The notes under the pieces: model-generated
The model's database searches: none
Seen by the model: the letters and a program-made list of their open reading frames with translations, nothing else
Told to the model about the DNA's origin: nothing
Program-made: the position numbers and the translations under genes
Assembly (NCBI GenBank): GCA_002269645.1
Contig: NIVC01001183.1
Span: 62,001 to 126,000, forward strand
Direction of reading: 5' to 3'
DNA length: 64,000 bases
Source: Macrostomum lignano
Taxonomy: Eukaryota
Shown: in pieces, positions 1 to 64,000 of the stretch
Layout of the letters: each line of letters opens with the position of its first letter
Numbering within the stretch: position 1 is the first letter of the stretch

Positions 1-2
1 TG

Positions 3-218
3 TCAGCTAGTCAATTTAAGGAAGGAGTTGAGGAAGAGGATAACAATTCACCATTTGATTCAGTCTCCTCCAATTCAGAGACTGAGGATTATCAAGAATT
101 TGATGTTGATCTTCTGACTGAAAGACTGGGCAATATGCAGCAATATGCAACTACTCTCTATTTATTTATTCTACAGTTCTGTTGTTTGCTGCTCTCATCC
201 TTATATTTGTTTCAATGA
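3..218 (+). other. Possible acidic C-terminal end of an ORF entering from the left edge
   Basis: Frame 3..218 is open (SASQFKEGVEEEDNNSPFDSVSSNSETEDYQEFDVDLLTERLGNMQQY...stop at 216-218). No recognisable motif. Confidence 0.25.
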
Positions 219-503
219 CACTGTTTTCAACATTCTATTCTGTTTTGTCAGTACTGTCGTTTTTGGCACTATTGTAAATTTTTCAACTTTTAAAATTTTA
301 TTTATTATCATCCTTTTCATAAATTTTCATATGCAAGCATCAACTTAATTTGTGTTAAAATAACAATTTACGAAGAAAAGTAACAATTTAACTTCTAAAT
401 CCAATGTCTACAATATGTATGTATACAAGAGCAGATGAATATAAGGCTTTGTCCGCATGTATTCTTGTTTAATATTTTCTGGTAAAAATGTAACTATATT
501 AGC

Positions 504-670
504 CAGGGGCGTAGCCAAGGGGGGTCATTGGGGTCATGAACCCCCCAGCCGGCTGATCCAGGCCAAATACAGGCAGCAGCCCCCCTCCCCCGTCGCAGAG
601 GCCTAACACCCCGTCCCCGGTTGCCGCTGTGACTGTGACCCCCGGAAGGAAATTCCTAGCTACGCCACTG
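504..670. mobile_element. 167-bp non-autonomous hAT-type MITE
   Basis: Imperfect TIRs CAGGGGCGTAGCCAAG (504) and the reverse complement of CAGTGGCGTAGCTAGG (ending 670). Flanked by an 8-bp near-duplication ATATTAGC (496-503) / CTATTAGC (671-678); 8-bp TSDs are typical of hAT. Confidence 0.75.
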
Positions 671-1683
671 CTATTAGCTTCTAGAAATAAGATGGGTATA
701 CATGTACTGCCTACACACATTCAAAGAAAGTTGACTTCAGAATGCAAAGATAACCATCAATCATAAAGCCAGTAACATTTGTTTTCTTAAAAGACATCAT
801 ACCAGTCATTTCGTGCATTTAAAAGCCATTAAATCTATTAAATAAAGACGGTAAAATTTCGGTACATTTTGACGTCAAAACAACGTCACAGATCTAGGTC
901 AAAATTACGTAAAAAACATCGACAGAATTGACGTCATTTTGACGTTACACTTTGACCTATTTTCAACGTCATTTTGACGTCGCGCAACGTCACTTTGCTA
1001 CCCGGGAATAGGAGGGACCAAGCTAGGGAACTAGCAAGGGTTCCAAGCAATAAATTAGTGACACAAATATAAAATAAAATAAGCAAAAAACAAACAAGAC
1101 TTTTACTTTTTTCTTTTACATTGGTACTATTACTATATTACTAAGTTAAGTCCAGTTAATGACTAAAGTTCGCATTTTAGTTGATTGGCCTGCAATAAAC
1201 TGGAAGACAAATATGTGAAAATAATATTTGAATAGTTTATCTAAATAATGACTTTAACGAACATGAAAAATAACTTGCAGGCGCATAATATTTTACCGTA
1301 ATTTTTTGATTTATTCATTCTTCATTCGGGAGCCCTTTAAAGAATAAATGATGCGGCCATTAGAAATTAAAAAATATAACCGAAGCTACAAAAAATAAAA
1401 CAAGTAAAAGGTTTACTCTTGTGATTATGAGACGTTTTTGTATACTATAATTACAGAATTTTTTTATTTTAAAATATAGCATTTTTAAGCCAATTGAGTC
1501 TAGGAGCAAGCAATTAAATCCTTAGTGGAAAAATCAAGCTATTGAAGACTTGCTTTTCATTGTCTATGGCCCGAAAGGGGGTCTATGGAGCAACCAATTT
1601 GAGAATTTGGGCGCGCTATTAATCTTTTCACAGTTGTGCAAGCCTTAGACAATAGAAAATAACAGATTTCATTAGACAAAGAT

Positions 1684-2640
1684 ATGGTAGACGAAGAATT
1701 TATCGAGCAGATCCGAGCTGTGACGAAAGTTTTGCTACAGCCCAAGATTGCAGTGGATGAGCAGAATCCTGCAGGGCGAGAACCCTATCGCAAGATAAGC
1801 AACGAAAAGTACGACCTGATTGTCGCTGCCATTGAGAGAGGTGATAGTGCTGAGCACATTTCGCGATGTCTGGACGTAAAGAGAAAACCAGTGTATTCTA
1901 TCAGGCGTCGCTATGAAAATCACGGGACGCCGGGACCGCGCACGACGGGGTGGAGATCGAGCATCGAAATTGGAAGAGCAACACATCCAACCGCTTCGCA
2001 CCTATCCAGGCCTCGAAGTGAGTACTACAACTGTAAGCCAGACCTTGGACAAACAGCTGATTACATTGAAGTGCCTTGGCCGAGACACCGATGTGCCAGT
2101 GGTCAGGAATAAATCCTGAAAACCGGGCACGCCGACGAGAATTTGCTCACTGGCTCACTGGTGTTCCATCTGAACGTCACCTCATCTATGTTGATGAGAC
2201 CGGTTTCAACATTTGGACTCGCCGGTCCCAAGGACGCAGCAGACGTGGCCAGCGAGTCCGACGTGTCTTGCACACGCAGCGTGTGGGGTTCAGATCAATG
2301 TCCTGCAAGCAGTGGCACCAAATCTCGGCTTGGTACACCACAAGATTGTCGGTCACACACTGACTGCAAACGTGTTTCAAGCATTTGTCGAGAAGCTGCT
2401 CCATGCTGTCAACAATCGAGATGACGTAGACAATGCCGACAACTTCTTAGTCATCATTGATGGAGCTCGCTTCCATAACGGGCTGAGGATCCCCAGCAGT
2501 TTGAGCTGAACTGGCAGGTTGCAGTACTGCCTCCATATTCTCCATTTCTGAACCCGACCGAGTGTGCGCATTTCTGTTTGAAGGCGGCCATCAAGCGGCA
2601 ACTTGCGCAGCCACAGGTGTGTAGAGATCTCCAAATACGA
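1684..2640 (+). pseudogene. Degenerate IS630/Tc1/mariner transposase (frameshifted)
   Basis: HTH-like N-terminus (ORF 1684-2112), first catalytic D in LIYVDETGFN (ORF 2076-2363), second D in LVIIDGARFH (ORF 2213-2509), and WQVAVLPPYSPFLNPTE at ~2512-2565. The motifs lie in different frames. Confidence 0.85.
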
Positions 2641-3044
2641 TACAAAGTAAACTACTATAAGTAAAATAGACAAAGCCTACTGGCAATGCTTCTGATTGTC
2701 ACACGTTCAATATGCTTTGACCATAGACTAATGGTCTGATTTATAATAATCAATGATGTTTATTTCTCGAAGTGCTATATTGTCTATATGGTTTCATCAT
2801 GGCGAAGCCACTCGTGGCGATTGAGCGTTGTCTTACTCTGAAACCAAATAGACAACTTACCATTGCCGAATGGTACATGTATAGCCAACAAAAGAATGCA
2901 GTTAATCATGGTTTTTACCATGATAGACGTAAAGCACTCTAAATAAAAATTCTTGGTAGATCAATCAGCCTGCAGACACTCTCAAGCCGTGCACTATCTC
3001 TCCATCAATAATCTTGGGGACTCAGCTTCCGGATCCCGTTGGTC

Positions 3045-3200
3045 TGAAGCTCATGGCTGATTAATTCAGGGCCATTATCGGACACGAGCAATTCTGGAAC
3101 ACCGAAGTGTGTGAAGACTGTGCGAAGTGTGGTGATCAGTGGCAAAGGTGATTTTGGCGTTGGCCGTAACACTGAAATCTTGGTTGGCGTCTATGAGATT
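3045..3200 (-). mobile_element. Decayed Ty3/Gypsy integrase fragment
   Basis: Minus strand reads ITTLRTVFTHFGVPELLVSDNGPELISHELQ, matching the integrase core around the second catalytic D. Upstream frames are broken. Confidence 0.55.
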
Positions 3201-3441
3201 GCGACTCAAGCAAGCTAAATGATTTGAAGGCCTGGGCTACGGTCAGGTTGGCCGGGTCGGTCCGCGATATTCAATGAGAGTGGACAGTCGTCTTAAGACA
3301 CGCAACTCGTGGCCCTTGTAGGTAGGCTTGTAGGTAAAATTGACAGCGGTTCCAACGGGGGTCTTTTGAGGCTTTTCCCACAGCTCCGATGACAACGCTG
3401 ATGGCAGTACCTGTATAATTACTTTACTTACTTACACACAA

Positions 3442-3790
<349 letters not shown>

Positions 3791-4559
3791 TTTACTGCAA
3801 GATTAGCACAATTGCCATCTCTATTTTATTTTTTCATAAAATACAATAGAAATAGAAAGCTGTTCGTTTGTTCTGAGTCCACAATATCTGTTTAAACTGC
3901 GATATTGATTACATTCTCGACTGTCTTCTGTTAACATGTATACGGTTACATTATCCCGATCTCAGCTGCAGCTATGCCTTGATGCCTTGTATTTGCTCAA
4001 ACATTTCCGAAAAAAAAATTGTACCCAACCAATGCCAACAAAGAGTAGAATTTCCCAGAACGAATTGCTCAAAGGGTAACGTGATCGCTTACCGTTTTGT
4101 TATGTTTATAGACCCAACCTAAAATACCTACTGAATTACAATGCATACTGCATGGTTCATTGTTTCAAGTAAAAATGTATTTTCTTAACTATTGTACTTG
4201 AAACATTGTTGAGCAATGGAAACATTGTGTGGTTCTATACACGCAAAGGTTCTTTTCAGCAATATACTCGTAATTATTAGAGGTCTCCATAATCTATAGT
4301 AAGTAGAAAATTGTTAATGACTTGGAAAGGTTATAGTTATACTGACAGACACTGCAACAGATTTGCTACAGGCAATTTCGCAGATAATGTTACAGACCCT
4401 GATACAGATGCTACAGAAATGAATGAATGCATTCGGTGATAATTGTATTTGAATTCAGTATCATTCACTTGTCTTGAATCGACGAAATCTATATTTTCAA
4501 TTTGTCATTGAGGTGGTGGGTACATACATAGAAAAACAGTACACAGCGGTGAGTCATCT

Positions 4560-5368
4560 GTCAAAGATGCTACAGACATTGTCACAGATGCTACAGACAG
4601 GGTCACAGATGCTGCAGACACTGTAACAGACGCTATAGACACTGTCACAATTGCTACAGACACTGTAACAGATGCTACAGACACCGTAACAGATGCTACA
4701 GACACTGTCACAATTTCTACAGACACTGTAACAGATGCTACAGACACTGTCACAGATGCTACAGACACTGTCACAGATGCTACAGACACTGTCAAAGATG
4801 CTGCAGACACTGTAACAGACGCTATAGACACTGTCACAATTGCTACAGACACTGTAACAGATGCTACAGACACCGTAACAGATGCTACAGACACTGTCAC
4901 AATTTCTACAGACACTGTAACAGATGCTACAGACACTGTCACAATTTCTACAGACACCGTAACAGATGCTACAGACACTGTCACAATTTCTACAGACACT
5001 GTAACAGATGCTACAGACACCGTAACAGATGCTATAGACACCGTAAAAGATGCTGCAGACACTGTAACAGATGCTACAGACACTGTCACAATTTCTACAG
5101 ACACCGTAACAGATGCTACAGACACTGTCACAATTTCTACAGACACTGTAACAGATGCTACAGACACTGTCACAATTTCTACAGACACTGTAACAGATGC
5201 TACAGACACTGTCACAATTTCTACAGACTCCGTAACAGATGCTACAGACACTGTAACAGACGCTATAGACACTGTCACAGATGCTACAGACACCGTAACA
5301 GATGCTACAGACACTGTCACAGATGCTACAGACACCGTAACAGATGCTACAGACACTGTCACAGATGC
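4560..5368. repeat. 21-bp minisatellite (CAGATGCTACAGACACTGTAA), with degenerate copies back to ~4340
   Basis: About 38 tandem copies, ending ~84 bp downstream of the gene A stop. Confidence 0.97.
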
Positions 5369-5451
5369 CGCTCTTCATACTGTACTTCTAGATTACAACA
5401 GAACATTAAATCATCCTTCTTCATTCTTGATTTGTTGACTTGCTGAAGCTG

Positions 5452-6752
5452 TCAGCACAGCGAGTCGAGTTGCTGCATCTCGGCCTCGGTCAGGGCGGCT
5501 CCGGCGATTGCGTAACAAATCACGTGACCATTCAGCGGCTCCACCGTGTTGTAGCCGATACGAAGTCGGGCGTCGCCGGTCTCAACGCCAGCATCCGTCG
5601 AGACAGAGGTCGACGAAGGCGAAGTCAATCGGATTTTGCCGGCTCCACCGACAAAGTACTTATAGGTGAGGGTCGCGGGTTCGAACGCCAGGCCCAGGCT
5701 GATAGAGGTGGGAGAATCGGGGTCCAAGCTGACGGCGAGCCCGGCGAATCCGTTGGCTTGGCGCTGCTCGGGCCGGACGGATCGCTGCATGAATTCGGTG
5801 CCGTTGCTGCGCAGCTTCCAGAAGCCGGTCGGCGAGTCCACAGTGGAATTGAAAACCGTGTGCAGACCAACTGGCAGAAAATTCGCTAATTGGAATCCGG
5901 CAAAAAATTTCGCAAAGTAGGAGAATCCGTTAGTAGAGGCGTTCAGATGCAGCGGGCCGGCGATGTCGATGTAGGCGGCCAGGTTAGCGGCGAAGAACGC
6001 CCCGTTGCGGCTGCGGTTGACGTTGACCGGTACAGCCGCAGGGAGCGGCGGCAAGGCCGAACCGCTGCTAGCGGCTAAATTGTCAAACGAGATCCGAAAA
6101 TTGTAGAATGCCCGGAGCTTGCTGGCCAGAGAGGCCGGCAGAAGAGCTCGCTTGATGTGGGTCAGGCAGGCAGCTGGAGCGGCGGCGGCCTGCGGCGTTT
6201 TTGAGCTGGGGAGTTGCTGAGATGCCATGGCTCAATGGGGAGTTGCTGAGATGCCATGGCTCAATGGGGAGTTGCTGAGATGCCATGGCTCAATGGGGAG
6301 TTGCTGAGATGCCATGGCTCAATGAAGAGTTGCTGAGATGCCATGGCTCAATGGGGAGTTGCTGAGATGCCATGGCTCAATGGGGAGTTGCTGAGATGCC
6401 ATGGCTCAATAGGGGATGTTGAGAAGTTCAATAGGGTGGTTTGGGAAGTTTCGCTAATCTGTCCACGCTGTCTCACCTGCCAGACGCTGTCGGCAGTCCA
6501 GTTCGCGTAGCTGCCCAGATAGCAGACGCCGCTGTCGGAGTCGCGGCTGACAGCAGCGCAGTCGGCCCTGACAGCGCACTCGACCAGGCAGCTACGCCGA
6601 TCCGTTGCGCCAGACACAGTCGGCAGAGCGGCCCGGCCAGCCGCTGTCGGACAGGACGCCTCGGACTTGAAGGTCACGGTGGCAGCGTTGACAGTTGCTA
6701 GAGCAGTGCTCAGCGCCACAGTCAGAATTGCAGTAAAGTACAGCTCAGCCAT
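5452..6752 (-). CDS. Gene A: secreted PAN/Apple + LamG/concanavalin A-like domain protein, ~337 aa, 2 exons (6752-6477, 6189-5452)
   Basis: Signal peptide MAELYFTAILTVALSTALA; PAN Cys pattern SCLVECAVRADCAAVSRDSDSGVCYL. Donor CAG|GTGAGA (6476) and acceptor CCGCAG| (6190) join in phase 0, and the spliced junction is colinear with paralog B. LamG-like end LRIG...PLNGHVICYAIAGAALTEAEMQQLDSLC. Confidence 0.85.
6212..6414. repeat. 29-bp minisatellite x7 filling the gene A intron
   Basis: Unit AGTTGCTGAGATGCCATGGCTCAATGGGG, period 29. Confidence 0.97.
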
Positions 6753-7260
6753 TGCTGGTAAAAAAACTTTGATAAGCACGGCGATAAAATCTGCTTCCAA
6801 AAAGAGAGCCAACGCTTTCCTTGAAAACACAGCTGCCCCAGGACTTATTGATTCTAAACAGAGCAGAGGAAGGAAGACGTGTCGATCAATAATTCATATC
6901 CTACCCCCCCAGTCCCCCAAGAAACCCTGCAGCCAACCGCTGAAAGCAAGTAAGAGGCAACTCCCCCTTGATATCATTGTCATGGAAGCGGTGGATAACA
7001 CAACGGAGGCATAATGGATAAACAAAGCAACCAGAATCAAGGATGGAGAAGAGTGTGAACTCAGTCAGTCAGTCAGTCTGGCGAAAGAGTGTAAAAAAAG
7101 CTGAATAGTTTTACATCGACTTCCTGCAGACCAGCTTGCCTCATTTCAATCATAAATTTGGGTCTCTGGATAAGCCATTAAAGTTGGCTAATGTTTGTCG
7201 GTGAAAATAATAGATTCTGTTTATTTGTCAATGAAATAGAATGCCTACCACTAAGTCTAT

Positions 7261-7394
7261 CACTGATGAAGGAATAGAATGGATTGCTAGTCTAGCCAAC
7301 CACTGATGAAGGAATAGAATGGATTGCTAGTCTAGCCAACCACTGATGAAGGAATAGAATGGATTGCTAGACTAGCCTATCACTGATTAAGGAA
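7261..7394. repeat. 40-bp tandem repeat x3.3
   Basis: CACTGATGAAGGAATAGAATGGATTGCTAGTCTAGCCAAC at 7261, 7301 and 7341. Confidence 0.95.
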
Positions 7395-7802
7395 AGGAAG
7401 GCTTGTCTCGTTATTCTTACAAGCACCGAAAGTTATCTCCTATTTTCAGATGGCTACGTGCACTCACAAACAATGCAGAAGCCATGTCAATCAAGAAGCA
7501 TCTACGCGAAGTCGAGTACTCTCATGCAGGGCTGCAGAATGAAGAAAGCAGTTGTTGAAGAAGAAAACTTATCCTTGTTTGAATGACTTTTACCAGCAAA
7601 GAGTAGTGAAAAGGAAAAAGACTTGTCGTACTTGTAAATTGCACTTTGAAGAAAACGCTTTGTAAAAAGACTTCATTTGCAGCATAAACTACTTATAGTA
7701 AAAAAATTAACATTTTCTAGACTGAGTTGAATCACTGCATAAAATATAAAAATATTATAACATTCCTACACTAATGAATAATGTGATCATAAACTGCGTT
7801 AT

Positions 7803-8500
7803 TCTCCCTCTCCTTCTCACTCTCCCTCTCCCTCTCCCTCTTCCTCTTCCTCTCCCTCTCCCTCTGCCTCTTCCTCTCCTTATCCCTCTCCATCTCCCTC
7901 TTCCTCTCCCTCTTCCTCTCCCTCTGCCTCTTCCTCTCCTTCTCCCTCTCCATCTCCCTCTTCCTCTCCCTCTTCCTCTCCCTCTGCCTCTCCTTCTCCC
8001 TCTCCATCTCCCTCTTCCTCTCCTTCTCCCTCTCCATCTCCCTCTTCCTCTCCTTCTCCCTCTCCATCTCCCTCTTCCTCTCCTTATCCCTCTCCATCTC
8101 CCTCTTCCTCTCCTTCTCCCTCTCCATCTCCCTCTTCCTCTCCCTCTTCCTCTCCATCTCCCTCTTCCTCTCCTTCTCCCTCTCCCTCTCCCTCTCCCTC
8201 TTCCTCTCCTTCTCCCTCTCCCTCTCCCTATCCCTCTCTCTATCCCTCTCCCCTCCTTCTCCCACTCTCCTTCCCTCTCTCCCCTCTCTCCCCCTCTCTC
8301 CCCTCTCTCCCCTCTCTCCCCTCTCCCCCTCTCTCCCCCTCTCTCCCCCTCTCTCCCCCTCTCTCCCCCTCTCTCCCCCTCTCTCCCCCTCTCTCCCCTC
8401 TCTCCCCCTCTCTCCCCTCTCTCCCCTTCTATCTAACTCTCCTTCTCCCATTCTCTCTTCCTTTCTTCTTTCAACTTGTTCTCCTCTTCTTCACTTCTTT
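7803..8500. repeat. CT-rich low-complexity array
   Basis: CCTCTC/CTTCTC iterations. Confidence 0.95.
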
Positions 8501-9024
8501 CTTCAGCAGGACTATTAGTGCCCCTCTACTGTACCTCAACTGTTCGTTCCAATGAAAGTTTGCAGCTCTAGGAAAGTACAATAATAAAAACAAAATCCAT
8601 TGGATTCAAGTGGAACAGCCCACGCAAGCAGCAGCAGCAGCAGCGCTGTTACCATGGAAACGTCGTATTTTTGTCCACAATTCTCTCCGTGTTGACCAGT
8701 GAGAAGCCGTCTCACTCAGCCCATTGTTTTCCGCCAATCCAGCCTCGCTCACTTAATCTTCATCAACTGATTTATTCCCAACTCAGTACACATGCAGTGT
8801 AGCAATTGCTTTGCAGCTGGGTCAAAGTTATTTACTAGCTCAAAATATCCGATCTGCCCGCTGGTAACTAAGCAAAAGACAATGCCTGGTTCTCAACTGG
8901 TTGCAAGTGAGTGCGAATTCCTTTTTTAATGTATTTTAAATCAGAAGCGATACACGTCGTTTAAGAATTAGTAGTGAACAGTTTTACATAGGGCAAATAT
9001 TCGCGGGAAAGACTGTAGGGCACC

Positions 9025-9124
9025 ATGAGCACATGAAAGTGTGCCAATACTGTAAGCAGGCAACGCAATCATGCACACGCTCACATAGGGTGTACAGCGT
9101 TCCTGACATGTACACTCTCTATGC
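9025..9124 (-). mobile_element. Fragment of dispersed SINE-like family (copy 1 of 3)
   Basis: Similar to 48108-48238 and 58065-58190 (ccaatactgt...caggca...atgcacacgctca...gggtgtacagcg...catgtacactctct). Confidence 0.6.
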
Positions 9125-9639
9125 TCTCTGAATGCTCAATAACTTGCAGAGATGCATTTATTTTTTTTCGCGTGACAAATTCAAATTTGAGCCGATTAAA
9201 TTTTAGAACCGCAACCACTGTTTCTAAGAAACGCGAGGCCCAAAAAATTCTCCCCAAACCCCCAGAGCGGTCAACAAAGCCAGCAGCAATTAAGGCAGCT
9301 TTTCCCACTGTTTCCCCAGGCCAACCTCCCACGCTTCTCGGCTGCCATCAGTGGAGCCAGGCCTCATTGAGTACTAACCTCGGGGGGCCAGGGTTCACCT
9401 GAGGACAGCCGTGAATTTTTTAGCGCACTGGCCTATCAAAAAATTTCAATGCCTCCAAGACTGTCATGTGGCCTGTGTTTTCTGTTGTTCGCCTCTGGCG
9501 CGAAGCCACGAACTGAACTATTCTCTTCTAAAAATAGATATTTTCTGTGACAACACTGTCCTTTTCACTTACAGTGACTGATTGTATGAGTACTGGAAAA
9601 ATATTACTGTATTTATCTATTACATTGATTGAACCTTGT

Positions 9640-9910
9640 TAAAACTTTGCTAAAAGCTTTGCTCAAAACCCTGCTCAAACCCCTGCTCAAAGTCTGCTCA
9701 AAGTCTGCTCAAAGTCTGCTGAAACCCTGCTCAAAGTCTGCTCAAAGTTTGCTCAAACCCTGCTCAAACCCTGTTCAAATCTTGCTCAAAGTTTGCTCAA
9801 ACCCTGCTCAAACCCTGTTCAAATCTTGCTTAAACCCCTGCTAAAACCCTGCTCAAACCTTGCTCAAACCTTGCTCAAACACTTGCTCAAAGCTTTTCAA
9901 AGTTTGCTCC
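9640..9910. repeat. 11-bp minisatellite (CTGCTCAAACC)
   Basis: Degenerate tandem copies. Confidence 0.93.
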
Positions 9911-10057
9911 AGAGATAGCTTCCAATCCAAGCGTTTCCAGAGGTCTCTGGTCACCCATCAAGATTACCCAATAAACAATCAAATGTTTTAAGCAATTTCA
10001 AGAATCAGAAAATGTATTGAAAGCTCGTATATATAATCGTTTTTTCAACCAATTTCA

Positions 10058-11997
10058 ATGGTTCTCTCAGGCACGTCGCTGTTTATTGTCTTTGCTGCCG
10101 CTGCCGCCTCGGCCGTGTCGGTCACTTTCGTCCAGGACGCCTCCTGCCCGCCGTCGACCGCAGCCGCCGGTCGATCCGTGGTCGGCCTGCGCCACCGTCG
10201 GAGCTGCGCTGTCGAGTGCTCCATCAGCCCCGACTGTGCCGTCTTCCACGTCAACGCCAGCTCCGACTGCCGCCTGGGCAGCCTGGCCGACCTCGCCGCC
10301 GCCTGGCAGCCGGGCGACTGTCGGAGCGACGTTCGCCGACCGACGCTGCCGCCGACCTTGGCCAGCCGGCTCCTTGGATTCTACTGCTTCCGAGTTGGCT
10401 ACGAGAACCTGATCCGGGCTGTCAGCAACAACAGCCTGGGCGACGCCAAGCCGCGCGGCGCGGTGTCCCGAAATAAAGACGGCGTCAGCTTCAGCGGAGC
10501 GCTAGCCGATTTCTTAGAAATTCCTGTCGGACACGACGGGGGCGGCAGCGGCAGCGGCGGACTTCGACAGCTGCTTGGACCGGCTGGGGAGGTCACCTTC
10601 TACGCTAAGGTTGGTGGCTTGCTTCCTGGGATCCGAGGGTGAGAATAGAGAGACCTAATGGTGAAAATGAAGGAATTAAGGATGAGAATAGAGAGATTAA
10701 GGATGAGAATAGAGAGATTAATGATGAGAATAGAGAGATTAAGGATGAGAATAGAGAGATTAATGATGAGAATAGAGAGATTAAGGATGAGAATAGAGAG
10801 ATTAAGGATGAGAATAGAGAGATTAAGGATGAGAATAGAGAGATTAATGATGAGAATAAAGAGATTAAGGATGAGAATAGAGAGATTAAGGATGAGAATA
10901 GAGAGATTAAGGATGAGAATAGAGAGATTAAGGATGAGAATAGAGAGATTAAGGATGAGAATAGAGAGATTAAGGATGAGAATAGAGAGATTAAGGATGA
11001 GAATAGAGAGATTAAGGATGAGAATAGAGAGATTAAGGATGAGAATAGAGAGATTAATGATGAGAATAGAGAGATTAAGGATGAGAATAGAGAGATTAAG
11101 GATGAGAATAGAGAGATTAAGGATGAGAATAGAGAGATTAAGGATGAGAATAGAGAGATTAAGGATGAGAATAGAGAGATTAAGGATGAGAATAGAGAGA
11201 TTAAGGATGAGAATAGAGAGATTAAGGATGAGAATAGAGAGATTAATGATGAGAATAGAGAGATTAATGATGAGAATAGAGAGATTAAGGATGAGAATAG
11301 AGAGATTAAGGATGAGAATAGAGAGATTAAGGATGAGAATAGAGAGATTAAGGATGAGAATAGAGAGATTAAGGATGAGAATAGAGAGATTAAGGATGAG
11401 AATGGAGAGATTAAGGATGAGAATGAAGAGATTAAGGATGAGAATAGAGGCATTGATGGTAATACTAGAGAATTAATGAATAAGAAGGTATATTTTTAGA
11501 GTAGGAAGTCGAGGATTCGAACCCCAAACCACCGCCACCCTGTCCAGGTGTCCCGCCGGTTCAGCTACGAGAGCCCGGCCTTCCACAGCTTCTACAACCG
11601 GAGCACCGCCGGCTCCGCCTCGGCGGCCGTCCAGCCGACCGGCTACTGGCGCGACGCCATGGCGCGGCCGATGCTGCTGCACCGCGCCCTGGCGCCGACC
11701 GAGTTCGCCGCGTCCAGCCAGGTGTACCCGACCAGCAGCGGCGCGCAGACGGTCTTCAGCGCCGGCGTCGTCATGACTGTCAACGAAGCAGCGACGGCTT
11801 CAGTGCGGAACTACTTCAACGGCAGCTTCGTCGACACCCCGGTGTCGGCGTCGGCGAACACCGGCGACGTCGGAGACGGCGGCCTGCGACTCGGCTTCGA
11901 TGTGTATTATCCGTTCAGGGGCAGCTTTGTCGCCTACGGGCTGGCCGCTGCCAACCTCAGCCTCGCCGAGCTGCGGCTGCTCGACTCGCTGTGCTGA
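10058..11997 (+). CDS. Gene B: secreted PAN/Apple + LamG-like protein, paralog of gene A, ~333 aa, 2 exons (10058-10609, 11548-11997)
   Basis: Signal peptide MVLSGTSLFIVFAAAAASA; PAN motif SCAVECSISPDCAVFHVNASSDCRL. Donor AAG|GTTGGT (10610) and acceptor GTCCAG| (11547) are phase 0. Shares with gene A LASRLLGFYCFRVGYENL / LASKLRAFYNFRISFDNL, PTGYW / PTGFW and the terminal LDSLC*. Confidence 0.85.
10640..11450. repeat. 21-bp minisatellite (GATGAGAATAGAGAGATTAAG) in the gene B intron
   Basis: About 38 near-identical copies; source of the EIKDENR and MRIERLR ORFs. Confidence 0.98.
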
Positions 11998-11998
11998 C

Positions 11999-12607
11999 GC
12001 TGTCACTCTCCATCTTTGTCACTCTCGGTCTTTGTCGCTCGCCATCTTTGTCACTCTCGGTCTTTGTCACTCTCGGTCTTTGTCACTCTCGGTCTTTGTC
12101 ACTCTCGGTCTTTGTCACTCTCGGTCTTTGTCACTCTCGGTCTTTGTCACTCTCGGTCTTTGTCACTCTCGGTCTTTGTCACTCTCGGTCTTTGTCACTC
12201 TCCATCTTTGTCACTCTCAATCTTTGTCAATCTCGATCTTTGTCACTCTCCATCTTTGTCACTCTCGGTCTTTGTGGATCTCTTAGTCGCTGTAGTTGTC
12301 ACTCTCATTGACGCTATCGTTGTCATCATATCTGTCACTCAGTTTGTCACTCTGCTTACTTAATTTCATCCATTATTGTCACTCTGCTTACTTAATTTCA
12401 TCCATTATTGTCACTCTGCTTACTTAATTTCATCCATTATTGTCACTCTGCTTACTTAATTTCATCCATTATTGTCACTCTGCTTACTTAATTTCATCTA
12501 TTATTGTCACTCTGCTTACTTAATTTCATCCATTATTGTCACTCTGCTTACTCAATTTTATCCATTATTGTCACTCTGCTTACTTAATTTCATCCATTAT
12601 TGTCACT
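11999..12607. repeat. 16-bp array (TTTGTCACTCTCGGTC) grading into a 32-bp array (ATTATTGTCACTCTGCTTACTTAATTTCATCC)
   Basis: Starts immediately after the gene B stop; both units share TGTCACTCT. Confidence 0.95.
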
Positions 12608-26799: not shown

Positions 26800-27255
26800 C
26801 CCAAAATACCCCATGAAGGGTAACCGCAAATTCCTCACAATGGCCTATGAAGAATCTCAGAAAACTCCCCAAAAAACCATGAAGAGTAAAAGCAAATTCT
26901 CCAAAATGCCCCATGAAGGATCTCAGAAACTTCCCCAAAATACCCCATGAAGGATCTCAGAAACTTCCTCAAAATACCCCATGAAGGATCTCAGAAGTTT
27001 CCCTAAAATACCCCATGAATGATCTCAGAAACTTCCCCAAAATACCCCATGAAGGATCTCAGAAAATTCCTCAAAATACCACATGAAGAATTTCAGCAAA
27101 TTCCAAAAAATACCCCATGAATGATCTCAGTAAATTTCACAAAATACCCCATGAAGGATCTCAGCAAAATTCCCCAAAATACCCCGTGAAGGATCTCAGC
27201 AAATTCACTAAAATACCCCATGAAGGATCTCAGCAAATTCCAGAAAGTTCCCCAC
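26800..27255. repeat. 34-bp degenerate minisatellite (CCCATGAAGGATCTCAGAAACTTCCCCAAAATAC)
   Basis: Period 34 at 26911, 26945 and 26979. Confidence 0.92.
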
Positions 27256-28131
27256 GAAGGATGTCACCCTACTCTAACTGCCTCATTTTCAAAAGACAAA
27301 GTTCCAACAAGCAAAAGACCCTAACAGGGCTACAAGTACACATAACTAAAGTTCCACAGCCCGAGAAAAAGGATCAGCCTGAAGTCGGCAGACCGATCGC
27401 AGTTCGGATCAGTCATTTGCTTTATAGCTCTGCTCTGCCCCCATTCTAGAGTGATGCTCGGGATCTCCAACCCGCCCCCCAGCTTGCCCTTATAATTGAA
27501 CACGATGGAGCAGGCACTCTGGCTCAATCAATGACCCGCAGCAGCTGCCCTCCGTTCTCATCCTCCTTGGTGCATCTGAAATATCAGCAGCAACAATTTG
27601 ATCAGAATGCGTTTGTATTTCTTTGCCCAGCAGAATTTGTGCTAATTATTGGATACAATTATTGGAACAAGTTTACAAAGCAGCTTAGTAATAGAGAAAC
27701 TGAAGCCAGTTTCAGGCAGAGAATATAATTAGTATTTTACAGCAGGACATTAAAGAAAGTTTAAATAATAGTGGCTTTATTTACTCTGCCAAAATGGGGA
27801 AGTAAGTCTTATAACATTGCAAAAGAAATGCAATTTCTGCTACTAGCAGATGCACACAGAAAAACTGAGTACCCCCGGTTTCGAACAACTTCAGGGCGCG
27901 GTGTGGCTTAAAAAATTTAGAGGGGGGGGGGAAACGACAAGGGAGCAAAACTCGGGGGGGTCCAACAACACGCTAACAAGCGCGGCTTTTGATGGGAGGA
28001 GGAAGTATCCCCTAGGGGGGCGGTGGGCAAAAGGGAAGCCGAGCCGAGTGGAATCGAACTGCCGTTTCGCTCGCAAATTGGACCAAAAGTTCCCGCAGAT
28101 GTTCGACTCTCGCTTCCGCCATGCAAACGGG

Positions 28132-28340
28132 TGTCCACCCGCTCTTAGACAGGTCATGCTAACCCGTTTTTAGACAGGTCATGTCATGTCCACCCGCTCT
28201 TAGACAGGTCATGTCATGTCCACCCGCTCTTAGACAGGTCATGTCATGTCCACCCGCTCTTAGACAGGTCATGTCATGTCCACCCGCTCTTAGACAGGTC
28301 ATGTTGAGTCCACCCGCTCTTAGACAGGTCAAGTTGAGTC
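28132..28340. repeat. 30-bp minisatellite (TAGACAGGTCATGTCATGTCCACCCGCTCT)
   Basis: About 7 copies, ~34 bp after the LRR gene stop. Confidence 0.95.
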
Positions 28341-28373
28341 CACCTGCTCTTAGACAGGTCGCGCTGGCGACTG

Positions 28374-30977
28374 TCAGACGTCCGTTTCCACGCCACCAAC
28401 AGCTCCGCTTCCGCAGTCGCCACCGATGCAGGTGTACTTTGCGCACGGCGGAATAGCGATCAGACTGCCGCCACCTGTCGATGGTAGCGGGGGCAGCGGC
28501 GGCGCCGTTGTTAACCTGGGCGGCGGCAGCGGAGGCGGCGGCGGCTGCTGCAGAGACTGAAGACTGCGCCGTTGATGCTGCTGCTGCTGCTGGCATCGCC
28601 TGCGTCTCCGCTTTCGATGCCGTCGGCTATCGCAGGAGGCCAGCGATCGCTGCCGCTGCTCCTGGTGCAGCTGCGTTGTCTCCTGCATGCTGATTCCGCC
28701 GCTGCCGCCATCGTTGGCACCGCAAGACGCGTCGCTGCTGTCGATGTCGTCGCTGCTGCAGCTGCCGCTGTGCGAAGTCTTCATAGCCGAGCGGCTGTTC
28801 CGAGCAAACCGATCGAAGTCCACGTAGCGCGGAATGTCGTAGGGCGACCCGGCGGAGGGCACCAGGTCCGGCGGGATGCCTACTCGGAGGGGAGGCGGCA
28901 CGAAGTCTGGCCGGTGCTGCAGCAGCCGCTGCAGAGTCTGGTCCCGGCACTGCTGGCATTTGGCGCCGCCGGCCGATGAGGCGCACAGGACGCCGACTAG
29001 AGGCGACGCGGCCGAGGCGGCTGTTGAAGAAGCCGCGATGTCGGCAGCCGCCTGTGCAGCGGCCGACGATTCCAGCGCTCGGTGCCGACCGGCCACGACG
29101 GCTGCTGGTGGACGCTGGCGCCGACGCCTTCTAGCCAGGTTGGTGAGCACGACAACCAGAGTGATGAGGAACAGAACTGCCACCAGGGCTCCGGACACGA
29201 TGCCGACTCCGATCACAACAGACTGGTTGACCACGTGGCGCTCGCGGTACACCACTGAGGTGGAGTTGTACCTGGCCGGGCAGTACCTGTGTCGGTACTC
29301 CAGCAAAGAGCGCATCCGCTCGCCAGTCTCGCTGTCGCACTGCACGTCCCGATAGTTGGCCAGCGCGGCGCGGACCTGGCTCCACTTAGCCGGCTGAAAC
29401 AGGCCGCAGGAGCACACGAAGCCCTGGCCGGTGAACAGCAGGCGTGGCCGGCTGCGCTGAGCAGTGAGGTTGAGCAGCGAGTCTGGCAGGTCCCGCATGG
29501 GATTGCCGGTGATGTTCAGCCAGCGCAGAGCGGTGAAGCGAGCCAGGGGGGAGAAATCTGTGTCAGCTGTCAAAGCGTTGTAGCTCAGATCCAGGCCTTG
29601 CACGAGCGGCGCCAAGGACGCGGCCTCGTCGCTGACTTCGCTGAGGTCGGCGATCGAGTTTCTTGTCAGCCGCAACTCGTACAGGCTGCCGTGCACGCTG
29701 ACCGGCAGCAGCTGCGGCAACTTGGTGAGGCCGGCGCCTTCGCAGTCGACTGTGAGTCCGGGAGGTCGCACGGTCTCCAGACAGGAGCAGCCAATCGGAC
29801 AAGCGGCCGCGTGCCGGCAGACCAAGTCGGTCTCATTCAGGCTCAGGACGGTTCGCCAGGCGGGCTGCCCGAAGCAGGGCAGGCTGGTCCAGTAGTCCAG
29901 GGACAGCGCGTTTCTCTTGGAGAACTCCCGCGGGTCGGAGTACACCGCGCGGAGGAAGCGCCACGCGTGCTGTAGCCGGCAGTCGCAGGCCACAGTGCTG
30001 CCAGAGTTGTCAATGTCCACAAACGACTGGAAGGCGTCGCGAAATCGCTTCAGCTGGTTGACAACTGCGTCAGCCTGTCGCTTGGCCGGGCCAATGTCGG
30101 GCATGGGGAGGCCCCAGAGCCGGTTGGGGCCGAAGGCTTCAGGCCCGAACTGGTTGTGTAGCAGCAGCACGGACAGGCGCACATAGTAGCTCGCGTCCTC
30201 CAGCCGCCTTCTGTCGCGTTGGCGCTCAATGGCTCGGACATCGGAGGTCGTCCACACCCAGTTGAGCCGGTTGGTGACCTCGGCCAGGCGGTTGCCACTC
30301 AGGTTCACATCTTGCAGGCTGACCAGCCGCACCAGCGACATGTCCACCCGCTTCAGGCCGCTGCTGGCGACGTTCAGCTTCTTCAAACGGAACTGGCGCT
30401 CCGGCATGAGCCGGCTGATGAAGAGCCACTCCAGGCCAACATTTTCGGACACGTCCAGCTGCTCCAGGCTGGGGAATCGTTCCAGGTAGTTGGCCAGGTC
30501 AAGCTGATTGAGCTTGTTAGCGCGCAGGCTTAGCCAACGCAGCTGACTCAGCTGGCAGGAGTCCGCAGTCCGCGGCTCGGAGGTCGCGCCGTCAGCGATG
30601 CTGTTGTCAGACAGGTCCAGCTCTGTCAGGCTGGGAAACAGCCGACAGAGGTCGGTCAGCGGCAGGGCAGTCAGGCCAGCTCGGGTCAGGCTGAAGCGGC
30701 CCACCTGGGCTGGCGAAGACAGACCGGCTGGCAGGTCGCAGCTGCTGGCTGATGTCACCGATTTTGGCGGTGTCGGCGAAGGCGGCAGCCAGCAGCGATG
30801 CACTGACACAGCCGCGAAGCGGGCGGAGGAGGCGCCGACGGCAGGCAATCTAGGCTGAGCATCGGAGACAACCACATCCTGACAGTGACGCCAGGCGCAG
30901 CTGGAAGCGTCTAGACATTCAACAATTCCGCTACCGATGGCATGCAGCAGCAACTGCAGCAACAGAAACCGCCGCAT
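28374..30977 (-). CDS. Intronless LRR type I membrane receptor, 867 aa, Toll-like (multi-cysteine-cluster) ectodomain without TIR
   Basis: Signal peptide; LRRs (LTELDLSDNSI, LRWLSLRANKL, LEQLDVSEN, LQDVNLSGNRL); internal LRRCT (ACDC...LPC...LVC) directly followed by LRRNT (CPIGCSC...VDC); three more LRRs; FVCSC LRRCT; TM segment VVIGVGIVSGALVAVLFLITLVVVL; low-complexity tail. Confidence 0.9.
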   Translation of the reverse strand: MRRFLLLQLLLHAIGSGIVECLDASSCAWRHCQDVVVSDAQPRLPAVGASSARFAAVSVHRCWLPPSPTPPKSVTSASSCDLPAGLSSPAQVGRFSLTRAGLTALPLTDLCRLFPSLTELDLSDNSIADGATSEPRTADSCQLSQLRWLSLRANKLNQLDLANYLERFPSLEQLDVSENVGLEWLFISRLMPERQFRLKKLNVASSGLKRVDMSLVRLVSLQDVNLSGNRLAEVTNRLNWVWTTSDVRAIERQRDRRRLEDASYYVRLSVLLLHNQFGPEAFGPNRLWGLPMPDIGPAKRQADAVVNQLKRFRDAFQSFVDIDNSGSTVACDCRLQHAWRFLRAVYSDPREFSKRNALSLDYWTSLPCFGQPAWRTVLSLNETDLVCRHAAACPIGCSCLETVRPPGLTVDCEGAGLTKLPQLLPVSVHGSLYELRLTRNSIADLSEVSDEAASLAPLVQGLDLSYNALTADTDFSPLARFTALRWLNITGNPMRDLPDSLLNLTAQRSRPRLLFTGQGFVCSCGLFQPAKWSQVRAALANYRDVQCDSETGERMRSLLEYRHRYCPARYNSTSVVYRERHVVNQSVVIGVGIVSGALVAVLFLITLVVVLTNLARRRRRQRPPAAVVAGRHRALESSAAAQAAADIAASSTAASAASPLVGVLCASSAGGAKCQQCRDQTLQRLLQHRPDFVPPPLRVGIPPDLVPSAGSPYDIPRYVDFDRFARNSRSAMKTSHSGSCSSDDIDSSDASCGANDGGSGGISMQETTQLHQEQRQRSLASCDSRRHRKRRRRRCQQQQQHQRRSLQSLQQPPPPPLPPPRLTTAPPLPPLPSTGGGSLIAIPPCAKYTCIGGDCGSGAVGGVETDV

Positions 30978-32084
30978 CTTCTGCAGCTCAGCGTGGGCAA
31001 CTGCCCTCCAACTCTGCCCTCTAGAGGGAGGTCGGATAGACTTACTAAAAAGGGAAGGCTTGAAAAAACCGAGTCAGGAAAACAAAAGAGCCGGCCAGGG
31101 AATCGGCGCCGGAAGAGAAATTGAAAGCGGCGGTGAAAAAAGGGGAATTACGAAGAGCTTTCTCCTCGTTCAATCCTTTGCCTTTTTAGGCAGGCGAGCT
31201 GGTCTAAAAATTTCTTTTCTACAACTGCTCGGCGTGTGTTTCCTTCTTGCTTTTGCGATTTCGTATACCAGAGGCCCCCTCCCTCTCCCTCTCGCTCCAG
31301 CTCTGGTTGGCTGGTTCCCGCTGTCTCTGGGAGACGCAATAGGCTCCTGAGAAGAGACAGACAGAACAGACCTACAGCTTATCTTGCAGGCAATGCTTGC
31401 TAGCTGGCCTTCCTTCATATAAATAGAGAGTACTGCGCACCTCTGGCGCCTCAGCCGCCTGAGCATACACCAGTTAGAAAAGGCTCGAATTTGGCCCAAG
31501 AGCGAGGCACATATATTGTCTAAAATAGCTGGGCCATAAAATCATGGGGGGGTCGGTTCTGAGCACAGATAGGAATGTCATTGTGCTGTTCTGTACACTC
31601 TGAAAGATTGAATTTGCATTTGTACTAGCATAGTAGAGTCGAATTAACCGCCCCCCTGCGAGCTATCAGAGATCTGTCAATCAATTTAATTCAAACTTTG
31701 ACCCTGACCACAGAATTTGTATTGCAAATTAGGACTTAATAAGAATGTTAAAGGCAGCCGGTTGTCATGTCTTATTGACTATCGGGTCCCGGGCAGACAC
31801 CTCAGCAACAGGCCCCTCTCTATCTGCACTTTAATTCAAGCCCAACGCGGATTCGATCTGCTCGTCACTCCAAGGCCAGGATGGCTGAGCAGCAGTCTCC
31901 AAGTCGCACAAGTGGCATGGGAAGGCAAGGACTTTACAAAAAAAATATATATAAGCTGACACAGACAAAAGTGCTGCCACTTCGGTACTCCTATCAATGC
32001 GATCTGTTAGCGTCCTGGCCGGCAAATTACCATCCAGCAGCTGTACAAAAGCATATGTAGCTCGCCAATGTTATGTGAGACAGA

Positions 32085-32582
32085 GAGAGAGGGGGGGTGA
32101 GAAAGAGAGAGGGGAGGGAGGGAGAGAGAGAGAGGCGGAGGGAGAGAGAGAGGGGAGGGAGAGAGGGGAGAGGGGAGAGAGGGGGAGGGAGAGAGGGGAG
32201 AGGGAGAGAGAGGGGGAGGGAGAGAGGGGAGAGGGAGAGAGAGGGGAGGGAGAGAGAGGGGGAGGGAGAGAGGGGAGAGGGAGGGAGAGAGAGGGGGAGG
32301 GAGAGAGAGGGGGAGGGAGAGAGGGGAGAGGGAGGGAGAGAGAGGGGGAGGGAGAGAGAGGGGAGGGAGAGAGAGGGGGAGGGAGAGAGAGGGGGAGGGA
32401 GAGAGGGAGAGGGAGAGAGAGGGGGGAGAGAGAGGGGGAGGGAGAGAGGGGAGAGGGAGGGAGAGAGAGGGGGAGGGAGAGAGAGGGGGAGGGAGAGAGG
32501 GGAGAGGGAGATAGAGGGGGAGGGAGATAGAGGGGAAGGGAGAGATGGGAGAGGGAGAGAGGGGGAGAGAGAGGGGGGAGAG
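32085..32582. repeat. GA-rich low-complexity array
   Basis: GGGAGAGAGAGGGGA iterations. Confidence 0.95.
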
Positions 32583-32929
32583 GTAAAGAACCGAAAAAAC
32601 CACACGAGTCAAACAGCAAGCCGGCACTCGGCAAATTATTGACAGCCACACCCCGAACAGTATTTCTGAAGTGTTGGCAACCAACTTGCTCCATTAGGGA
32701 TGGTAATAAAAAACTTTTGTAGTACATTTTGTTATCTATTCACCGACAAAAAACTCGACCCACATTCCCAAATGGGAGGGTTCTAAAAGCATTAGCGAAT
32801 GCCAGACGCACGCATCTGTTGAAAATACGAGTCGCCGTTACGAGAAGCAGTCAAAAATACAATAAACCTGATTGATACCTTCCTTCAGAAGACGCTCCAA
32901 TATAGTCAATTAAATTCCTCATAAAGCCT

Positions 32930-33325
32930 CAATTACATTTCTCATGAAGCCTCAGATGCCTTCTTCATGAAAACCTCAGTTACATTCCTCATGAAGCTTC
33001 AAGCACATTCCTCATGAAGCCTCAAATACATTCCTCGTGAAGCCTTGAGTACATTCCTCATGAAGCCTCAATTACATTCCTCATGATGTCTCACTTACAT
33101 TTCTTCATGAAGCCTCAATTACATTCCTCACAAAGTCACAATTACATTCCTCATGAAGCCTCAATTACATTCCTTTTGAAGCCTCAATTATATTCCTCAT
33201 GATGTCTCACTTACATTTCTCATAAAGCCTCAATTACATTTCTCATGAAGCCTCAATTACATTCCTCATAAAGCCTCAAATGCCTTCCCCATGAAGCCGC
33301 AATTACATTCCTCATGAAGCCTCAC
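32930..33325. repeat. 23-bp degenerate minisatellite (ATTACATTCCTCATGAAGCCTCA)
   Basis: About 17 copies. Confidence 0.92.
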
Positions 33326-33774
33326 AAAATGGGAATTACATTTCGAAGATAATCGTGCAACCCAAGCGCGATGAAAGGAACAATTCTGTAAAAAGGAACC
33401 GTGGATAATTTCACGAATTCCAAAACTGAAATTCGCTTCCGCACCGAGGCTCGGGAGTCGAATATCGAATCAGTTTAATCGCCAGCCAGAACCCCCTCGA
33501 GCAAGCTTCAGCCAGCTAATTGAGCTGATAGAGACCCAATCAATTAATTTCCGCAGACAAGGCACCACCGGTGCTAAATTAATGTTCAATTTTGAGCAGT
33601 TGGAAGGGGTCACAACTATTATTTTTACTAGGAATATCGAAAAAAATGCGTTTTAGATTCCATTGCTATGTCATTTGCTATCCTCTGAATAAAATAGTCT
33701 TAATTCTGTTATTTTAGAGATACTCATGTTACAGAATCATTCTAAAAGACAGTGTCACATTTATGAGTGCTCAG

Positions 33775-34068
33775 TGACACATTACACTGGATTGTAACAC
33801 ATTGCACTGGTTTGTAACACATTCCACTGGTTTGTAACACATTACACTGGTTTGTAACACATTACACTGGTTTGTAACACATTCCACTGGTTTGTAACAC
33901 ATTACACTGGTTTGTAACACATTACACTGGTTTGTAACACATTACACTGGTTTGTAACACATTAAACTGGTTTGTAGCACATTACACTGGATTTTAACAC
34001 ATTACACTGGTTTGTAGCACATTACACTGGTTTTTAGCAGATTACACTGGACTGTGACACATTACACT
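33775..34068. repeat. 20-bp minisatellite (ACACATTACACTGGTTTGTA)
   Basis: About 14 copies. Confidence 0.95.
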
Positions 34069-35169
34069 TCTCTAGGGTCTGTTACCAATGTTTGGCACAC
34101 AGCCTGATCTGTCTGTGACATCTAAAACAGTGCACTGGTATTTATTGATGTACACCATCGAGAATGGCGTAACACAGGAAAGCACTTGCTTTGTGGACTA
34201 TTCCCAGTCTGAAATGACACAATTCTCTGCGACACAAACCAACCCCCCAATTCCCATTCTCGCCGCAGTTCTCCCAATTTTATTCGGGGGGGGACAAAAT
34301 CTGAACAAACGATCGATTACGTCGCTAAGGATGGCAACGAATCCCAATTTTGGGATTTCGCTGGCCAGACCTTTATCCGGCGGCACCATCACTTTGACAT
34401 GAATGAAAGGATTCTGGAGTCCAGTCTGCGGAGAGCAGAAAGAGAAGGGTAAAAAAATTAATTTCCAAGGAAACCCAAAACCACTTAACGTTTTTTCTCC
34501 CTCCGGTCCCCCCCGCGCACTCGCTCCGTATAAGTGTTTGCGACAGGTGGGGACCTCAAAAGCTCCGCTGGGTCACTCCGGCAACAAGACGGGAGAAAAA
34601 GTAAAATACTCGTATAAGAAAACTTATATTAAAAAGGCTGGATGGGAGAAGTTTTGGCCAGTCGATCAATGCATCAGCGCCCCGCTGGCTGCCCGCCTCC
34701 CCGGCACACTCCCGCTCTCTCTCTCTCTCTCTCCTTCTCTCTCTCTTAAGTCTTGCTGGAGAGAAACTGCCAGATCTGGATGGACGCCGCCGAGAGAAGG
34801 CATGGAGTTAAATAGGCAATTCGACTCTCTGGGTAGCAACAGGGTAAAAACGTTAGGAAACTCTCGTTCAGACACCGCGAGTGCCAGTCACTTTCTCAAT
34901 TGTCACTCGGGTCTAAGTTTGAGATATTTTTTTGAGTAGCAAAAGTTATCACCGTTGGTTTTTTCCATGATGATTGAAGCTTGCTCTGGTCTGGGGAGCC
35001 GCTGAGTTCAACTTTGTTCCCAGATAAATATGCAAATTAATATCTTGTGTGTCTGCCTGCCGGTCTGTCTGTTTCAGTGAGGGTCTGTCTGTCTCTTTGG
35101 TAGTGTCTTTCTACCTAATAAGTGTCTCTAGGCCTTAGTTTTTTTCTGTCTGTGCGTCCGTCCATCTGT

Positions 35170-35560
<391 letters not shown>

Positions 35561-36200
35561 GGTGTCTGGCTGTCAGTCCGCCCAGCTCACTCTGAATCCC
35601 AGCTCAGCTGCAGTCCCCGCCCATCCCCTCACACCCATGCCGTTCTGCAGCAGGCCGGCAGCCGAGTGCTTAATTGAAAGCTCTTGTTTCTGGGATTAAA
35701 ACAGCCAGCTCGCACCCGCCCCATCCCCAGAGTCGCCAGCAGCCGATCCCCGTTCTCCCCTTGCCAGACGAATCCGCCGCGAGACACTGATCCCGAAAAA
35801 AAATTTCTCAAGCGTGGAATTCCTCATGACATTCGGGCTGGCGACTTGCGAATGGCCAATCCGGCATGTCATCCGGGGCTCTCATCGACTGACGTGGAAA
35901 CCGGACACCCGGGTCACCCCGTGCTCGGTCACCTATGCCCATTGCTGATGAAAAAAAAATTCACTCAAATGATCTTCGCTTTGGAAATGCTGCAGCTAAT
36001 CGAGAATTAATCAGTTGCAAACTTTTCTCTAATTGATTTTGCTTTTATAGATAAATTCTTTTGCGCCTACTTTCTAGTAGTATGAAGCGATATTACTCTT
36101 ATTGCAATAATTATAATTAATAAAGTATTGCAGAATTAACGTCGTAAATACGCTTCGTTTCAAGTAGATAATATAAAGCAGGCACACAAAATTCAAGAAC

Positions 36201-36777
36201 CCGGTCTGAATTTTTGTTACGCACCTTCTCAAACAAGAATCAAGTCGCCAGCTTTGCGGACGGTCGAGATAGTCAAGGATTCTTCCAGAAGGTCGGATTT
36301 TTCCCATAAACGCCAGTGTATTCAGTGCGACCTCTGTGCGCCAATCAGCACTGCGCCTCAGTGCAGCCTTGCCAAGCTTCCAAATTTCATCAGCGCATCG
36401 ATCACGTGTGTCAGCATCAGCTCGAACCCAGGCGGAGCTTCTGGACATTCAACAGGTGTCACCAAGTGACTATGGGCACCCTGTTGAGAATTTCTCTGTT
36501 GTCACTGATCAAGTGGGCAAAACCTCAACTGCTGGGCATCCCCAGCTGGTCTCGCGAGCATTCCGTGATCACCGCGACGCTGTCGGCGCCTTCAAAAGAT
36601 GAACACCAGGAGACTATGGCCAGTGACCAACGAAGTCAGACCTGATGCAGTGGTTGGTTGCAGACACGCGGTTGGAAAAATCCGACCTTCTGACAGAACC
36701 ATTGAATATCTCGCCGGTCCGGAGGGCTGGCGACTTGATTCTTGTTTGAGAAGGTGCGCAACAAAAAGTCAGCCTGG
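36201..36777. mobile_element. Fold-back / MITE-like element with ~104-bp inverted arms
   Basis: 36201-36304 is about 80% identical to the reverse complement of 36674-36777, including a perfect 32-bp core GCACCTTCTCAAACAAGAATCAAGTCGCCAGC. No clear TSD. Confidence 0.7.
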
Positions 36778-37505
36778 AGGAATCCCCCTTGGTAGTTCTA
36801 CTGCGAAGAAGCCTCCTCGTAATTTCTTAGTTTCCTACGAGTAGCTGTTATTTACTTCATAGCAATTAAATTTACTAATTGCTTCCTTTCGTATCTAGGG
36901 CTCGCCCACGTCAATAACAGTGTTCACACACTACGAAGTACGAGTATATCATGCGTAGACCGCGTGCAACTCAATGCACTAGCGTAGTGGCACTCCGTGC
37001 ATCAAACATGTTGTGCATCCATATAAATGCACAACGCGTACACGCCGTAGACGCTGGAAACGCCTATTACATGTACGCGCTTAAACCCTCACTCTCGCTC
37101 CCATCCAACCCCCGGCCTCACTCTCCACCCCCACCCCCGCCAGTCTGCAGACTGCAGTAACCCAACTTGGACCCGCCCCGGCTGTTGGGCAAGCAGGCAA
37201 GGGACAAAAATAGCTCCCTGACGTGCGCTGCCTGCCTGCTTTCTTTTCTGCCCTTCCTGCCCAGCTCTCTCCTCCCCTCTCTCTACCCCCCTCCCCCTCC
37301 TCCTTGTTCGGCACACTTCTCTTTTATAGATATATTCCCCAGACATGTAGAATAAATTTTGCTTGGCTAGCAGCCGAGGACACGACGAGGTAATAACCGT
37401 CTGACCTTCCTACGATCCCCGACAGACGACCTTCCGTCACTTCGCAGCCCGAGAGGACTTCACTATTCACAACAATGCGACGTGCTAAAGACTCAGTTTG
37501 AACCG

Positions 37506-38445
37506 ATGGGCCACCTGCTAAGCTGTCACCGACTGCGCGGCGGCGATACTCAGCGGAATCGAAGATTTTCTATTCATTCGAATAACGGCAATGGCGTTGC
37601 CAAGGTAACCAAGTGGTTTAATCTCTGTTACACAATGTCACACAGTCAGCTAAGAATGATAAAATGCGAGCTAGATTCATAAAAACCCATGAGCCGAGCC
37701 CTAACATAAAACTAATGAGGACATGTACAATTTGTAAAATTTGAAAGGCCAAATCCAAAGATGAACATCGGGTATGCCTCCTGTCGAATGCAATTTTAAG
37801 TGTAATTTTTGTGCTGAAAAAATGAAAACTTCCTATCTCCGTAGTGTATTTTTTTCGAAAAAACCTGCCTCCTAAACTTTTCCAAGAAACGAGGTTCCCG
37901 TCCTTCTACTTAAGTAGTCCTTGGCCTGACAATAAGAAAGTCAGAACCACTGTAGTACACCCTGTATGAGCGTGTGTACAATCCACCTGCAAATATTTAT
38001 TGTTTACGTCAAGGTGACCGCGTCAGCTGATGCCGCCGCTGGCGTATCGAAGGACGCGGACAGCTACGCGGAGAAAGCCAAGATCGACAGCGAAGAGCTC
38101 GTGCTGCGCTACCTTCACCTGATGAACGACGACAAGGCCGGTCGTCGCCGGGACGCCTCCTGTCGGGTGAGCTTCCGAGCCGAGAGCTTCGACTCGCAGT
38201 CGTCTACAAAGTCAGAACGGTGCCAGTTTGTCATCGACCTGGTGGACAACCTGCCGGAGACCTTCATTGACGACGACCTGCCACCGGCCAGCATTCGCGG
38301 CCGGCTCACCAGCTGGAGCTCCGAGTCCGACAACGAAGATTTTGTGGCTGAGGACGATGCAGTCTTTTTTGTTGAGAACAGAGGCTCGGAGGGGAGAATG
38401 AAGAGCGAGGCGCTTGTCACGGCGCATGAGATCGCCGCCCTGTAG
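37506..38445 (+). CDS. Gene C: orphan ~176-aa protein with a putative N-myristoylation signal, 2 exons (37506-37604, 38014-38445)
   Basis: MGHLLSC...GVAK|VTASADAAAG...SFRAESFDSQSS...EIAAL*. Donor AAG|GTAACC and acceptor TGTTTACGTCAAG| are phase 0. Exon 2 is GC-rich and open only in this frame. The AAG acceptor is weaker than usual. Confidence 0.55.
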
Positions 38446-38514
38446 AGGTGAGCTGCGGAGGGGGGCGTTGCACTTTTATCAAGTTTCACAAACCCCAGCC
38501 TTTGGTGTACGATT

Positions 38515-38948
38515 GATTGTGAAGCTTGAGGATTGTGAAGCTTGGGCATTGTAAACCTGGGAGATTGTGAAGCTTGGGCATTGTGAAGCTTAAGGAATGT
38601 GAATCTTGGGGATTGTGAAGCTTTGGGATTGTGAAGCTTGGGCATTGTAAACCTGGGAGATTGTGAAGCTTGGGGATTGTGAAGTTTGGGCATTGTGAAG
38701 CTTAAGGAATGTGAATCTTGGGGATCGTGAAGCTTGATGATTGTGAAGTTTGGGCATTGTGAAGCTTAAGGAATGTGAATCTTGGGGATCGTGAAGCTTG
38801 GGGATTGAGAAGCTTGGGCATTGTGAAGCTTAAGGAATGTGAATCTTGGGGATTATGAAGCTTGGAGATTGTGAAGCTTGAAGATTGTGAAGCCTGGGGA
38901 TTGTGAAGCTTGGGGATTGTGAAGCTTGAAGATTGTGAAACTTGGAGA
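38515..38948. repeat. ~17-bp degenerate minisatellite (GATTGTGAAGCTTGGGG)
   Basis: Starts ~70 bp after the gene C stop. Confidence 0.93.
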
Positions 38949-39589
38949 TTTTTTAAAGATTTTTGAATGATTTTTCTAACGCGTTAAGCTGATATCATAA
39001 CTAGTTCGTGCGTTATGAACTTTGGAGTGATCATTTATAGTACCCGTGTATGACATCCGTGTATGACAACCCTGTATGACATCTCTATATGACGTCCCTT
39101 CTTTTTCTTTCATCCCTAGAAAAGTTCGGCACGTTAAACTTGGCAAAATCGCCTGATCATTCTTAGAAAGCTCCAAAGTATCCTAAGTACTTTTTTCGAC
39201 GTGCAAAAGTTTTTTTGAGCTGTATAAAAATTTCCATACATGTACTTAGGCTGGGGAAGAAAATTCGCAATTTAAAATGCAGCCAATGCACTTTAGTGAC
39301 TAGGGTGCAAATGAGGAGCGATTTTTAAAAAATAAATGAAGGGTCTGTCCCGCCCCAGTCCATTCCTCATGTATTATTCACCAGCCACAAGCTGCAGTAC
39401 AGCAATTTATATTAAATTAGTTAAAATGTCACTCTCGCTTGATTTTTCAGATAATGGCGACATTGACTTCTGCTAAAGTACACCTGAGAACCGTGCACCT
39501 GAGGATGCTCAAGCGCATGCTCTTAAGAATTTCCACTGCGGTACTTAATAGGATTGCTATTACACAATGGGCTGGGGTTGATGATGGAG

Positions 39590-39697
<108 letters not shown>

Positions 39698-40674
39698 CTC
39701 TGAGACACATGTACAGTACAGTACAGTAGCTCGTACAGTACAGTGTAAGGTTGGTGGCCACCCTTGCCCAGTGTGCGCACTGCTTTCATTCTCATCTGCC
39801 GCCTGTCAATCCCGATCAATGAATTGCCACCCGTCACTGTACTCTCGCGGGAGTAGGAATTAGTTGAATTGTAATTCGTAGACTTTTAAAGCATTTGCTT
39901 TAAGCTTTAAGCAGACGAACACCTGTAACGTATAGCCTATAGATGTGTTTTGTCATTTAACCGAAGCGGTTGGACATCTCTAATACTCTTTTTTTGTCTT
40001 TGTGTCCGTTTTTAGCACTTTTTTACCTCTTAATCAGGCATTACTCGTGTTAATTAACGATGCAGCAATCCAGTGATGGTAATCCCCTGTGTAACTGCTC
40101 TTTGAAGATTTTCGCGTTGTGTTTTTGCATCAATCTTCAGTCTCCATCAGTTTAGCAACCTGGGACACTGCTTAGCTATGTGTTGTTGCAACTCCTTTTT
40201 GTGTCATTTTCTTTCCGACTTCTTTTGCATTTTTCTGTGTCAACTAGGCCAGGGACCATCTGCGAATATGGAAGTGACACCCCAATTGGCCCAGGCCAGT
40301 TCGTATCCAAAAGCCTTACTGTCTGCACGAAATTCTCAAAATCTCAAAATCGACTGGATTTCGCTGATGTACATCTGATTTCCATAAAAGTGTGTGGGAA
40401 ATTTCGTCCAGACAGTGAGACTTCTCCGCCTATCTTGCCAAGCTGTTTTTTGGTAACAGCTGGTCTGGGCTGGGCCGCCTGAAAGCCACTTCCGTGTCTG
40501 CAGTGGTCCCTGGCAAAGCTAACGAGACTACTTGAGCAGAAAGATTTTATTGTAGCTCCTAAAAACACTGAAGCTTCTGTTTTTTGCGGTATAGAATTCA
40601 GTTATTCTGAACTACCCAAAATGCGAACTGAGTTGGCATTTGGGGTAGGTTTGACGTTTGAGATTTATCTATAA

Positions 40675-42203
40675 CAGAGGCCGGCAAACCTTTCTTTACT
40701 TCAAGGGTCAGATAGAGAATAGATTTATAGAGAAGGGAAAGAGAGAGAATAGAAGGTGAGAGGTGAGACGGGGAGAGAGGAGAGGAAAGGGGAGAGAGGA
40801 GAGAGAGGGAATAGGGGAGAAAGGAGAGGGGAGAGAAGAGAGAGGAGAGAGAGAGAGGGATAGGGGAGAAAGGAGAGGGGAGAGGGGAGAGAGGAGAGGG
40901 AGAGGGGAGAGAGGAGAGGGGAGATAGGAGAGAGGAGAGAGAGAGGGGATAGGGAAGAAAGGAGAGGGGAGAGGGGAGAGAGGAAATGGGAGAGAGGAGA
41001 GGGGAAAAAGGAGAGAGAGGAGAGAGGAGATAGGGGAGAGAGAAGAGGGTAGAGAAGAGAGAGAGGAGAGAGAAGGAAAGAGAGGAGATAGGGGAGAGAG
41101 AAGAGGGGAGAGGAGAGAGAGGGGGGAAAGGAGAGAGAGGAGAGAGAAGGAAAGAGAGGAGATAGGGGAGAGAGAAGAGGGTAGAGAAGAGAGAGAGGAG
41201 AGAGAAGGAAAGAGAGGAGATAGGGGAGAGAGAAGAGGGGAGAGGAGAGAGAGGGGGGAAAGGAGAGAGAGGAGAGAGAAGGAAAGAGAGGAGATAGGGG
41301 AGAGAGAAGAGGGTAGAGAAGAGAGAGAGGAGAGAGAAGGAAAGAGAGGAGATAGGGGAGAGAGAAGAGGGTAGAGAAGAGAGAGAGGAGAGAGAAGGAA
41401 AGAGAGGAGATAGGGAGAGAGAAGAGGGTAGAGAAGAGAGAGAGGAGAGAGAAGGAAAGAGAGGAGATAGGGGAGAGAGAAGAGGGTAGAGAAGAGAGAG
41501 AGGAGAGAGAAGGAAAGAGAGGAGATAGGGGAGAGAAGAGGGTAGAGAAGAGAGAGAGGAGAGAGAAGGAAAGAGAGGAGATAGGGGAGAGAGAAGAGGG
41601 TAGACAAGAGAGAGAGGAGAGAGAAGGAAAGAGAGGAGATAGGGGAGAGAAGAGGGTAGAGAAGAGAGAGAGGAGAGAGAAGGAAAGAGAGGAGATAGGG
41701 GAGAGAGAAGAGGGTAGAGAAGAGAGAGAGGAGAGAGAAGGAAAGAGAGGAGATAGGGGAGAGAGAAGAGGGTAGAGAAGAGAGAGGGGAGAGAGAAGGA
41801 AAGAGAGGAGATAGGGGAGAGAGAAGAGGGTAGAGAAGAGAGAGAGGAGAGAGAAGGAAAGAGAGGAGATAGGGGAGAGAAGAGGGTAGAGAAGAGAGAG
41901 AGGAGAGAGAAGGAAAGAGAGGAGATAGGGGAGAGAGAAGAGGGTAGAGAAGAGAGAGAGGAGAGAGAAGGAAAGAGAGGAGATAGGGGAGAGAGAAGAG
42001 GGTAGAGAAGAGAGAGGGGAGAGAGAAGGAAAGAGAGGAGATAGGGGAGAGAGAAGAGGGTAGAGGAGAGAGAGAGCTGAGAAGAGACAAGCCTTGAGCG
42101 GGCCGGATTGCTATTTATTGTGAAGTTTCAAAGGACTCGAGTGCCGGATAGAGAGGCTTCGCGGGCCGCATGTGGCCCATGGGCCGTAGTTTGCCAACCC
42201 TTG
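40675..42203. mobile_element. hAT-type MITE swollen by an internal purine-rich satellite
   Basis: Left end CAGAGGCCGGCAAACC...AAGGGTCAGATAG; right end GCGGGCCGCATGTGGCCCATGGGCCGTAGTTTGCCAACCCTTG. These resemble the termini of hAT/Charlie-like non-autonomous elements. The 8-bp flanks ATCTATAA / ATTTACAT match at only 5 of 8. Confidence 0.65.
40708..42085. repeat. GA-rich array with a ~56-58-bp higher-order unit
   Basis: GAGAAGAGGGTAGAGAAGAGAGAGAGGAGAGAGAAGGAAAGAGAGGAGATAGGGGA repeated. Confidence 0.95.
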
Positions 42204-42664
42204 ATTTACATGTATAAGTTGGCTCAATTGAATTTTGAAAAAATACCATTAGAGACTAAAAGTGTGTTTTTGCTCACCATTTTTATACAACTTTCTTTGT
42301 AATTTCTGGTTAAATTTTTGTCTTAACCGCGGTCGCCAATAGTCCGGAAATTTTTTATCTCAGAGCAAAAACGGAATCAGCCGCAAAACACAGTTTTGGT
42401 GTTCTTTTAAAGCAGCAAATTTCTTCTTTCTAAAATGCGTAGTCTTGCATATTTTGGTCATTCTATGCGAGATTGAACATTTCTGAAAGCAGAAATTTGT
42501 CGCTTTTAAATGACACAAAATTGTGTCACAAAACTCAAAGTCAACATACTTGTGAAAACTCGAACTACATGTAATAAAACCTCTAAGAATGTGGTAAAAC
42601 CTTCATCATTTAGTAGCAACTGAAACTGGGGGCGTTGCCACCTATTCTCAGTTTTAACTGTTTC

Positions 42665-42790
42665 TGGCGCCCCCCCCCAAGATGGCGCCCCCAAGATGGC
42701 GCCCCCAAGATGGCGCCCCCAAGATGGCGCCCCCTAGATGGCGCCCCCAAGATGGCGCCTCCTAGATGGCGCCCCCTAGATAGCGCCTCT
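42665..42790. repeat. 14-bp tandem repeat (GGCGCCCCCAAGAT) x~8
   Basis: Direct. Confidence 0.93.
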
Positions 42791-43514
42791 AAACTTAACT
42801 TTTTATAACCTCTGCACAAGTAGACTGCGCAAGTCTCTACTGCTCAATGTAATATTGCTGAATATGCATTAATAAATAAAAATTTGCAACGATTTTTAAT
42901 AATCGGCAATCATATTACATATTAATTGTTATGTTTGCATCACGAGAAGGTTATAAATCTTTTAAAATAACAGAGTCGCAAGCATGATAGGAGAAAATGC
43001 AGCTTAATAAGCATAATTTAAGCGCAATGGTAATGACAATAATAGCAGTAATTTGCAATAATTAGGTACTATAATACATGACTCATTGTTTCACGGCGAG
43101 AAGTTGGCTAATGGTGAGAGTAAGTTTGATGCTTAAAATAGAACTATATATATTACAAATTTTGTAAAGCAGATTTACTGTGCTCGGGCGAATCGTTTTA
43201 TTAAAGTACACCGGAAACTTTATGCCGAGAGTATGCATGCATTTATATTAACAAAATGTGAAGTTAGTTGCGACAGTGCGTAGGATAAGCGATACGATTC
43301 TGGGCAAAAAAGTCTTTTTAAACTACTAACACAAGTACTAAGTAGTAAGATGCAGAGCGAGAAATACGAATAAGCCAGAAATTTCGAGTCCTGATGAGAG
43401 CTATAACTTTGGCACTTGAAAAATAAGAGATCGTGAGAGAGAGGGCACTACTGACTGTGAGTAGTTCGCTGCATTATTGGCCTTAGTCCACTCTGATACT
43501 CATTTTACTTCCCC

Positions 43515-44855
43515 GATAATGATCTTGCTTATCTTCACAATCATCCACCACACCCAGATAATCATCTTGCTTATCTATCTTTATAATCATCCACCACGCC
43601 CAGATCAATCATCTTGCTTATCTTCATAATCATCCACCACACCCAGATAATCATCTTGCTCATCTTCATAATCATCCACCACACCCAGATAATCATCTTG
43701 CTCATCTTCATAATCATCCACCTCACCCAGATAATCATCTTGCTCATCTTCATAATCATCCACCTCACCCAGATAATCATCTTGCTTATCTTCATAATCA
43801 TCCACCACACCCAGATAATCATCTTGCTTATCTTCATAATCATCCATACCGTTAGCATTGTGAAGAACTTTTATTTAGTTAACAAATGCACCTTATTTAC
43901 AAGCCGTTCATGGCTGCTGAGCCGCAAATGTCTATGGACATTTCGTACAGTACGAGCTATGCTCACTAACTAAAATAGCCACGAAATATAATGAAAGAGT
44001 AATAAATGTCTGTTGAGATGAGCTAAAGGCTGCTACTCAAAATAATTAAAGGACTGGAAATCATTTCTTAAGAAAACCAACACATATCACAAGATAACCA
44101 TCTTGCTTATCTTCATAATCATCCACCTCACCACCTCACCCAGACAATCATCTTGCTTATCTTCATAATCATCCACCTCACCACCTCACCCAGATAATCA
44201 TCTTGCTTATCTTCATAATCATCCATACCACAAGGAAAACCATCTTGCTTATCTTCATAATCATCCATACCACAAGGAAAACCATCTTGCTTTTCTTCAT
44301 AATCATCCACCTCACCACCTCACCCAGACAATCATCTTGCTTATCTTCATAATCATCCACCTCACCACCTCACCCAGACAATCATCTTGCTTATCTTCAT
44401 AATCATCCACCTCACCACCTCACCCAGATAATCATCTTGCTTATCTTCATAATCATCCATACCACAAGGAAAACCATCTTGCTTATCTTCATAATCATCC
44501 ATACCACAAGGAAAACCATCTTGCTTTTCTTCATAATCATCCATACCACAAAGAAAACCATCTTGTTGCTTATCTTCTTAATCATCCACCACACCCAGAT
44601 AATCATCTTGCTTATCTATCTTCATAATCATCCACCTCACCCAGATAATCATCTTGCTTATCTATCTTCATAATCATCCACCTCACCCAGATAATCATCT
44701 TGCTTATCTATCTTCATAATCATCCACCTCACCCAGATAATCATCTTGCTTATCTATCTTCATAATCATCCACCTCACCCAGTGACCCAGATAATCATCT
44801 TGCTTATCTATCTTCATAATCATCCACCTCACCCATATAATTATCTTGCTTATCA
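43515..44855. repeat. ~42-bp minisatellite in two blocks (43515-43850, 44090-44855)
   Basis: Unit ATCATCTTGCTTATCTTCATAATCATCCACCACACCCAGATA with variants, separated by ~240 bp of unique DNA. Confidence 0.95.
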
Positions 44856-44966
44856 TCGTTTGTCTCACCGATCACGACAATCATCTCCGTTCACAATCAT
44901 CAGCATTTGCCTCAGAAACTCTCGACGGCTCAATGAAGTCGCGCTCTATTCACTGACCAAATCCAG

Positions 44967-45517
44967 TCAGCTGCTCAAGCGTACAGTCTCTTCGCCTAGG
45001 GCTGGCAACAGGGCCCCCCCAGCTGAGTAATAAACGGACACCTGCTCTCCTGGTGACTGTCTCTCTGATGCTGCCGAGCTGGTCTCAGTCGGCCCAAAGT
45101 CCAGAGGCTCGTAGACGCTATCAGCCATGACATATTCGTTTCGGCTCGGCTGGCACTTCCGCACTTCTCTGAGCTGCGCTTCCTCTGGCGGTGCTCGCTG
45201 TCTGCTGCTCTGTCGACTGGCTCCTGCGGTGGGGGAGGGGCTGACTGACTGACTGACTGACTGACTGACTGACTGACTGACTGACTGACTGACTGACTGA
45301 CTGACTGACTGACTGACTGACTGACTGACTGACTGACTGACTGACTGACTGACTGACTGACTGACTGACTGACTGACTGACTGACTGACTGACTGACTGA
45401 CTGACTGACTGACTGACTGACTGACTGACTGACTGACTGACTGACTGACTGACTGACTGACTGACTGACTGACTGACTGACTGACTGACTCATTAACTAG
45501 CTAACTAACTAACTAAT

Positions 45518-45610
<93 letters not shown>

Positions 45611-45611
45611 C

Positions 45612-45660
<49 letters not shown>

Positions 45661-48600
45661 TTAACTAACTAACTAACTAACTAACTAAATAATTAACTAA
45701 TTAACTAACTAACTAACTAACTAATTAACTAACTAGCTAACTAACTAACTAAATAATTAACTAATTAACTAACTAACTAACTAACTAACTAAATAATTAA
45801 CTAATTAACTAACTAACTAACTAACTAATTAACTAACTAGCTAACTAACTAACTAAATAATTAACTAATTAACTAACTAACTAACTAACTAACTAAATAA
45901 TTAACTAATTAACTAACTAACTAACTAACTAATTAACTAACTAGCTAACTAACTAACTAAATAATTAACTAATTAACAAACTAACTAACTAACTACCTAA
46001 CTAACCAACTAACTGACTGACTGACTAAACTAACTGACTGACTGAGTAACTAACTAACTAAAGAACTAAATATAGAACTAACTAACCAAATGAGAGAATG
46101 TTTAAAAGGACATAATTTGTCCTTTCATCAACTACTATTAGTATAGAAACCATTGAATTCTTTCACGTTCTTGTTTGTTAAACACCATCAACAAACTGGT
46201 CGGGTCACTGGATCTGCATGGTTGGGAGGGCGAAACCCTCGCCGAAATCCAGGGTCGGCGATGATTCCATGCTAGAAAAAATCTTTACAATAACGGAGGA
46301 TCGCGGTTGGGAGCAAGACAAGATTGCAACTGACGCAAGAAGCTAACAAAGGACATGGATGTGGAACTCAGCAGATCTAAGCTTAGACTAGATAGATGTA
46401 GTTTCATGCCAGAAATTGTTGCACAGATTCGCCGACAAAGAAGAAAAAGCAAGCAACAACTGTTGCAGAAATTCCTATACTGGAAACCTCTAGGGAGTCG
46501 GCAATTTATCAGTCCCCACCCCAGTATGTTTGTGATCAGTTCGACATGACCAAAAAAGTAGAAACAAACCCGGCCAAGCCGCCGAGAAAGCTTGCATGCT
46601 ATTCATTCTCTGCGTGACAGAACGGGGCGGAGAGATAGCGCAGATACTGAATCCAATATCGCGTCCTGTTTTCGGTGTTGGCCAACTCAACTCTTTTTAA
46701 TGTCTTATCAATGTGTTTGTACAATTGCAGAGAGCAGACAGACAGGGCTTGAGTTCCAATGAAGTGGCATTCAGTTTGACATTGGGTCCAAAGTTTTTCA
46801 TTAAATTGCGTAAAGCTTTCTATATTAAGTCCTGCTCACATTGGGCAGCTTTTGAGTGCGTTAGGTTGTTAATTCACTTTATTATGCATATTGTCACTTA
46901 TTGTGCATGACTACATTCTACTGTAATCTTATTAATAAAACCTCTGAGGCGTGAATTTCAATATTAAAATGCTTTATTTATATTTTACTTGTATAACCCT
47001 TATATACTCCCTCTCTCCCCAGTCTATCACCTCTATCCCCCTCTCTCCCCAGTCTATCACCTCTTTCCCCCTCTCTCCCTTCCCCTGTCTATCCCTTTCT
47101 ATCCCCTTCTCTCCCCAGTCTATCTCCCTCTCTCATCAGTCTACCCCTTTCTATCCCCCTCTCTCCCCAGGTCAATCCCTTTCTATCACCCTCTCTCCCC
47201 CGTCTATCAACTCTCTCCCCAATGTACCCCCTCTCTCCCCAGTCTATCCCCCTCTCTCTCCAGTCTATCACCTCTCTCCCAGTCTACCACCTCTTTCCCC
47301 AGTCTATCCCCCTCTCTCCCCAGTCTATCACCTCTCTCTCCAGTCTACCACCTCTCTCCCCAGTCTATCACCTCTCTCCCCCTCTCTCCCCAGTCTACCA
47401 CCTCTCTCCCCAGTCTATCACCTCTCTCTCCAGTCTACCACCTCTCTCCCCAGTCTATCACCTCTCTCCCCCTCTCTCCCCAGTCTACCACCTCTCTCCC
47501 CAGTCTATCACCTCTCTCTCCAGTCTACCACCTCTCTCCCCAGTCTACCCCCTCTCTCCCCAGTCTATCACCTCTCTCTCCAGTCTACCACCTCTCTCTC
47601 CAGTCTACCACCTCTCTCCCCAGTCTACCACCTCTCTCCCCAGTCTACCACCTCTCTCCCCAGTCTACCACTTCTCCCTCCCCCCTCTGTACCTTAATTT
47701 TTATCTCATTTCCTTAGTCTTGCTTTTTCCACACCCATCCGTCGTTTTCTCCCCCACCTTAAAACATTAAAGTGCATACAAACTGACGTGAACTCACTTC
47801 TGTAGCAGATGAGCAGGCAGAGGCTGAATGGCACCACAATAACGATGGTGCACAACACGGCCAGAATGCAAGCAAGCAGAATTACTGGAACTGAAATTTT
47901 TTAAAGCGAAAATTTCAATGTATTCATCCCGAAATGCCACTGAGTGCTGAGATCACAGCCAAGAGATAATTGAACCCTGTCCACCCTTCGTACGAATAAC
48001 TTTAAAATCCAATTATTTTTGTCAACCGTAGTTGAAGTACACGTATGCAATACATTATAAGGTAACTGAAAGGTCATTGAGTTGGTACTAAGTACCGATG
48101 CTGCCCATTCCGCTGACTCCTGAGCAACATGCAAGCGTGCAAAAACTGTACGACAGGCACGCACTCGCACACGCAGCTCACACGGGGTGTACAGCGGCCC
48201 TGATGGCTTTCGAATCGTCAGGCATGTACAGGCTCTGTCAACTCTAAGGGGTTGGCCCCAATTGAGTGTGATGTGAACTTTAGTGGCACAAGACCCATAT
48301 GAATGTCACTCACAGCTAAACTTGGTGAGAAACGACCGCTCATCAACATCATTGTTGTTCATAGTCTTCTTGTCCGGCTCTATCGGCGGACTCGAGCTCG
48401 GGACCTCGTCAACAACCGCGCTAGTAGAAGCAGTCGTTAAAGTTGGACTGGCCATTGCAGTTTCTGTGCTTGTCTTCAGCGTATTTAGTAGCATTGTTGT
48501 TGTTGTTGTTGTTGCTGTTGTTGTTGTTGCTTTTGTTGTCGTTGTTGTTGCTGTGGAAGTCTCCGGCGTCACAGAAGAGCTGCTACTAGCAGCAGCAGCA

Positions 48601-48989
48601 GCAGCTGACGCAACCTCCAACCGTCGAACCAGACCCATGTACCGACACTCGAAGACGCCGCCGCTGACGTCGCCGAAGAATGAAAATCCCAGGACGAACT
48701 CGCCCCGATCGGGCCAGTCGCGCCGCTCGCAGGTGGACGCGGAGCACAGCGGATCTGCTGAGCACTGCAAAGTTTTCTGGCAGTTCTCGTAGCAGACCTT
48801 GCGGCTGGGCCCACAGTGAAGCCTGATGGGGAGTCTGTCGTCAGGTCCGGCGATGCAGAGAAATCTGAGCAGGCTGTCCGAGTGGTACCTGGCCAACTTT
48901 TGTATGCTCAAATATGGCTCATTGGATCTCACAGCAGCGGCCGATACTATCAGAGCTAGCAGCACCGCTAGCAGGGCTCGAATTGACAT
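44967..48989 (-). CDS. Gene D: type I membrane protein (Cys-rich Ig-like domain, mucin stalk, TM, Tyr-bearing tail), ~341 aa, 3 exons (48989-48314, 47890-47798, 45223-44967)
   Basis: Signal peptide MSIRALLAVLLALIVSAAA; 8-Cys domain ending GGVFECRY..RRLEV; S/T-rich stalk. Two GTGAGT donors (48313, 47797) and acceptors TTTCAG (47891) and CCGCAG (45224) are all phase 1. The 93-nt exon 2 encodes the TM segment FPVILLACILAVLCTIVIVVPFSLCLLICYR. The CDS sums to 1026 nt. Confidence 0.8.
45241..46085. repeat. Compound (CTGA)n-(CTAA)n microsatellite in gene D intron 2
   Basis: Begins 17 nt from the exon 3 acceptor. Confidence 0.98.
47005..47690. repeat. CT-rich ~20-bp minisatellite (CTCTCTCCCCAGTCTATCAC) in gene D intron 2
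   Basis: Direct. Confidence 0.94.
48108..48238 (-). mobile_element. Fragment of dispersed SINE-like family (copy 2 of 3), in gene D intron 1
   Basis: Strong similarity to 58065-58190. Confidence 0.65.
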
Positions 48990-49334
48990 GTTTCTTAGAA
49001 ATTGACTAGCTAAATTCTATCAACTAATCGTTGGGTCTGTCACGATCTTTTTGTCAACTTTTTTGATATTCTCAAAGCATATATATGCGTTTTTTGCCTC
49101 CGTCTCTGCTTCAAAAACCCCCAAAAGCACCCACCCTTCTCCCGGAGCTGCACAACCAATGAAAATCTGCTTGCAGCGGTTAACAATTTAGCCAGGCAAT
49201 TACTTGGTTTGTGCGTGGGGTTTGCTGGATAGAGTGACAGTCTGGGGGAGTGGGGAGTCCCATTTCGGAACCTCCTTGTAGACAAGCAGTGCGACTTGAT
49301 TAGCTCCGCGCGGTTGATGCGGCCTGCCAGTTGG

Positions 49335-50115
49335 AGGCACCGCAGGCACTCATTTTAGCGCCGCAGGCACTCATTTTAGCGCCGCAGGCACTCATTATTT
49401 TGGCTTCTCAGGCACTCATTTTAGCTTCTCAGGCACTCATTTTAGCTTCTCAGGCACTCATTTTGGCACCGCAAGCATTCATTTTAGCTTCTCAGGCACT
49501 CATTTTGGCGCCGCAAGCACTCATTTTAGCTTCTCAGGCACTCATTATTTTGGCTTCTCAGGCACTCATTTTAGCTTCTCAGGCACTCATTTTAGCTTCT
49601 CAGGCACTCATTTTGGCACCGCAAGCATTCATTTTAGCTTCTCAGGCACTCATTTTGGCGCCGCAAGCACTCATTTTAGCTTCTCAGGCACTCATTATTT
49701 TGGCTTCTCAGGCACTCATTTTAGCTTCTCAGGCACTCATTTCAGCTTCTCAGGCACTCATTTTAGCTTCTCAGGTACTCATTTTAGCTTCTCAGGCACT
49801 CATTTTGGCGCCGCAAGCACTCATTTTAGCTTCTCAGGCACTCATTTTAGCTTCTCAGGCACTCATTTTAGCGCCGCACGCCCTCATTTTAGCTTCTCAG
49901 ACACTCATTTTAGCTTCTCAGGCACTCAGTTTAGCTTCTCAGGCACTCATTTTGGCGCCGCAAGCACTCATTTTAGCGCCGCAGGCACTCATTTTAGCTT
50001 CTCAGGCACTCATTATTTTGGCTTCTCAGGCACTCATTATTTTGGCTTCTCAGGCACTCATTTTAGCTTCTCAGGCACTCATTTTAGCTTCTCAGGCACT
50101 CATTTTAGCGCCCTA
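49335..50115. repeat. 21-bp minisatellite (GCACTCATTTTAGCTTCTCAG)
   Basis: About 36 copies; source of the ILASQAL ORF. Confidence 0.97.
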
Positions 50116-50924
50116 AAGCACAGTCCCCTGTGGCAACGGGAGGGGGCAGATTACCACCTTGACCTCCCCTAGTAATCTCAAATGTCACGGAATCCTCGCC
50201 ACTTTGTTCCAGCAGTGCTAAAAAGAGTTCTCTTGTCCAGACTCCTAGCTTCAGGCGTCCTTGACCGGGGCAGTTTTGCCGCTCAATAAAGGGGGGGGGG
50301 CAATCGGGCAGTGGCCATAAATCATAATCGAGGGCTCAATAGGTGTATTGCAAGTCTAACAACTAAACAGAACGGCTAAGCTAAAAGCAGAACCGCACAA
50401 TTTGTGTTGCAAGTTGCTTCTGCAGGTTCCTACATGCAAACATATGCTGGGGTTTGGGATTTGGGACAACACAACATGGCGGCTATAATGTATGTGGCTG
50501 GCTTGAGCAACAGTGTGCTCATGTGGTCTCAGTGACAATATACACTGTAGCTTCCCACCTATAGTGCGATAGTGACTGCTAGATACACGGAAAAATAAAT
50601 GTTCAATAAAATAAAAGAGAATTATGAATGCAGATCTAAAAAGATATTGATAACATGCAGCAGAGTTTTTTTATTTAATTATAGCTCCATGATATATCGC
50701 AGCGGTGCAACTTCTGAGAGATTAGCTAAGTAGGAAATCGCATTGGTTGCATAGTTAATTAATTAGTTGCCAGGTGCATATAGGCAGGTCCTGTGGGCCT
50801 GACAAAGCAGTTATAGCAATGAATAGTAGACAGATGCAAAAATTTGCACTGAAATATACTTGTCTCGTGTGTGTTAGTCAAACTGATCTGGCATCTGAAT
50901 ATCTATTGAGAAACTGTTATTACT

Positions 50925-51560
50925 GAGAATCCTGTCTATAAGAATCCTGTCTATGATAATCCTGTCTATGAGAATCCTGTCTATGAGAATCCTGTCTATG
51001 AGAATCCTGTCTATGAGAATCCTGTCTATGAGAATCCTGTCTATGAGAATCCTGTCTATGAGAATCCTGTCTATGAGAATCCTGCCTATGAGAATCCTGT
51101 CTATGAGAATCCTGTCTATGAGAATCCTGTCTATGAGAATCCTGTCTATGAGAATCCTGTCTATGAGAATCCTGTCTATGAGAATCCTATCTATGAGAAT
51201 CCTGTCTATGAGAATCCTGTATATGAGAATCCTGTCTATGAGAATCCTGTATATGAGAATCCTGTCTTTGAGAATCCTGTCTATGAGAATCTTATCTATG
51301 AGAATCCTGTCTATGAGTATCCTGTCGCTGTCTATGAGAATCCTGTCTATGAGTATGCTGTCTATGAGAACCCTGTGTTTGAGAATCCTGTCTATGAGAA
51401 TCCTGTCTCTGAGAATCCTGTCTATGAGAATCCTGTCTATGAGAATCCTGTCTATGAGAATCCTGTCTATGAGAATCCTGTCTATGAGAATCCTGTCTAT
51501 GAGAATCCTGTCTATGAGAATCCTGTCTATGAGAATCCTGTCTATGAGAATCCTGTCTCT
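50925..51560. repeat. 15-bp minisatellite (ATGAGAATCCTGTCT)
   Basis: About 42 copies. Confidence 0.97.
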
Positions 51561-52025
51561 AAAGCCTTCAGTTCAGAGAAACTCGCAGAAATTGTCCAGT
51601 ACATGTGTTTGAAGAACAAACCGTAATTAATATGACTCATGAGTCAGAATTTGAACATTAGAAATGCTTAAATGCCTTGCATCCCTATTATGGGAAGATT
51701 CTTTATGGGAAGATTCTTATCTATTCCCGCATTTGCTCTGTTTCGGGGCGGGTGGCTACAGAGGCCAACAGGGGTCCTCAATCCGCTCTTTGTGTGCACA
51801 GCGTGCGGCAACACGCAGGAGGCGGAACCAAAAGGCATTAGGGGTTGTGGGTTAATAAATTAAATGCAATGCAATCTCGCTGCTATTGCCTTGCCGCCCA
51901 CGTAAGCAAATACGAGTGCTGGCACTGAAGAAAATATACGAAAAAAATTGATACGAGCTACCGAGTTCGGCCTAAAAATGGCTATTTTCTATCTACAGAT
52001 TTTAATTACGGGAATACAAACTTAG

Positions 52026-52598
52026 GGGCTTTTCCGGGATTCGAATCCCAGGACTGCAAGCTTCAGGGACTTTTCCGGGATTCGAATCCCAGGACTGCAA
52101 GCTTCAGGGACTTTTCCGGGATTCGAATCCCAGGACTGCAAGCTTCAGGGACTTTTCCGGGATTCGAATCCCAGGACTGCAAGCTTCAGGGACTTTTCCG
52201 GGATTCGAATCCCAGGACTGCAAGCTTCAGGGACTTTTCCGGGATTCGAATCCCAGGACTGCAAGCTTCAGGGACTTTTCCGGGATTCGAATCCCAGGAC
52301 TGCAAGCTTCAGGGACTTTTCCGGGATTCGAATCCCAGGACTGCAAGCTTCAGGGACTTTTCCGGGATTCGAATCCCAGGACTGCAAGCTTCAGGGACTT
52401 TTCCGGGATTCGAATCCCAGGACTGCAAGCTTCAGGGACTTTTCCGGGATTCGAATCCCAGGACTGCAAGCTTCAGGGACTTTTCCGGGATTTGAATCCC
52501 AGGAATGCAAGCTTCAGGGACTTTTCCGGGATTCGAATCCCAGGACTGCAAGCTTCAGGGACTTTTCCGGGATTCGAATCTCAGGACTGCAAGCTTCA
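52026..52598. repeat. 41-bp minisatellite x14 with an internal 14-bp palindrome
   Basis: Unit CAGGGACTTTTCCGGGATTCGAATCCCAGGACTGCAAGCTT; period 41; no spacers. Confidence 0.98.
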
Positions 52599-53134
52599 CA
52601 GAAGCAGATAAATGGGCAGTCTAGTTTGCAGTCTTTGAATTTCGATATCCCGTAGTAAAATATGAGTCATTCGTGTTCAAAGCTATTTTTAGCTCAGACA
52701 GATGAGGGAACGCCTTTATTGTTAAGTCTTTTCTTTTCTCATAGTCTGCCGCGTCTGCCCTTATCAATTTTCTTAAATTTTATAGTGTTTTAACTTCAAC
52801 TTCAAAAGACTGTTTGTTGACTGGTGCACTGCCAGGCCATTGCTAAAAATAACAACTTCAATTAGTGACGTCAGTGTTGGGTAATTTCCATTGACAGCAA
52901 GCCTGGATCTTACGGAATCTGGCAGGACTTAAAATTTATTATCAGATTGTTAAATTAAATATATTGAAAAAAGCATGTCCCATACGTTGCAGCCTACTGT
53001 TTGCAAGTAAAATGTCTAGCGAATTAAAATAGTAAGCAGTACGAGCGTAGTCAATTGGTTACGGTTAAATAACACGAGTGAAAAAGTGGAACTTTCATAC
53101 TAAAAATATCATACTCATTATGGTTCAGTCGTCC

Positions 53135-53340
53135 CTTCAGACTTCAGACTTCAAGCTTCAGGCTTCAGACTTCAGGCTTCAGACTTCAGGCTTCAGACTT
53201 TCAGGCTTCAGACTTCAGGCTTCAGACTTCAGGCTTCAGACTTCAGGCTTCAGACTTCAGGCTTCAGACTTCAGGCTTCAGACTTCAGGCTTCAGGCTTC
53301 AGATTTCAGACTTCAGGCTTCAGGCGTCAGGCTTCAGGCG
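53135..53340. repeat. 14-bp minisatellite (CTTCAGGCTTCAGA), left block
   Basis: The same unit resumes at 55246 after the Penelope-like insertion. Confidence 0.96.
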
Positions 53341-53386
53341 TCACGTTTTTCTTTAATAATACCAAATTACAATTTATTAATCTTCG

Positions 53387-53426
53387 CCGCGACATGTTTC
53401 GCCGAACAATCGGCATCTTCAGGCAA
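53387..53426 (-). ncRNA. Minimal type I hammerhead ribozyme of the PLE
   Basis: Minus strand reads UUGC-CUGAAGA-U-GCCGA-UUGU-UCGGC-GAAA-CAU-GUC-GCGG: full core, 5-bp stem II, palindromic ACAUGU stem III, GUC cleavage triplet (53393-53391) and short stem I. AATAAA follows ~15 nt downstream. Confidence 0.8.
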
Positions 53427-53511
53427 AATATAGATGCAGAGAGATGGTAAATTTTTAAGTCTAGTAAGCCAAAATGATGCAAGTATGGGTAGCAGAGTTA
53501 GATGGCCCTAA

Positions 53512-53922
53512 CAACAACAACAACAACAAAATACGCTGTCAGGATGGCAAAAGTCAGCGTCATAGGGCGCGCTTCATGGCTTGGGCGCGAACAAAGGCCG
53601 CGCCACCGGCAGAGTGTCCGGGGCGCCGGCGTCAGCCAGCAGACAGTCGACGTAACGCCGAGTTCGCGCTTGACCTCGCCGGTAGGGTGCCTGTAGCGTG
53701 AGCAGCAGCACCTCCTGCACCGGCTGTGAGCAGTACGACTCGGCGCGGATGAGATGGCCTGCGAGCTGGAGTCGCCGGCGGCGCAGCAGATCACTTGGAC
53801 GTGGCAGGCCAGCGCGGCGATAGAGTGCCGCGTTGTTGACTCGCTCGACGCCGATGTTGAAGGCGGCGCGCAGCAGGCCAGCGTGCGCCGCATCGACTTG
53901 CTGTTCGAGTGAGTCCGTCAGC
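53512..53922 (-). mobile_element. 5'-truncated non-LTR retrotransposon (RTE-like) 3' end nested in the PLE
   Basis: A frame not shown in the ORF track reads LTDSLEQQVDAAHAGLLRAAFNIGVERVNNAALYRRAGLPRPSDLLRRRRLQLAGHLIR... (stop 53576-53574), then a (TTG)n tail. 8-bp TSD GGCCCTAA at 53504-53511 and 53923-53930. Confidence 0.85.
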
Positions 53923-55245
53923 GGCCCTAAATAAGAGGCAAGCGCATGGGGTCAGAACACCCTTAGATGGACACTCGCCCCTCTACCACCAAGTTGGATG
54001 TTCATGGTGAGCTTTAGCTGTTTAATGTACAACGCCTCAAGAGTAGACAACTTCAAACTCTGGCGGTTACGATCGATAATTTCAAATTTCTCCGCATGTC
54101 TAACTTTAGCGCATTGGTTGCACATCAGGAGGTGGTCGTACACAGCGCTAGCTCTTGTACAATGCTCCTTAACCCTTGTGTGTAGGTGCCTTTCAGTTTT
54201 ACCTATGTAAAACCGGCGTAGCTCAGCAAGGTTTTCGGTACACTGCACTTGAGTCTTTGCACGTATTGCGACACCTTCGTAGTATAAAACACAGGGAAGA
54301 CCTTAGTGTTCAGGTGGGTATGTATGACAGATGGCCGTTATTTTACGGCAAAACCTAAGGCTAGGCAGCCTGATGTATGGCACTTGAATGATATTGGAAG
54401 GGGAGTCTCTGTCGTTCTTAACATTTTCCATGGTGTCAATTTTCTTGTTCATTTTCTTGTTCAAGAATTCCTTAATTTCAGCGTCAATCAGCTGGTCAGG
54501 ATAGTTGTTAGATCTGAAGATCTCTTTGATCTGAGTCAGCTCTTTATGCAGCGTAAGCCACGAGCTGCACACCCATAGCACAACAGTCTTTCTGCCAGTA
54601 GAGGTGCTCACGATACATGAACAGGCCATTGGTACTAAACTTGAGCAGCTTGAAACCCTGGATGCACCGTTCATTTTTAAGCACAGGACGTCCGTCACTA
54701 ATGTTATCAGAACATTCCACCATGGAAGATGGACACTCGCCCCTCTACCACCAAGTGACGGACATCCTGTGCTTAAAAATGAACGATGCATCCAGGGTTT
54801 CCTGCGCAAGCATCTGCTTAAGTCTGACCCCACTGAAATTTACAAACGCATTTATCCGAAGGGAAGCCAAGCGGGCCAGCTATACGGAACCTGTAAGGTC
54901 CACAAGCCAGACTTTCCTATCCGCCCCATAGTTTCTATGGTCGGGACCGCCGAATATCATCTCGCTAAGTACCTGGACTCTGTAATCAAACCTGTCATTC
55001 CATCCAAATACATGCTTACTTCTTCTAATGACTTTATCAAGGCCACTAAGAACTTTAAATTGACCAATGACCAGACTATGATTATAGCTTTGCCGTCAAA
55101 TCGCTGTTTACGAACGTTCCCATTGATTTTGCGATCAACCTTGCCTGTAGATCCGTTTACTGTGAGGACTCTCCTATACTCGTTCCTTTTAGTGAGGATA
55201 TTTTCCGTAAGCTGCTCAAGTTTAGTACCAATGGCCTGTTCATGT

Positions 55246-55559
55246 AGACTTCAGGCTTCGGACTTCAGGCTTTAGACTTCAGGCTTCAGAATTCAAGCTT
55301 CAGACTTCAGGCTTCAGACTTCAGGCTTCAGACTTCAGGCTTCAGACTTCAGGCTTCAGACTTCAGGCTTCAGACTTCAGGCTTCAGACTTCAGGCTTCA
55401 GACTTCAGGCTTCAGACTTCAGGCTTCAGACTTCAGGCTTCAGACTTCAGGCTTCAGACTTCAGGCTTCAGACTTCAGGCTTCAGACTTCAGGCTTCAGA
55501 CTTCAGGCTTCAGACTTCAGGCTTTAGACTTCAGGCTTCAGACTTCAGGCTTTAGACTT
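55246..55559. repeat. 14-bp minisatellite, right block
   Basis: Direct. Confidence 0.97.
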
Positions 55560-56149
55560 TCTTATTTACCCTTTAATGTAAAATCTAAGTAAGTATTCAA
55601 TGGCAAGGACATGAATAGTATGTAATAGGGTAGTATGTAATGGTAGTCCAGTTGAACACTTAAACTATACTAGGGATAGAATAGCAAATAATATGGGTTT
55701 ACGAAGTAGGTGTTTAAATTTGTAAATTTCGAAACAGCAACATCTAACATAAAGTTAATGGTATAACAGTAAAACAAATGTTGATAATGCAACTTACAAA
55801 ATTGAGTTAAGAGAAATTACCCGACAAAAGTAAAAAGTTATTAGTGAATAATAATTAACAATACATAAAAATAGTGAAAAGCATTGAAAAAAGCTGAAAC
55901 TGTGCAATTTTTTAACGTCGATAAATCTGCATGTTTAAAGATGGTAAGGCATTATGACAAGATAAATGGGTGTTGTGGAGAGTACAACAGAGAAACGGGA
56001 CTAAAATTTATTAAAACGACATATTAATTAAATACAACAGTAGCGAGTCACGGCTCACTCACATCCTTTATTAGGAACTTTTGTGAAGTCTCAAGACATC
56101 CAGACTATAATAATGTCGATTAGTATCAGAGTAATATTTATGGCCTTGG

Positions 56150-56525
56150 CGTTGCTCAGAAGCATGAAGTGCTCAGAAGCCTGAAGTGCTCAGAAGCCTG
56201 AAGTGCTCAGAAGCCTGAAGTGCTCAGAAGCCTGAAGTGCTCAGAAGCCTGAAGTGCTCAGAAGCCTGAAGTGCTCAGAAGCCTGAAGTGCTCAGAAGCC
56301 TGAAGTGCTCAGAAGCCTGAAGTGCTCAGAAGCCTGAAGTGCTCAGAAGCCTGAAGTGCTCAGAAGCCTGAAGTGCTCAGAAGCCTGAAGTGCTCAGAAG
56401 CCTGAAGTGCTCAGAAGCCTGAAGTGCTCAGAAGCCTGAAGTGCTCAGAAGCCTGAATGAAGTGCTCAGAAGCCTGAATGAAGTGCTCAGAAGCCTGAAT
56501 TGCTCAGAAGCCTGAAGTGCTAAGA
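56150..56525. repeat. 17-bp minisatellite (GCTCAGAAGCCTGAAGT)
   Basis: About 21 copies, ~58 bp after the GPCR stop. Confidence 0.97.
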
Positions 56526-56582
56526 AGTCTTGTCGTTCAAAATTCTCATTTTCATCACACCTTTCCAACCCTTCCGTTCAGT

Positions 56583-59135
<2,553 letters not shown>

Positions 59136-59682
59136 AATTTTTAATCCAAACAAAGAATAATGCTTATTTTCCTTGGGATTTTTCTGCAGAGTTGTAGATT
59201 ATTCTTTCTGGGCAAGCTGCAGCCGGGATTAATATCTTTTCCTTGTAGCAGCAAGAGGCAGGCAGAGAAAGCGTGACGCCCTTCAGCCATTGACGGATCT
59301 CACAGGGTGAGGGGAGCTGGCAGAGTCAATCCAGTGCGAATTTCCTACGAAAGGCGTGCAGTGAATTGCGGGTATTTAAAATTCCAATCTGATTGATCTA
59401 CGAGCTAAGCTCTGCAGCTAAAGCAGAAATCATTTCTTTTTCTTTTACGCGCGTAATCCCTATTTTGTTGAAGCAGAAAATTGTGTCGATATCTGTTTCA
59501 GAAATGCTTCAAATCAGTCGGTAAAATTACATGGTTTCAATTTTTAGCAAAGTTTTAATGGTCCATAGATGGTTGTTGCTGGTTAATTATGAAAGGTACC
59601 CTTCTCTTTGCTTTTAAGTTCCAGCTTTTTGTGATGCGCTTCCTGTGTGGCGATTCACAATCAGTAATTTGGCTTAATACTC

Positions 59683-59882
59683 CGACACTTCACCTGCTTC
59701 CGTTGCCGTCTCCGACACTTCTCCTGCTTCCATTGCCGTCACTGACACTTCTCCTGCTTCCATTGCCGTCACTGACACTTCTCCTGCTTCCATTGCCGTC
59801 ACTGACACTTCTCCTGCTTCCATTGCCGTCACTGACACTTCTCCTGCTTCCATTGCCGTCACTGACACTTCTCCTGCTTCCA
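59683..59882. repeat. 30-bp minisatellite (ACACTTCTCCTGCTTCCATTGCCGTCACTG)
   Basis: About 6.5 copies. Confidence 0.96.
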
Positions 59883-60494
59883 GATATTTTTTCGGGTTTT
59901 TCATCATTAGTTGCTAACTTATCACTATTCCCTATTTAAAAGTTATTTACGAGCATAATATCGACAAAACCATTATTTAAATTAATTTACAGAGTTGCTT
60001 CGGTCTGCTCATCGGTCCGTAAGCTCGCCTATTGATCTTATGGTGACAAGGAATCCGAGTTCTTTCAGACAGCAGAGTTGGCTCATTGTAAAATTGCTAT
60101 CCTTGGCATGCACTGACTAGCAAGTTAGTAGTCTGAAATTAGCTGGGAAACTTCGCAAATATTTACCATTATTTACCATAACTATGCCTGAAAAAGAGAG
60201 GATTAGCAGATAGGTGCTTGCTGCAAATTGATGATGAAGAGGAGAAAGTCAACTCTGCCTTAGAAACGTTGGTTGAAAGTCTTTCTCAAGATATAATTTT
60301 CCTATTGACAACATTTAATATGATAAAACTAAACGAATTCTGAATTCCTTGTCCAGAACATCAGACCAAAAAAAATTGCAAAAAATCATCAGGAAGATCT
60401 CGACTACTATTAGTAGTACAGTATCGTTCAAATTTTAAAACTGGAGATGATTTTACATGTAATTTACGAAATTATTCCCAAGGAAATTGACGCT

Positions 60495-62385
60495 TGAGAG
60501 ATTCTTCAAGAGGCAGATTCTCAAGCAGGGGGAGCGGAGAGGCAGATTCTCAAGCACTGAGGGAGCGGAGAGGCAGATTCTCAAGCACTGAGGGAGCGGA
60601 GAGGCAGATTCTCAAGCACTGAGGGAGCGGAGAGGCAGATTCTCAAGCACTGAGGGAGCGGAGAGGCAGATTCTCAAGCAGGGGGGAGCGGAGAGGCAGA
60701 TTCTCAAGCACCGAGGGAGAGCGGAGAGGCAGATTCTCAAGCACTGAGGGAGCGGAGAGGCAGATTCTCAAGCACCGAGGGAGAGCGGAGAGGCAGATTC
60801 TCAAGCACTGAGGGAGCGGAGAGGCAGATTCTCAAGCACCGAGGGAGAGCGGAGAGGCAGATTCTCAAGCACTGAGGGAGCGGAGAGGCAGATTCTCAAG
60901 CACTGAGGGAGCGGAGAGGCAGATTCTCAAGCAGGGGGGGAGCGGAGAGGCAGATTCTCAAGCACTGAGGGAGCGGAGAGGCAGATTCTCAAGCACCGAG
61001 GGAGCGGAGAGGCAGATTCTCAAGCACCGAGGGAGAGCGGAGAGGCAGATTCTCAAGCACTGAGGGAGCGGAGAGGCAGATTCTCAAGCACCGAGGGAGA
61101 GCGGAGAGGCAGATTCTCAAGCACTGAGGGAGCGGAGAGGCAGATTCTCAAGCACTGAGGGAGCGGAGAGGCAGATTCTCAAGCACCGAGGGAGCGGAGA
61201 GGCAGATTCTCAAGCAGGGGGAGCGGAGAGGCAGATTCTCAAGCACCGAGGGAGAGCGGAGAGGCAGATTCTCAAGCACTGAGGGAGCGGAGAGGCAGAT
61301 TCTCAAGCACCGAGGGAGAGCGGAGAGGCAGATTCTCAAGCACTGAGGGAGCGGAGAGGCAGATTCTCAAGCACCGAGGGAGAGCGGAGAGGCAGATTCT
61401 CAAGCACTGAGGGAGCGGAGAGGCAGATTCTCAAGCACTGAGGGAGCGGAGAGGCAGATTCTCAAGCAGGGGGGGAGCGGAGAGGCAGATTCTCAAGCAC
61501 TGAGGGAGCGGAGAGGCAGATTCTCAAGCACCGAGGGAGCGGAGAGGCAGATTCTCAAGCACTGAGGGAGCGGAGAGGCAGATTCTCAAGCACTGAGGGA
61601 GCGGAGAGGCAGATTCTCAAGCACTGAGGGAGCGGAGAGGCAGATTCTCAAGCACTGAGGGAGAGCGGAGAGGCAGATTCTCAAGCACTGAGGGAGCGGA
61701 GAGGCAGATTCTCAAGCACCGAGGGAGAGCGGAGAGGCAGATTCTCAAGCACTGAGGGAGCGGAGAGGCAGATTCTCAAGCACCGAGGGAGAGCGGAGAG
61801 GCAGATTCTCAAGCACTGAGGGAGCGGAGAGGCAGATTCTCAAGCACCGAGGGAGCGGAGAGGCAGATTCTCAAGCACTGAGGGAGCGGAGAGGCAGATT
61901 CTCAAGCACTGAGGGAGCGGAGAGGCAGATTCTCAAGCACCGAGGGAGAGCGGAGAGGCAGATTCTCAAGCACTGAGGGAGCGGAGAGGCAGATTCTCAA
62001 GCACTGAGGGAGCGGAGAGGCAGATTCTCAAGCAGGGGGGAGCGGAGAGGCAGATTCTCAAGCACCGAGGGAGAGCGGAGAGGCAGATTCTCAAGCAGGG
62101 GGGGAGCGGAGAGGCAGATTCTCAAGCACCGAGGGAGAGCGGAGAGGCAGATTCTCAAGCACTGAGGGAGCGGAGAGGCAGATTCTCAAGCACCGAGGGA
62201 GAGCGGAGAGGCAGATTCTCAAGCACTGAGGGAGCGGAGAGGCAGATTCTCAAGCACTGAGGGAGCGGAGAGGCAGATTCTCAAGCACTGAGGGAGCGGA
62301 GAGGCAGATTCTCAAGCACCGAGGGAGCGGAGAGGCAGATTCTCAAGCACTGAGGGAGCGGAGAGGCAGATTCTCAAGCACTGCC
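60495..62385. repeat. ~31-bp minisatellite (GAGGGAGCGGAGAGGCAGATTCTCAAGCACT)
   Basis: About 60 copies with recurring length variants. Confidence 0.98.
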
Positions 62386-62879
62386 GAGAGGAAGAGGTGG
62401 AGAGTCCCGTGAGATGCAACACGAACTGAGTGCACACACTGAATGTATGTATCCATTTAAGCAGGAGCTATATAGCTTGTATTTGGTCCAAAACAGACAG
62501 TATTGTATGGAGACTCCCTCCAGTGGTTTTTTGTAGCAACAAGCGAAAATGATGTTTATACATACATGTAGATAATAATTTCCTTTGATCTCGCCGCTTA
62601 TACGAAATAACAAAACTTTCTGACCTGAGTTCGCGTCGCTTTGCCTGTTGTTATGATAAGATCCCTCCGTCCCCTGTGCCTTCTCATTCAGGGTCAAATG
62701 CTCGCAGACTAAGGGCAAGAAAACTCGAATTTTGACCCCTACAGAATTGCACACGAGGTCGCGCGCTTCTGCGAGTATACTCATGTTTGCCAAACATGAC
62801 TATTTTGATCTTTTTTACAGGAACAAACCAGCTCGTAGAATGTGTATTTAATTGATTAAATCTACTTCTTGCAATGTAA

Positions 62880-63790
62880 CTTAAGACTCTTTCTCATCCC
62901 CAATCTCTGACTCTTATTCATCTCCAATCTCTGACTCTTATTTATCTCCAATCTCTGACTCTTATTCATCTCCAATCTCAGACTCTTATTCATCTCCAAT
63001 CTCTGACTCTTATTCATCTCCAATCTCTGACTCTTATTCATCTCCAATCTCTGACTCTTATTCATCTCCAATCTCTGACTCTTATTCATCTCCAATCTCT
63101 GACTCTTATTCATCTCCAATCTCTGACTCTTATTCATCTCCAATCTCTGACTCTTATTCATCTCCAATCTCTGACTCTTATTCATCTCCAATCTCTGACT
63201 CTTATTCATCTCCAATCTCTGACTCTTATTCATCTCCAATCTCTGACTCTTATTCATCTCCAATCTCTGACTCTTATTCATCTCCAATCTCTGACTCTTA
63301 TTCATCCCCAATCTCTGACTCTTATTCATCTCCCGTCACAGAATCTTTCTTATCTCCAATCTCAGGCTCTTTCTTATCTCCAATCTCAGACTCTTTCTTA
63401 TCTCCAATCTCAGGCTCTTTCTTATCTCCAATCTCAGGCTCTTTCTTATCTCCAATCTCAGGCTCTTTCTTATCTCCAATCTCAGGCTCTTTCTTATCTC
63501 CAATCTCAGACTCTTTCTTATCTCCAATCTCAGGCTCTTTCTTATCTCCAATCTCAGACTCTTTCTTATCTCCAATCTCTGACTCTTATTCATCTCCAAT
63601 CTCTGACTCTTTCTTATCTCCAATCTCAGATTCTTACTCATCTTCAATCTCAGACTCTTTCTCATCTCCAATCTCAGATTCTTACTCATCTCCACTCTCA
63701 GAATCTTTCTTATCTTCAATCTCAGACTCTTTCTCATCTCCAATCTCAGAATCTTTCTTATCTTCAATCTCAGACTCTTTCCCATCTCCC
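62880..63790. repeat. 24-bp minisatellite (ATCTCCAATCTCTGACTCTTATTC) with a sequence gradient
   Basis: Homogeneous block to ~63330, variant block after. Confidence 0.97.
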
Positions 63791-64000
63791 TTCTAGGCAG
63801 CCTCATGAATGATACAACTGTAGTTAAGGAGCCAGTCACGAAAGCAACGCAACAAAACAGAACTAACTGCCTTTCATATACCGCTCGATCTGTTCTTTAT
63901 TTTGTTTCGATAATTTTGGCCTGACCCACTTGCGGGACATTCGTGACATTTGATTGTGACTCCTTTACAACCGCTGGGACAGCAAAGGTTGAGCCGACAA

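What the first reader, a model, noticed from the sequence alone, without database searches (positions are those of the whole stretch)
28374..30977. Toll-type ectodomain with the TIR domain replaced by a Tyr/Pro-rich adaptor-docking tail
Seen: LRRs-LRRCT-LRRNT-LRRs-LRRCT-TM, followed by ~250 cytoplasmic residues with no TIR. The tail has SPYDIPRYVDF, a basic run and PPPPPLPPPRLTTAPPLPPLP; no TIR-like exon is evident downstream. Established: the internal LRRCT-LRRNT pair defines multi-cysteine-cluster (Drosophila Toll-type) receptors; YDxP is a Crk/Nck SH2-type motif; Hydra uses separate LRR and TIR proteins. I recall that flatworms are reported to lack canonical TLRs, which needs verifying. Inference: a Toll-derived receptor rewired to tyrosine-kinase/SH2-SH3 signalling, or one half of a split Toll system.
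Basis: partly seen in the sequence, partly recalled or inferred. Interest (0 to 1): 0.7.

Follow-up and report, generated by a model that had tools for sequence, protein, structure and literature searches.

The report
Flatworm Toll-type receptor without TIR
This Macrostomum lignano gene encodes a membrane receptor with an insect-Toll-type outer part, but its inner signalling (TIR) domain is replaced by a floppy tail with conserved docking motifs, so flatworms said to have lost Toll receptors kept the outer half for another use.

Summary
Window 28374..30977 (-) is an intact single-exon ORF of 867 aa from Macrostomum lignano. It reads signal peptide, Cys-rich N-cap, about 8 LRRs, LRRCT, LRRNT, about 4 LRRs, LRRCT, TM (587-614) and a 253-aa tail.

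No TIR is present in the protein, in its three relatives, or in any frame of the 64-kb window.

An exhaustive profile search of 1.84 billion proteins found only four family clusters: three M. lignano paralogues and one protein of unknown origin. The next proteins matching the LRRCT-LRRNT-LRR-LRRCT module are almost all TIR-bearing multi-cysteine-cluster Toll receptors (22 of 24). Slit scores about half as well. Solved Toll, Toll5A and TOL-1 ectodomains are the top structural matches.

The Toll-type ectodomain is therefore supported. By definition, though, the protein is a TLR-like LRR-only protein, not a TLR.

The YDxP motif is not conserved.

Most likely this is a recognition or adhesion receptor tethered to PDZ/SH3 scaffolds. 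The ligand, the partners and a possible separate TIR partner remain untested.

I rate it a new variant of a known kind, of moderate interest.

The parts
28374..30977 (-). Complete single-exon coding sequence (867 codons plus stop) of the TIR-less Toll-type receptor.
   Evidence: The ORF is listed. The identical protein P0001 occurs on two M. lignano contigs. Its three relatives are also single-exon.
30918..30977 (-). Signal peptide, residues 1-20 (MRRFLLLQLLLHAIGSGIVE).
   Evidence: Hydrophobic N-terminus with Kyte-Doolittle score 1.85. The segment has low pLDDT and is helical in the model. The cleavage site is inferred.
30702..30917 (-). Cys-rich N-terminal cap, residues 21-92. C27, C32, C62 and C80 are conserved in the three paralogues.
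   Evidence: Invariant columns in A1/A2. The model shows a beta-hairpin at 32-39 and 55-62.
30078..30701 (-). N-terminal LRR block, residues 93-300. It has about 8 repeats, with two long helical insertions (244-260 and 301-319) before the cap.
   Evidence: LRR_4 and LRR_8 hits. LxxLxLxxN motifs at residues 117, 146, 198 and 221. LRR strands in the model. Matches LRRC4B, LRRC32 and TLR9 LRRs.
29814..30017 (-). First LRRCT cap, residues 321-388 (C331-D-C333 ... C368 ... C387).
   Evidence: The cysteines are invariant or at least 90% conserved with 35 TLRs. The segment aligns to Drosophila Toll 4lxr residues 526 onward.
29694..29804 (-). Internal LRRNT cap, residues 392-428 (C393-P-x-x-C397-x-C399 ... 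C412).
   Evidence: Pfam LRRNT at 392-425, weak (E 0.021). All four cysteines are invariant with TLRs. The model shows a beta-hairpin at 398-411.
29442..29693 (-). Membrane-proximal LRR block, residues 429-512, about 4 repeats.
   Evidence: LRR_8 at 431-493 (2.8e-12). Motifs at residues 432, 459 and 484.
29277..29441 (-). Second LRRCT cap, residues 513-567 (C522-x-C524 ... C547 ... C566).
   Evidence: The cysteines are conserved with TLRs. The segment aligns to Toll5A 7b1b up to chain residue 742.
29136..29219 (-). Single transmembrane helix, residues 587-614, followed by the stop-transfer run RRRRRQR (616-622).
   Evidence: Kyte-Doolittle score up to 3.04. Helix 585-619 in the model.
28377..29135 (-). 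Cytoplasmic tail, residues 615-867. It is low-complexity (rich in A, S, R, P, Q and G), has no predicted secondary structure and no TIR.
   Evidence: Composition. The full-length model is all coil with pLDDT below 50 in this region (weak evidence because the alignment was shallow). The TIR HMM scores E>0.6.
28815..28847 (-). Tyrosine motif SPYDIPRYVDF, residues 711-721. Y-D...R-Y is shared by the three M. lignano paralogues only.
   Evidence: The paralogues read SPYDSMTALPRY and PTYDVANPSMRY.
28725..28754 (-). Acidic serine cluster SDDIDSSDAS, residues 742-751. It is conserved in all four members as S-x-D-[FIL]-x-x-x-[DE]. It may be a casein-kinase-type phosphorylation site or a sorting signal; that function is inferred.
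   Evidence: Tail alignment.
28515..28535 (-). Core of the polyproline tract, PPLPPPR, residues 815-821. It lies within PPPPPLPPPRLTTAPPLPPLP (812-832). This is a class II SH3-ligand-type PxxPxR, conserved in all four members as PPP[LP]PPR (PPPLPPPR in this copy).
   Evidence: None of 146 other LRR/TLR hits has PPPxPPR in its last 250 aa.
28377..28388 (-). C-terminal ETDV-COOH, residues 864-867. This is a class I PDZ-ligand motif and is conserved in the family: TDV, TDV, TNV and TDL.
   Evidence: Baseline among 146 other hits: 9 end in [ST]x[VLI] and none in T[DN][VL]. PSD-95 recognises C-terminal S/T-X-V of Kv1 channels; the paper was retrieved by searching ETDV (PMC2222984).
28132..28360 (.). 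30-bp minisatellite of 7.8 copies, beginning 14 bp after the stop codon. It presumably lies in the 3' UTR or just downstream.
   Evidence: Tandem Repeats Finder.

Best explanation
The gene encodes a type I membrane protein of the Toll receptor lineage that lacks the TIR domain. It belongs to a small family: three paralogues in M. lignano and one relative in an unidentified organism.

**Shown**
- Its ectodomain has the multi-cysteine-cluster Toll layout, with a much shortened N-terminal LRR arc (about 8 repeats).
- Its membrane-proximal LRRNT-LRR-LRRCT module has the same cap layout as in Toll, with about 4 repeats against 5 in C. elegans TOL-1.
- Its closest non-family relatives, by sequence and by predicted fold, are TIR-bearing Toll receptors.
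- The cytoplasmic part is a low-complexity tail of about 250 residues. The only features conserved family-wide are short linear motifs.

**Inferred**
- The protein cannot signal through MyD88-type TIR-TIR contacts.
- It more likely acts as a cell-surface recognition or adhesion receptor.
- Its C-terminus (ETDV, a class I PDZ ligand) would tether it to a Dlg/MAGUK-type PDZ scaffold at junctions or synapses.
- Its PPPxPPR site would recruit an SH3 adaptor.
- Tyrosine phosphorylation of the Y-D motif is an optional extra input in the M. lignano copies.
- This resembles the TIR-independent modes already described for Drosophila 'long' Tolls. In those, tail tyrosines outside the TIR bind Src and PI3K, and the ectodomain alone is sufficient for myosin polarity.
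- It also resembles vertebrate synaptic LRR adhesion proteins that end in PDZ ligands.
- One candidate extracellular partner is latrophilin. C. elegans TOL-1 binds the LAT-1 lectin domain through the N-cap of exactly this membrane-proximal module.
For: **Toll-type ectodomain**
- In the exhaustive HMM search, the first non-family proteins with one alignment across the LRRCT/LRRNT junction are Toll receptors. 22 of 24 hits above 40 bits carry a TIR, as do 30 of the 33 best module scores.
- Near full-length collinear alignments exist to P0056, P0118, P0085 and P0098.
- Named hits are Cacopsylla Toll, Limulus toll-like, and Owenia and Patella TIR proteins.
- Slit proteins, confirmed by EGF and LamG domains, match only LRRNT plus LRRs, at 31-38 bits against 50-79 bits for TLRs.
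- In the PDB only Toll5A (1.7e-13) and Drosophila Toll (1.1e-9) span the module.
- The top 7 Foldseek hits are Toll, Toll5A and TOL-1.

**No TIR**
-.
- All four genes end at a conserved T-x-[VL]-stop. The paralogue P0002 is followed after 1.9 kb by a convergent FERM/RING gene.

**Tail motifs**
- Conserved in 4 of 4 family members, against 0 of 146 other hits.

**Literature**
- M. lignano has 0 TLRs, and TLR-like proteins are present (PMC8609888).
- Toll-2 tail tyrosines outside the TIR recruit Src42 and PI3K, and the ectodomains are sufficient for Myo-II polarity (PMC11034934).
- TOL-1 binds LAT-1 through its C-terminal LRR domain (10.1101/2023.05.04.539414).
- PSD-95 recognises C-terminal S/T-X-V sequences of Kv1 channels (PMC2222984).
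Against: - No binding, expression or localisation data exist. PDZ and SH3 docking are inferred from 4-7-residue motifs.
- The good structural model was built from an alignment made mostly of TLRs, so the Toll-first Foldseek ranking is partly circular. TM-scores are low (0.22-0.31).
- LRR similarity can be convergent.
- The neighbour-joining tree puts the family inside TLRs with only 30% support. Descent from a TIR-bearing Toll is therefore not proven.
- The N-terminal LRR block matches generic LRR proteins (LRRC32, LRRC4B, TLR9) equally well.
- Transcript support for the single-exon model was not checked.
Confidence: 0.55

Rival explanations
1. It is the LRR half of a split Toll system, as in Hydra. 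The ectodomain senses a ligand and signals by pairing in the membrane with a separate TM-TIR protein. The long tail would be accessory.
For: Flatworms lack canonical TLRs but retain TIR-domain proteins. Planarians also retain MyD88, SARM, TRAF6 and TAK1 (PMC7958881). PMC8609888 suggests TLR-like LRR-only plus TIR-only proteins could substitute, as in Hydra. The ectodomain is Toll-type.
Against: The 20 TIR proteins reported for Schmidtea mediterranea have no LRR or Ig domains, and no TM-TIR partner is described in what I read. A tail of 180-253 aa with motifs conserved across 28-45%-identical relatives suggests the tail itself is the output. No TIR-coding sequence lies near any of the four genes. 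This reading is not mutually exclusive with the best explanation.
Confidence: 0.15
2. This is the first reader's main reading: a receptor rewired to phosphotyrosine signalling. Phosphorylated YDxP would dock a Crk/Nck-type SH2 adaptor, and the proline tract would dock that adaptor's SH3 domain.
For: Y713-D is conserved in the three M. lignano paralogues, with a second R-Y 5-9 residues later. Drosophila Toll-2 and Toll-6 are phosphorylated by Src on tail tyrosines outside the TIR (PMC11034934). PPPxPPR is conserved.
Against: The +3 proline that defines the Crk/Nck-type motif occurs only in this copy; the paralogues read YDSM and YDVA. The fourth family member has no aligned Y-D. This tail contains only three tyrosines. 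The PDZ ligand and the PxxPxR site are the features conserved family-wide.
Confidence: 0.15
3. It is not of Toll origin. It would be a lineage-specific LRR adhesion protein, in the manner of Slitrk or Slit fragments, whose double-cap layout and cap cysteines resemble Toll only because all LRRNT and LRRCT caps are alike.
For: Caps are shared by many LRR families. LGR5, LRIG1, TPBG, Slit2 and VLRs also hit the LRRNT-LRR part. Tree placement within TLRs is unsupported. A PDZ-ligand tail is typical of synaptic LRR adhesion proteins (my own knowledge).
Against: Among 1.84 billion representatives, the proteins that align across the LRRCT-LRRNT junction are almost exclusively TIR-bearing. Alignments with several TLRs are collinear from the first LRR block to the TM. 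Slit scores about half as well, and no Slitrk-, LRIG- or Tartan/Capricious-type protein is apparent among the module hits I characterised. I did not annotate the rest of the top 150, mostly giant multi-LRR proteins.
Confidence: 0.12
4. It is a decaying remnant or retrocopy of a lost TLR gene with no function.
For: The gene is single-exon. It lies in satellite- and retrotransposon-rich DNA.
Against: ORFs of 779-867 codons are intact in four diverged genes. All cap cysteines and LRR asparagines are conserved. The C-terminal motifs are conserved right up to the stop codon.
Confidence: 0.03

Closest known systems
Multi-cysteine-cluster (P-type) Toll receptors: Drosophila Toll, Aedes Toll5A, C. elegans TOL-1 and spiralian mccTLRs
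   Same: The ectodomain order is the same: LRRs, LRRCT, LRRNT, LRRs, LRRCT, TM. The cap cysteines are conserved. These are the best sequence and fold matches.
   Different: There is no TIR domain. The N-terminal LRR arc is much shorter: about 8 repeats, against 23 in TOL-1 (10.1101/2023.05.04.539414). The tail is disordered and carries PDZ- and SH3-type motifs.
Drosophila 'long' Tolls (Toll-2, -6, -8) acting in planar polarity
   Same: They provide a precedent for TIR-independent output. Tail tyrosines outside the TIR recruit Src and PI3K, and the ectodomains are sufficient for myosin polarity. Toll-8 works with the latrophilin Cirl (PMC11034934).
   Different: Those proteins still carry a TIR, and their tails follow it. 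I did not test any tail homology. A few TLR hits do have post-TIR tails ending in PDZ-like motifs (P0118 QTNI, P0068 QSDV), which is a lead only.
Hydra HyLRR / HyTRR split Toll system
   Same: An LRR-only transmembrane protein in an animal without a canonical TLR (PMC8609888).
   Different: A TM-TIR partner is not shown here. The conserved long tail argues for an output of its own.
RP105/CD180, a vertebrate TIR-less TLR4 relative (my own knowledge)
   Same: A Toll-family ectodomain and TM without a TIR. CD180 appears among weak PDB hits.
   Different: CD180 has a single-cysteine-cluster ectodomain, a tail of only about 11 residues, and works with MD-1 as a TLR4 modulator.
Synaptic LRR adhesion proteins ending in PDZ ligands: NGL/LRRC4, SALM/LRFN, LRRTM and Slitrk (my own knowledge for the tails)
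   Same: They are type I LRR proteins whose C-terminal PDZ ligand binds PSD-95/Dlg scaffolds. LRRC4B, LRRC4, LRRTM2 and LRFN1 LRRs are among the PDB hits.
   Different: Apart from Slitrk they have a single LRR cluster, often with Ig or FN3 domains. None aligns across the LRRCT-LRRNT junction. The resemblance is functional, not membership.

Membership tests
Toll-like receptor (definition used in PMC8609888: at least one LRR, a TM and a TIR) | Extracellular LRR domain | tested here: met
   LRR_8 at 2.8e-12 and LRR_4 at 1.3e-10. LRR solenoid in the model.
Toll-like receptor (definition used in PMC8609888: at least one LRR, a TM and a TIR) | Single transmembrane helix | tested here: met
   Residues 587-614, with Kyte-Doolittle score up to 3.04. 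Helix in the model.
Toll-like receptor (definition used in PMC8609888: at least one LRR, a TM and a TIR) | Cytoplasmic TIR domain | tested here: not met
   Pfam finds no TIR even at E up to 1. The TIR HMM scores E>0.6 against the tails. The best six-frame hit in the window and paralogue loci is E=1.7. The protein is therefore a 'TLR-like, LRR-only' protein, not a TLR.
Multi-cysteine-cluster (mcc / P-type) Toll ectodomain | More than one LRRCT, with an internal LRRNT | tested here: met
   LRRCT1 spans 321-388, LRRNT2 392-428 and LRRCT2 513-567. Their cysteines are invariant or at least 90% conserved with 35 TLRs. The segment aligns to Drosophila Toll across the junction.
Multi-cysteine-cluster (mcc / P-type) Toll ectodomain | Closest relatives outside its own family are Toll receptors | tested here: met
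   22 of 24 junction-spanning hits carry a TIR. The top 7 Foldseek PDB hits are Toll, Toll5A and TOL-1, with the caveat that the alignment behind the model was TLR-rich.
Multi-cysteine-cluster (mcc / P-type) Toll ectodomain | Phylogenetic nesting within mccTLRs, which would imply secondary TIR loss | tested here: inconclusive
   In the neighbour-joining tree of the module, the family is monophyletic (86%). It sits inside TLRs relative to Slit, but that node has only 30% support.
Slit | Four LRR domains followed by EGF and laminin-G domains; a secreted protein | tested here: not met
   The protein has no EGF or LamG domain. True Slits (P0146, P0073, P0036) match only LRRNT plus LRRs, at 31-38 bits.
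Slitrk | Two capped LRR domains, a TM, and a tail with a Trk-like C-terminal tyrosine | tested here: inconclusive
   The two-domain layout is shared. No Slitrk-like protein turned up among the module hits I characterised, but no Slitrk sequence was compared directly. The C-terminus here is a PDZ ligand, not a Trk-like tyrosine motif.
Class I PDZ-ligand-bearing receptors | Free C-terminus [ST]-x-hydrophobic | tested here: met
   The four members end in ETDV, TTDV, GTNV and QTDL. Baseline is 9 of 146 for the loose motif and 0 of 146 for T[DN][VL].
Class I PDZ-ligand-bearing receptors | Actual binding to a PDZ domain | not testable with these tools
   This needs a pull-down, yeast two-hybrid or peptide-array assay with M. 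lignano Dlg or other PDZ proteins.
Hydra-type split Toll system (LRR-only plus TM-TIR) | A TM-TIR partner encoded in the same genome and interacting with the LRR protein | not testable with these tools
   No tool here searches the M. lignano proteome or genome. None is encoded within the window or the paralogue flanks.

The most novel reading that the evidence does not exclude
The reported 'loss of Toll-like receptors' in Platyhelminthes was, at least in macrostomids, an excision of the TIR domain rather than loss of the gene. The retained Toll ectodomain would survive as a PDZ- and SH3-scaffolded cell-cell recognition receptor. It might be a latrophilin ligand acting through its membrane-proximal LRR module, as in C. 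elegans TOL-1 and Drosophila Toll-8. That would show the developmental and adhesive function of Toll is separable from its TIR/MyD88 immune function and can outlive it.
Probability: 0.25. Interest if true: 0.75.

Novelty: new variant of a known kind. Interest (0 to 1): 0.55.

Why it matters
- Flatworms are the textbook case of bilaterians without TLRs. How they sense microbes, and what became of the Toll gene lineage, are open questions.
- A conserved, intact, TIR-less protein with a Toll-type ectodomain gives that question a concrete handle. M. lignano is a tractable model for this; to my knowledge (not checked here) RNAi, in situ hybridisation and transgenesis are all established.
- If the protein acts in adhesion or polarity through PDZ/SH3 scaffolds or latrophilin, it would support the view that morphogenetic recognition is an ancient, TIR-independent function of Toll receptors.
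- If it instead pairs with a TIR-only protein, it would be a second, independent example of the Hydra-type split receptor.
- Either way it refines the statement 'TLRs are absent from Platyhelminthes'.

Tried and rejected
- **AlphaFold2 on the full protein with the three-paralogue alignment.** Mean pLDDT was 41, so the model was unusable for fold search. I replaced it with an ectodomain model built from a 39-sequence alignment.
- **Word-indexed homologue searches with P0001 and P0006.** They found nothing beyond the M. lignano paralogues and generic LRR proteins. Only the exhaustive profile search was informative.
- **Passing raw six-frame translations to Pfam.** I replaced it with a locally built TIR HMM run against all open segments.
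- **Identifying the organism behind P0006 (Logan run DRR639838).** No paper cites the run and the cluster has no other member. The taxon remains unknown.
- **Using the second genomic copy to gauge selection.** The CDS and 2 kb on each side are identical, so this was uninformative.
- **Neighbour-joining tree of the module.** It gave no supported placement within TLRs.
- **Pfam on ten other large ORFs of the window.** Apart from a retrotransposon gag zinc knuckle and low-complexity artefacts, it found nothing relevant.
- **Pseudogene or retrocopy.** Considered and rejected, because the ORFs are intact and the motifs conserved.
- **Slit fragment.** Considered and rejected: the protein has no EGF or LamG domain, has a TM, and matches Slit with lower scores.
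- **A cryptic TIR in the tail.** Considered and rejected: the TIR HMM scores E>0.6.


Full report
**1. What is there**

Window 28374..30977 on the minus strand is one uninterrupted ORF of 867 codons starting at an ATG. The exact protein is encoded on two contigs of the Macrostomum lignano assembly GCA_002269645.1. The window is a 100% match to one of them, NIVC01001183.1. The second copy has an identical CDS and identical 2-kb flanks, and is about 98.3% identical further out.

Coding GC is 65% and GC3 is 78%, in an otherwise AT-richer, repeat-laden region.

**2. Anatomy**

- Residues 1-20 are a hydrophobic signal peptide.
- Residues 21-92 are a Cys-rich N-cap. C27, C32, C62 and C80 are invariant among the paralogues.
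- Residues 93-300 hold about 8 LRRs. LxxLxLxxN cores lie at residues 117, 146, 198 and 221, and Pfam reports LRR_4 and LRR_8.
- The caps follow: LRRCT1 at 321-388, LRRNT2 at 392-428, about 4 LRRs at 429-512, and LRRCT2 at 513-567.
- The TM helix is at 587-614, followed by RRRRRQR.
- The tail is 253 residues.

I aligned the family with 35 Toll-like receptors. Every cap cysteine is invariant or at least 90% conserved: C331, C333, C368, C387, C393, C397, C399, C412, C522, C524, C547 and C566.

With that alignment, AlphaFold2 gives a confident ectodomain model (mean pLDDT 83.8, pTM 0.77). It has the expected strands and caps, plus two long helical insertions (244-260 and 301-319) in the first block. 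A model of the full protein from the three-paralogue alignment was poor (pLDDT 41). It predicted no secondary structure at all in the tail.

**3. No TIR**

- Pfam reports only LRR families, even at E up to 1.
- I built a TIR HMM from seven Pfam-confirmed TIR regions of hits and iterated it to 56 TIR-bearing proteins.
- It does not hit any family member. Against the isolated tails the best E is 0.69.
- I then ran it against all six-frame open segments of at least 25 aa. That search covered the 64-kb window and the loci of the three relatives, with up to 10 kb of flank on each side. The best E is 1.7.
- Downstream of the stop codon, on the gene's strand, lie a 30-bp minisatellite, further minisatellites, a 2.5-kb (GATA)n tract, and then an LTR-retrotransposon gag/pol on the other strand.
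- All four family genes are single-exon and stop right after a conserved T-x-[VL].
- The paralogue P0002 is followed 1.9 kb downstream by a convergent FERM_N/RING gene.
- A TIR supplied by alternative splicing is therefore very unlikely. Transcripts were not examined.

**4. Relatives**

The word-indexed search of 5.8 billion proteins found only two M. lignano paralogues: P0002 (807 aa) and P0003 (814 aa), each about 44% identical over 62-66% of the query.

An exhaustive HMMER search of 1.84 billion cluster representatives, using the ectodomain+TM profile, found one further member. This is P0006 (779 aa, E=2.3e-67), aligned in a single stretch over profile positions 28-613. It comes from a 4.9-kb contig assembled from sequencing run DRR639838. 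The organism is unknown and GC3 is 59%, so it is not M. lignano. No other member exists in these collections.

**5. Is the ectodomain Toll-type?**

After the family, the hit list is a mixture. One part is giant multi-LRR proteins, whose scores are sums over many repeats. The other part is proteins of 700-1100 aa that match the LRRCT-LRRNT-LRR-LRRCT module in a single stretch.

I re-scored all hits locally:

- 24 non-family proteins have one alignment across the LRRCT1/LRRNT2 junction at more than 40 bits, and 22 of them carry a TIR.
- One exception is a horseshoe-crab 'toll-like' protein; the other looks like a truncated gene model.
- By module score alone, 30 of the best 33 carry a TIR.
- Several alignments are collinear from the first LRR block to the membrane: P0056, P0118, P0085 and P0098.
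- P0026 and P0085 lack a Pfam TIR call, but they have recognisable divergent TIRs after the TM.
- Named hits are Cacopsylla Toll, Limulus toll-like, and annelid (Owenia) and mollusc (Patella) TIR proteins.
- Bona fide Slits (EGF plus LamG) match only LRRNT plus LRRs, at 31-38 bits against 50-79 bits for TLRs.

Among solved structures, only Aedes Toll5A (profile positions 370-544, E=1.7e-13) and Drosophila Toll (310-521, E=1.1e-9) cover the module. LGR5, LRIG1, TPBG and Slit2 cover only the LRRNT-LRR part.

Foldseek against the PDB ranks Drosophila Toll, Toll5A and C. elegans TOL-1 in the first seven places. There are two caveats: the model's alignment was mostly TLRs, and the TM-scores are low (0.22-0.31).

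A bootstrapped neighbour-joining tree of the module makes the family, including P0006, monophyletic (86%). It places the family among TLRs relative to Slit, but without support (30%).

My conclusion is that the ectodomain is Toll-type. Whether the family lost a TIR or never had one is not resolved. By the working definition of a TLR (LRR, TM and TIR; PMC8609888), it is a 'TLR-like, LRR-only' protein.

**6. The tail**

The four tails (180-253 aa) are barely alignable, yet they share five features:

- A basic juxtamembrane patch.
- An acidic serine cluster: SDDIDSSD, SDDFSSED, SSDFSSGD and SLDLLRSE.
- PPP[LP]PPR, a PxxPxR class II SH3-ligand-type site.
- A C-terminal class I PDZ-ligand motif: ETDV, TTDV, GTNV and QTDL.
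- The Y-D...R-Y motif, which is shared only by the three M. lignano paralogues. The +3 proline that would make it Crk/Nck-type exists only in this copy.

For a baseline, I looked at the 146 other proteins from the search. Nine end in [ST]-x-[VLI], none ends in T-[DN]-[VL], and none has PPPxPPR in its last 250 residues.

PSD-95 recognises the C-terminal S/T-X-V sequences of Kv1 K+ channels (PMC2222984). The paper came up when I searched for ETDV. That this motif is the Kv1.4 C-terminus is my own recollection.

A few TLR hits have post-TIR extensions ending in PDZ-like motifs (P0118 QTNI, P0068 QSDV). I record this as a lead only.

**7. How it most likely works**

Shown: this is a Toll-type ectodomain on a single-pass protein without a TIR, with conserved short linear motifs in a low-complexity tail.

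Inferred: output is not through MyD88-type TIR contacts. It more likely runs through tethering to PDZ scaffolds (Dlg/MAGUK type) and SH3 adaptors, with possible tyrosine phosphorylation in the M. lignano copies.

Precedents for TIR-independent Toll function exist:

- Drosophila Toll-2 tail tyrosines outside the TIR recruit Src42 and PI3K.
- Toll-2, -6 and -8 ectodomains suffice to polarise myosin.
- Toll-8 works with the latrophilin Cirl (PMC11034934).
- C. elegans TOL-1 binds the LAT-1 lectin domain through the N-cap of its C-terminal LRR domain (10.1101/2023.05.04.539414).

That C-terminal module is the part of this protein that matches Toll receptors most specifically, which makes latrophilin a candidate partner. 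This is inference only.

**8. Context and novelty**

The literature states that M. lignano and other flatworms have no TLRs. It also states that TLR-like LRR-only or TIR-only proteins are present in the TLR-lacking groups, with the data not shown (PMC8609888). Planarians retain TIR proteins, MyD88 and downstream kinases (PMC7958881).

TIR-less Toll relatives are known elsewhere: RP105/CD180 and Hydra HyLRR. The kind is therefore known.

What is new here is a conserved flatworm family that pairs an mcc-Toll-type ectodomain with a long tail bearing PDZ and SH3 motifs. I rate it a new variant of a known kind, with moderate interest (0.55).

The split-receptor rival could not be tested, because no tool here searches the M. 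lignano proteome for TM-TIR proteins.

Noticed in passing
window 28132-28360: A 30-bp minisatellite (7.8 copies, 90% matches) starts 14 bp after the stop codon of the gene. It also creates spurious overlapping ORFs with 'MTCLRAGGHD'-type repeats.
   Followed up: partly
window 19148-27266 and 32077-34000: The gene is flanked by many tandem arrays: 22-bp (19148-19881), (GATA)n of about 2.5 kb (20293-22824), (AGAC)n (22086-22908), 23-bp (23250-24118), 22-bp (24835-26330), 34-bp (26780-27266), a GA-rich tract (32077-32580), 23-bp (32906-33324) and 20-bp (33777-34000+).
   Followed up: no
window 14391-18499 (+): An LTR-retrotransposon coding region. It has a gag-like ORF with a CCHC zinc knuckle (14391-15251). 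It also has a 1131-aa pol ORF (15104-18499), annotated with aspartic protease, RT, RNase H and integrase domains.
   Followed up: partly
L002 (NIVC01001758.1:57628-80231): A second copy of the whole locus exists in the assembly. Its CDS and 2 kb on each side are identical, and it is about 98.3% identical further out. It may be an allelic or homeologous duplicate of this polyploid-like genome.
   Followed up: partly
L005:572-2911 (Logan DRR639838 contig): This is the only family member outside M. lignano (P0006, 779 aa). It is also single-exon on its contig, lacks a TIR, and ends in QTDL with a PPPPPPR site. The source organism is unknown.
   Followed up: partly
P0051 / P0178 (Tachypleus and Limulus 'toll-like', 855-879 aa): These horseshoe-crab Toll-like proteins have a strong match to the module, but neither Pfam nor my HMM detects a TIR. 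They may be another TIR-less Toll lineage or a truncated gene model.
   Followed up: no
P0118, P0068, P0065 (TIR-bearing mccTLR hits): Some canonical mccTLRs have disordered post-TIR extensions ending in class I PDZ-like motifs (QTNI, QSDV, VTHL). A PDZ-ligand C-terminus may therefore predate TIR loss.
   Followed up: no
L003:14341-17639 (-): The paralogue P0002 is followed by a convergent gene with FERM_N and RING (zf-C3HC4_3) domains, resembling a MYLIP/IDOL-type E3 ligase.
   Followed up: no
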